Source of the DNA: Blastocladiella emersonii ATCC 22665
Lineage: Eukaryota > Fungi > Blastocladiomycota
NCBI GenBank assembly: GCA_025594325.1
Contig: JANHCV010000016.1
Span: forward strand, 310,001-374,000
DNA length: 64,000 bases
Reading direction: 5' to 3'
The notes below the pieces were generated by a model. That model was not told the DNA's origin. It worked only from the letters and a program-made list of their open reading frames with translations, and made no database searches. Shown here piece by piece: positions 1-64,000 of this stretch. The stretch's first letter is position 1, and the number at the start of each line of letters is the position of its first letter. The position numbers were made by a program, and so were the translations under genes.

Positions 1-723
1 CCCCGTCTTCCAGACCAAGATGCTCGACATGCTCAAGCAGACTGGCCGGTGCGTTGTCCCCGCCGACCTGCTCCTCCCGTTCGATCGCTCACCGCAAAAC
101 GTAGCCCCGAGATGGTCGTCGGGTGGTACCACTCGCACCCCGGGTTCGGGTGCTGGCTGTCGAGCGTGGACGTGAACACGCAGCAGTCGTTCGAGGCGCT
201 GAACCAGCGCGCCGTGGCCGTGGTCGTGGACCCGATCCAGTCGGTCAAGGGCAAGGTGGTCATTGACGCGTTCCGCACCATCAACCCGCAGTCGCTCATG
301 CTGGGCCAGGAGCCGCGCCAGACCACGTCCAACATTGGCCACCTCAACAAGCCGTCGATCCAGGCCCTGATCCACGGCCTCAACCGCCACTACTACTCGA
401 TCGCCATCAACTACCGGAAAAACGACCTCGAGCAGCAGATGCTCATGAACCTGCACAAGAAGGACTGGACCGCCGGCCTCGTCCTCGAGGATTTCGCCGT
501 GCGCGCCGAGGCCAACGCCGGCGCCGTCAAGCAGCTGCTCGCCCTCGCCGACCTCTACAACAAGTCGGTCGTCGAGGAGCAGACCCTCACGGCGCAGCAG
601 CTCAAGGTCCGCCACGTCGGCAAGCAGGACCCGAAGCGCCACCTCGAGGAGAACGTCGACCGCCTCATGGCCGACAACATTGTGCAGACGCTCGGCACCA
701 TGCTCGACACGGCCGCCTTCTGA
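1..723 (+). CDS. RPN11: 26S proteasome lid deubiquitinase Rpn11 (JAMM/MPN+), 5'-truncated by the window edge; intron 49..104
   Basis: The spliced product reads [46 protein letters not shown], containing the JAMM HSHP...S..D motif. Intron GTGCGT...GTAG is 56 nt and restores the frame. Confidence 0.97.
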
Positions 724-834
724 GAGTGTACGCGGAGAGTACAGATCGAGAGATGAATACACTGCTTGGTGATGATTGGACAAGCGAGTCGCGCGCGCAA
801 CGAAATGTATTCACAAGCAAGCAAGCTACACCCC

Positions 835-1734
835 CTACTCCTTCTTGAACTTTTCGGCAAAGTAGGCCTTGACCTGGTCGCCGCCAAACACCATGCACAC
901 GGTGAGGTACACGGACAGGCCGATGCGCGGGGTAACGCCGCGGTAGAAGCCGAGGAAGCCGTTGTTCTGGTAAATGTACTTTGCGGTCGTCCAGATGTTG
1001 AGGTTGGCGGGGCGGTCGGCGGCCTTGGCGGCCGACTGCATCTCGACGCGGATCACCTCGATGGGCTGGTTCCAGCACGCGAGGGCGCCGCCGATCACCG
1101 ACGACGCGATGCGCTCGCCGACCGTCAGCTTGCGGTGCTTGTCGTCGCCCTTCATGACGCGCTCCGTGAGGCGCGAGATGCCGAGGCGCGAGCCCCAGTT
1201 GGTCATCTGGCGCACGGCCACGGCGCTCACGCCCTTGTTGAGGCCGCGGATCCCCTCGCGCCGGAACACGTCGGCGGCGACCGCCCACGTCGACTGGGTC
1301 GCGGCGCCCACGGCCTTGTGGCGCGTCACCTCGACCGTCTTCATGAACGTGCAGAAGCCCATGGTCGTGTACGCCTGCGCGAGCCCGCCGCCCATGCCGC
1401 CGACGAGCCCGGCCATGGCGGGCGACGCGTCGAGCTTGGTGCGCGCCTGGTACTCGATCTCGGACGACGCGAACAGCAGCACGCCGCCTTTCGTCGACGC
1501 CTCGATCCACGCCCACGGGATCAGGCCCTGCCAGAAGCCGGCCAGGCCGCCGCGCTGGTACGTCTTCTGGATCGCCGTCTTGAGGTTGTCGCCGCGGTTC
1601 GCCGCCATGTGCGTCTTGACCACCTCGAACGGCTGGCCCAGCGTCGACACCTCGAACGTCTGGATCGCGGCACCGATCGCCAGGTTCTGCCACGAGAAGG
1701 CCTTCTTCTGCACGACGTCGGTGGTGGTGGGCAT
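835..1734 (-). CDS. YHM2: Mitochondrial citrate/oxoglutarate carrier (SLC25), 299 aa
   Basis: Starts MPTTTDVVQKK at 1734. Yhm2-characteristic stretches EVSTLGQPFEVVKT, QGLIPWAWIEASTKG, TMGFCTFMKTVEVTRHK and RQMTNWGSR are present, as are carrier signature motifs. Confidence 0.93.
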   Translation of the reverse strand: MPTTTDVVQKKAFSWQNLAIGAAIQTFEVSTLGQPFEVVKTHMAANRGDNLKTAIQKTYQRGGLAGFWQGLIPWAWIEASTKGGVLLFASSEIEYQARTKLDASPAMAGLVGGMGGGLAQAYTTMGFCTFMKTVEVTRHKAVGAATQSTWAVAADVFRREGIRGLNKGVSAVAVRQMTNWGSRLGISRLTERVMKGDDKHRKLTVGERIASSVIGGALACWNQPIEVIRVEMQSAAKAADRPANLNIWTTAKYIYQNNGFLGFYRGVTPRIGLSVYLTVCMVFGGDQVKAYFAEKFKKE

Positions 1735-2520
1735 GGTGGAGGTGTAGCTACGCGAGCGTGGGCGTCCGTGAGCAAGCGGGAGGGCACGCAAGGGCGCAGC
1801 GAGCAGGATGCATACAGTCAAGTGAGCGCGTGTGGCGAGACGCGAGGACTTCTTGGCAGGGAGAGAGAGCGAGGTCCGAATCCAGGTCAGCCAGGAATAC
1901 GGAGGCGGGTCAAAGAGCGTGAACGCCTCCCGCTGAGCCGTGCCGCGCCGGCAGGTGACGTCGTCGCCCACCGATCAGATGCAGCAGGCCGGCACGAATT
2001 TTCAAGCGGATCCTGCGGGAGGCGCTACGCTCGGCTGCATGGTGCGATTCATGAGAGTTCATACCAGTGGGGTATTACGGACAGGGTCGAGGGGAGCGGG
2101 AGCAGGCTGCGAGCGGCCGGTCCCCTTGAAGCCGCGCTCGAGCCTCAAGCCTTGGGGACGCGTCCGCCGCCGCTGGCGTGATTCTGTCCCCAACGACGAG
2201 TCACAGCCCGACAACGACCAAAAATGAGGCGCGTGGTTGAGATTCCCTTTCGCGAGCGCCAAAGGGCTTGGCGACGCTCATTGGACGAGAGGCGGGGACG
2301 CGGGAGGAAGCGGAGACACGGCGTGCGAGACACCACGTGGCCCGCGCGAGACGCGTCGCGGCCGCCGACCTCGTTGCCTCCGCCATCACGCACACGATCA
2401 GAGCAAAGGCTGGCAGAACGAGCTTGGGCGCTGGCACCGCGACGAAACAGAACGTCACTCGGTGTCTTCGGCGGGTGAGCAGGCCGTGCCATCGCGTATC
2501 GCCGCGGGTCGGCCTTGCCC

Positions 2521-3001
2521 ATGTCCTTGCCTCGGGTGGTGCTGACGAGCGGCCCGATGTACCAAGTTGGACTCGTAGGAAAACGCTCTGTGGATGTGGA
2601 TCTGCTTCTTGCTCGTCGATCTCTCGAGTTTTCGACTCTGCCACGGCTTGAAAGTTGTCGATCTCGCCGCTCGACGACTCCCTCTCTCTCTTTTCTTTAT
2701 CACTCGGCCGCCGCGGACACACGCAAAATTGACGACGTCGTTGTGAACGACGCGTACGTTTCTCTTCACCTCCGTACCATCGCATGCGCGCCCTAACCTC
2801 ATTGATACTTATACATGCCGCTGGACACGTTCTTGTAGCGAGGGCCAGCCGTGCAAGCGCCTCAAGCCCACAACTGCTACTCGAGAAGGCGCGATCCTTG
2901 TCGACTCGCTGGACGTCCAGGTCTCTCCTGCCAGCTTCGCGACGCTCGCTCAGCGTGTTCGCAGCCGGAACCACGAGCAGCGCGTCACCCGCTTTGTTTA
3001 G
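2521..3001 (+). CDS. Putative small two-exon hypothetical protein (about 131 aa); intron 2754..2838
   Basis: GTACGT donor at 2754, CTAAC branch site and TTGTAG acceptor at 2838 join ORF 2515..2796 in frame to an exon with host-like codons (AEGQPCKRLKP...RVTRFV*). No recognisable homology. Confidence 0.35.
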
Positions 3002-3692
3002 CGGGTCCGAGAGCTTCCCCATCCGCCCTGTGGCCATGTACGCGTCGCGACGCGCCTCGGTGGAGGAAGAGTGATTGGGGGAGTGATTTGGCTTCGTGCG
3101 CCATCGCGACGCGCGGTGGCAGCAAGGGGACAAGCGAGGAGACAGCCCGCGAGACAATTTCCGGCCACGTGGCGGGCGCGAGACGCGTCGTGGAGAAAAC
3201 GCGCGCGTTTTTTCGCTTCCGCGCGCGGCAAGCTTGTTCCCCGCGTGCGGTGCTCCTGCCACGCCGTGCTCGGCCGTGAGATGGGACTGTGACGCGGTTG
3301 GTGCCCGTTCGTCGCCGGAACCGCTCGCTCTCCGCTCCCTCCACCACCAACACTCTCGGCCTGCACCAACGCATCGGCACTGCCTGCACGGCACCCTCCG
3401 AACGCATCCCGATCAGCTCGTCACGCCCGTCGTCGACCCGCTCGAGGTACCATCCGTGTCACCGCCGCCATCGATGCCGAAGCGCCCCGCTAACGCGCGC
3501 GCCGCACACTCCCGCGTGATCCCTGCAGCCGACCCGACGCCACCTCCGCCGACCAGCGAGCCTTCGCTTCGTTCGCCGACCCGCACCCGCACCCGCGCTC
3601 TCCCGCCCAGCCGAGGCTGCGCTCCGCGCATCGCCCTCCCGCTTCATGTAACTTGCCGCAACCGACCTGATCCGCAACACCGACTACCCGCC

Positions 3693-6600
3693 ATGGACGA
3701 CGGACCCATCGCCTCGCGCACCCGCGCGCGCTACGCGCAGCTCGGCATGCAGCTGCCATCGTTCGCGCCACCGATGCCACCGCTGCCGATGCCACCGCCA
3801 CCGCTATCGATGCCGCCGCTATCGATGCCGCCGCTCACGAACCCAACACCTCCCGGGACCGACGACCCCGCGACTCTTGCGACCCTCGACTCGCCGCTGA
3901 CGTCTTATGCTCCCTCCCCTCTCGGCGTCCTGCAGCAGCCTCCCGCCACCATCACCCCGAGTGCCACCGGCACCCTCGCCTCCCTCGCGAACGCCCTGAA
4001 CCTCTTCCCCTCCACCTCTACCAGTCCCGCTCCCGCCCCCGCCGCGGCCGTCGTCGAGCTCGCCCACCCGCCCGCCCCGCCGTCCTCGGGCCTCCTGCTC
4101 TCCCTAGAGCCACCGTACCCGGCCGCGCCTCCGCCCTCGTTCCTCTCGCGCACCCTCAGCCACATTGAGGCCCCGCTCGTCGCCGTCTCCGCCGCAACGT
4201 CTGCCGCTGTTGACCACGTCATCCCGGCACCGGCCCAGCACTGGATCCGTGCCTACCGCGAGTGGCTCGTCCTGGGCGCTTTGGTCTCCATCTACACTCT
4301 CTCCTCGTTCGAGATCGTTACTCTCCCGTTCCAACCGTACGTCGACCCTGTTCGTCTGACCCTCAGGTTGCCTCTCGGCTCACATTTCCTCATTGATACA
4401 GGTCCGATGAGTCCACGGTCAAGCTCGCCGCCCCGTGCGTCGGCGACCTCTGCCCAAGACCGGCGACCCTCGGCGCCAACGCCAAGGCGCCCATCGTCCA
4501 GCCCTTCGTCCAGCCCGCCGTCCCGCAGCCGGCCCCGGCCGCCGCCCCGCCCGTCCCCGTCGTCATCGAGGACTCGCTCCCGCTTCCACCAAAACCAAAC
4601 CTCGAGCTCGCGCCCGAGCCCGAGTCCGAGCCCAAACCGGCGCTCCCCGAGCTCATCATCGCCAAGACCGTCTACCCGACCTCGTCCATTGCCGTCTGGT
4701 CCGCGCGCGTCTTCTACGCGCCGCACGCCTGCTACACCTACTCGGTCCCTACTACCACCACGCCCCGTGTGCGCGTCGCCAAGGCACCCTCCCCACCTCC
4801 TGCTGCTCTCCCCGTCGACTCGCCCGCCGCCGAGGTCAAGCGCCCGGCACCTGTCGTGTGCACCGCCGACCGTCCCGTCGCGGTCCCCGTCGACGACGAG
4901 CCGGTTCCCGCAGCCGTTTCGGCTCCCCTCGACAACGACAAGCCTATCGAGCCCATTCCCGTCGCGCAAAAGCCCGCCCCCGTCGTCGTTCCGCCGGCCT
5001 CGCCACCCGGTCGCCCGCCCAAGCGCACCCCGCTCGCCAACCGCTTCAAGGACCGCGACCAGTTCATCACGCGCCCGCGTCCCGCCGAGCCCGTCACGGC
5101 TCCGCCCGCGCCCCAGCACGCCGTTCCCGTTCCCGCCGGCTTCGATCGGAGCGGGTGGATCGCCTTTGCCACTGCCGCCATCATCTTCTCCGCCATCGGC
5201 TGGCAGTTCATGGCGCCGACAGCGCCCGCAGCCGAGACGCCCGAGGTCTCGGACGAGGAGCCCGTCACCGCCGACACGTCGCTCGAGCTCGACACGTCGG
5301 ACCTCGACCTGAACTCCGGGTACGCCGACCAGACGCTCACCGACGACGAGGCCTCGCGGTTTTTCTCGGTCGACGCCGAGCCCGCCAAGCAGAATCCAGA
5401 GACCACCACCGAGTCGGGTTCGCCCCTCCTCCAGCAGTACTCGCAGAAGAAGAAGCAGGACTCGAGTGTCTCGCTCGACGTGCCGTCCGATTTCACCCCC
5501 GTCCCCGCTCCGCCGTCCGCGCTGACGCCGCTCACCGAGAGTTCCGACGCGACCTCGGCCGCCACCGCCGGCCTTCTCCTCCCCGCCGCCGCGCCGCGCT
5601 CGCTCCCCGCCTCGCCGTCCCCGCTCATGGTCCCGACCCCGCGCGCCCGCAAGACGTCGGACCACGTGCGCTGGCCCGCCCAGGTCGTCCCGCCCGTGCT
5701 CCCGCCGCCGCTCCGCGCCGCGTCGCGCGGCGATCCCGAGCACATCTACGTCGCGTCCCCCGTCAACCCGAGCCTCGTCCCGCAGGGCCTCGCGCTCGGG
5801 CTCAGTCATGCAGCTGTCGTCGAGGGCGAGCGCACTACCCCGCCGCGGTACGCCACGCTCACGCCCGAACGCGAGCGCGAGGTCGACGCGCTCCCCACGC
5901 CCACGGCGTCGCCGGTCCGCGAGGTTCCGGCTAACGAGGTGTTTGGTACATCCAGCTGTATCTCTGACGCGTCCGCGTCGTCGTCGGATGCGGTGACGAC
6001 GCCGACCCGGTCCCCGCTCTCGTGGTCGCGCAGCTCCGCACTCGGGTCGCCCGCTCGCGCGACCTCCTCCGTCACCACCACCGCCGCGGCCAGCGGCGCC
6101 GCGACGCCCCTCGCGTCGTCGACCGGCAGCCTCGACGGGTGGAACATGGTGTCGGACCCGTTCGACCCGTTCCTGCAGCCGACGGTACCGTCGCTCGTGT
6201 TCCGCCGTCCTGCGGCCGCTTCTCCATCGGCTGACTCGGGGTCGTCCCCGCGCGACTTCCAGCTCCAGCTCCCCGCGCCCACGCAGCAGCTGCCGTCCAT
6301 GATCCCCGTCCCGTCGCGCACCAACAGCAGCAGCGGCAGCGGCAGCAGCACGCCGACCTCGACCATGGCCTCGGGCATCCCGCGCCCCGTCGCCTCGGGC
6401 ATCCCGCGGTCGCGGTCCGGCACCGCGCCGTCGCCGCTGTCGTCGAGCCCGGTCCCCGTGCATCACCACCACACGTGGACCGCGGCCAACACCGCCGGGT
6501 TCCGCGAGCGATCCGCCACCGCGTCGAGTACCGAGACCGTCGTCGCGCCGGAGCTCTCGGCGTCGCCCCCGCCGGCGGCCCCGCAGCTCCCGCCCGTCAT

Positions 6601-8297
6601 CAAGCGCGCGTCGTCGATCCCGGTCCTCGCCGCCACCATCGCCGCGCCCGCTGCGCCTGCGCCTGCGCCTGCACCCGCCGCGCCCCCTGCGCCCGCCCCC
6701 GTCGAGGATGAGTACCGCGAGCCGACGGCCGAGGAGTTTGAGGCCGAGGAGCGGCGGCAGCACTGGAACACGCGGTGGCTCGCGCTGCTCGGGTCGCTGC
6801 TCGACGCGCGCGACGCCAGCGTGCTCGCGTACAAGTACCGCCCCGAGTCGGGCGACCGCCGCGAGGAGTACAAGCTGCTCGACAACGAGACGTGCAGCGT
6901 GCTCCGGCTCGTGGATCTCGACAAGGGCGAGGTACGGACTTTGGGGGAGTGCTGAGTGGTTTGACAAATTGCTGACTCGGGAACCTGTCGTGTTGTAGCC
7001 GTACGTCGCGCACATCTACAAGCCCGAGCTCGCCGACGGCGTACGCAAGTGGGCCGAGCTCGTCGGCGCGTGCAACCGGCCCGCCGAGGCCGACCACGAC
7101 GGTGACGACTCGGCGGCCAACACCACGGTCACCAGTGTCTCCTCGTACGGCGACTCGAGCTTCCACACCCCTACCACTCCCGCGGCGTCCGCGTACGTGA
7201 CGTCGCCCCCGCCGCCGCCGCCGCGCACGCTGCTCTCGTCGCCGACCCGCAGCATCGCGAGTTCCACTAGCAGCACGTCGAGTTTGGGCAGTGGCCGCCC
7301 GCCGTCGCCCACCGTCTCGTCGTCGACGGCCGGCGGCCGCGACATCCCGGCGCTCGCGACGACGCACCTGTTCTCGCTCGCCGACGGCGGCGTCGTCCGC
7401 ATCACGCCCGGGTACCGCGTGTCGGCGGCGCAGCTGCTCGCGCACGCCGAGAAGCACCGCCGCCAGAACAGCTCGGCCATCAGCGAGGCCGTCCTGTGGA
7501 AGACGCTCAAGTGCGTCGCCCGCACGCTGCGCGGGATCCTCGACCACTGCGACCGCGCGCACGAGGCCGAGCAGACGGCGGCGGCCGAGGCCGAGGCCGC
7601 CGCGCTGTTCGCGACCCCGCCGCCGTCCCACGCTAGCGTGTTTGATCTCGAAAGCGGGAGCGGGAGTGACGCCGACACGTCGGTCCTGTCGGCGGCGTCG
7701 ACGCAGCGCACCGTCACGTCCGCCGCCGATACCCGCGTCCGCACGACCGTCGACCCGGCGGACCCGTGGGTGCGCGGCATGCACGTCGACCTTGCCGCCG
7801 AGATCGTGTCGGACGCGAAGCTCAAGGCCGGGTTCGCCGTGATCGCGATCCTGCCCGCCCCCGACACGGACCCGGACGTGCCCGTCGGCCTCAGCGTCGC
7901 GCGGTTCATTGCGCGCCTCGTCGAGCCCCGCGCCCACGACAACTACTGGGAGCCGCAGCTCGAGGGCCTCATCTCGCCCGAACTCGCCGCCGCTCTCACC
8001 GCGCTCGCCCGCGCGACCACGGTCCCGCTCGTCCGCGCCGCCACCGCCAACGTCATGTCTCAGGCCGCCAAGTGGCACGCTCGCACGCGTCGTGAGGCCA
8101 GGGCCGCGGCGACGGGGCGCGCGCCGCCCACGTCGCCTACTGGGATCCCGTCCGCTGCGACGACAACTGCGGGTGCGGGCTCGGGTACCGCGACGCCCGT
8201 CGTTGGGCCGGGCATCGCGCTCCGCCGGATCCCGTCCATGAGCGGGCCCGGTGCGCGGCTTGCGGGGCCGCGGGCGTTCTCCTCCTCGTCGTCGTGA
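3693..8297 (+). CDS. Large Pro/Ser-rich protein (about 1,490 aa) with two predicted TM segments and tandem SxIP motifs; exons 3693..4336, 4402..6931, 6999..8297
   Basis: Introns 4337..4401 and 6932..6998 have canonical signals and join three ORF-track segments in frame. Hydrophobic segments WLVLGALVSIYTL and GWIAFATAAIIFSAIGW. Confidence 0.75.
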
Positions 8298-9193
8298 TCT
8301 TCTGTACCTTCTCTATTCATACCGTTCCGTTCCGTTCGTGGCATCCATCCATTCCATTCCTCCCCAACCCAACCCACCACCTCCTTAATTATCTATCGAC
8401 CTACCCCCCTCCCTCCCAAGCAAACAATATATAACCCTGGGCTGTATCTCAAACGGGGTCGTTGAGAAGGAAGAGATGGCCGTGGCCGTTGTGGACAGCG
8501 GGGCCGCGTGGTCTCCGGCCATCACCACGGCCGGGATGAGGGCTGGAGGGCCTGAAGGGGCACATCTGCTCCAAGTCAAGTTTGGCCAAACGTCAGCATA
8601 AAAGGCCTTCGCGGGAGCCTTCGCCGAGCGCGTCGCGATCTCGACCTTGCCTCGCTCGCACACAAGACATCTTGCCCAGGCCGTTCCTGAGGCCGTTCAC
8701 AGCACTCTGGGTCATCAGCTGGCACCTCGCGCCGCGTCCGGCCATCAACGACTGGCGCGTGGCCGCCGCTCAGTCTCGATGGCCGCGATGATGATCATGG
8801 CCAAGCTGTCACCGCCTTGACACGAACTCTGACGAAGCTCAAGTGATCAGGGCTCTCAGCCAACTCAACGTCTTCTGCTCAAACGCTTCTCAAAGTCCAC
8901 GAAGGCCTTGTTCGTCCAAGTTTGACGAGAAAAATCTCGTCGTTCGCAACGAAAGGACGAGCTTTTCGGGTTCACAAGCAAAATCGCGAGGTGATGAACA
9001 TGGTCCGTTCGCGCGCTTTTGCACGATCGGGAGCGTGGAGCACCGAGGTGAACCGTTCAAGGCGGACTCGGCCGAGGAGCGGACGCAACAGGAGAGAGCG
9101 AGAACGGGAATTTGCTAGTGATCAGAGGAAGTGGGACAGCGTATATTACTACGCTACTGCCAAATGCGCGCAGGCAATGAAGATGCACCCAGA

Positions 9194-10616
9194 TTACTGG
9201 CGGGCGTGAAAAGCCGCCTTCTTCTGCTTGACGCGGTCGCGGCGCTGCTTGAGGTTGAGGCGCTGCTTCTTGAACTTCTTGGCCTGGGCAATGTCGATCT
9301 GGACAGTCGACTTGACGGCCTCGGGGTTGGCGCGGATGGCCTCGTGGGCCTTCTCGTACACCTCCTCGACGTCGTCGGCCGAGATGCCGGCGGCGATGTA
9401 GCGCGAGAACTGCTTGGCGTACTTCTCCTCGTCCTCCTCCTGGAGGTAGCGCATGTACTCGGCAACGTGGCCGCCGAAGATGTACGAGCGCAGGGTGTCG
9501 GCGTCGAGCTCCTTCGACTCGCGGTCGTAGCCGGGGAAGCGCTGCTCCGAGTGGGGGACGAAGATACCGCCGTCCGAGGCACCCTTCATGGCGGCAAAGA
9601 CCTTGGCGCCGGTGGTGGTGCGGGCGAGACCGACATCGAGGAAGGCCTTGAAGGGGCGGGGGCCGTCCTCAAGGGGCTCGACCTCGGCGACCGTGCCGTC
9701 GGGGTTGACGAAGCCCTCGTACTTGTCGTCGAGCTTGAGCTTCTTGAGGGCACGGCGGGCAACGAGCAGGCCGGTGGCGTAGGCGGCAGCCCAGTTGGTG
9801 AGACCGACCTTGACGCCGAAGCGGGGGAGCTCGTGCGAGTAGGCAGCGGTGAGAACGAAGTCACCCTGGATCTTCGAGTACACGATCTGGGCGATCACAT
9901 CGTTGTTGGTGATGCGGACGACGAGGCGGTACTTGGGCGAGTTGTACTTGTTCTTGGCCTGGGTGACGAGGCGCTTGCGGGCGTAGTAGTCGGTCTTGCC
10001 CTCTGGAGAACGAGAAGAGTGGGGGGAACAAGTCAGCGAGCTGTTTTGTGTCATCGGATCGTGTCGAGCGCATGCGGAACCGGTTGGCACGAGCGGGCCA
10101 ACGAGCAGCAGAGCGAGCAGGGGAAGAGCGCGCCAAAAGTAGCAGAGACGATGCGTCCCGGAGGAGAATCGTCAGATAGGAGCGAAAGACTATAGATGCT
10201 ATAAGTAGTCGACATTGCCGGTTCAGATGAACTATGCGGTCATCATGAGACTCCACACGGGCGAACGTCTCGGCTACTTTCGGCGGCTCCTGCTGCTGCT
10301 GTTTCTGCTCGCGCACACGGCGGTTCCGCGCATCACAAAAGTCAGCAAATCGATGCGTACCGCGGCGACGGCGGTACTTGACCTGGTAGCGCTTGAAGTA
10401 CGCCTTGTTCTTGACAACCTTGACGAACACCTGCACAGCGCGAGCACGAGGTTCTGGGAGCGTCAGCCGCGGGGAGTTCTCGAGGAGCGGGCGGGTATCG
10501 CGCGGTCGTCACGCCGAGCCATCCGCCGCGGCGCCGCACGCATGGCGACACCGACGGTCGGGGTTCGGCGCGAGAGCGACAGTCGAGCGATGCATGGTGG
10601 GGCGTCAAATAACCAT
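9194..10616 (-). CDS. RPL5: 60S ribosomal protein uL18 (L5), 293 aa; exons 10614..10616 (ATG only), 10361..10430, 9194..10002
   Basis: [54 protein letters not shown]. Introns 10431..10613 and 10003..10360 have GT..AG ends and restore the frame. Confidence 0.97.
10163..10254 (-). ncRNA. Intronic box C/D snoRNA, snR60/U80 (SNORD80)-like double guide for LSU rRNA
   Basis: Sense strand reads ggag-tctc-ATGATGA (box C)-ccGCATAGTTCAt-CTGA (D')...ATGTCGA (C'-like)...TAGTCTTTCGCTCCTAT-CTGA (D)-cgatt-ctcc. Both guides complement conserved LSU rRNA sequences (GUGAACUAUGC; AUAGGGGCGAAAGACUA), recalled from memory. Confidence 0.9.
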
Positions 10617-10742
10617 TTTGATAACCGGCCGTGGACGGGAGGGAGTGTCGAGCGATGCGGCCTGGTCCGCTTTTGAGGCGGGGTTGCTCGCTGGCAGGGA
10701 AGCTGGCTGGCCAAGCGGGCGGGTAGTGGCTGAGCGCCACAA

Positions 10743-10769
10743 CGTGACCTCTAAGCCTAAACCTAACCA
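10743..10769 (-). promoter_or_regulatory. Telobox-like TTAGG triplet plus GTCACG upstream of RPL5
   Basis: Gene-sense sequence GGTTAGGTTTAGGCTTAGAGGTCACG lies about 130-150 nt upstream of the RPL5 ATG. A regulatory role is inferred only. Confidence 0.3.
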
Positions 10770-10892
10770 GTCTCGAGGTCGCGACCAGCTCGCTCCCTTG
10801 CTTGCGGCCCAGCTCGCGACCGCCCTGAAGACTGCAACGAGTGCGCTGACGGACTGATCGATAAATTATGAATACAAATGGGTCTACTGATA

Positions 10893-13800
10893 CTACCAAG
10901 GAATCGGCGTGCCGCCGCCCGCCACAGAGTCTTCAAACATGCCGCGCTCCATGACATACTCGTCGAGCACCGCCAACAGGCGCGGGAGGTCGTCGCGCGG
11001 GCCACGGCCGTCGCCAAACACGCCGTGGATCAGGTGGAACCCGCGCGCGAGGTTGCGGAGCCCGAGGAGGTACCCCTGGTCGGGCCCGTCGGTGGTCGGC
11101 GGGTAGGGGACCGCGCGGCGCGGCGCGGCGCGGAACGCGGCGGCCTCGGTTACGCAGTTGGCGAAATCGATGATCCGGACGTCGCAGTGCGGCGCCGGAT
11201 CCCCCACCGCGACTGCACCGATCCCGGGCGGCGTCTCGGGTCGCCGGCCGGCGGGCGCGGTCGGGACCACGGCGGACGGCGGGAACGCGGGCGGGACGGG
11301 GAACAGGGCGGGGTCCTCGACGGGGGCGCCGCCGTCGTAGAGGAGGAGGAGCGACGACGCGTAGAAGCGGAACTGGTCGAGCTGGGCGACGGCGCGGGCG
11401 AGGTCGCGGAGCCGGCGCAGGATGCCGGGGATACACTCGGTGCGGATGACCTGGCCGTCGTCGAGGAACCCGACGAGGGCGCGGAGGAGCGCCGAGGGCG
11501 GTAGCTCGCGCCCAAAGTACTTGTCCTGGTACAGGTACGACCGCACGTCGCGCTTGTACACCTGCATGCCGCAGATGCGCACGCCGAGCCGCTTCGACGT
11601 GGTCACGGCGCACTTGCGCTCCTGCGACCGCCGCTTCGCGTCCGTCGCGTACACGCCGTGCTGCCGCGTGCCCATCTTGAGGTCCAGGATGCACGGGTGC
11701 TGCAGCTGCGCCGTCAGGTCCTCGAGCACAATGAACTGCTGGTTGAGCACCACGGGCGGCGGTGGGGGTGGGGGCGGGAGGTGCGCCGTCATGCCGAGCG
11801 ACGTCTCGGGCAGCGCCATGGACGGCGGCGGGAGCCCGCCAAACGCCGGCGACGGCGGGTGCACCTGCATCGTCGGCGGCGCGGCACCCGAGCCCGACCC
11901 GGATCCCAGCGCCGCCGCATCGTCGTCGCCCGTGTGCACCTGGAGACTCGAGTTGCTCCCGACCGCAGCGGCCGCGTCGCCCGAGTCCGTGGACGCGAGC
12001 GCGACCATGCTGGCGGTGCCGCTGTTGGACGCGGACAGGTTGGCGCTGGCGGCCATGTGGAGCTGCGACGACATTTTGGTGAGGCAGTGGAGCGCCCACG
12101 GGTTGGTGGTGCCGGCGTTGTTGTTGGTCGAGGACGCCGACGACGAGAGCGAGTGGCCCGCCGCCGCGCCCGAACTCGTCGCGGCCGCGATCCCGACGGG
12201 CGACGCGACCGACGCGCTGTGCCGGTGCTGGTGTGCGTGGCGGTTGGGCGTCGTCGGCGTGGCGCGGACCGCGGGACTGCCGGGCTCCGAGGTCGGCGTG
12301 AAGGCGCCGCTGTTCTTGCTGGCGCGCGGCTGCCACACCTCGTCGTCCTCCTCGGCGACGCCGTCCATCTGGAAGATCTCGGTGCCGGACCCGCGGTGCG
12401 GCTCGCCGGGTCCAGGTCCGCCGAGCGCGATCATGGACGACGACGTGGTCGAGGCGATCGTCGACGACGAGCACCGGCGGTCGGCGCCGTTGCCGCCGGG
12501 CATGACGTGGCTCGCAAGCGGGCCGCCGATCATGGCAAACCCGACGGTCCCGGACCCCGCGCCCGCAGCGGCGGCGGCAGCAGCGGCAGCGGACCCCTCG
12601 CTCGGCGACCGCGAGTGTCGCGCGCGGTGGTGCGGGGTGAGCCGCGGGCTCGCTGCGGTGCCGGGGAACGCGGGGCTGCTGGAGCGCGCCGACCCGCGGA
12701 CTCCCGCCGCCGCCGCGGTGGTACTGGCGTGCTGCGGGAGGTCGGGCTCGGTGGCGCACTGGCGCACGGTGCGCGGGGCAGACGGTGACGGGGATCCCGG
12801 TGGCGAGGCGACCGTACCGGCAACAGCAGCAGCAGCGGCGAAGGCCTGGTCGACGTGGTCCTCGGTGCGCTCCATGGGAGTCGCCATGGGCGTGACGGCG
12901 GGCGACGCGGCGGGGGACGGTGCCGGGGAGCACGCGGCGGTGCGGGAGACGGGCGACGGCGGGAGCAGCCCGGCCGCGCTAGACACGGGCGGCGGGCTCG
13001 GGGTCGGCGTGGACGGCACCGAGGGTCCGGTCGGGACGGGTGTCACGGGCACGGGGGCCGCCTGCTCTACCCCACCGGGCGGCGCCGAGAAGGCGGGCGA
13101 GAGCGACACGTTGATGACGCCGTAGTAGGCGGGGACGAACGGCTTGAGGTGCGGTGCGCGGGCGTCGAGCGACTCGTAGAAGTTGCGCTCGGCGGGGTTG
13201 AGCGGCTTGCACACAGTGCGGTCCGACAGGCGCAGGAACGGCGCGTGGCCACCGACCTGGTTGGCGAACGGCGTGAGCGAGAAGACGGCGGGCTCCTGGT
13301 GCTCGGGGCGCGACGCGGGCGACATGGCGGTCGTCGCGGGGCCCGCGGGCGCGCTGGCGCTGCCGCTGCCGCCGAGCGACGAGGACGGCAAGTGGTCGAG
13401 CGCCGTCGAGGCAGGCGTGGCCGCCGCGTCACCGCCGTTCCGCGCGGGTGAGTGCGTTCCGGCACGCGCCGAGACGCCGTTGACGTGGGCGAGGGCCATG
13501 ATACCGGTCGACGTGGCGGGCGGGGTGCTGGAGAGCGACACGTTGGACAGGATGCGTGCGAGGTCGGCGTGCGACGTGGACGCCGAAGGCCCGCCCGAGA
13601 TGGTGAGCGGGACGCCGACACCGGCGCCGGCCGACGCGGCGGCGGCGGCGGGGACCGATGACACGGGCGCCACCGGCGCGACGGACGCGGGCACGTCAGC
13701 GAGCGAGAGATCGACCTCGTCGTAGTCGCCCGTGAGCGAGCGCGCGAGGACCGAGGCGGCGAGGGCCTGCGGCGAGCTCGCGTTGAAGGTAGACAGGGAG

Positions 13801-14261
13801 CGCGCCGCGGCCGACGCCGCCGCCGCAGCCGAGGCCGCGAGGGCCGGATCCGACTTGGAAACGGCGGGCGCGGCGTCGGCGCAGTGCATGGCGCGGAGCT
13901 CGGTCGCGAGCGGGGCGAACGAGACATGCGAGGCGGGGCTCGCGGCAGTAGACGAAGAAGAAGGTGGCGCGGTGGCCGCCGATGCATTCCACAGCGAGGA
14001 CGGGGACGCAGCGAGGACCGAGGCGGCGGCAGCGGGCACCGGCGCCGGCTGCTGGAGGTGCGTGGGCGCCGTCACGCTGGCGGCGGTAGCGGCAGTGGCC
14101 GGCATGGGCGCGGGGGAGAACCCCATGATGTGGACGGGGGCCGATCCAGGATCCGGAGAAACGACCGCGGCGTCGGTCGCGGCGGCAGTGTGATGCAGCG
14201 GGGGCGACGTGAGGGACATGGTAGACGATGACGGCGAGATGGGGGCGACGAGAGAGGGCAT
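10893..14261 (-). CDS. KCS1: Inositol hexakisphosphate kinase (IPK superfamily, Kcs1/IP6K-like), about 1,120 aa with long disordered regions
   Basis: [21 protein letters not shown], the [14 protein letters not shown] (PxxxDxKxG) motif, [23 protein letters not shown] (SSLL) and VRIIDFAN (IDF). Confidence 0.9.
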
Positions 14262-15281
14262 GGGCCGCGCGCACACGAGTTGGGGGAGAGGAGGGAGGAG
14301 AACGGCGAGAGAGAGAGAAGGTTTTCGAGTCAATCGACGAGAGCGAGAGAATGGGGAGGGCCCAATTACGGGGGCCGCGGAGAGCCGAGCACTAGAAGGA
14401 GACGGTTCGTGCAGCGTGCCGAGGGCATGCCAAGACGCGGCGGCGACGAGTGGCGTCGGCGGCAGCCGTCGCGGCGGTGGCGGCGAGTGGAGGCAGAGGA
14501 GCGGGGTCGGAGGGCAGAGCGGGCAGCCGGTCGGTCGCGCGCGCGAGCTGTAAACTGCTTGCAGTGCGAGGGGAGGCGGCGGCGGCGCAGGGGGTACGGG
14601 TCCGGGGTGGCGGAGGTGGGTCGGTCGGGTGACGGTGGTCCCTGAGCGGCGAAGTCGCGTCAGTCATCCTGGAACAGCGAGCGGCAGGGACGGACGCCCG
14701 CGACGTACCGAGACGGGCGAGCGAGCTGGATGCAGCGAGTTGCCTGACTGTGCGGGGGGCGGGGAGCGGGCGTAGCGGAGCGAGCAGGGACCGCGGGCGG
14801 ATCCACCGTGATGTCGGGCGGGTGTGGAGGCGAGTGCTGGGCGATGCGGGGCAAAGGAGCGCTGCTGGGTGGGAGACATCGGGCAACAGGGATGCGCAGC
14901 AGTTAGTCACCGTCGTGCATCAGCAGGGCAGGACATCCCGGCGGGCGGAGGAGTGCATGGGAGCCGTTGCATGGAGTTAGGGAGCGTACGGGTGCGGGGT
15001 GGGCAGGGACCAGGCGGGGTCGGGGTCGGGGTGGAGGGAGGAGAGCGAGTGGAGAGGAGAGGGAACCGGCGACCACTTCGCTTCGCGACTGCGGTCAAGA
15101 AGTCGGTGGTGGCGCGGGCGCGAACCGCCCCGGTCTCGCGGCCCTCTTGGCGGCGCGTGGCTAAGAATACAGCCGAGACGAGACGCGCGACGTCGCAGCA
15201 CGGCAACGTGTCGGTCAGGTCTCGCCGTGGTCATCACCGCGGCCATCACGCCTGCCGCCCTCCAGCAGTGGCGACTGCAGC

Positions 15282-15320
15282 CGGTGGTCGGCGGTGGTCG
15301 GCGGTGGTCGGCGGTCGGCG
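15282..15320. repeat. GC-rich 10-bp tandem repeat (GCGGTGGTCG)x3-4 with downstream complementary arms
   Basis: Repeat is directly visible. Complementary CGACCGCCGACCGC lies at 15368..15381 and GCCGACCGCCACCACC at 15453..15468. Confidence 0.6.
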
Positions 15321-15863
15321 GCCGCGGTAGTGGAGCCGCGAGGCTGGTCGCGAGGGACGGGCTCCGGCGACCGCCGACCGCGGCGCGGGTACGGGCAGCC
15401 CCGGAACACGACCGGGCCGGCGCTTGCCGTTGCAGCGACCACGCCGGCAACTGCCGACCGCCACCACCCCCGCACCTGCAAGCACGGCGTGTGTGGCGCG
15501 ACGCGAGAAACGGCGCACCTTGGATTGTCCAATGTTACCGCCGAGGCCAGGAGCGCGGACGGCGGAAAGGGGAGCGAGCGAGGTGCGCGGGGAGGCTGCC
15601 CTGCTTTATGTGGTGTGCGCGCCGGCCGGAGCATGAGAACGGCGAGAGACCGTGGCCGGCGGAAGGCGACGCAACAGTGTCACCTGCGCGCAGCGACGCG
15701 TTGCGCGTCGCGCCTCTTTTGTCCCTCCACGTTTTCGTGCCTCTCACTGGAAACGTGTCGTCGTCAACAACAAATCGCCACGGTTTACGCAAAGAACATA
15801 CAGGAGAGAGAGGGCAAGGGAAATGGGAGGGGATATTACACAGCACACGCACGCACGCACGCT

Positions 15864-18311
15864 TCACGCCGTCCACACCGTGTCGACGTCGCGCGTAAAG
15901 TCGTAGACGACGATCGTCTGGTCCTGCGACGCCGACACAATGTGCGTCGCCGACACGCCGACGTTGAACACCCACGACGAGTGCGCCGTGTCGAACGAGT
16001 GCACCGGCCGCCCGACCGGGATCGGGCCCTGCGCCACGGGCGTCGTCGTGGTCGCCGTCGCTGCGGTCGTCGCCGCCGCGCTGGGTGTTGACGGGACCTC
16101 GGCCGCGGCAGCCACGACCGACGGCGGCAGCGCCGGGAGCGGCGGCGGGACGGGCACGCGCTTGGCCTTACGCTCGGCCGCGCGCTTAGCCGCCTTGTCG
16201 TTGGCGTGCCGCTTGCGCGTGTCGGCGACGTGCGCCATGACGCTGGGCGCGAGCTCCCACACCTTGACCGTCTGGTCGTACGACCCGGACACGACGAGCC
16301 CGCGCGGCGTGTCGAGGGCAAGAGTGCGGACTAGGTCGACGTGGCCCTGGAGCACCTGCAGGCACCGGCCCGAGTGCACGTCCCACACGCGGATCGTCTG
16401 GTCGTTGGACCCGGACACGACCAGGTCGCCGTCGAACGCGACGCACGCGATGCCGCGCCCGTGCCCGACCAGGTCGCGGACGTGGCGGCCCGTGCGCACG
16501 TCCCACACCTTGAGCAGGTAGTCGCCCGACGCCGACACGAGCGTGCCGCCGCGCAGCTGGATCGCGTTGACGGCCGCGCGGTGGCCCGACAGCGTGGACG
16601 CGAGCGCGTACTTGGGCGGCGCGCCCGCGCGCGACACGCGCGACCACACCTTGATGGTCGCGTCCTTGGAGCACGACACGATCCACTCGCCCGAGTAGGC
16701 CACGTCGAGGACGCCCGACAGGTGGCCGGCGAGCGTGCACTGGTGCGCGCCCGTGTGCAGGTCCCACACCATGACCGTCGAGTCCGACGACCCCGTCACG
16801 AGCGTGCTGCCCTCGTACTGCAGGCACAGCACCGACCCCGAGTGTCCGCGGAACGACCGCAGCTCGACGCCCGACTTCATGGACCACACCTTGATCGTCT
16901 GGTCGCGCGACCCGGACACGAGCAGGTGCCGGTCAAACTGGATGCAGTACACGCTGTCGGCGTGCCCGCGCAGCACCGTCTGCGCCGGCGCGTGCGTCGC
17001 CCAGTTGCGGTCGAGCTGCACGCGGTTGCGGTACAGGTACTTCCAGTCGACCGTCGGCGGCGGCCCACGCACCACGAGCTTGCCGCCCGCGCCCGCCCCG
17101 AACGCGGCCCCGCCGCGCGGGTGGTGCGCCGAGAAGGCTGCCGCGCGCGGCGTGTGCGACCCCGACGACCGCGCTCCGCCCGACACCTTGGACCGCGCCG
17201 TCAGGTCGCTGTCCGTCTCGCTCGCCGAGTCGTACCCGTCGCCCGTCATGATCGCGTCGCCGTCCGCGTCTTCGAGGTGCTGGTGCGGCGGCGAGAAACC
17301 GGCACCAAACCCGAAGAAGGCGTCGTGCGCGTGCGTCGCCGCGTGCTGCTGGTGCGGGATCACAATGTAGTTGCCGTGCTGCGAGGTCGGCTTGGTCGGC
17401 GACGAGGGCGGCGAGGGGAGGCCCATCCACGCGAGCGGCGCAAAGTGCGCAAACGAGAGCGTGGTGCCGTGCGGCTGGTGGACGAGCCGCGGCGCGGGGG
17501 CTGCCGCCGCCGCTGGCGGGGCGGGGAGCGCGACGGGTAGGATGGCGGGGTTGGTCGATGCGGCGTGCGCACCGAGCGTGGCCAGGATGCGGAACTCGCC
17601 GTGGTGCGACGCGAGCACGCTCTCGGCCCACCGCGGGTTGGCGCGGTACATGTCGCGCCACACGCCCGGGTCGCTGCACAGCGCGTGCAGGTACCGCGAG
17701 CACGCCGCGAGGTGCGTCAGCGACGCCGCGTCCAGGAACCCGAGCAGGTACAGGGCGAGCTCGACGGGCAGCGCCGCCGAGAAGTCGACGCGATGCCGGC
17801 ACCGGCACGGCGGCAGGCTGGTCGTGGTCATGGCCGTCGCAGACGCGGGCGAGTGCGAGCGCCAGCGCAGCGCCGTCGCCGAGTCGGGCAGGCCAGCCGA
17901 GTCGAGCGCGCTGCCGGTGGCGCCCGCGTAGTGCGGGCACGACGGCTGGTGGACGAAGCGCGGGTCGAGCTCCTGGCTGCCCGAGGTGGCGCCCATGCTG
18001 AAGGTGCTGATGGCGACGCCCGGGTGCGCACCGTACCGGTGCGAGCTGGCGCTGTTGGCGTCGCGGCCGTGCAGGTGCTCGCCCGAGTCGGCGCGCGGCG
18101 AGCCGTGCATGGCGGGCCCGGTCGCGGCGCCGTGATGGCCGCGGTGATCGAGCTGCGCCGCCTTGCCGTGGCCGCCGATGACGCGGCCGTGCGGCGCGGC
18201 CGACGACGAGGTCGAGGACGGCGAGTTGGTGGGGCCCGCGTCGGGCGCGTCGGGCGGGGCGCGCGAGCCGTACAGGATGCTGCGCGCGAGGAAGCTGAGC
18301 GGGTTCTTCAT
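15864..18311 (-). CDS. F-box/WD40 SCF substrate receptor, beta-TrCP/FWD-1/Pof11-like, 815 aa
   Basis: F-box VDFSAALPVELALYLLGFLDAASL...W, then VDWKYLYRNRVQLDRNW, seven WD repeats (GHADSVYCIQFD, GHSGSVLCLQY, GHRAAVNAIQL, GHGRGIACVAF) and C-terminal IVSASQDQTIVVYDF. Confidence 0.9.
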   Translation of the reverse strand: MKNPLSFLARSILYGSRAPPDAPDAGPTNSPSSTSSSAAPHGRVIGGHGKAAQLDHRGHHGAATGPAMHGSPRADSGEHLHGRDANSASSHRYGAHPGVAISTFSMGATSGSQELDPRFVHQPSCPHYAGATGSALDSAGLPDSATALRWRSHSPASATAMTTTSLPPCRCRHRVDFSAALPVELALYLLGFLDAASLTHLAACSRYLHALCSDPGVWRDMYRANPRWAESVLASHHGEFRILATLGAHAASTNPAILPVALPAPPAAAAAPAPRLVHQPHGTTLSFAHFAPLAWMGLPSPPSSPTKPTSQHGNYIVIPHQQHAATHAHDAFFGFGAGFSPPHQHLEDADGDAIMTGDGYDSASETDSDLTARSKVSGGARSSGSHTPRAAAFSAHHPRGGAAFGAGAGGKLVVRGPPPTVDWKYLYRNRVQLDRNWATHAPAQTVLRGHADSVYCIQFDRHLLVSGSRDQTIKVWSMKSGVELRSFRGHSGSVLCLQYEGSTLVTGSSDSTVMVWDLHTGAHQCTLAGHLSGVLDVAYSGEWIVSCSKDATIKVWSRVSRAGAPPKYALASTLSGHRAAVNAIQLRGGTLVSASGDYLLKVWDVRTGRHVRDLVGHGRGIACVAFDGDLVVSGSNDQTIRVWDVHSGRCLQVLQGHVDLVRTLALDTPRGLVVSGSYDQTVKVWELAPSVMAHVADTRKRHANDKAAKRAAERKAKRVPVPPPLPALPPSVVAAAAEVPSTPSAAATTAATATTTTPVAQGPIPVGRPVHSFDTAHSSWVFNVGVSATHIVSASQDQTIVVYDFTRDVDTVWTA

Positions 18312-19842
18312 GATGATGGCGACGAGTCAAGGGTGAAGAGTCGCGCGCTACACGGGATGCGGGACAGCGTGTGAGGGACCGCGCGCGAGTGTGATGGGAA
18401 GCTTGATGCGCCGTACCGTCGTTTACGGGTATGGCGGGCGCGCGGGTATGCAGGTGGTACACTGGAGGGGGCAGGGCTCGACGGCCGACTGCAGACTGGC
18501 GGGAGAGAAGAGTGTGTGTGGGTGCCGACGACCGGCCTAGAGAGAGAGCGTGCGTGAGAAACGGCTCGTTCGGTCGGCGGGCGGGACGCCATGGGAGATG
18601 GAGAGGGAGAGGGAGAGGGCGCGGGCGCCGAACCGCAGGCGCACCGCCGTGCGGCTGGGCTGAACAGCGGGGCAGAGGAGGTTGGGCGATGGACCGCGGG
18701 AACGGCGCTCATGCCATCCACACATGAGCGTCACACCGGATCCGTGGAGTACCGGTACGCGGATGAGAATGACGAGGAGTGACGAGCGAGATGGGCGTGG
18801 GAGACGGGCGCGTGGCCGGGCCTCCCATGGTCGGTCCGCGAGCGGGATGACCCACCACCGCGAAGGCGTGATCGAGGATGGCGAGGGCGATGAGGATGGC
18901 GTGAGAAGCGAGCTTACCTGGTAGCGCGCGGGCGGATCCGAGGTCGTCGATGATGTGCCGATGGCACGGGCCGTACGAGGCGGGTCGCCGGTGGGTGATG
19001 CGTCGTCGGTCGCGGTCGGCGGCGGCAGTTGTCGATGGCCGGTAGTCGGTGCGGGCGGCGAGGGCGAAGCGCGGACGGTGATGGATTCGGGGCAGAGTGC
19101 GGCGGAGGGCACGGGCAGGTGCGGCAGTGGCGAATGCTGCAAGTCTCGAGCGACTCGCGATGGGTTTCGGGGAGTGTCGGTGCAGCGGCGGCAGTCGGGG
19201 AGTGTAGTCGCACAGGCGTAGTCGAGCGGCGGCCGATGGAGCGCGTGGTCTGGAATCAGTCGGGCGGGCAGGTGCGGGTGCAAGAGCGGCAGGTGCGGAC
19301 GTGAGCGGGGCCGCGCACGGCTTTGCTCGGCGGAGGAGGGAAGGGAGGTGGGGGTGGGGGTGGGGGTGGGGAGGGACGGGCGGGATGGGTGCTGAGCCTA
19401 GGTCCCGTTGCACAGAGTGGGATTAATTTATTAGCCTCTGCTCCCCCGGCCCGCCCGAGCAAGGAAAAAAACTGTGGAGCAGCAGGGAGACAATTGGCGG
19501 CCGCCGGGCACGCGCCGTTCATTGTGGCCGTGGGTGCCGAACGAAATGTCTCTGCCGGTGCACGCGCGTCTCCCCGCCGCGCGCCGCCTCTCCCGCTCGA
19601 CCGGCAACACGCCATGCAACGAATGAATCATAACTGGTCAGATCACGCCCTTGCGTCGATCGTTCGTGTGAGAGGTCGCGGTGTTCGGTGGCCGGCCGAC
19701 CTTGCCAAGGGGACGCGCGCGCGTTGACCGACGACGACGCGTTGTTCATGGGCGTTTCAGGTCAGGACCGCGCCACCACCACGGAGTTGAGGCGGCGCGT
19801 TGTCCTGCTTGCTCTCTTCAACCACCCCTCGACGAACCCACC

Positions 19843-20607
19843 ATGCATCGCTTCTTGATCGGCAAACTTGCCGCAAACGCTTCGCGGATCTGCATCGCGC
19901 ACGCACGGCCGGCGACCACTGCGCTGGCGCGCCGCCACTTTGCCGCCGCGACGCTCGCGCTCGCCAAACCCGCGGGCAAGTCGGCCCCGCTGCCCCCACC
20001 AAAGTACAACGACACGGAGCTGCCCGATCGCACATGGATCGACAACTTCTCCATCAACGACATTCCCGAAACCGCGTACACGACGTCATATGCGCGTGCG
20101 AGCGGACCCGGCGGGCAGAACGTCAACAAGGGTTCGATCAATGACCACCACACGCCTCACGCCCTCCCCCGTAGTCGCTGACGTGCTGCCGAGTAGTCAA
20201 CACCAAGGTGATCATGCGCGTGCACGACTTCTCCTTCATGCCGCCCTACTGCGAGGCCAAGCTGCGCGCGCTGCAGGCCAACAGCATCAACAAGAACGAC
20301 GAGCTCATCATCGCGAGCGACCGGTTCCGCATCCAGCGCGGCAACCTCGACGACTGCGTGCAGAAGCTCTACGAGATGGTCGTCGAGGCCGGCTACGTGC
20401 CGCGCGAGACGTCGCAGTCCCAGCGCCGCCGCGTGGGCAAGCTGTACGCGCTCTCCCTCGTTTCCCTCTACTCGAAGCGGTGCCTAACCAGCCTCGCGTG
20501 CGTGCGACAGGATCGAGGGCGAGAATGAGCGCCGCCTCGAGGCCAAGAAGCACTCGGGCAAGAAGAAGGCCGAGCGCCGGGGCGGCAAGGGCGACTGGAG
20601 CTGGTGA
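19843..20607 (+). CDS. PTH4: Mitochondrial peptidyl-tRNA hydrolase / ribosome rescue factor ICT1 (mL62, Pth4); exons 19843..20131, 20197..20443, 20511..20607
   Basis: Presequence-like N-terminus, YARASGPGGQNVNK/VNTKV (GGQ motif), SDRFRIQRGNLDDCVQKL and a basic C-terminal tail RRLEAKKHSGKKKAERR. Two canonical introns. Confidence 0.9.
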
Positions 20608-21060
20608 CGGCCTTTGCGAGTCGATTGCGGACAGTGGTGGACACACTATACAACGCATAACATGATAATTCGGCCAAAACCGCACCGTGTTTTTCTTGAG
20701 ATTTCAGGTCAGGTGATGCCCCGTTGGCCGTTTCCAGGCGCTCCGTCGTTCGCGACCGCACCGCGGCCCGCTGCACGCACGCAAAACATCGAATCCGCGT
20801 CCCCGCTCGGACCCCGCCAGACCCCGCCGACCGAGCTGCCGTCGTCGCTTACTTGCTGCATTCGCGCTACCTGCTGCCTGCCCGCCCGCCCGCCCGTGCT
20901 TGGCCCTCCTAGACCGCCGCCCGCGGCGCTCCGACTTTGCGAGTCTGCTCTCTTTGGGCCCTCGATTCGCACATCATCACCCCCTCTACCTTCACGCCGC
21001 GCTCGCGCCCATGAACGCTGCCCTCGAGCGACCTTGTCCCTCCCCCCATTGACGCCCCTC

Positions 21061-24000
21061 ATGAACCACGCGGGCGGACTCGCCGCGGGCTCCGGCCACG
21101 CTGGCGGCGGACCCAGCAGTCCCGGCGGCAACAACGGCCTCTCCTCCAACAACTATGCTGGCGGCAGTAACGGCAACGGGAACGGCTCCGCGTTCGACCC
21201 CAGCTCGGCCTCGCAGCCGCCCCAGGGCCAGGTCCGTTCGACGCACGTTTGGCGACGCACTCGTTCTCGACGTTAACCCCTTAGACTCGCACTCATAGCT
21301 CGCTGCATTCCTTCGTCGCAGCCGTCTTCAGGACCTTGGCTCGGCCAACGGCATCCAGCGCTCGTCGTCGGCCCCGCCCGTCCAGCAGCATCGCGACATG
21401 GTACGCCTTCCACCAGGACTTGCTGCTGCGCCACCCGCCGCCCGGCCACAGACTGACTTTCGCCACCGCCTCTCGTCCAGCTCGACGACCCTGCCCTCTA
21501 CGAGCAGTTTGCCCACCTCAACCTGGGCCTCGAGGACATTCTCGGCCCCTCGCCACCCGCCAGCGCCAACCCGTACAGCAACGGCCACAGCAACGGCCCG
21601 ACCCCGACCACCCACTTCCCGCCCGGCCCGCCTCCGGCTACGGGCCTCGGCAACGGCGGCTTCTCCGCGACCGCCTCGCCGCTGCTCGCGCCGTCTGGTC
21701 TTGGCCTGCTCGGCCCAAGCGGGCTGCCCGACTCGGCCGCCCACCACCATCTGCACCGCGTGCTCCAGCACCACCATCACCAGCAGCAGCAGGGCATGGG
21801 CTCGCCCGGCGTGTCCGCCTTCTCGTCGCTCCCCGGCAGCGGCGCCAACACGCCCGACCACTTTGGCCACAGCCTCGGCCACGCCCACGGGCACGGCAGC
21901 ACCGGTCAGCTCCCGGACCCCTTCTCGTACGGCTCGCGCCTGTCCATTGTCGACCAGATCACCGGCCCCGCCGGCGCGTCCGGTGTCAGCCCGTCGAGCC
22001 CGATCGGCGCCTTCCCCGGCAGCGGCGCCCTGACCCCCGGCGGGTCCAACCCGTGGCGCTCGCGCTCGCCCGTGTCGTCGCTCGTCGGCCTCGGCTCGCT
22101 CCCGCCGACCTCGGTCGCCGCCCTCGCTGCCGCCTCGTCGGCCGCTTCGGCTGGGCCCACCATCTTCACGAGCAGCGGCGCCCCGTCGTTGTCGCTCCTG
22201 ACGGGCGCCGACGTCCTGCAGCCCACGCCCGTCGGCCGCCTGTCGCACCTCAACGGGCCCGCCTTCCTCGGCGGCTCCGGCGTCACGCAGAGCGCCACGT
22301 CGTCGCCCGCCGCCAACCCGCGCATGCTCATGGGCGGCGACTTCCGCTCGCCCTCGCCGAGCCTCGCGCTGCGCCACCGCCAGGCCCGCCACGCCGCCGC
22401 CTCACTCCTCGCTGACCGCTCGCAGTCGCCCGTCGGCGGCTACCCGCACCAGCACCAGCAGCAGCTTGAGGACGAGGACACCCTGCGCAGCGTGCTCAAC
22501 GCTACGCTACGTGAGCGCGAGCAGGATCTCGTCCCTGCCGGGTTCCCGCACTACGCGGGCACCGCGCCCGGCACGCCCGTCGCGCCGCCTATGCACCTCG
22601 GCCACCAGCAGCCGCAGCCGCAGCAGCAGCACGCGTTCCACCACGGCCACGGCCACCACGGGCTCCACACCCCGCCCGTCCAGTCAACGCACCTCGGCGG
22701 CGGCGCCGCGGGCTACGGCGGCTTCGACGGTGGCCCGCTCCTCGACACGGCGCCGATCCCGCGCAGCAACTCGGTTCCGCCGCCGCGCGCGTTCCGCGGC
22801 GCCAACGGGTTCGGGTTCAGCCCCGCCACCACGCCCGCGCACCTCGACGATCTCGGCGGCTCTGGCGCGCACCCGGGCGGCCACATGGACCCAGCCAGCG
22901 CCCTCGACGACTACGACGTGTACGAGAAGATGGTCGCCATCGGATTCCGGCTGCCTTCAGGCGCGATCCCGACGTTCCACGAGTTTCTCGACGCCGTGCG
23001 CACGTCGCACTTTTTCCAGGGCTCGCAACAGCAACAGCAGGTCCAGCCGCCGCCGCCGCCGCCACCCGCGCAGCACCAGCACCAGCTGCAGCAGCAGTAC
23101 GCGGCGCCCGCGCCCGTCCGCTACGGCTCGCACAGCGGCCGGTCGTCGCCCGTCCCGTCGAGCAGCAGCAGCTCCTCGGGCCGCAAGCCCCTGCACATCT
23201 CGTCGTCGCGGTACAACAGCCAGATCCCCGGCGGCCGGCCCGGCGAGGGCGGGAGCCATTCCGCGCACTCGTCCCCGTCGCCCGCCGCGCGGTACCTCGA
23301 CGGACCCGCGCCGCGCCCGCATCATCATCACCACCACCGCGGCGACCACGGTCCGCCGCCGCCGCCCCCGCACCAGCAGGAGTACGCGGGCCCGCCGTCT
23401 CGACGCGGTAGTGGCGGTGACTCGTACCACCACAACGGTAACGGCGGTGGCGGTAGTCGACGCCGCAACCCGAACCACCACTACGGCAACGGCCCGCAGC
23501 ACCACAACCGCCGCAGCGGGAGCCACACGCAGCACTTCCAGCCGCCGCCGTCGTCGCACAACGACCACCACCCGCACCACCATCACCACCAGCCGCAGCC
23601 GCCGTCCCGCTCGAACACGGCGCCTGCCGCGCCGACCTCCGCGCCCGCTGCTGCTGCCGCCGCGAGCGGGGGCAGCAGCAGCGGCGAGGAGCGCGTGCGC
23701 AGCGCGCTGCTCGAGGAGTTCCGGCAGTCCAAGAACAAGCGGTACGAGCTGCACGACGTGCGCGGGCACATGGTCGAGTTCTCGGGCGACCAGCACGGGT
23801 CGCGGTTCATCCAGCAGCGGCTCGAGGTGGCCTCGGCCGCCGACAAGGACCTCGTGTTCGACGAGATCCTGCCGTCGGCGCTCGCCCTCATGACCGACGT
23901 GTTCGGCAACTACGTGATCCAGAAGTTCTTCGAGCACGGCACCGACCGGCACCGGCACACGCTCGCGGCGGCGACGCACGGCCACGTGCTCGCCCTGTCG

Positions 24001-24933
24001 TTGCAGATGTACGGGTGCCGCGTGGTGCAGAAAGCGCTCGAGCACGTGGACGGCGCGCAGCAAGCGCGGCTCGTGGCCGAGCTCGACGGGCGCGTCATCC
24101 AGTGCGTCAAGGACCAGAACGGCAACCACGTCATCCAGAAGGCCATCGAGCGCGTCGCGCCGCACCACGTGCAGTTCATCCTCGACGCGTTCCACGGGCA
24201 GCTCCTCGCCCTCGCCACCCACCCGTACGGGTGCCGCGTCATCCAGCGCATGTTCGAGCACTGCACCGACGCGCAGATCGCGCCGCTCCTCGTCGAGCTC
24301 CACGCCCACACGCCCGAGCTGCTCGTCGACCAGTACGGCAACTACGTGATCCAGCACGTCCTCGAGCACGGCAAGCCCGCCGACAAGCAGCGGCTCATCG
24401 CCCAGGTCCGCGGCCAGGTGCTCACGCACTCCAAGCACAAGTTCGCGTCCAACGTGGTCGAAAAGTGCGTCGCGTTCGGGACCCAGGCCGACCGCCAGAT
24501 GCTCGTCGAGGAGGTGCTCGTCAAGGACGCGGCGCCGCTCATCGCCATGATGAAGGACCAGTTCGCCAACTACGTGGTCCAGAAGATGCTCGACGTGGTC
24601 GAGGGCGACCAGCGCATTGTGCTCCTCACCAAGATCCGCCCGCACCTCCACTCGCTCAAGAAGTTCACGTACGGCAAGCACCTCATCAACAAGGTCGAGA
24701 AGCTGCTCGTCCAGACAGGGCTCGGGCTGCACCCGTCGAGCCCCGGCAACGGGTCCGCCAGCGGTCCGAGCTCGGGCAACACGTCGCCCATGTCCCCGCA
24801 CCACCACTACCACCACAACGGCCACCAGGGGCACTTCCACCACCACGGCGGCCAGCAGCAGCAGCAACAGCAGTTCCCGCCGTCGCAGTCAGCGCCTGGA
24901 AGCCCGCGCGGTGGCCACCACCACGACGCGTGA
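21061..24933 (+). CDS. PUF3: Pumilio/PUF3-type RNA-binding protein (about 1,241 aa); exons 21061..21231, 21299..21400, 21481..24933
   Basis: Eight PUF repeats with the canonical recognition code (SRFIQ, NYVIQ, CRVVQ, NHVIQ, CRVIQ, NYVIQ, SNVVE, NYVVQ). RSSSAPP lies in exon 2. The exon 2 acceptor is somewhat uncertain. Confidence 0.92.
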
Positions 24934-25421
24934 TCGCGACACTTCCCTACCCGTGTCCCGCTGACCCGCGTTGTTACACCTGCACATTGTTTGTCCTTCC
25001 TCGTCGTTGCTCCCATCCAGTGTACCATTCTCTCTCGCTCCCCTCTCTTCGCGCCCCTTACATAGCCCCTTCCCTCACTTGCTCTACCCCACCTTCAGAC
25101 CGCCGACATTGCTCCATCTTCTCCCTCTCCCCTCCCGCCCCCCGCTTTTACATAATACACGAAAACGAACATAGTCCCTTTCTTATTCCTCTTGGCCGCC
25201 TCCGAAAGAGCGGAAGGTCTGGTGCCTAGCGAGCTCGCGTGAGCTCGTCACAACAGCTGATCAATTTTCACTAGGATGACGATGGGCCAACTCGAACTGG
25301 TCGTTCTCATTCAGGTTGGACGAGCAAGGCTGTCGTCAACTTTGCAGAACGCTCAAGAATGACCGTGATCGGCTCTTCCTCGCGTCCGCGTACAGAATCC
25401 ATCAAGGCAGAGACTCGAACC

Positions 25422-25445
25422 TGGCCATGGCCATGGCCATGGCCA
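25422..25445. repeat. (TGGCCA)4 palindromic tandem repeat; second array at 25608..25627
   Basis: Directly visible; the hexamer is its own reverse complement. Confidence 0.8.
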
Positions 25446-25810
25446 TCGCTGCGGGCCACAGTCATCGTCGCGGGCCACGGCCCAGGTTGCAGCCTTGGTG
25501 GGCAGACGATGAGCGTACGCAGCTCGCCAATGGACAGCAACGACGCACTCGACAGACTCCTGGTTACCGCTGCAAACAACCAATCTACGTGGGAAATCGT
25601 GGCGCCAGGCCATGGCCATGGCCATGGTCGCGACCCCTGCCGCCTCAGCCATCCTTCCTGCTGGAACGCTTGGTGGCGGATGTATAAGCAAGAATATAGC
25701 TCTATGAGCTCGCATGATTTGGTAGGAAAATCAATTATATTCGTGCAAGCGCGCGCAAGCGCACCGCCACGCCATGGTCGCCGACGTTTGTGGGAGCACG
25801 ACGAGGAACG

Positions 25811-28087
25811 CTAGACGTACCACTCCTCGTTGAGGTACGCCGCCGTGACGAGCCCCTTTTTCCACGGCGGACTCGATTGATTGAGCTTGAGGACCTGGCG
25901 GCAAACCCAAGCGGGATCAGTGGGAAGCAGCTCTTCAAGAAACAGTTCCTTCGTTGACATGGTCCAGGTGCAGTGAGCGGGGTCAGCGACCTCCGCAGCG
26001 ACGCGCACGCGTAAATTCTCATCCGCTGAGAGAAAGGTCGGCCGCTTGAAGGCGGCGAGCCACGCGCGCCTGAGCTCGCCGGGATAATGGGAGAGGAGAG
26101 TGTGGAGCGCAAACCGCCACGGCGTCCACGACTTGGGCGCGTCGGGATGAAGCACAATATCGAGGCCGTTGAGAGAAGCAGAGGCCGGGCACTCCTCGTG
26201 CTTCAAGAGAAGGAGCGAGAGGAAGCAGGACGCTGACGTGGTACGAGTGCGGAGAATCCCCGCTGGACGGGCGACGATTTGGAGGGCCTCGGCATGGTGA
26301 TCGGGGTGATTCAACATGTACACCAAGAGGTCGGCGAGCTGGAATACCGCGTCCGAGCCCAGGGGAACGCTAGTGATGTGGCCTTGGAAAAAGAACTGTT
26401 TGAAGAGCAACGCGGGATCGTGCGAGTATGGCGGATCAAGCAAAACCTGGCAAATGTGTGGATGATCGCGGAGAATGTGGCTGCACCAGTGCGGGTCGCG
26501 GTCGGCGAACACGCTGAAGCAAACGTCGTTTTCGAGCAGCAGGGAAAGACCGAAAGCTTCAACATCGATGCTGAGCTCCAAGAAGAGTGATTTGTCGCCG
26601 GCGTCGCCGCTGTTGAACCTCTCTGGAACTTCGTCAAAGCTGCAGCGACAAAGGTCGCTCAGTGCTGGACAAGGGGCCGAGTTAGTGAGTAGATAGATGT
26701 ACCAGCCAGGAGTAGGCCATGGCTCACGAGTCAGAACGCACCGTAGATCAGCAATCGTTTGAAGCGGTTCGGGTGAAGCGTTTCCTTGGCAAGCTCAAAC
26801 ATTGAACGGTCGCAGCGGAGGAACGAACGCTTGAGCTGCCTCGAAAGCAAAGACTTCAGACCAAGGCCAACATTGACAAGTGGTCGAATCTCGTCAGGGG
26901 TAAGCCCTGCGCGAGGAAGGTGCGTCACAAGGGATAGCTCCAACAACTCATTATCGAGATCTTTGTGGCAGTACGCGTACAAGTCATTGCAGTCAGACGC
27001 GGACTTTGGGCTAGGGCAGGGCAATGAGCTGGGCTTGGAATCAAATGTGCGGTAAACTGTAGCAATCAGCTCGATATCCTTGCGGGGGGAGAACAACTTG
27101 AGCTTAAGGAGCGCCCCAGTTGTTCCAGCCATGGCGTTTGAGCCATTGAAGCTGCGCGAAAATGGAGCTGCTGCGCAGGTATTCGAGGTGGAGAGTATTG
27201 CAAAGTAAGTCCACGCCGGCATCGCTGAAAGAGAATTCGACTAGCAGCTCAGCAGAGCACCCGAACGGCTCCTGCATAAGTTGCGCAACCGAGTCAAAGT
27301 TCCATTCAAGCAGAGCGAGAATCGCCAAGAAGTCGACAAGGCTGATCCTGGAGGCTAGCTCGCATTGCTCCAACCACGTTTGAAGTCGGAGATTGCTTTC
27401 AACGTCTGGCTCGTAACCCGTGCGGCACAAATCAAGCATTTGAAAGGTTGGAGCGTGAAACGACGGCACATTGGCCTTGAGGTCCAGGACGAGGCGTTTG
27501 AGTAGGTCGAGCTCAGCCACCAGCGCAAGAAACGAGGCAATTTGTAAGGCGAGGACAATCGGATGCCATGCGGCGGCGCCCGCTGGGGTCGCACCGGCGG
27601 CCTCCACCACGGAAGTGACGTAGGCGGCTAGCTTGCCATCCCCGGCGTGAAGGAGACCGTGCTGTTGGAGGTCGGCACGAATGGCAAGAACGAGTCGATT
27701 GAGGAGCGCTTGCGTGATCGGGACCTTCGGCCGCTCGGCAGTTTCGCCTCGCAGCGTAGCAGCGCGGGCAGCACGATCCACGACCAAGAAGCGGGTCAGG
27801 TACTTGCTCAAGTGCGTCTCAATCGGCCCGCTTGGGAAGAGCCACTCCGGCACGACCCCGAGGGCCACGTTCTCGAGGACAACCAAGTGGCGAAGCCATG
27901 ATAACTGCAAGGTGCCAGTGGCGGCGAGCGAGTGGACCGTGCGCGAGGCCGCAGCGAGCAACGAGCGCGGCATGGCGAGCGCTACGACCCGCTCTAGCAC
28001 GTCGTAAGGCAAGTTTGCTTGAAGCATATAATTCATTGCATAGAGTTCGGTATGTTCATTCGCTTCATGTGAGCTGTTGGAGTTCAT
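25811..28087 (-). pseudogene. Disrupted orphan gene with a weak F-box-like N-terminus; three ORF-track segments joined by an apparent frameshift near 27110 and an intron at 26665..26741
   Basis: N-terminal LQANLPYDVLERVVALAMP. The GTGCGT...CACTAAC...CCAG intron joins 26731..27222 in frame to 25811..26581. ORF 27104..28087 overlaps the next ORF in a different frame. Region is visibly AT-richer than its neighbours. Confidence 0.5.
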
Positions 28088-29661
28088 GGAGGGGAGAGAG
28101 AGCGCTTGACCGGCGGCGGCCAGGGCGGCGGCTCGGCCTCAAGCGCTGACGAGCGGCCCGCAGCCGTTCCCTGCTCTCCCGCTCCCCCACCATTTACTAC
28201 GAATGAAATTAATAATACATGAACTTCATAGTCTTCACCGACCTGAAACTAAGAGTGGATCACGGCGCTTGAGCTGACAGCCGTAGACGAGCGACCTTCA
28301 CGGCGACTCTTGTGCTTGCGGCGCTCACTTTGACTTGTGATGTCTGCCTCGAACTGCGATCCGTGTTGTCCCAGGGAGTCGTTGTTAACCAGTTTGCTTC
28401 GGAGTATATGACCAACGCTTCGACTGAGAGCGGTGGTCGCGGTACTGGTCGACCGCTGGAGATCTCAGTTCGTACGAGCTGCTGCTGCTCCCGAGATGGC
28501 ATCCTTGCGAAGGTTGAGTCGCCAAGGTGACATGGATTGCAAGCAGTGCTCGACATCGCGGGAGCGCCTCGCGCGCTTCGTTAAGGAGTAGGATGGGGCA
28601 TGCGCCCCGACCACGGCGGGCCTAGCGCCAATGACTAAAGAGTACTTGGTTGAGCTCCAAGGCTGCGGAGACAAACCAGCTCGAGTTCGCTTGTTTTTAG
28701 TCATCCCTGGTCTCCATCGCGGCCCCGTGCTTGCGGCCCTTTATCCTTGCCTCAGCAATCCCCCGCCATCCATTTGATATCGCTGCGTGCTGATCTTGAC
28801 CTGTTCACCGTGATCATCGGCGGTGCCTGACTCCCCCAGAGCCGCGTTCCTGTTCTTGGTCGCCGAAGTGCGTCCGTTGGCGACGATGACCGCGTTGATG
28901 GCCATGGCCAAGTCATGAACGGTTCGGCTACCCTTTGGCCACGCGAGCCGGCTCAATGAGCAGTCAAGTCCCAATGAATAGTTCAAAGACGATACTCGGC
29001 GCTGGCCAAAGTGTGAAGTGGCCTCATCCGACTGAGCTGAAGGCGTGGCCAACGATCCTCGTTACTCGCGCCAGCATTCGCAAGACAATACACGCCTAAT
29101 ATGCACGCGCAATTAGGAAGCGAGAGTCCTCGGTCACCATGCTCAAACGTGCGCCGACCGCGCGCTTAGGGTACTCGCGAACTAAGCCGGCGGGATGGTC
29201 CGTGGCCATCGCCTCGGCTAGCCGGACGCGGCGACAGACGGCTCCCCCAGTACTCCTCGAGTTTGAGACGTTGATGTCCACTACGTTCCCATAGTGACCT
29301 TGGAGGCCAGGGATGGAGGGACGCGACGGAGGGTGGCGAAGGCGAGACTCGGGACAGGCGCGTGTGGCTACGGCACGTGGGCCGAGACGCGCGCCGACGT
29401 CGTCCCACCGCCGCCGCGGTCAGTGATTCGAGCCGCGGCCGCCTTCCCTCTTTTCTCCCCCGCCCCCGCCCATCAGCGACGCCACCCGACCCGCGCTACT
29501 TGCTGCATTCGCGCCCTCTCTCCCGCCTCGCCATCTCCCCCCGACCGACGCCGTACTCGTCACTGGCTGAGTGAGTGCGTGCGCGCTGTGCCGCCGCCCG
29601 TGGTCGATCGCCCTCAACTCACCCTCCCTCGTCTCCCTCTCTAGCAACCACCGCATCCGCC

Positions 29662-32767
<3,106 letters not shown>

Positions 32768-32846
32768 TCAGGAGGAGGAGGGGTAGACGAGGACGGGTGT
32801 TTTAGTGTGCCAACAAGAACAACAACTACGATATATATCTTCAGAT

Positions 32847-33248
32847 TTACACGGTCGTCCGCGCGCGCTTGGCCGATCCCTCTGCGGGCGCCGCAGCAGC
32901 TGGTGGCGCGACGGCGGCAGAAGCAGGCAGCGTCGCGTCGTCGTCCTTGTCGTCGTCCTCGTCGAGCTCGCTCTCTTCATCCTCCTCGTCATCCTTGGCA
33001 GCAGCCGCGCCCTTAGCAGCCGGCCCGTCGAGGTGCAGGCGCGCCGTGAGCGCCGCGTTGACCTGGTTCTGCAGCTCGAGCAGCGCGGCCGGGTACCCCT
33101 TCATCACGTCCTTGATGTCCGCCGAAACCGCGGGCGCCACGTCGACGGAAGCGAGCGGCGTGCGGTACGGCGACTCGGGGGACGACGCCGAGGGAACGCG
33201 CGCGTACGTCGCGGACAGGACGATCGGGGCGCTGGAGGACGAGGACAT
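32847..33248 (-). CDS. Small acidic protein (133 aa), candidate KEOPS subunit Gon7
   Basis: N-terminal IVLSATY, central YPAALLELQNQVNAALTARL and an acidic tail resemble the fungal Gon7 pattern (Y...L..LQ..IN.FLT.RM). Host-like codon usage. Confidence 0.55.
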   Translation of the reverse strand: MSSSSSAPIVLSATYARVPSASSPESPYRTPLASVDVAPAVSADIKDVMKGYPAALLELQNQVNAALTARLHLDGPAAKGAAAAKDDEEDEESELDEDDDKDDDATLPASAAVAPPAAAAPAEGSAKRARTTV

Positions 33249-33591
33249 GACTTTGCGGGGAGTCGGTGCGTGGTTCGAGCGTTGCATGGAGGGCGTTGAA
33301 GGTGAGGGGAGGAGAAGAGGGATCGGCCGAGGCGGCACGTGTGTCTCGCGTCCGGCTGTCTCGCACCTCGAGACGCGACGCGACGCGACACGACGCGTCC
33401 GCTTTCCGCCCGCCCGCCCGACGGCCGAAACTAACGAACAATGCATGCGGCCGCGATCCTGGACCGCGAGACACGCACGCGCCCCCCGCCGCGCGTACAT
33501 CCGCTTGGCGCGAGCTGACATGCGGGGCGACCTTCTTCGCCCAATGCGGACCCCCTTCATGCAACGCGTTCACTACTAGCTCTACGAGCAA

Positions 33592-35632
33592 ATGGATCCA
33601 CAAGAAGATGAATCGCGCGACCGCGTCGGCGGCACCTCCGGGCCCGTCTCCCCCTCGACCTCGCCGCCGCCGCGCCCGAGCCCGATCTCGACGGCCGCCG
33701 CGGGCGCCAAGTCGAGCAAGGGCAGCCTGACGGGATCAGGCACCGTGTACTCGCCCGGGTCGCGCAACATCATGTTCGGCGCCGAGACCAAGGGTGGGCC
33801 CGGACCCGCGGGCCTGCTCGCCGCCACCGCCGCGGTGCAGTCGCCGACCGCGGGCGCGTCCAAGGACTCGCTCAGCCCCTCGACGCGGTCCGCTGCACAG
33901 CTCGCATCGGCCGGGAGCGGGCTCAACTTGCCGACGGCGCGGACCGTCGGGTCGGCAGGGAGTAGGAACTCGCTCGTACCGCCTGCGCCGGCCCCCGCGG
34001 CGTCGTCGGGGATGGTCAAGAGCCCAAGCGGGGTCCGGTTCGATGGAGCCGCCGTGGAGGCGAGTAAGAAGAAGAAGAAGGTGTCTGGTACGCCCATCGC
34101 CCGTCCTACCAGAACGCCAACTGACTATCCCCCAAAACGCAGTCAAGCCGGCCGACATCATCTTCCCTCCCTCGCAAAAACTCGGCCTGCGGTTCTGGTT
34201 CACGGCGACGGTCCTGGTCCTATCCGTCCTCTCCTCGGTCGCCATGTGGGGCGTGACGCGGTCGCCGGGCGAGCTCGAGCTGGCCGCGCTCGTGCAGGTC
34301 GCGAGCGACTGGCGCCTGACGCAGATGCAGGACGAGGTGCAGCAGATTTTACTCGGAGCGCGCGGTCTCGTGCAGCAGCACCTGGCGCGGTGGACGGCCG
34401 GCGACGTGACGACGCTGGCCGAAGCGCGGCGCGACCTCCTCGCGCAGCTGCCGGCCACGCGCGACGTGTGGAGCTGCTCGGTCACGCTCGACGAGTCGAT
34501 GGCGGGGCTCTACGACATCCAACGCGAAAACGGCGGCCGGCTCGTGGCCTCGCTCGCGATCCGGAACGGCGTACGCACCGAGGCTTTCATCGACGCCGCA
34601 GGGAACACGGTCACGCCCATCTCGCAGGTTACCGGGTACTACCTCTCGGGCCAGGCGTGGTGGCAGGCGATCCAGGGGAGCCTCGCCGCGACGCGCGCGT
34701 ACGCGGCGGCCGCATCGGGTGGTGCGACTTCGCCCGTCGCCGTCTGGGACATGATCACGGTGGCCTCGCAGGTCGACTGGCTCGTCCTTGTCGCGCACAT
34801 GGCGCTGCCGTTCAACGGCACCGTGCCGTCGGACGCGCCGCCCGACGCGAAAAACATCACGGTCCACGCCGCCGTCAACTTCGACGGACTGACCGCCGCG
34901 CTCAACCTCGCGCTCGCCGACGGCGCCACAGCGTACCTCATTGACGCCACCTCGCTCGACCTCATCGCGTCTTCGACGGGCGTCGCGCTGCCCGCGTCCG
35001 CCAAGGCCGCCAACCTCCGCATGCCCCTCGCCAAGCTCGCGACGGCCAGCGCTGACGCCGTCCTCGCGGGCGTCGCGGCCGCTGTCGTCAGAACGCCGAG
35101 CAAGGCGCCGCTCACGGACGGCGCCGCGTGGCCGGTCGCGAGCTCGGCGGGTGGTGTCTACTACGCGCGCGTCCGCGCGCTCTTCAACTCGACGGCCAGC
35201 ACCGCGGCAGCGGGCCAGTGGACCCCACCATCCGCCACCGCCCTAAAAACCCTCCCCGCGTTCGGCCTAAACGTCGCGGGCCTGCCGCTGACCTGGATGC
35301 TGGTCCTGGTCGAGCCCGAGTCGGTGGTCGCGGGCCCGATCTCGCAGATGCGCGGCTCCCTGTTCCTCCTGTTCGCGCTGACGTGGGGCGTGCTGCTAGC
35401 GGTCGCGGGCATGGTGTCGTTCCCGGTCGCGCGGAAACTGAACCGGGTCGCGCTGACGGCGCTCGCGCTGGCCGCGGGCGTGAACCCCGACGTCGAGCTG
35501 CTGGCGAGCTCGGCGGCGCGCCAGCCGCGCGAGAACCGCGATCTCATGGCCGCGGTCGCGGTGCTCGTCACGCGGCCGTCGTTCAGAGAGTTCTTCTTCA
35601 AGTGGCGCAAGCGGCGGTTGGGCGGCGCGTAG
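33592..35632 (+). CDS. Two-TM membrane protein (661 aa) with a large extracytoplasmic Cache-like domain and a degenerate HAMP-like tail; intron 34088..34142
   Basis: Intron GTACGC...CTGAC...GCAG joins two ORFs. TM1 FWFTATVLVLSVLSSVAMW, about 350 aa of ectodomain ending WMLVLVEPES, TM2 LFLLFALTWGVLLAVAGMVSF, then a short tail. Confidence 0.7.
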
Positions 35633-35707
35633 CGAGTGTGGGGGATTGATTGAGAGAGAGACTATATATTGACAAGAAGTATTCAAACGGGGGCGGAGCT
35701 AATAGAT

Positions 35708-36631
35708 CTAGGCGTCCACCTCCATGGCACCCTCCTCGGCAGCGGCCTCCTCCGCGGCCGGCGCCGCCTCGGTGGACTCGGCCTCCTCGTCCTCGGAATC
35801 CTCGATCTCAGCGCGCATCGCGTCCCACTTGGACATGCGTTTCCGCTGGGCCTTGCCCTTGGACTCCTCGGCGCGGGCCTTCTTGGCCTCGAGCTCGGCG
35901 GGCGTCGCGGCGCGCGGCAGCGAGTTGTAGAAGGGGAGCGCGGGCGTGTTCTTCAACCGGAACCCGAGCGACAGGACCGACTCGAACCCGTGGCACCGCT
36001 TGGGCAGCGCCGCGGTGAGCGCCGACACCGCGTCCATGGCGTTGGCGAGCAGCTGGTCGGACGTGAGGTGCGCGAGGGACCCGACCGACACGTCGGTCAT
36101 GGTGCCCGTCGGCACGCTGAAGGGCACGGTGCGCAGCGCGGCCGCGAGCTTCTCCGGGGTGAACGTGTCGAGCACGATCGGGATCGGCACCTTCTTCGAG
36201 TCGTAGAACTTCTTGCCGAGCGCCTTGGGCAGCATCGGGATCACGCGGTCGTCGGCCAGGAACACGTCGTACGTGTCGCACAGCTCGCGCCGCGCCTCGT
36301 ACGTGGCGAACTTGGCGCGGAGCTTGGTCACGCCCAGCACGCGGGCGACCTTGACGCCGGCGTTCGCCAGCACCACCTTGGCGTCCGACTGCGGGTCCTT
36401 GACGAACACGCACACGGACGGCGACGCGGACCCGGACCCGGCCACGGGGCCGTGCGACAGCCGCGCGTACCGGTGCCGGTCCGGCTTGGCCTGCGGGATC
36501 GTCTTGAAGGCCACCGAAAGGTGCACCTCGCCGTCGTCCTCGATCAGCGCCGACTCGGCCGCGCGCGCGTGGTACGCGCGGAGCGCGTCCAGCGCCTTGA
36601 GCGCCTGGGCCTGGTCAATCGCGGTCGACAT
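35708..36631 (-). CDS. Ribosomal L1 domain-containing ribosome biogenesis factor (RSL1D1/Utp30/Cic1 family), 307 aa
   Basis: SVCVFVKDP, VLGVTKLRAKFATYEARRELCDTYDVFLADDRVIPMLPKALGKKFY..KKVPIPI, and PALPFY. Confidence 0.92.
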   Translation of the reverse strand: MSTAIDQAQALKALDALRAYHARAAESALIEDDGEVHLSVAFKTIPQAKPDRHRYARLSHGPVAGSGSASPSVCVFVKDPQSDAKVVLANAGVKVARVLGVTKLRAKFATYEARRELCDTYDVFLADDRVIPMLPKALGKKFYDSKKVPIPIVLDTFTPEKLAAALRTVPFSVPTGTMTDVSVGSLAHLTSDQLLANAMDAVSALTAALPKRCHGFESVLSLGFRLKNTPALPFYNSLPRAATPAELEAKKARAEESKGKAQRKRMSKWDAMRAEIEDSEDEEAESTEAAPAAEEAAAEEGAMEVDA

Positions 36632-36925
36632 GGTTTTGGTGGATGTTGCGGGGACCGTCGATTGCGTAGCTACGTCGGGTGTCGATGCGTCGTCGTCTTT
36701 CCTCTGCAAGGTGGCAGGCTGGCGAATGGGCGCTGGCACGCGGCGCCGCCTAGCGCGCGCGAGGGCTGGGCACCGCTGGGCAGAGTGGTCGAGGTCAGCT
36801 GATGCCGAGTGACCCGTTGCTACCCGCCCATCAGCCCTCTGATCACTCGCAGACGCGTCGCGCAAGCACACAAATAGGTCGCCGAGTATATATGGTACAA
36901 AATCAGTCAATCGTCGCAATCATCA

Positions 36926-39900
36926 TCATCCAAACAGCATCCGCCGCTTCAGCTCCTCGTCGCTCATGTTGCCCTGGGACTCGGATTTCTTCATCCCGCT
37001 GCTACGGCTACACGTTCACGCGCGCGTCGTCAGGACTCCGTTCTTCCCACTCGTACTGGGAGGACACGTACAACAAGGACCCGATAAGACTCGACGTCTT
37101 CCCGGCCGCTCGCGCCGCGGGCCCGTTGCCCACATGCTTGTGGCCCTTGCCCCACGCGAGCTCCGGGTCATCGTCGCTGGTCGACCGCACGTGGCCCGGG
37201 GACCCCGGCGGCGCGCCCGCGGGCGCGGGCGCGACGACCACCGACGGCGGCGGCGTAAGCAGCGACGCGGACCCGTACGGCGACGCGCTGGCGCTGCCGC
37301 GGCCAACGGGTGTTCCGGCCCCCGATAGCGACGACGCAGAGGAGGAAGTGGGTGTCGCGGTGCCGCCGGTGCTCGTCGCGGACGCGTGGATCGAGGTTGA
37401 TGCCGACGAGACGCTGCGCGAAATCGCGCTCCCGCCCGCGGGCGACGGCGGCGGCGGGGCCAGGTTGAAGGGAGCGCCGTTCGAGCTCATGGACGTGGTC
37501 GTGGGCGGCGCTGGAGGGAGCGCACGGCGCGACGAGAAGAGTTTTTCTTTGACGAGCTGGCCCGTGTGTCCGAGCACGGCAAAGAACACGTCTAAACGCG
37601 AGGACGAGGTCAGGTGGTGGTCGCAGAGATCGACGAGAGAACGACAGCGTACCGCGGCGGACCTGGGTCAGGAACTCGAGCCACGTCCACGTCTTGTTGT
37701 GGTACTCCATGGTCGGCAGCGTCAGCACAAACTCGTGCAGGTCCTCAATGTTCTTCTCCTTGTTGCCCTACACGATCACACGCGGCGTGTCAGCTTCCTG
37801 CACCCCCCAAGAAAACGCCGCAACTACACGTACCCGGTAGCTGATGCACAGCGCGACGCTCGGCATGCGGATATGCACGAACGTGGTGTTGCGCGACGCG
37901 CGCGACTTCATCTGGACGAGCGCGTCCGTGGACCCGGACCGCTGGAGGTCGCGCGACCGCTTGCGCCTTGACGACGCGAGCGACGTGCCCGCCCCATACT
38001 CACCGACAACGGACCGCGCGCTCTGCGTCGTCGTCAGGCTGGTCATGGACGTCGACGAGGGGACTGTCGAGGACCCGAGCGCGGTACCCGCGGGCGCACC
38101 CGTGGCGCCGCCGACGACGCGGACGGGGAAGATGTAGTTGACGAGACACTTGCCGAGGTCGTACGTCATCTGCAGCTTGATGGGCGCGAACGACACCTCG
38201 AAGTTGCTGACGAGCGCGATCCCCGCCACGGGCGCAAGCTCGTGCCACTGCATGCCCAGCATCTGCGGGACCGCTGCTGCCGCCGCCGGGTACGCACCGC
38301 TGCTGCCCATGGCCGCCGGGTAGAAGATGTTGGCGACCTCCTCGTACACGGGGTTCGGCAGGCGGTTCCACCCGGTGAACTGCTGGATGGCGAGACTGAA
38401 GGCGCGCGACTGGTCCGAGAACTCGAGCAGCGAGAAATCGACGCCCGCCAGCGACCACTGCACGAACGGCGCCTGCGACTCGACCTGCAGCATGTCCCAC
38501 ACCACGTTGGTCGCACGGAACACGTACTCGTAGATCGGGTGCGCGTTGCTCGCTGCGCTGGCGTTGCGCGAGTGCGGCGCCGTGCCGCCGCCGGTCCGCT
38601 TGCTGCTCCGGCCGAGGGACGGAGAGCCCATGCTGGCCGAGGTAGCGTTCGACGGCACGCGCGACCGTGCGCTCGACAGCACCGGCGAGTCGGCACCCAC
38701 CGCATCCGCGGCCGCCGCGGCGGTCTTGACGCGCAGCCGCTGCGGCCCGTTGTTCATGAGCTTGAACGACTCCATGACGACAAGCAGCTCCTCCTCCATC
38801 TCCATGAGTCGGGCGAGGAGCTTGGTCCACCGCTGGGTGCCGTCAACGTCGACCTGGCCGTCCTGGAGCACGGACACGTCGTAGTGGAGCGCGAGCCGGA
38901 GCTGCGCGATATCGGCGCGCAGGCGGACAATCGAGTCGAGCAGCCCGCGGATATCCTCGGCCTGCGCCGCGAGCATCAGCAGGTCGAGCTGCTCCTGGCG
39001 CCGCGTCTTGGCGGGCTCGCGGTAGATGAGCAGCTTGGACGCAATGTTGAACAGGATCCCGAACGCCAGCGCGTCGCACTGCAGCGGGAAACGCGTGAAC
39101 TCGAGCTGCCACGTGTCGTGCTGCCCGTCCTGCTGCTGCCCGAGCGAGCCCAAACTCGCGCCCGCCGCCGCCGCCGCGTCGCCTGCGGTTGCGCCGTTCG
39201 CGCTGAGCGCCGGGTTGAGCCGCTGGTGCCGGACGTGCAGCATCCCGCGGTGCACGACCTGCGTGAGCCCGTGCGGGAGGACGGCGCGCGCCGCCTCGCC
39301 GCCACCGGTCCCACCGCTGCCCGCATCGTACGCGGACGGCGGGGACGGGAAGAAGCACTCGAGCGGGAGCCACGCGGGCGCGGCGCCCGTAGCGAGGTAC
39401 GGCGCGGCGCCGAGTCCGAGGTGAGCGGCGGACTCGGGCGTGGCGGCGACGGCGAAATTGGCGTCGGTGATATCGGCCGACGTCACGGTCTTGACGAGGA
39501 CGCCGCAGTGCTGCACGTCGTGCTGCGTGACGACCGTGTTCTCGGTGGTCACGAAACACGCGCCGTCGGGGCTGTCGTCGAGCGGCACCGTCACCAGCTT
39601 GATCTGCGGGTTGATGAGCTGGATCAGGACCGACTTGACGCTCTGGTCGAGTGGCGGCGGCGTGTCCGTGTTGCCGCCCGCGGTCGAGGTCGGCGTCGGC
39701 GGCTCGGGGCCGATGGCGGTCCCAGACCGGCCCGCGGCGGCGGCGTGCGGCAGGTCCTCGTCCGACACGAACACGCTGCTGGGCCCGCTGAGCAGCCGCT
39801 CGAGGATGACGCGGTCCGACTCGGTCGCCGGCTGTTGCGCGACTGAGAGCTCCGGGACCGAGAGCGTGGCAGACGGGCGGCGCGAGCTCGACTCGGCTGC

Positions 39901-42900
39901 CGCGAGACCCTGGAGCGCCGGCGCGAGCTGTGCGGGGGTCACGGCGAGCCCGTTACGCGAATGGCGCCGCGGCTGCAGCAGGGACTCGGCCGGCGGTGGC
40001 GCATAGCTTGGGCGGCGGCTGCGGTCGGCGGCCTCCTTCTCGCGCATCTCGAGCAGGCCGCCGAGCTCGCGGATGATCTTGAGCGCCTCGTTGGACGTGT
40101 AGTACTTGAGCAACGACGCCTGCTCCTGCATCTCGATGAACTTGAAGATGACGTTGCGGACAGGCGCGGTCCACAGGAGCCGCGAGTTGTGGATGACATA
40201 CGAGTGGACGTAGTCGCCGTCGTCGTCGCCCTGGTCGCCGCCGGTGCCCTCGGGGCAGAACAGGTTGCTGGTCGCGTGCGCGAGCTGGTCGATGCGGTGC
40301 TGCACGGCGGCGGCGGCCGCGTGCGAGAGCCGTGGTGCGGTCGCGAGGTACTCCTGGAGCAGGCGCAGCTGGACGCGGTTGACGTCGCGGCCAAACGACG
40401 ACTCGCGGCCGTAGTCGACGTCCGAGTTGCGGCAGTACGCGATGCGCGGCGACCAGAAGAAGGGCGTCGAGCGGACGTACAGGTTGGCGTGGCTGTTGGC
40501 GAGCCGGACGCGGACCTGCTCCTGGGCCTCGTACAGCTCGTACGGCGAGCTGCCCGAGCCCGACACGTCGCTGAGGATCAGGCACCGCAGCTCGAGCCCG
40601 GCGAAATCGATCTCGGACGTGTCAATGTACCACGGCGGCGGCGACAGGTACGTGTCGTGGCACCGCACGCGCGCCGTGTAGAAGTCGATGGTGCACCGGT
40701 CGGCGACGGCGCGCAGCCCGACCGCGTCGTTGGGGCTCAGGATCGCCTTGTCCTTGTGCCACAGCGTGACGAGGACGGGGGCGAGCTCGACGCGCAGCGA
40801 GAAGCGCGACAGGAACAGGGACAGCTTCTTAGCCGAGTACTTGGGGGTTGACAGCGGGAACAGGGCGCCGCGGCGGACCGACGTCGACTTGGTGATCACG
40901 TTAAAGTCGACGAAATCGACGGCGTAGTCGATCGCCTGCGGCGTGAACGTGAAGGTGCCGAACCGCGGCGGGACTCCGGGTCCCTCATCCGCGCTATTCT
41001 CGCACCGGATGCGCACCGCGAGCGAGAGGCGCTCGGACCGGAACCGCGCAAACGAGTCGTGTGCGACGCCCGTGGGCGCGGCCGCGGGCACGTACTCGGG
41101 CGCGATCGGGAACACGGTGTGGTGCGACTGGCGCGGGCTGCCGAGGCACTCGAACATGGGCTCCATGGCAAGGACCACGTTGCCGCGGAGGTCCATGACC
41201 ACCTCCTTGTCGTGCGGGCCGCTGTCCCAGGGCGCGGGCGGCGAGGGATCGTCGCGGTCCGAGGGCGCGGCGCGCGGCGTCGTGGCCTTGTGGTTGATGA
41301 GCGGCTGGACGACGGCGATCTCGAGCTCGGCGCACGACAGGACGCCGGCGGCGTTGGCCGACGACAGCGACAGCTTGAAGGGGACCTCGAGGTGCGACAC
41401 GGGCGCGTCGTTACCTTCGGCCGCTGCACCATCTCCGAGGGCGTCGCGCGCGAGGAACCCGGCGGGCACAATACGTCGCTTGCCGTACGCCGAGACGGTG
41501 ACGCCGTGGGACCCGTCCTGGGTGAACCGCGAGTAGTACGGGTTGCGCGAGCCCAAGAAATGGAACAGGAGCGCCTCGCCCTCAATGTCGAACTTGCCGT
41601 GGAGTAGCCACCGCATCTTGTCCCACCACGGCATGGGCTCGCTTGGGTCGACGGACGGGTCCGTGAACTGGTCGAACACGCGCGACACGTCGGCGAGCGC
41701 GGGCTCGACGGCGGCGCCCCAGTGGATCGAGAGCGGCGCCTCGATGCGCCACGTCATGCTGGCGTACACCTTGATGGGGCTCAGCGCCTTGCGCACGCGG
41801 ACCGCAGCGAGCGGGCCGCCCTTGACGATGGGCACAATGTGGTTGAAGATGGACGCGGGCGGGGCGACGGGCTCGGCGAGGATCAGGAGCCCGTGGAGCA
41901 TGTGGAACGTCTGCAGGTCGAGGCTGGGCGGGAGCGCGATCAGGGGCAGCGGGTAGTCGCGGATGCGGGCGAGCAGCGACCGGAACCGCAGCGACACGTC
42001 GCGCGCGAGCGAGAAGTCGAACTCGGCGTCGCTTGGCGTGTCCTTGTCGTGGATGTGGCAGTTGGCTGCGAGCGTCGGCAGCGGGAGCGTCGGGCTGGTG
42101 ACGAGCGCGTCAATGTCGCCGACCGTGAACACGAACAGCTTGGGCGGCGGCGGCGCGGCGGCGGGGTCGCCCGCGGCCTTCATGATGCGCACCCACTCGC
42201 GCCCGTGGAAGGCGGCGAGCTCGGCCCAGAACGGCGCGTGGTCGAGGTCGTGCACCGCGGCCAGCTTGTCGGCGAGGAGCTTCTCGCGCTCGAGCCGGCT
42301 GCGCTGCTGGTCCTTGCCGTACCGGAAGATGAGGTTGAGTCGCGACTCGAACGGGTCGTCGTCGATGGTCAACTGGAACTTTTTCACCAGGACGCGCGCC
42401 GGCAGCTCGGCGCCCGTGGGCGGCGGGCTCGGCGTCGACGGCTTGCCCGCCTTGGCGACCTTGACGAACGTCGCCAGGTTCTCGACCACGTCGCGCAGGT
42501 AGAAGTTGTGCGGGACGCTGACGCGAAACTCGTCGGCCGACGCCGCCACGTCGATGCCGCGGCGCAGCGAGACCTGGAGCTTGGTGAGCGAGAGCAGGTG
42601 GAACATGACGGGCGGGGCTCCGCTGCCGCCCGACAGCTGCGACGCGGGCGGGGTCGGCGGCACGCCCATCGCGGTGGCGAGCGCCGCCACCGGGTTGAGC
42701 GGGACGCCGTGGCGCAGGAAGATGGACGGATACATGCTCTGGGCGCGGACCGTGGCGGCGGACTGCGACGCGCGGCCGGTGATAGACTCGACGGTGAGCT
42801 GCGCGTAGACGTTCGGGCCCTGGACCTCGAGCACGGCGCGCGCGTCGGCGAACGCGAGGACGAGCAGCGTACTCTCAGGGAGCTGGAGGTGCACGTTGGC

Positions 42901-45900
42901 GGTGCCCGCGACGAGCTGCATGCGTTTCGCGGTCTCGCGGGTCCCGGCGATGCTCGTGATCGACATGCGCTTGTGGACCTGCGCGTGGTCGCGCGACGGG
43001 CGGATCCCCGCCGTGGCGGTCTCCGCGAGCCGCGCGAGGTGCTCGGCGAAGAGTACGAGCGGGATCGAGACGGCGAGCGTGACGGGGTCGTCGATGTTGA
43101 CGCTGGTCGAGACGTGCCGCTGAATGCGAGGGAGCACGTCGCTGGCGAGCTGGTACGCCGTATCCACAACCTTGTGCTCGAGAGAGACTCGCGACAGGAA
43201 CGCAATCTGCCCAGCGACGGCGGCGGGCCCGCCGGTCCCGGTGCCCGCGGCCGAGGACAGCGACGACATGGTCGATCGGCGCCACGCTGCGCTCGCGCTG
43301 GCGTTAGCGCCTGGCCCGCTCGGCTCGGCCGTGGTGACGACGAGCTCGTCGACCTCGACCACAAACTCGTCGACGCAGAACGCGTTGAGCGTGTCAATCC
43401 CCGCCGCCGGGCCCGTCGCCGCTTCCACGGGCGCCGCCTGGGCAATGGCGGACGCAGCAGCCCCCGCGGCGCCGAGCACCCGCTTGCCCGAATGCGTGAC
43501 AACGACGCACGCGACGCGGGCCTCGACGCCAGGCTCGGCCGCGAGCGAGCGCTCGTTGAGCGGGTCGGGCTCCGCGGTGACGGTGCACGACGCGCGGTTG
43601 ACGGTAAACTTGGCCGTCGAATGGAGCGCGACAAGCGGGCCCATGGCGGCAGCCGCGAGCGGGTGGAGGGTCGGCGAGAAGAGCGGGCTGGTGATTCCGC
43701 TGCCGGCGGGCTCGGCGTGCTGCTGTCCGCGCGTGGCGAGCGCGGCGAGGTCTGCGACGGCGTGCACGAGTCCCGCGGACGCAGCGAGCGTGAGGTGCGG
43801 CTGGTGCGCGTGGCCCTCGACGAGCAGGTCAAGGCGGATCGCGTCGCTGGCGTCGCCGGCATCGACGGGCGTGCCGGTGCCGTTGACGTTCGTCGCGGAG
43901 CGTTTCGCAACGAAGCGGTCGGCCTCGGTGAGCAGCGCGTCGACGCGCACGATCTCGACGCTTGCCGAGACCCAGTGCGCGAGCTCGGGCGGCATGCCGG
44001 CTTCGACAGCCGCGGCGGCCGCGGCAGCTGCAGCGGGCGCCATTTTCGCGGGCGGACCGAGGACGCGGGTGCGTAGTTGGCCGAGCGTGAACTCGACGTC
44101 GGCCTCGATGAGCGGGGCGGCCGCGACGCCGGCGCGGAGTTTGGCGTGCTCGGCCGAGACGAAGACGCCGACCGAGTGGAGCGGGTACACGGTCAGCTCG
44201 GGCGAGACTAGGGCAAACTCGAGCTCGAGGTCGATCTCGTCGAGGAGCTTGCGCACCGGGCGCGGGAGGAGGTGGGCGAGCGTGGTCGCGGCCGACGCGG
44301 CGGACTGCGCGTTGGGACCGAGCAGGCCGCTGCCGGACCGGCGGCCGGCAAGGCGCGAGCGCATCGACTGCGACAGCGTGTGGCGGTGTCGCGAGCCCGT
44401 CGGTGGTGGAGTCCGCGACCCGTCACGCTGCGCGGGCGTCGGTGGTGGTGCCGCGAGCCGCTCGAGGATCGACGCGACGACGTGTTCTCGGAGCGAGACC
44501 TCGAGGCCCGACAGCTTGAGCTCAGCAAACACGAGCGGTTTCGGCGCGTCCGCGAGCCCGCGCGTGCCACCGCGGAGCGAGGGTGGCGGCTCACCCGACG
44601 CGACCGCGTCGTCTTTGGGGCACACGCTCATCTCAAGCATCGCAAGCGACTGGACGAGCTCGCCGGCGAGATGCGTGGACACGTCGGCAAGGGCGGCGTG
44701 GAGCTCGGACTCGGCGAGCGAGCTTCCGAACCGCGCCGAGACGGACGCCGTGGTGATGAGCGAGCTGATGCCGCCGACGCGCGCCGAGACCTGCTGCGCG
44801 TGCAGGGCGACGGACGAGGGCCACATGGACGGGAGTTTCCGGTCGAGAACCGAGGTGGGCGCGGTCGCGCTGGCCGCGGCGAGTGCTGCCGCGTGCGCAC
44901 GGTCGCGGCGGCGGCGGGATGCGCGCGAGGTGGGCGCAGGCGAAGCGGGCGGAGTCGCAGTCGCGGAACTCGCGCTCGGTCCGCTGCCGCCGAGGCCGGT
45001 GATGAAGCCGCGGTGCAGGTCCATGAACGCCGTGACGGGGTCGACGTTGACGGCAATCGGGCTCAGCGCGAGCGAGACTGTCGGGTGCTTGAACGACGGG
45101 ACAGGTCGGAGCAGGGCGAACGCGACGGTCAGAACGGTGCGCTGGAGCGTGGTGAGGATCGGCGTCCGGTCGATGAGGATGAGTGCGGGCGAGAAGGTCG
45201 CGTAGACGTTGATGGTACCGCGCGTCGCGGATGGTGGCATGGACGGCGCACCGAGCGTCGAGGTGCCCCCGCCATACAGCGTGGATCCGAGGTCCGAGCC
45301 CGCGAGCGATGAGGTCGAGCTCATGGGCGACATGGGCGGCGGAGGCTGCGGCGACATTGGACGGCCACGGGGCGACATGGGCGTCGACGCAACTGACGCC
45401 GCGTCGGCCGGTGGTGGTGGCGGTGCCTGCGGGACCACGACCAATCCCCACAGGTGGAACATGTCGTGCGACGTCTCAACGACGGACGTGTGCGGCGGGA
45501 GTCCCGGTCGCAGCGAGGAGACGGCGATTCGGATCCCGATGCGGGTGATGAGGACGTCCATCCAGCGGACGAGCGTGTAGACGACGAACTGGAGGAGCAG
45601 GACGCGGAGCTGGCGGCCAAAGACCATGTGGAACAGGCCGGTGCCGCCCTGGCGCTTGGGTTTCCGCGCTGCCACACGCCCTAGAGTCGCGTCAGCCTGC
45701 GTCATCGCGGTTGCGGGCGAGCGAGGCGTGCGTACCTGGGGCCGACACATGGTACGGCGCGAGCGACTCGGAGACGTTGACGTCGAGCAGGACGCGGTCG
45801 ACGACGAGCGTGAAGAGGTGGCCGACCGCGCCTTCCGTGGGCGGCGCTTGCTGCCCATTGGCGGCCGACGGTGGTGGCGCAGTCGTTGGCGCGGCCGCGG

Positions 45901-46316
45901 GCGAGGGCGAGAAGCGCAGCCAGCGGCGCAGGACGTGCCAGTGGATCTTGAGCTGCAGCGTCCGGATGGTGAGGACGGCTACCCGCGGGCGAGGTCCGAG
46001 CGTCAGTTGATGAGCGTTCTCGACACGGGGCGAGTCGCGCGCGCGTACCCGAGACGGTGCCCGACAAAGGAACCGCGCCACCAGCAGCCGCGCCACCCTG
46101 GCCATCGCCCGCTTGGGCGGCGGCGCCACCCGAGGGGGAGGCCGGGGCGGAGGAGACGGGGAGCACGAGGGCGTGCTGCCAGCGGAGGTCCGAGACGGAA
46201 AGCAGGCCAAGGCGGCCAAACGAGACGGCCTGCTTAGCGGCGAGCCAGCGGCCGAGCGCGTAGGCGGCGAGGCGGAACACGATCCATGAGACGGCAACTG
46301 CGACGAGAAAGAACAT
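36926..46316 (-). CDS. FMP27: Bridge-like lipid transfer protein BLTP2/Hobbit/Fmp27 (about 3,024 aa); exons 46049..46316, 45736..45978, 37834..45680, 37653..37767, 37072..37591, 36926..37007
   Basis: N-terminal membrane anchor. Family-like blocks IDDDPFESRLNLIFRYG, RIRDYPLPL, DPSEPMPWWDKMRWLLHG, SRASRNTTFVHIR and ISYR/GNKEKNIEDLHEFVLTLPTMEYHNKTWTW. Five canonical introns all restore the frame. Confidence 0.9.
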
Positions 46317-47055
46317 GAGCCCGTCCTTCATGGCCCTGGTGGGAGGGGACGAGCGAGAGGGGAGGGAGAGAGGGGAGGGAGAGAGGGCTCAGGTTAGGAC
46401 CGGTCTTGACGTGTGGACCACGCTGTTCTCCCGGGCGCGCAGCACCGCGGCCGGCACCGGCGAGCGAGATCACGGCCAAGCGCGCGGTGTTGCGTGCTGG
46501 CACGGCCGCTCCACGCGAGACACCTCCCCGAACGAGATTATCTCGCCGCGGTGTGCCTCCAGTGCCCGGTGACGGCCAACCAATCACGACGGCGTACTTA
46601 CGGGGCGAGCGGAGCGTTGCACACGGTCCCTGAGCGGGTGACCGACGCGCTGGAGACTTGCCGAAGCACGCGATGTCAATCAGAGCCTTGTCGGCTCGCG
46701 TTGCATGGAGAGGGGTCGGCCGTCGCCGTCGCTGCAGGGCTGTTCATGGCGGCAAGCTCGCGGCGGCGTGATTCAGCGCGCACACACGCGGTGGCGCCAC
46801 GCGCGCCGCGCGCTTCATCCGAGACGGGACACGGACGCGCCTCTCGCTCTCGCTTTTAAGTCCGGGACCGCTCTGCCCTGCCATTGATCGCATGTAGTAC
46901 AACTTGATGAAAAACTCATGAAACGAACTGAGGACCATCGTGGCGAAGGGCGGAAGCCCCGCTTGAGCATCGGAATGCCCTGAGTGGGCTCGCACGCGAC
47001 ACGGGGAGGATTATGACATGAACCGCTACTTATCTTAAATCCAGACTTCTTATAT

Positions 47056-47745
47056 TCACTCGGATTCGGGCTCGGGCTCAGACTCGGAGTCGGATTCGAC
47101 CATGGCCAGCAGCGCCTTGGTGATATCGATGACCGTCTCGGCTACTTAAGCGCAGCTGGCCAGCGTTCGAGCCTGCGCGTTGTGAACCGCTTCGGTCACG
47201 TCCCACACGTACTTCCAGAGCTTGATGACCTCGGCAAGCGTGACGTGCGAGGCAAAGACCGGTCGACTGTCGCAAAACTCGCTGAGCTTGACGGTGAATC
47301 GAGTGGAGCGGGACACGAGCTTGCCGTTGAGGACACCGAGTGATCCAAGTTTGTCGCGTTCAGCTTCAAGGGACGAGTTGAAAACCGATAAAGATTGGTC
47401 GTTTTCCTCGGCCCCCTCGAAGCCTTCGAGTAAATCGAGCGTGCCAACGACGCGCTCCGCTGCACCGTTGAGAAATTTAATCGTATGGGCCAGCCGGTTG
47501 GCAGTAACATCTCTTGCGCTGTGCAGCAATTTTACGACTTCCGCCACGTCTTGGGCTGCATTGGGGCTGGCGGACATGAGTTCCTCCATATTCTGCGCCG
47601 AAGCCGCTGCTTTCAGACAAGGGTCCACCATGGGCGCGGTCAACGGGCCCTAGACGGCGCGGGCCATGAGCCATCGAAGACAGTCGGGCCCATGAGTGTG
47701 GTCAGCTCGAGGCATGGATACCTGGGTGGCCAGCATTGCATTCAT
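47056..47745 (-). pseudogene. Orphan ORF with a probable intron (47650..47721) and an apparent premature TAA at 47146..47148
   Basis: After TAA the frame stays open for 29 more codons (VAETVIDITKALLAMVESDSESEPEPESE*) with host-like codons. The upstream TAG at 47650 fits an acceptor paired with a GTATCC donor at 47721. Confidence 0.4.
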
Positions 47746-48269
47746 TGAGGAGGCAGCGGATGAGAAGACGAGGAGGAGCAGCTGAGGACGGTGAACTCTT
47801 CGAAATGCACTCAGTCGCGCATACCTTGTAAATTGCTGGAGTATGGGCGGAGATTCACTTGAGAAGCAATAGAAGTTGCCGAATCGTGTACTGCGTGCAT
47901 TGGCCATCAACCGTTTGGCGAGAAACAACGATGGCCGCGAGGATGGCCGTCGTGAAGCTGTCCTCGTTCCATGCGACTATCGTCACCTCGCCGCTCACCA
48001 GCACCAACCACCCAAATTCAAATTCAAATCTTTATACGACATTGCTGCGGCTCCTCGCTCCGAATGGTCGAGCAGTCGTCGACGACAGCGAGGACGCGTC
48101 GGGTTGCGACGCGACGCGCCACACTCGTGCCCCGTTTCAACCGCGACCAGCAAGCACTTCATGTGCGTCGATCACTTGCTCAACCCACTCGCAAAGGAAA
48201 CGAAAAAGTCATGCAATTGAACCAAAAGTGTATCTTAACCATCTCCTCCTCGCGCAGCATCAACCCGCC

Positions 48270-49220
48270 TTAAGCGAGCATCGCGACCATAGCCGCAACA
48301 ACGACAGCAACGACGCCCGAGCCGGCGTTGAGCCCGTTAGCCGCCGACTTGCCAGCGTTGGCGGGCCCGCTGCCGGTAGTGCCCGAGGCGGTCGAAGCGT
48401 TGGGGGCGATCATCTGGACGGCGAGCGTGAGCTGCTGCTTCTCGGCGGCGGCAACCCAGTCGGCGCCGCACTTGGCGGCGAGGTTGGTGGCGTTGGCGGC
48501 GGGGTTGGGGCGCGACGAGAGCGCGGTGAGGGCGTCCGAGGACCCGAGCGACTTGGTCAGCTTGTACTGCTTGGCCGTGCAGTCGGTGCAGACGAGGTCC
48601 TTGGGCCAGTTGGCCGTCGACGAGGCGCCGGCCGCGGCGGCCGTGGCGTTAGCGCCCGCGCCCATGGCGGCGCCCGTGGTGGCGTTGGCCATGACGGGGG
48701 TGATGGCCTCGGCGGCCTTGGCCTGGTCGACGATGCAGTAGCCCGACGGCGACTTGATGCAGTAGAGGTTGATCTGGTAGAAGGCGCCGACGGCGACCGT
48801 CGAGAACATGGAGTTGGACTGGCACTCGGGCTGGGCCGAGATAGCCTTGAGCGCGTTCTGCGCCTTGGTCGTGCACGCCGACGAGCACAGCTTGGTGACC
48901 TGGGGCTCGAGGTCCTTGGCGGCGACCGCCTTGCCCGTCACGAGCTTGGTGAGCTCGCAGTCCGTGTCGGCGAGCAGCGGCGTCACCACGTCGTCGTACA
49001 GCTTCTTGCACGTCGGCGTCAGCGTCGCGCCGCCGAACAGGTCCGAGATGGCGCCGATGGCCGGCGTGCCCGTCGCGCTCGCGCCGGGCGCGGCAGCGGT
49101 GCCCGTGGCCGTGGCGGCGGGGGCGGCGGGGGCGGCGGCCTGCGGGAGCGCCGTCGACGACTGCGCGGCGAGGACGGCGACGAGGGCCGCGAGGAGGAGC
49201 GAGCGGACGGAGGCCGTCAT
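48270..49220 (-). CDS. Secreted, probably GPI-anchored cysteine-rich cell-surface protein, 316 aa
   Basis: Signal peptide MTASVRSLLLAALVAVLAAQSSTA; Cys-rich core (CSSAC, LYCIK...YCI, VCTDC, AKCG); Ser/Thr spacer; omega-like SAA followed by a hydrophobic C-terminus. Confidence 0.85.
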   Translation of the reverse strand: MTASVRSLLLAALVAVLAAQSSTALPQAAAPAAPAATATGTAAAPGASATGTPAIGAISDLFGGATLTPTCKKLYDDVVTPLLADTDCELTKLVTGKAVAAKDLEPQVTKLCSSACTTKAQNALKAISAQPECQSNSMFSTVAVGAFYQINLYCIKSPSGYCIVDQAKAAEAITPVMANATTGAAMGAGANATAAAAGASSTANWPKDLVCTDCTAKQYKLTKSLGSSDALTALSSRPNPAANATNLAAKCGADWVAAAEKQQLTLAVQMIAPNASTASGTTGSGPANAGKSAANGLNAGSGVVAVVVAAMVAMLA

Positions 49221-49569
49221 GTTGGTGCAGGTCTAGTCTAAAACGCCACTCGTCTATGGGTTGCGGAGATGCGTTTGCTTGGGGGGAGAGAGGACGAAGT
49301 GCGCCAGGTGCTCGCGAGTTTTGAGAAGCGCCCCTCTCCGCGTTCATGCAAGTACGAGGGCGGCGGCAGGCGGCGGTGGCGCCGGCGAGCGAGCCGCAGC
49401 AGCGCCGCACACGTGCGGGTGGCTGCAGGAGTATTCATGGGTGACGGACGATGACGCACAGCCAATCGGCGCGGTCCCTTGCATGCGTGGCGCAACACGA
49501 GAGTGAGGCTTGCGGACATGGCGGCTCGCTCGCTTCCCCTCCCCGCCCCGACGACGCGATGCCCACCCG

Positions 49570-50490
49570 CTAGCCATACGCCTGGGATCGCGTATAGCAT
49601 CCTTGCGGGAAGACGGCCGAGGAGGTGAGCATGTTCACCGCCGCGTTGATGTCGCGGTCGACGCGGATGAGGCAGCGCGGGCACCACCACGGCTTGCAGT
49701 AGCTGGCCGAGAAGTTGAGGTAGCACTTTCCCTCGGACGCAGTAATCAGGTCGCACCACCTCGACGTGAACTCCTCGTTCGCGTAGTACAGGTACACGCC
49801 CTCGTTGCGCAGTTTGGACCCGAACTCCTTGGCCGAGACGCGGTGCTTCGAAGAGGCCTTGTTGTTGAAGTCGTACTGGCCCCCGAGGACGACGATGGAG
49901 CCGTAGCACGCCTTGGCGAGCTGCGAGTGGAGAGCCTGCTTGCGGCTCTTGGTCGTCGCGCGCTGCACGAGGGCAAACGGCTCGTGTGCTTGCCCGACAA
50001 CGCGCACTACGTTCTTGGCGAGGACCCGCGTCTTGTCGGCGGGCCCCTGCAGCGCCGCGGCCGAGAGCTCGTGGTCGCACGCCGTGATCCCGGCGGCCTC
50101 GCGCGCCTCCTTGGCCGCAGCGGCGCGCTTGATGATTAGCGTGATGTCGCCGTACGCCCGCGTCGAGATCGCGGCCACGGCAATGGCGGACGTGGGCTTC
50201 TGCTGACGCACCAGGCACAGCAACCAGCGCTACAGCTCCTTCTCGGCGGACTCGTCGCCCGTGAACTTCGCGCGCTCGCGCTCGTGCTCGATGGCTTCGA
50301 GCACGATCTGCCCCGCCTCCTTGCGGTGAGCCTCGGTGATTTGGAACAGCACGCGCTGCGCGGTCATGGCTCCCTCGCCAACCATTGCGCACTGCTCAAG
50401 TAGCGATCGCGACCGCGACCGTGATGCGGAACCTGTCGCGGCCTCGGCGATGGCCGTCGTGGTGGAGAGCACGTATTTACTCGTGTACAC
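49570..50490 (-). mobile_element. Degenerate Fanzor/TnpB-like RuvC nuclease relic (about 306 codons, in-frame TAG at 50230..50232)
   Basis: C-terminal IVVLG...(36 aa)...YYANEEFTSRWC...WWCPRCLIRVDRDINAAVNML matches the TnpB/Fanzor RuvC-II, zinc-finger and RuvC-III organisation. ORF-track ORFs 50230..50490 and 49570..50223 share one frame. Confidence 0.72.
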
Positions 50491-50532
50491 GAACTAATCA
50501 ATAATTATAATCGGCGGGAATAAAGGGCGAAC

Positions 50533-52030
50533 TTAGTGCTCGCGGAACTTGATCGCGTCGGGGTTGAACCCGGGCATCGGGAACGACTGCGCGAACGCCT
50601 CGACCTCGGCCTTGAGGGCCTTGACGGCGGCGGCCTGGGCGCCGCGCTCGACGGCGGCCGTGAACTCCTTCATCATCTTGGACCCGGCCTCGTCCTGGAT
50701 CGCGAGGGCGATCTGGACGGCGCGGTGGAGGAAGTCGGCGACCTGGACAAAGTCTGCCTCCTTGAACGAGCGCGAGGTCAGGGCCGGGGTACCGACACGC
50801 ACGCCGCCGGGGGACAGCGCCGAGGTATCGCCGTGGACCGCGTTCTTGTTGAGCGTGATGGCGAGCTGGTCGCACACCTTCTCGAGCTTGGACCCCGTGA
50901 GCTTGACGGGGCGCAGGTCCCACAGCACCAGGTGGTTGTCGGTGCCGTCCGTGACCACCTTGTACCCGAGCTCCTTGAGGCGGTCGGCGAGCGCCGTCGC
51001 GTTGCGGCGGACCTGCTGCGCGTACGCCTTCCACTGCGGCGACGCCACCTGCTTGAGCGCGACCGCGACCGCGGCAATCGTGTTGTTGTGCGGGCCGCCC
51101 TGGTTGGACGGGAACACGGCCTGGTTGACGCGGGCCTCGAGGTCCGTGGGCTTGGACCCGTCGACCGACACCTTGCGGAAGAAGATGAGGCCGGCGCGCG
51201 GGCCGCGCAGCGTCTTGTGAGTGGTGGTGGTGACAATGTCCGACAGCTCGAAGGGGTTGTTCTGCTCCTGCGCGGCCACGAGCCCCGAGATGTGGGCAAT
51301 GTCCGACATGAGGAAGGCGCCGTGCTGGTCGGCGATCTTGCGCAGGCGCGCGTAGTCCCAGTCGCGCGCGTACGCCGAGGCGCCGCAGATGACAAGCTTG
51401 GGGCGGAACAGGGCCGCGTTCTGCTCGAGGCGGTCGTAGTCGACGAGTCCCGTGGCCATGTCGACCTGGTACGGCATCGACTCGAAGTAGATGGCTGACG
51501 ACGAGATCTTCTTCTTGGCCGTCTGGTACCCGTGCGTCAGGTGGCCGCCCGAGGGCAGGTCGAGCCCCATGATGCGGTCGTGCGGCGCGAGCATGGCCGT
51601 GAGCGCCGAGAAGTTGGCCGTGGACCCAGAGTACGACTGCACGTTGACGCCCCACTTGGCCGGGTCGAGCCCGAAGGCCGCGAGCGCGCGCTGCTGGCAC
51701 AGCGTCTCGACCTGGTCGACGATGGCGTTGCCGCCGTAGTACCGCGCGCCGGGCAGGCCCTCCGAGTACTTGTTGGTCAGCGCCGACCCGTTGGCCTCCA
51801 TGACGGCCTGCGACGTGAAGTTCTCGGACGCGATGAGCTCCAGCCCAGAGTACTGGCGGTACTTTTCCAGCTCAATCAGCTTGTACATCTCGGGGTCCTC
51901 GACCTCGAGCGACGTGTTCATGCACACGTTCTACACGTGCAAGTCGAGTGAGCGGGGCTGCTCGGCCACGGTCGTCGCGGGCGAGCGAGCGAGCGCAACG
52001 CACCCAGGGATCGACGGGCTTGGGCGACAT
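50533..52030 (-). CDS. SHM2: Serine hydroxymethyltransferase, probably cytosolic, 474 aa; intron 51931..52003
   Basis: [40 protein letters not shown] and the PLP lysine motif [12 protein letters not shown]. Short exon 1 (MSPKPVDPW) has no mitochondrial presequence. Confidence 0.95.
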
Positions 52031-52475
52031 GGTGATAGTGATGGGCTGGATGACGATGCGTAGCAAACAGGGCGAACGATGGTGCAGACCAAGTCGGAGA
52101 GGGAGCGGGACGGGGCACCAGCTTATATACGGGAGCCCCGAGGCCGAAGCGAGCGAAGCGAACGATCACGGCACGGGCGCGTCGGCGGATGCGCCCGCTC
52201 GGGCCGGCGACCGACGTGTCTCGCACCCGCTATCGCGTCGGGAGATCCCGGCGACGCGGCCCGCGCCGGCGAGCGCGTGTGGCTGCGAGCACGCCACGGG
52301 CGAGATGCCACGTGCGCGCCCGGTGGCGCGGCGCGATCCGGCGCGTCGGGTATTCCCCTCGGCGCGGCTTGCCGTCGCGCCTTGCCCGCACCAGTTTCCG
52401 CCTTTTTCACCTCGCTCTTCGCTGCTCTGCAAAAAAATACATGCGTACACATTTATCGCTCAATCGGACACGCGG

Positions 52476-53471
52476 CTACATGACGGCGCACTTGTCGGAC
52501 CCGGACGCCGCCGCGGGTCCGCCCGCGCCGCCTGCGCCTGCGCCTGCTGCTGGTGGTGGTGCGGCGTCGGCGGACGACGGGTCGACGGGTGCGCTCGGGA
52601 GCCCGGCGAGCTTGCCCTTGCCCTTGCGCTTGTACGAGTCGAGGAAGTGGATCTGCTTCATGTTGAGGGCGCCGCGCCGCCGCGACCGGATGAACTCGAC
52701 GGCCTCGAGCGCGGGCATGCCGGCCTCGATGAGCGCGATGGCGACGAGGACGGGCGCTCTACACGGGTTTGAGGGATGTGAGTGAATGAGCCCGACCACG
52801 GCACCGAGAGTGCAAAAGACGTACCGTCCGAGCCCCGCGACACAGTGCACCGCGATCGCCCCACCGGCCGCAACCCCCGCGACCGACCCGGCCTTGCCGG
52901 GGACAAACTTGGCAGCGACGATCTGGAGCCAGTGCGCGATAATCGCAGCGGGCGGCGGGTCGCCGTCCTTGAAGTTGAGCTCGTGCAGGCCCAACCCGTG
53001 GGCGGCGAGGGCGGCGGCCGAGTAGGTGGGCTCGCACGCGCGCACCACGTCCGTGACGCCGTGCCGCTGCATCTCGCGCACGTAGTGGGCCAGGTTGGTG
53101 TCGGAAGGCGCATCGTGGACCACGAACCGCAGCGCCTTGTACTCGATCTGCGTCATGGGCTTGAACAGGCCCGTGCCGCGCGTCACGCCGCCGGTTCCAC
53201 TAGGTGCGGCGCCGGGTGTTGGCGTCGACGCGAGGGGCAGCCCGCCAAGCGGCGTGGCGGACCGCGACCGCGAGTCGGTGCTCCCGCCCGACGCGAGGTG
53301 AGGGCGCATGGTGGTGGCCGGCGGCCCGCTCGCCGTCGAGGGGGCGGGCGACGCGGTGCCCGCGCCGCTGTCGCGCAGCGTGCCGCGCGAACCCGTCCGC
53401 GGGATTGCGTCGCCCGTGCCGCGGAGGTTGCCCAGGCTGCCGGCGGGGCGGACGTGGACCTCGTTCGACAT
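52476..53471 (-). CDS. PRL/PTP4A-type prenylated protein tyrosine phosphatase, 309 aa; intron 52759..52824
   Basis: RFVVHDAPSDTNL, VVRACEPTY, FKDGDPPP, HCVAGLGR/APVLVAIALIE, IRSRRRGALNMKQIHFL..Y and C-terminal CAAX (CAVM). Confidence 0.93.
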   Translation of the reverse strand: MSNEVHVRPAGSLGNLRGTGDAIPRTGSRGTLRDSGAGTASPAPSTASGPPATTMRPHLASGGSTDSRSRSATPLGGLPLASTPTPGAAPSGTGGVTRGTGLFKPMTQIEYKALRFVVHDAPSDTNLAHYVREMQRHGVTDVVRACEPTYSAAALAAHGLGLHELNFKDGDPPPAAIIAHWLQIVAAKFVPGKAGSVAGVAAGGAIAVHCVAGLGRYVFCTLGAVVGLIHSHPSNPCRAPVLVAIALIEAGMPALEAVEFIRSRRRGALNMKQIHFLDSYKRKGKGKLAGLPSAPVDPSSADAAPPPAAGAGAGGAGGPAAASGSDKCAVM

Positions 53472-54849
53472 GGCGGGCGGCGAAGGGGGGTGGGGTTTAG
53501 AGTTTGGGTGTGGAAAATAGGACGTGCGCGCTCAGCCTCTGCCGTGACCCACGCGCAGTAGATCCAGCGGCAAGAGGCGGACGGTGGTGCCAGTCAGCGT
53601 AGGGGGAGAGTGGAGAGGGTGGCGATGGCGATGCGGGGGACCCGGGAGCGCGGTGGCGGCCATGCAGCTGCCTCGACGACAAGGGGTGGCCGCGCGCGCG
53701 CTCGGTTGCGTCTTTGGGAGAGGAGAGGGATGAGAAGGTGGCCTGGAGCAGCCGGGCGACGCCGAAACGGGTGCGCCGGCCGAGGATGGCGGATGGTCGG
53801 TCGTGGACGTGGGGACGGCGGGCCAGCACGTTGGGCGGCGGCGTGGTCGTCAGCGGTCGGGTTCGCGATGCATGTGGTGTCGCCGGCGTAGTGCACCGAG
53901 TCGAGCGGCGCGCCGGGGTATCATGGCGCAGATCAGGAGGGATGCGAGACGCCGCACCAAACGAGACGCGTCGTCGCGCCGCCATCCGTCGCGTCAGCTG
54001 ACCGCGCTCTTTGCTGCGAGCGAGCGAGCGAGCGTCCCCCCGCCGCCTCGTCTTGCCGACCCGACCCCGCTCCCCTATCTCTCGCTCCTCGGCACGTCGC
54101 GAGCGCCGCTCCGGCGGACCTGATGCATCAAGCTGCGGCAGCGGACAGGCCGAACTCGTACACGTCGTGCGCGGCCCGCGGGAAACTGATGCATCTTGTT
54201 GCGCTGCGACTTCATGTAATGGCCCACCGCACTGTGAGCAGTTTGCGGCCCTTGGACGTTCCTGGTTGCCAATCACTGTCCTCGTCAAGTACGCGCTTCC
54301 CTTCTTGCCCCGTCTCGGCGCGCAGCTGACTGACTCGTCCCCAAGCTACTACGTCAGAAACGAGCTGCGGGGGCCAACAGCGAGTCGGGCGATGCTGATG
54401 TGGGTACGTATCTGCCCGCTTGGTCCCACAGTGTGCGTTCTAAGCTCTACAGGTGCTGACTCGGTTGATTAGGACCACGCGTGCAGCACCATCAAGTTCT
54501 CCCCGTCGGACCTCCGCGCATCTACGGCTGTCGGTCAAGCACGTCCACCTTTCTTTCTCCCCGTGCGTGCGCTGTGAAAAGAGCGCACCGCGCGCACGTG
54601 GAGGAAGTCGCCTTCGTGTACGGGTGCTGGGCTTGCGGTCGCGGTGTGTGTTCGCTGGTCTGATGGGGCGTGTGATGCGGTGCGGTGTGGTGATGTGTGC
54701 GAAGCGTGGGCGTGTATGTGGGAAGCGTGCAATGAATGATCACAGAAGACTGAACGAAGGGGATATGGGAGGGAGGGCGAAGGGGGCGGCCGCGGTTGAG
54801 GTGAGTGAGAAAAACTAGGTTTGGCGACCGACCGTCGATACCCGCCCGA

Positions 54850-56851
54850 CTACTGGCGCGGGGCAGCGCCGGGCTGCGGCATCGCGAGCGGCTGCTGGAC
54901 GGGGGTCCCGAGGGCGGGCGGCGCCATCATCATGGGCTGAGGCATCGCGACGGGGTTGCCCTGGGCGTCCACGGGGTTGCCGTTCTGGTCGACGTAGTAG
55001 ACCATCTGCTCGGTCGTCGTAGTCGTGGTCGTCGTCATGTGCTGCTGCTGCTGGTCGTACTGCTGCTGCTGCTGCTGCTGCGCGAGCGTCGTGGTGGTCA
55101 CGGACCCGTCGGCGTTGAGCACGTACTGGTGCTGCTCCGCCGAGCCGCCCGTCGACGCCGCGACCATGTAACCCGTCGCCGGGTCGACGGCCACGGGGTT
55201 CCCGTACTGGTCGACGTACTGGACCGCGGTCGCGGCCATAGCGGGCGACGACGCCGCGATCACGGCGCCGCTCGCCGGGTCGACCTGGTACGAGTACATG
55301 GACGCGCGCGTATCGGCCGTGGTGCCGACGACGGACCCGGCCATGGTCGCGTTGCTCGCGGCGCCGACCTGCGAGTAGGCGGCGACCGAGGGCGCGAGCA
55401 GGGGCTGCGTGTCCGTGACGGCGGCGGGCGCGGGCGGCGCGACCGAGGACGCGGCGGCGGCGCCACCGGCGACGACAGCAGCGGTCGCGGCGGCCGTCGT
55501 GGCGGCACCACCGGCACCGCCGGGGCCAGTAGGGGCCGAGTTGGCAAAGTTGACGGGCGGGGCGGCGGGAGCCGAGCCACCAGCGGTGCCAGTGCCGGGG
55601 CGCGCCGTGGTGCGGCCGAACGTGCGGCCGAGCGTTGCCACGAGGCCGGCGCCGGACTTGCGGCGGGTCATGCGCAGGGAGACGAGGCCGCCAGCGACGA
55701 TGAGGAAGGCGCCGCCGCCGATGATGACGGGGACCCAGGGGAAGGTCTTCTCGTCGGTCTTGGTGACGCCGTCGGCGGTGGCGGCGGCGTTGAACTGCGA
55801 GTTGAAGTTCTTGATGACGTCGGGGCACCGCTTCTTGAGGTCGGGGTCGAGGTCGGGGCACTTGTCGGCGTTGACGCAGGCGCCGAACTCGGAGTAGTAG
55901 CCGCAGTGCTTCTGGTCGGCCTCGACCATGTCGCCCGAGACGCAGGGCTCAGACGCGGCGCGGAACCGGTGCGACTTGAGCTGCTTGATGTACTCCTCGC
56001 CCTTGGCCTTGTACTCGGCGGGCCCGTTGCAGTAGGTGGTGTTGGCAAAGTCGGCGGCGACCTGGTTGGCGCGCTCGTCGAGCGTGGCGCCGCACAGGCG
56101 AAGGGTGCCGCCCGACGAGCACGGGTCCTGGCGGGCCTGGTAGAAGTCGTACATGTCGACGGCGAGCCAGTAGAGGTACCAGCGGTGGGTCGGCAGCTGG
56201 CACCCGGCCTGGCGCAGGTTGAAGTACTTGAACTCGTCGCCGAGCAGCGAGTAGGGCTTGCCGCCAAAGAAGTCGAGGAAGTAGGACGCGTTGACCAGGT
56301 CCTTGGGGAACTGCTTCTCGACCTTGGTGTACTTGTCGGCGAAGCGGTCGGCAAAGTAGGCCGACAGGTCGAGCGGGAGGTACAGGCCCTTGAACTCTGT
56401 GGTATCGCGGCCGCTGTGCGTTAGCGTTGCCCTCCCAACACACTTTTGGGGGAGTGAAGAACGCACCCTTGTACATCCACACCTTCTCGAGCAGCAGGCA
56501 CTCGCGGTTCTTGCCCTCGGGGACACAGCGGCCGTCGGCGCACGGGTCGAGCGTGGCCGTGGGCGCGGCCGACGACGACTGCTGCGACGTGGACGAGGCG
56601 GGGCGGCCCGACGACGCCGAGGCGGAGGTCGCCGACGCGCTCGTCGCGGACGCCGACGGGGTCGGGGTGGCGCCCGGCAGGCCGGGGATGTTGATGGGCG
56701 GAATCGTGAATTGCGGTGCGGGCGCGGGACTCGCCGAGGCGGGCGCGGGGCCCAGGCCGACGGCGAGCAGCGCCACCACGGCGGCCACGAGCACGAGCAG
56801 CGCGGCCGACCGGAGGCGGTGGCGGGGCGACGACGAGGCGGTCGTCGTCAT
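54850..56851 (-). CDS. Type I membrane protein (643 aa) with a Cys-rich ectodomain and a low-complexity cytoplasmic tail; intron 56397..56466
   Basis: Signal peptide, S/T spacer, Cys-rich domain and TM WVPVIIGGGAFLIVAGGLVSL. The GTGCGT...CTAAC...CAG intron joins the two ORFs (WMYK/EFKGLYLP). Confidence 0.85.
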
Positions 56852-57321
56852 GGTGGGGGTGTTGCGGGTAGGGGTTGGTCGAGGGGCCACTGCGAGGTAT
56901 GCGAGGCGGCGTGCGGCCAGTCTAGGTTGCTGTGGTGGTGGTTATCGAGAGGAGCGAGGGCCGATGCACACACGGGAGAGAGGAGGGAGCAGGCGATGAG
57001 GGTGGATGAAGAGGAGAGGCGGTGGCGGCGCGACCGCGCCGAAATAGGACGCGGGAAAGCCACACGACCTGCGACTTCGGTGTCGCTCGCTCACTCCTCG
57101 TGCTGCGGCCACGGCCATGTTGCGAATGAATCTGCCAACGCGGTCGTGTCCTTGTCCGTGGACGTGGTCACCGCCATCGGCCCCGAGGCCAAGGCTGCTG
57201 CGGTCGGTCGTGGCCGTGCGGTCGTGGATCACCGCTTCTCGTCACGCGTTCTCATGGAAGGCGTAGAAGGCGTGGAACGTCGTCCGTATTGATATGAATG
57301 ATTGGGGTTCCGTCGCCACTG

Positions 57322-59519
57322 CTACTGTCGGTGCGCGTGCCGCGCCCGCTGCTGCTGCTGGTGCTGCGGTGGCAGCGGAAGTGGAAGTGGCTGCTGCTGC
57401 TGCCGCACCCCACCGACGGCGGCTGCCCAGACGCGCGCCGAGACGAGCCACGCGGCGTCCTCGACGACGACGCTGGTGCGCCCGCCCGCGCGCCCGGTGT
57501 CGTGCACGACCCACGCCGTCGCGAGCGGGCCGGGCGGGATCGCGAGCCCGGGCGCGAGGACGACCGCGACCACCTCGTCCTCCTCCTCTTCACCCTCGGG
57601 ACTCGCCACGACCATCGTCGCACGATCCACCGCGACCCCGCGCCGCGGCGCGACGATCCACGCGCGCCACGCGAGCGGGTCCATGGCGAGCGCGGCGCAC
57701 GCGCCCTCGAGCGCCGCGACGGCGTCGGACGTTGCGCGGAGCGCTGCCTGCACCTGCTCCATGGCGATCGGGACCGCGGCGGCGGTGCTCTCGTCGTGCG
57801 CCGGGGTGCATGCCTCGTATAGCGCGCGCCGTGCGGCGTCCACGTCGCGCCGCGCTGTAGAGCCGCCACCGGACGCGGCGAGCCGCGGGGCCAGGTCGCC
57901 GAGGAGGATTCCGACCCACCGCTTGAGGAGCAGTGCGCGGACCGCGGTCGCGACGGCTGCGCGGGACCACCGGCGCGTCGTGTGCTGCGCGTGGCTGTGG
58001 CTGTGGTGTCGCTCCGGGTACCGCTGCTCGCCGTGATGACGGTGGTGGTGGTGCGACTGGCTCCGCGCGATCGTCGGCGCGCCGGGCGGCAGCTCAGCCT
58101 CGACCTCGCCCGCCCACGCGTTGGCCCACGCGCGGTTGCCCTCGACCATGCGCACCGCGGTATCGAGCGTCGCCTCGAGCGTCGACAGTAGCGCATGGTA
58201 CGCGCCGCGTACACGGTCCATGGCCGCGAGCTGCGCGCCGTCGACGGCGGCCGGCGGGAGCATCGTGGGCTCGGCAAAGAGAGTCGCGCCAAACTGTTGC
58301 CGCCCGCTGCTCCGCTGGCGCTCGGCGATACTGCGCGGGTCAGGGTGATGGTGCGCGGTCTCGATGGCGGACGGCGGGACCGAGTGCAGCGGCGGCATCC
58401 CCGTGCGCGGCGGGCCGGGGTACCGCGGCCACGTCGACGAGGTGGGTGCCGAGCCGCCGATCATGGCGCCCGTGAGGGGAACTACACATTTCGCCGCCGC
58501 GTCAGCGACACCGCTTCAATCACCATCACCCCGCGCGCGTGAGACGTACCAGGCCCGCCGCTCGTGTGCTGGATCGACATCGGCGTCGACAACCTCGAGT
58601 CCATGGACATGGCCTCGCCGCTGCTCCCTCCTCCCTTACTGCTTGCGGGCCCGCGGCGACGACGGCGCCGCCGCTGCCGCCGCCACACGAGCATCGCGCC
58701 GACGACGACGGCGAGCAGCGCGAGCGACACGGCGAGCCCGACGATCAGCGGGAGCTGAGACCGCAGCGTGCCGCCGGACGACGACGCGATGGCCACGTCG
58801 CTGCTTGTCGGTTTGCGCGTCGGGTCGGCTGGTTTCGCGGCGGCGGGCGGCTCGGTGAACTCGGTCGGCGACGCGTCCTGCACCATGGCCGACGCGGGGT
58901 CGGTCTCGGTCTCGGTCTCAGTCTCGGTCGGCGTTGCCGACGTCGTCGTCGTGCTCGCATGCTCGGGCGCCGGAACGAACGGACACACCGCCGCTGGATC
59001 GACCGCGAGCCCGTCGCCCTCGCGGCGGAGGCACCCGAGCGGCGCGCTCACACCCTCCGCCGGCGGGAGCCCCGCGACGGCGCACCCGAACACGATCGGT
59101 GTTCCGTCAGGCACGACGTCGCGGGCGCACTCGACGGGCGAGTCGAGGTCCGAGGCGCACGCGAGCCGCATGTCCCCGAGATTGAAGCTGCCCGGGACCA
59201 CGGCCCACGGCGACCCGGGCGCCGTCGTCGTGCACTGCAGCACGCCGGCCGTGCTCAGGATGCACCCGGCGAACCCGTTGGGCGCGGCTGGGAGCACGTC
59301 GCCAACGTTGCGCACGGGCGGGGACGCGGGGACGGGGCATGCGTTGCTGCTGGGTGGTGGTTGTTCCATGGTTTCGGCAGAATGGACATGAGGTCGCTTC
59401 GCTTCGTTTGTGAATGTGATCGGGGAGAGGTTGGGCAGGGGGCCGCGGCGCGGCAGGTTCCAAACGGTAGGAGTGGTGCCAAGTTGCGCAGCGATGGCCG
59501 CGGCGGCCGCGATGGCCAT
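57322..59519 (-). CDS. Single-pass membrane protein (about 709 aa) joining two ORF-track ORFs; intron 58482..58549; start codon uncertain
   Basis: GTACGT donor at 58549, GCTGAC branch site and TGTAG acceptor (the apparent stop at 58482) fuse 58482..59531 in frame to 57322..58464. TM LPLIVGLAVSLALLAVVVGAMLVW is followed by RRQRRRRRR. Confidence 0.7.
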
Positions 59520-59674
59520 GGCCACGGCCACCGTTTGGAGCTATCGCCGGCACGAGTCGATTCCATTCCCATTTTGATACATTTTCGATGCGCGAGACAC
59601 GTACGGATAGCAAAACAAACGGAACAGTAAATACAGCTAACAAAATCCTCCTAAACCACCTCGCGAGCCAACGA

Positions 59675-60751
59675 TTACGCGTTGAACTCGGACTTGCCCT
59701 CGACGTAGTCCTCGAGCACGTTGCGGTCCTTGAACGGCCGCTTGCCGAGCAGCGTGACCATGTCGTCGCGCGAGATCACCTCCTTGGCGAGCAGCTCCTG
59801 GGCCACCTTCTCGACGTCGTCGCGGTGCTTGGTGATGAGGTCGACGGTGCGCTGGTACATGTCGGCGACAAAGACGCGCGCCTCCTCGTCGATCAGGCGC
59901 GCCGTCTCCTCCGAGTACGGCTTGGTGAAGGACTGCTCCTGCTGCGAGTTCGGGTACGCGAGCTGCCCGACCTTGGCGTTCATGCCGAGCTCCGTGATCA
60001 TGCGGTACGTCAGGCCCGTCACCTTCTTGAGGTCGTCGTGCGCGCCCGTCGTGATCGACTCGAAGAACACCTGCTCGGCCGCGCGCCCGCCCAGCGTCAT
60101 GCACACGCGGTCGCGCAGCTGCTCGGTCGAGTGCAGGTGCAGGTCCTTGGGCAGGTACTGCGCGTACCCGAGCGCGCCCGACCCGCGCGGGATGATGGAC
60201 ACCTTGAGCAGCGGGTCCGTGTGCTCCATGTACCACCCGACGACCGCGTGCCCGGCCTCGTGGTACGCCACGATCTTCTTTTCCTCGGGAGACAGCACCT
60301 TGGACTTTTTCTCGAGCCCGGCAATCACGCGCTCGATGGCCTGCTCAAAGTGCGCCATGGTCACGCACGACGCGCCGTACCGCGCGGCCACGAGCGCCGC
60401 CTCGTTGCATACGTTGTGGATGTCGGCGCCCGCGAACCCGGGCGTCAGCGCCGCGAGTTTGCGCACCAGCCGGTCCATGTCCTGCTCGGGGTCGACCTTG
60501 ATCGGGCCCAGGTGCACGCGGAAGATCTGCTGCCGCCCGTTGATGTCGGGGCGGTCGATGGTGATGTGGCGGTCGAACCGGCCGGGCCGCATCAGCGCCG
60601 CGTCGAGCACGTCGGGCCGGTTGGTACCCGCGAGGATCACCACGTGCTCCGACGACCCGAACCCGTCGATCTCGACCAGGATCTGGTTGAGCGTCGACTC
60701 GCGCTCGTCGTTCCCGCCAAAGGAACCGCCGCGGCCGCGCGCCTTGCCGAT

Positions 60752-60784
<33 letters not shown>

Positions 60785-62146
60785 CGCGTGCTTGCGCGCC
60801 TCGCTGAACAGGTCGCGCACGCGCGACGCGCCCACGCCGACAAACATCTCGACGAACTCGGACCCGGACACGGAGAAGAAGGGCACGCCCGCCTCGCCCG
60901 CCGTCGCCTTGGCGAGCTATACAGGCGAACGAATGATAGTCAGCGTTACTGCTCCGGGATCTCCCGCTCTCGGCTGACGACGCCGGCAAAGAAAGAAAAA
61001 ACGCACCAGGGTCTTGCCGGTCCCGGGAGGCCCCGAGAGGATGGCGCCGCGCGGGATCTTGGCGCCGAGCTTCTCGTAGATGGTCGGGTCCTTAAGGAAC
61101 TTGACAAACTCCATGATCTCCTCCTTGGCCTCGTCGACGCCGGCCACGTCCTTGAACTTGACGGTCACCTGGTTCTCCTGGTTGAACATCTTGGCGCGCG
61201 ACTTGCCCATGCCGAGGATGCCGCCGGGCCCGCCGGACCCGCCGCTCATGGTGCGGCGGCTCATCCAGATGAGCCCACCGAGGAGCAGCAGCGTGGGGGC
61301 GAAGCTGAGCAGGGCACCGACAATGTTGGGGCGGTTGATGTGGGTGACGCGCAGGCGCTCGCGCGACGGGATGCCGAGCTCGCGCTGGGCCTCGTCGAGC
61401 CGCGACTCGAACGCGTCCGGGTTGCTGATGGTGAAGGAGAACTGGTGGCCCGACCGGCGCAGCGACGGGTTCTCAGCGAAATGCGGGGCGTCGGGGCGCA
61501 GGTAGACGAGGACCGTCGACTTGTTCACGATCTCGACGCGGTCGACGGCGCCGCGGTCCAGCATCGACGCGCGGAACTCCTGGAAGGTGGTCTGCTGCGC
61601 GCCCTTGTCGGACCCGTTGCTGGTGAAGAAGGCCAGCAGCGCCAGCGACACGAGCAGCGACAGCGCCGCGTTCACGTTGATCGCCACGCTGTTCTCGGGG
61701 ATCGGCGGCTGCGGCGGCTTCTTGGGCCCCGACGGCTCGCCGTCAGCGTCCTCGTCCGACTGCTTGTCGTCCTTCTTCTTCTTCTTGCCCTTGTCGGCCT
61801 TGCCGTCCTCGTCGTCCTTCTTGGGCTGCTTCTTGCCGCCGTCCTCCTCGCTCTCGGACGCGGACGACGACGACGACTTCTTGCTGGCGGACTTGGCGTC
61901 CTTGCCAAAGAAGTTGCCGAACCCGCGCGGTGGTGGCTCGGACTTGGTGGCGCGCAGCGCCGAGTGCGAGAAGGCGCGCATGGACGCGGCGGCAGCGAGC
62001 GGCGTCCGGGCAGCGGGACGGGCGAGCGCCAGGCGCGCAGCAGCAGTCGCGGGCGCGATGGGCGCATGGCGCGAGCACGACATGGTCGACGCGAGGCGCG
62101 CTCGGGGCGCGCCGCCGGCGCGGGCGGCGAGCAGGCGGGACAGCAT
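59675..62146 (-). CDS. AFG3: Mitochondrial m-AAA protease subunit (Afg3/Yta12/AFG3L2), 793 aa; intron 60917..61006
   Basis: Presequence and two TM segments, [18 protein letters not shown], Walker [14 protein letters not shown], Walker [21 protein letters not shown] and the zinc-binding HEAGH. Confidence 0.96.
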
Positions 62147-62443
62147 GTTGGCGATGGCGATCAGTTGATGCGTTGCGATGCGTAGAGTGTACGGGGGCGG
62201 GCGATACGGGAGCGTATGCGCCGCGGGTGGGGGGAGAGCGGCGAGGCGACGTGGAGCACCGTGTTGACGCAAAGGATGACTGATGTTCGCGACGGCCGAT
62301 CGCCCGACAGACGTGGCAGGCGCCCCCGCGGCTGTTCGACTCGGACCAGGGGGACTTAGCCCCCCTGCTCGGACTGCTCCGCCGGCGCGAGCAGCGACTC
62401 TCCCCTGCCCGCGCGGGCGAACCATCACCCGCGCGAGCGCTCC

Positions 62444-63250
62444 ATGCAACACATGACCATGAGCAACTGCGCCGAGGATGTATCCCGCGAAACTGCGGCC
62501 GCGGGCCACGCGGCAGCGCTCGCCGACCCGCCGGCGGACCCCATCGCCGAGGACTTCTCCGACTACGCCGCGACCCAGCTCGACGCGGTCCTGGGCGTGC
62601 TCCAGATGCACCTGGAGTCTGCAGACCCCTTCGAGCTCCAGACCCGTCCCTTCCGCATCACGCCCGACCTCGTCACGGGGATCATCGCCTTGCTCGAGCG
62701 CTGTGGTATGACCCACGAGGAGCAGGACGCAGTCCTCGGCCGCATCGAGTCGGCATTCCATTTTTGGTACCAGAGGCAACCGATGGACCTGTACTATCTC
62801 GCCCGCCCGGAAGGCGCCAACGGTTTCCTCAAGGACCGGGCGCGCGCGTTCGCCAGGGACCTCAACCGCGCCGTGTGCCAGTCGCTGCCGCGCGAGTTCC
62901 GCCGGCTCGTCACGGGCGTCGCCAAGATCGACTCTCTCCTCCATCCCAATGCCCCGCCCGAAAAGATCGCCTGGGCGTGGACGCGCGAGGAGGTCCTGTC
63001 CCGTATTGGCGGCGATCAGTTTGAAGACGGCGGCGAGCAGCTCGTGTACGGGGTTGCTGCTGCGTCAAAGGTGCGCAGCGAGTCGGCCGCGCACGCCGAC
63101 AGCGACGACGAGCTCGAGGTGGACGTCAAGATGGGTGCTGCGGCACTTGCGACCCGCGCACTGCTCCGCTTGGTCGCTGAGCAGATGGTGTTCGTCGGCA
63201 GGCTCCCTGTTGACTACGAGCTGCCAGCGCCACTTCCCCAATTTCCGTGA
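62444..63250 (+). CDS. Hypothetical orphan protein, about 268 aa
   Basis: Uninterrupted ORF with host-like codon usage, globular composition and no recognisable motif. Confidence 0.6.
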   Translation: MQHMTMSNCAEDVSRETAAAGHAAALADPPADPIAEDFSDYAATQLDAVLGVLQMHLESADPFELQTRPFRITPDLVTGIIALLERCGMTHEEQDAVLGRIESAFHFWYQRQPMDLYYLARPEGANGFLKDRARAFARDLNRAVCQSLPREFRRLVTGVAKIDSLLHPNAPPEKIAWAWTREEVLSRIGGDQFEDGGEQLVYGVAAASKVRSESAAHADSDDELEVDVKMGAAALATRALLRLVAEQMVFVGRLPVDYELPAPLPQFP

Positions 63251-63429
63251 GAGCTCCATAAAGTGTGGGTTGGCCATCGAAAACACCCGGATTCAACGCG
63301 GTTGAGACGCGCACAACACCTTGTCACTGACGCGCTCGGCCCTCAGCTTGTTCCTTAAAGCTTGCACCATCAAAGAGTCAAGTACGGAATGCTAATTTAT
63401 ATATATAAGCGAGCTCTCCCAAACGACGT

Positions 63430-64000
63430 CTACGCAGTCGAGGTCTCCTCGGACTTGCTCTCGACCTCCTCCGCCGCCGCGGTCTCGGCAGCAGCAGAAG
63501 CAGCGGCAGCAGCCGCAGCGGCCTTGGCCTCCTGCTTGGCCGCCTTCGCCGCCGCGGCCTTGGCCATCTGGCGGACGCGCTGCTCCTCGATCTCGGCACG
63601 CTCCGCGTCCGTGAGCATGGGCCGCGACAGGACGCACACGACCTCCATGTGCTTGGTGTGCGGGAACATGTCGACGGTGCAGGCGCGGTCGAGGACAAAC
63701 GGCTCGCCGGGGAACGAGTTGGACGAGGGGCGGATCAGGTCGACAATGTTCTGCTTGCCCTGGTTGATGTCGCACGACACGAACACGACGCGCGAGATGG
63801 CGCGGCACGCCTTGATGGCCTTGATCACCGACTTGTGCACGCCGGTCCGCGGCGGGTCGAGCACCGCAATGATCTCGCCGTACTCGTGCGACTTGTGCAG
63901 CATCTGGTCCATGAGCTTCTCGGCGGGGCCCGCACGGTACTCGGCGTTGGTCACGCCGTTGCGCGCCGCGTTGGCCCGCGCGTTCTCGATCGCGTCCTCG
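63430..64000 (-). CDS. TRM2: tRNA (uracil-5)-methyltransferase Trm2/TRMT2A, C-terminal part (N-terminus beyond the window)
   Basis: EDAIENARANAARNGV, AVLDPPRTG, catalytic VFVSC and VDMFPHTKHME. Confidence 0.92.
   Translation of the reverse strand, partial: EDAIENARANAARNGVTNAEYRAGPAEKLMDQMLHKSHEYGEIIAVLDPPRTGVHKSVIKAIKACRAISRVVFVSCDINQGKQNIVDLIRPSSNSFPGEPFVLDRACTVDMFPHTKHMEVVCVLSRPMLTDAERAEIEEQRVRQMAKAAAAKAAKQEAKAAAAAAAASAAAETAAAEEVESKSEETSTA

Follow-up and report, generated by a model that had tools for sequence, protein, structure and literature searches.

The DNA analyzed here is a 64,000-nt stretch of Blastocladiella emersonii ATCC 22665 (the window) from a 561,733-bp contig. A 1.3-kb spacer in it, between an SHMT gene and the gene for a GPI-like surface protein, is occupied by a single minus-strand reading frame that we refer to as the relic. 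The SHMT gene ends at 50533 (Pfam E = 1e-181) and the surface-protein gene starts at 49220, in agreement with the context given in an initial annotation of this DNA; the product of the latter gene is Ser/Ala-rich, 316 aa long, and has a hydrophobic tail as well as a signal peptide. The surroundings are those of a eukaryotic genome, with SHMT and other eukaryotic genes carrying spliceosomal introns.

Translation gives 306 codons from 50490 to 49573 with exactly one internal stop, a TAG at codon 87, as the initial annotation had it; the frame is limited by a TAG at 50496..50494 upstream and another at 49572..49570 at its end (Table 1). Shuffled sequences are expected to have 7.5–8.8 stops where one was observed (P ≤ 0.0065), and the GC contents of the three codon positions (0.59, 0.49 and 0.88) show strong codon periodicity. 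Such a frame is not what chance alone produces, even in GC-rich DNA. Other long ORFs on the minus strand are spurious, among them one of 384 aa in a different frame. In the public record the locus carries a 246-aa 'hypothetical protein', H9P43_009979 (P0001), with its ATG at 50385 and one intron within the relic frame.

Table 1. Features of the relic locus, in positions of the 64,000-nt window; residues are numbered as in P0001 unless stated otherwise.
Feature	Positions	Strand	Remarks
Truncation boundary	50493..50535	(-)	AT-rich 40-nt spacer from the SHMT stop (50535..50533) to the relic frame
Fanzor-derived reading frame	49570..50490	(-)	306 codons plus terminal TAG; corresponds to about residues 370–600 of the 622-aa P0003
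In-frame 75-nt 'intron' of H9P43_009979	50230..50304	(-)	GT..AG ends; its last three bases are the TAG
In-frame TAG nonsense codon	50230..50232	(-)	paralogue column holds Gln (P0003 Q447) or Glu (P0002)
RuvC-II beta-strand IVVLG	49882..49896	(-)	Leu-Gly at the canonical Glu position
PF07282 region	49630..49815	(-)	holds TS-RW-C, the 18-nt deletion site, CPRC and the RuvC-III RD
Alternative catalytic Glu, E179	49774..49776	(-)	first E of NEE; six residues before the first zinc-finger Cys
CPRC zinc-ribbon pair	49683..49672	(-)	within the PF07282 region
RuvC-III Asp220	49653..49651	(-)	in the RD motif
10-mer GTTGCGCCAC	49487..49496	(-)	74 nt after the relic stop; element membership uncertain

Relatives in the B. 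emersonii genome and the missing N-terminus

An exhaustive phmmer search of 1.84 billion representative proteins with P0001 returned four true relatives, all from B. emersonii: P0002 (881 aa), P0003 (622 aa), P0004 (580 aa) and P0005 (253 aa), with identities of 29–38%. Two word-indexed searches, one with a region of P0004 and one with the family profile, added only further B. emersonii paralogues, P0007, P0008, P0009, P0010 and P0011, and no true relative outside the species was found in any of the three. A EukProt match, P0006, was rejected as spurious, being a PX-associated protein. Identity between the relic and its in-genome paralogues is 25–39%, and no paralogue was found elsewhere in the window. 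Intact relatives elsewhere in the genome had been anticipated from the sequence, and P0003, P0004 and others bear this out.

The paralogues fall into lineages of very different depth. Lineage A (P0004, P0007, P0008 and P0009; 91–94% mutual identity) is young and multi-copy; other B. emersonii Fanzor lineages are single-copy, nuclease-impaired or truncated. Lineage B comprises P0005, P0010 and P0011 (76–83% identity), and lineage C comprises P0002 and P0003 (40% identity). With the relic included, the species holds no fewer than four Fanzor lineages, all deeply diverged from one another. A tree built with no outgroup, and to be read with caution for long branches, groups the relic with P0002 and P0003 at a support of 100/99, and the terminal branch of the relic (1.42) has much the same length as the branches of these two sisters.

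The relic is kin to these two proteins, P0003 (H9P43_004223) and P0002 (H9P43_004178), which are its nearest relatives. They share with it the order helix, VVLG strand, E-x6-C zinc ribbon and RD, and P0002 additionally has AKFTGD...EL-R-W-L in common with it. Unlike the relic, both are full length, with a WED-like TDG/TNG region, a RuvC-I position, a complete C4 zinc finger and a long exon without internal stop, and they have a 69-nt block in common in their 3' flanks. Across the paralogues the order RuvC-I D-x-G, alternative Glu and RD is kept. RuvC-I reads G-D212-P-G in P0003 and I-D289-A-G in P0004; the same position in P0002 is L-P-G, with Leu replacing Asp. N-terminal of RuvC-I lies the WED-like TDG motif, as ISTDG in P0004, FATDG in P0002 and ITNG in P0003.

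How much of such a gene is left at the locus was read from searches of the whole window with each full-length paralogue. By tblastn only residues 392–473 and 483–596 of P0003 (709–866 of P0002) could be mapped, all of them in the relic's single frame, and the paralogue regions with GDPG or IDAG had no match anywhere in the window. With the stop written as X, blastp aligned residues 8–288 of the frame to residues 370–596 of P0003 (E = 4e-20), the N-terminal part of this alignment, from frame residue 8 and P0003 residue 370, being weak. Since the RuvC-I Asp of P0003 is residue 212 and the relic begins at about residue 370, RuvC-I, WED and REC are missing: the relic is truncated and, as judged from these alignments, represents the back 40–50% of a Fanzor gene, the N-terminal 55–60% having gone. 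The truncation point adjoins the SHMT stop codon, and tblastn over the whole window found no Fanzor N-terminal homology upstream of the boundary. The string GITACD, earlier taken as a tentative RuvC-I, aligns to a helical linker, the real RuvC-I position being ~150 residues N-terminal of the relic; the relic frame has no hh-x-D-x-G, and the region that would carry DPG is missing from it.

A nonsense codon and a lost cysteine within homologous coding sequence

When the frame is read with X at codon 87, it aligns with its relatives on both sides of the stop: 'AKFTGDESAEKEL-X-RWLLCLVRQQKP' against 'AKFTGDAAAVAELERWLRLLALQH' in P0002 and 'YPGDEAARKELQRTLLFLVQQRKP' in P0003, and in the immediate vicinity '...EKEL-X-RWLLCLVRQQKP' against '...RKELQRTLLFLVQQRKP' in P0003 and '...VAELERWLRLLALQH' in P0002. 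The piece upstream of the TAG, used alone, gives E-values of 0.034 and 0.011, with both alignments stopping exactly at the TAG. The TAG is thus a nonsense codon within homologous coding sequence, as these alignments run through it. Further downstream, an 18-nt in-frame deletion left the first Cys pair without its second member (WC------DL in the relic, WCAxC in the complete paralogues). The initial annotation was right that the first CxxC had decayed, the cause being this deletion and not a substitution. TS-RW-C and CPRC are both present, and with one Cys lost the relic has no complete C4 zinc finger. Ten of 29 positions identical in four other lineages have been lost from the relic; the same test applied to each of those four lineages gave 1–5 lost of 20–24.

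Over ~290 aligned codons the relic has one stop and no frameshift, and in simulation a single stop fits neutral decay of up to ~0.2 substitutions per site. The frame is open despite deep divergence, so the relic lineage would have been under coding constraint until fairly recently, and the lack of frameshifts likewise suggests that it was kept open until then. Codon usage, which had been proposed as a sign of long residence, does not date the relic, since its GC3 of 0.88 lies within the range of the intact paralogues (0.83–0.92).

The public model treats the stop differently. If it were right, the TAG segment would be an 'intronised' stretch of old exon, removed by splicing, and the host would produce and maintain a nuclease-dead protein of 246 aa, a remnant that might, for instance, bind nucleic acids or have a role in regulation. 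The modelled intron is in frame, has GT..AG ends and a 3' splice site, TGTAG, that resembles real ones, and with 75 nt falls in the modal 60–79 nt class of B. emersonii introns. A maintained protein would also be in keeping with the coding periodicity and the lack of frameshifts, with the intact ORFs of two other C-terminal-only copies, P0005 and P0007, and with the many eukaryotic PF07282 clusters of ~230–270 aa in the Atlas. Against this stands the content of the segment itself, which encodes AKFTGD...EL, matching P0002 and P0003. Since the aligned sequence continues unbroken through the TAG, the annotated intron is coding-derived, with TAG in place of Gln or Glu.

The splice signals point the same way. 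Nine real introns from the relic locus and related loci all start with GT[A/G/C]CG and have a branch of the form CT[G/A/C]A[C/T] placed 16–27 nt before YAG, whereas the modelled intron reads GTGCTC...TTCAC-31 nt-TAG: it is missing the +5 G found in 9/9 neighbouring introns, its best branch departs from the consensus and lies 31 nt before the 3' end, and the segment is as rich in purines as coding DNA. The genome annotation was made ab initio (funannotate), with no RNA-seq mentioned in the genome paper, and the loss of a zinc ligand and the raised loss at conserved positions also speak against a host-kept protein. A spliced product is therefore unlikely, and on the evidence of homology and intron comparison the 75-nt 'intron' is most likely an annotation device hiding the stop. 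The earlier statement that no splice signals exist at the TAG needs the same qualification: GT..AG ends are there and were used by the annotation, but the segment is coding-derived by homology.

It is very improbable that the TAG is an artefact of sequencing or of the strain, in which case the locus would be a continuous ORF and a live, short Fanzor-like gene. One stop in 306 codons and a GC3 as in the intact paralogues would fit such a gene. However, the TAG is identical, without alternative letters, in Logan contigs of three DNA runs (depths 25.7, 147.5 and 4.8). These runs are of the same sample as the assembly, so an assembly slip is excluded, while strain variation is not addressed by them. 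The assembly (GCA_025594325.1) is of PacBio HiFi data polished with Illumina reads, and even the read-through product would be without RuvC-I, WED, REC and one zinc ligand.

TnpB/Fanzor superfamily identity of the encoded fragment

The 219-aa piece downstream of the TAG belongs to the TnpB/Fanzor superfamily. Its residues 139–200 match PF07282 (Cas12f1-like TNB / OrfB zinc ribbon) with 34.2 bits (E = 2.8e-8), above the gathering cutoff of 26.3, in answer to the profile search against TnpB/Fanzor that the initial annotation had proposed; NCBIfam TnpB models match the same piece weakly. No Pfam domain other than PF07282 was found in any paralogue, even at E ≤ 10. Against the PDB, the family profile matched LaTranC (E = 9.4e-5), ISDra2 TnpB (0.0065) and ApmFz2 (9B0L, 0.037), and also Cas12f. 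All of its PDB matches run through the zinc-ribbon/RuvC-III end. The solved Fanzor1 structure (8GKH) was not matched by single sequences or family profiles. The Atlas language-model neighbours of the piece are eukaryotic and giant-virus PF07282 clusters (score 0.95). AF2 models had low pLDDT values, 39.4 for the annotated relic protein with the family alignment and 35.9 for full-length P0004, too low to support the RuvC fold; only the predicted order, helix-strand-helix-strand, agrees with it.

In Fanzors the RuvC site is made up of an Asp from RuvC-I, an alternative Glu and an Asp from RuvC-III. Gly143, Glu179 and Asp220 of the relic are invariant across the in-genome family, which upholds the proposed arrangement of a Gly at the canonical RuvC-II position followed by a downstream Glu. 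The strings on which that proposal was built (IVVLG, NEEFTSRWC, CDLI, WCPRC, LIRVDRDINAAVNML and GITACD) are all present; the distance between IVVLG and NEE had been given as 36 aa and is actually 34, 36 being the number of positions from G143 to E179. VDRDINAAVN is the RuvC-III motif, with Asp220 aligned to D361 of ISDra2. The signature of the relic, E179-x6-C186, TS-RW-C, CPRC-x6-D220 and RD-x-NAA-x-N, can be set beside what has been published for Fanzors: replacement of the canonical RuvC-II Glu by Gly or Pro with use of an alternative Glu (Jiang et al., 2023), the pattern DPG...E-x6-CxxC...CxxC-x(4-8)-D (Yoon et al., 2023) and the pattern D...[TS][TS]-x-x-C4...RD (Bao & Jurka, 2013). With its E-x6-C...CxxC-x6-D layout and its PF07282 match, the fragment is a truncated, stop-interrupted Fanzor/TnpB C-terminus, as had been supposed.

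Among known systems the family can be compared with Fanzor1, as represented by SpuFz1 of Spizellomyces punctatus (8GKH). Both are fungal TnpB homologues in which Gly replaces the canonical RuvC-II Glu, the zinc finger is preceded at a distance of six residues by an alternative Glu, and [TS][TS]-x-x-C...RD is present. The paralogues, which have 580–881 aa and a TDG motif and are not accompanied by an IS607 TnpA, are likened to Fanzor1 by motifs and description. They are unlike it in having no sequence-level match to 8GKH. Spacings differ from published ones as well, with 22–29 residues between the Cys pairs in the B. emersonii family (12–18 published) and 190–330 from RuvC-I to the alternative Glu (120–160 published). 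ISDra2 TnpB (8BF8/8EXA/8H1J) and the mimivirus Fanzor2 ApmFz2 (9B0L), proteins of ~400–520 aa from IS200/605 or IS607 contexts, align directly with the relic at the C-terminal CxxC and RD-x-NAA-x-N. Outside the last 30–70 residues no similarity to them is detectable by sequence, and ISDra2, unlike the relic, has the canonical RuvC-II Glu in use. No serine-recombinase neighbour was found at the relic or at the paralogue loci examined. The suggestion of an undescribed Fanzor family holds in so far as the clade is lineage-specific and very divergent, but it is of a known kind: three Fanzor1 families have been described since 2013 in Allomyces macrogynus, a member of the same phylum (Bao & Jurka, 2013).

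The least probable reading is that only a generic zinc ribbon has been matched, in an unrelated or spurious GC-rich frame. GC-rich DNA does yield long spurious ORFs such as the 384-aa one, Pfam covers only ~60 residues and the models do not confirm the fold. Against this reading, homology to the 580–881-aa paralogues extends over ~280 residues, well beyond the zinc ribbon, and in those paralogues RuvC-I D-x-G, the alternative Glu and RD follow one another as they should. At E < 1 the family profile matches nothing in the PDB but TnpB or Cas12-type proteins, and the frame has strong codon periodicity.

Origin and meaning of the relic

An intact Fanzor binds an omegaRNA from the 3' end of its element and cuts matching DNA. 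At the relic, the 3' flank folds worse than shuffled sequences (z = +2.2) and the locus has no Rfam match. The 10-mer GTTGCGCCAC occurs after the stops of P0002 and P0003 as well, and is present once in the window, where 0.36 copies are expected. A model of the 69-nt block common to P0002 and P0003 found nothing in the relic flank, and the 17-mer core of the block also occurs at unrelated intergenic sites. A 13-nt inverted repeat (49385/49521), considered as an element feature, is marginal and near chance: the window has three loci of this kind, where 1.3 would be expected. We found no convincing terminal repeats around the relic and no transposase beside it, its neighbours being the SHMT and GPI-like genes. 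Neither an omegaRNA nor a target-site duplication could be demonstrated, and the searches gave no close copy from which the ends of an element could be set.

Loss of the 5' part with retention of the 3' end is common to the relic, P0005 (compared with P0010) and P0007 (compared with P0004), and the latter two copies retain 119–264 nt of 3' flank. Fanzor1 copies borne by Helitron2 elements have been described as 'frequently 5'-truncated' with intact 3' ends (Bao & Jurka, 2013). The Helitron2-borne CRe-1/2/3 of Chlamydomonas resemble the three B. emersonii copies in this respect, a resemblance of pattern only: for B. emersonii there is no demonstration of Helitron ends, of a RepHel gene or of a TTTT target.

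We consider the relic to be a pseudogene, with a probability of roughly 0.86; it preserves the 3' part of a gene for a Fanzor1-like protein, which is a TnpB homologue of eukaryotes. Its ancestor would have been a mobile, RNA-guided nuclease. A 5' truncation removed WED, REC and the RuvC-I Asp, so that only the zinc ribbon, RuvC-III, the alternative Glu and the strand of RuvC-II were kept; the 18-nt deletion cost one zinc ligand, and a change of CAG or GAG to TAG gave the nonsense codon. The truncation may have arisen at insertion, in a manner like the one-ended, 3'-anchored copying of Helitron-borne Fanzor1, or through later deletion. Given the truncation, the lost zinc ligand and the nonsense codon together, the relic is predicted, from what the sequence retains, to be unable to bind a guide RNA or cleave DNA, and the fragment is probably not translated.

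There is a slim chance that the locus holds something newer, either a spliced, nuclease-dead protein of RuvC-II/III and zinc ribbon that would, for instance, regulate the active paralogues or compete with them, or the trace of a way of copying, 3'-anchored and one-ended, in a Fanzor clade specific to Blastocladiella. Were the spliced protein real, the relic would be one of several C-terminal-only Fanzor derivatives that arose independently, the others being P0005 and P0007.

As a pseudogene, the relic is ordinary: a dead copy of a mobile gene whose kind is already known. Its immediate consequence is for the public record, where H9P43_009979 stands as a protein and should be corrected to the artefactual model of a pseudogene. 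For the family, no Fanzor lineage of B. emersonii has a detectable relative outside the species among 1.8 billion representative proteins. The intact paralogues, rather than the relic, are the candidates for compact eukaryotic RNA-guided nucleases, and the recurrence of 5'-truncated copies hints at how these elements are copied.

An in-frame intron close to the relic

The PRL/dual-specificity phosphatase gene is interrupted by an in-frame intron of 66 nt whose splice signals are canonical (GTACGT...CTCAC...TGTAG), and genuine in-frame introns of this size therefore occur in the B. emersonii genome. An AT-rich stretch of 36 nt and a 10-nt palindrome, CGTGTACACG, separate the relic from the stop codon of SHMT; they may represent either the 3' end signal of SHMT or the junction at which the relic was truncated.

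Longer paralogues and a dispersed motif

The gene model of the Fanzor paralogue P0003 consists of a 24-residue first exon and a 598-codon ORF, with an intron of about 700 nt between them. Because the alignment of the paralogue P0002 to this locus begins at L002:6700, in the same frame as the ORF, the true N-terminus of P0003 is probably mis-modelled. In P0002 itself (H9P43_004178, 881 aa), the RuvC-I Asp of P0003 (IIGDPG) is replaced by Leu (VVMLPG, L004, residue ~492), so P0002 probably has no nuclease activity although its long ORF is intact.

The 3' flanks of both genes share a 69-nt block containing the motif CG[C/T]GTTGCGCCAC (core GACGCGTTGCGCCACAC); behind P0003 the motif is present in two copies, 166 nt apart. 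This motif is intergenic and dispersed in the genome and is also carried by unrelated sites. It may serve as a regulatory site or mark the end of an element.

Coordinates of the features (L001-L007, loci of the same genome with their own numbering)
Feature	Position	Strand	DNA identity
Phosphatase intron (gene, L001:6915-7910)	window 52759-52824	minus	
AT-rich stretch	window 50497-50532		
Palindrome	window 50491-50482		
P0003 gene model	L002:6001-8685 (ORF 6889-8682)		
Motif, P0003 locus	L002:8750-8983		
Motif, P0002 locus	L004:8868-8928		
Motif, further site	L003:4591-4608	minus	
Motif, further site	L004:6071-6111		
Motif, further site	L007:7933-7961		
Motif, further site	L002:11188-11200		
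Motif, further site	window 49487-49499	minus	
P0005 vs P0010	L003:5974-6881 vs L007:6042-6944		93%
P0007 vs P0004	L006:5038-6605 vs L005:5656-7223		96%

Truncated Fanzor copies

Two further paralogues, P0005 and P0007, are sharply 5'-truncated duplicates of longer genes (P0010 and P0004, respectively). Both retain the 3' end and, beyond it, 119-264 nt of flanking sequence. The relic shows this 3'-anchored pattern as well, and the pattern resembles that of the one-ended Fanzor1 copies known from Helitrons.
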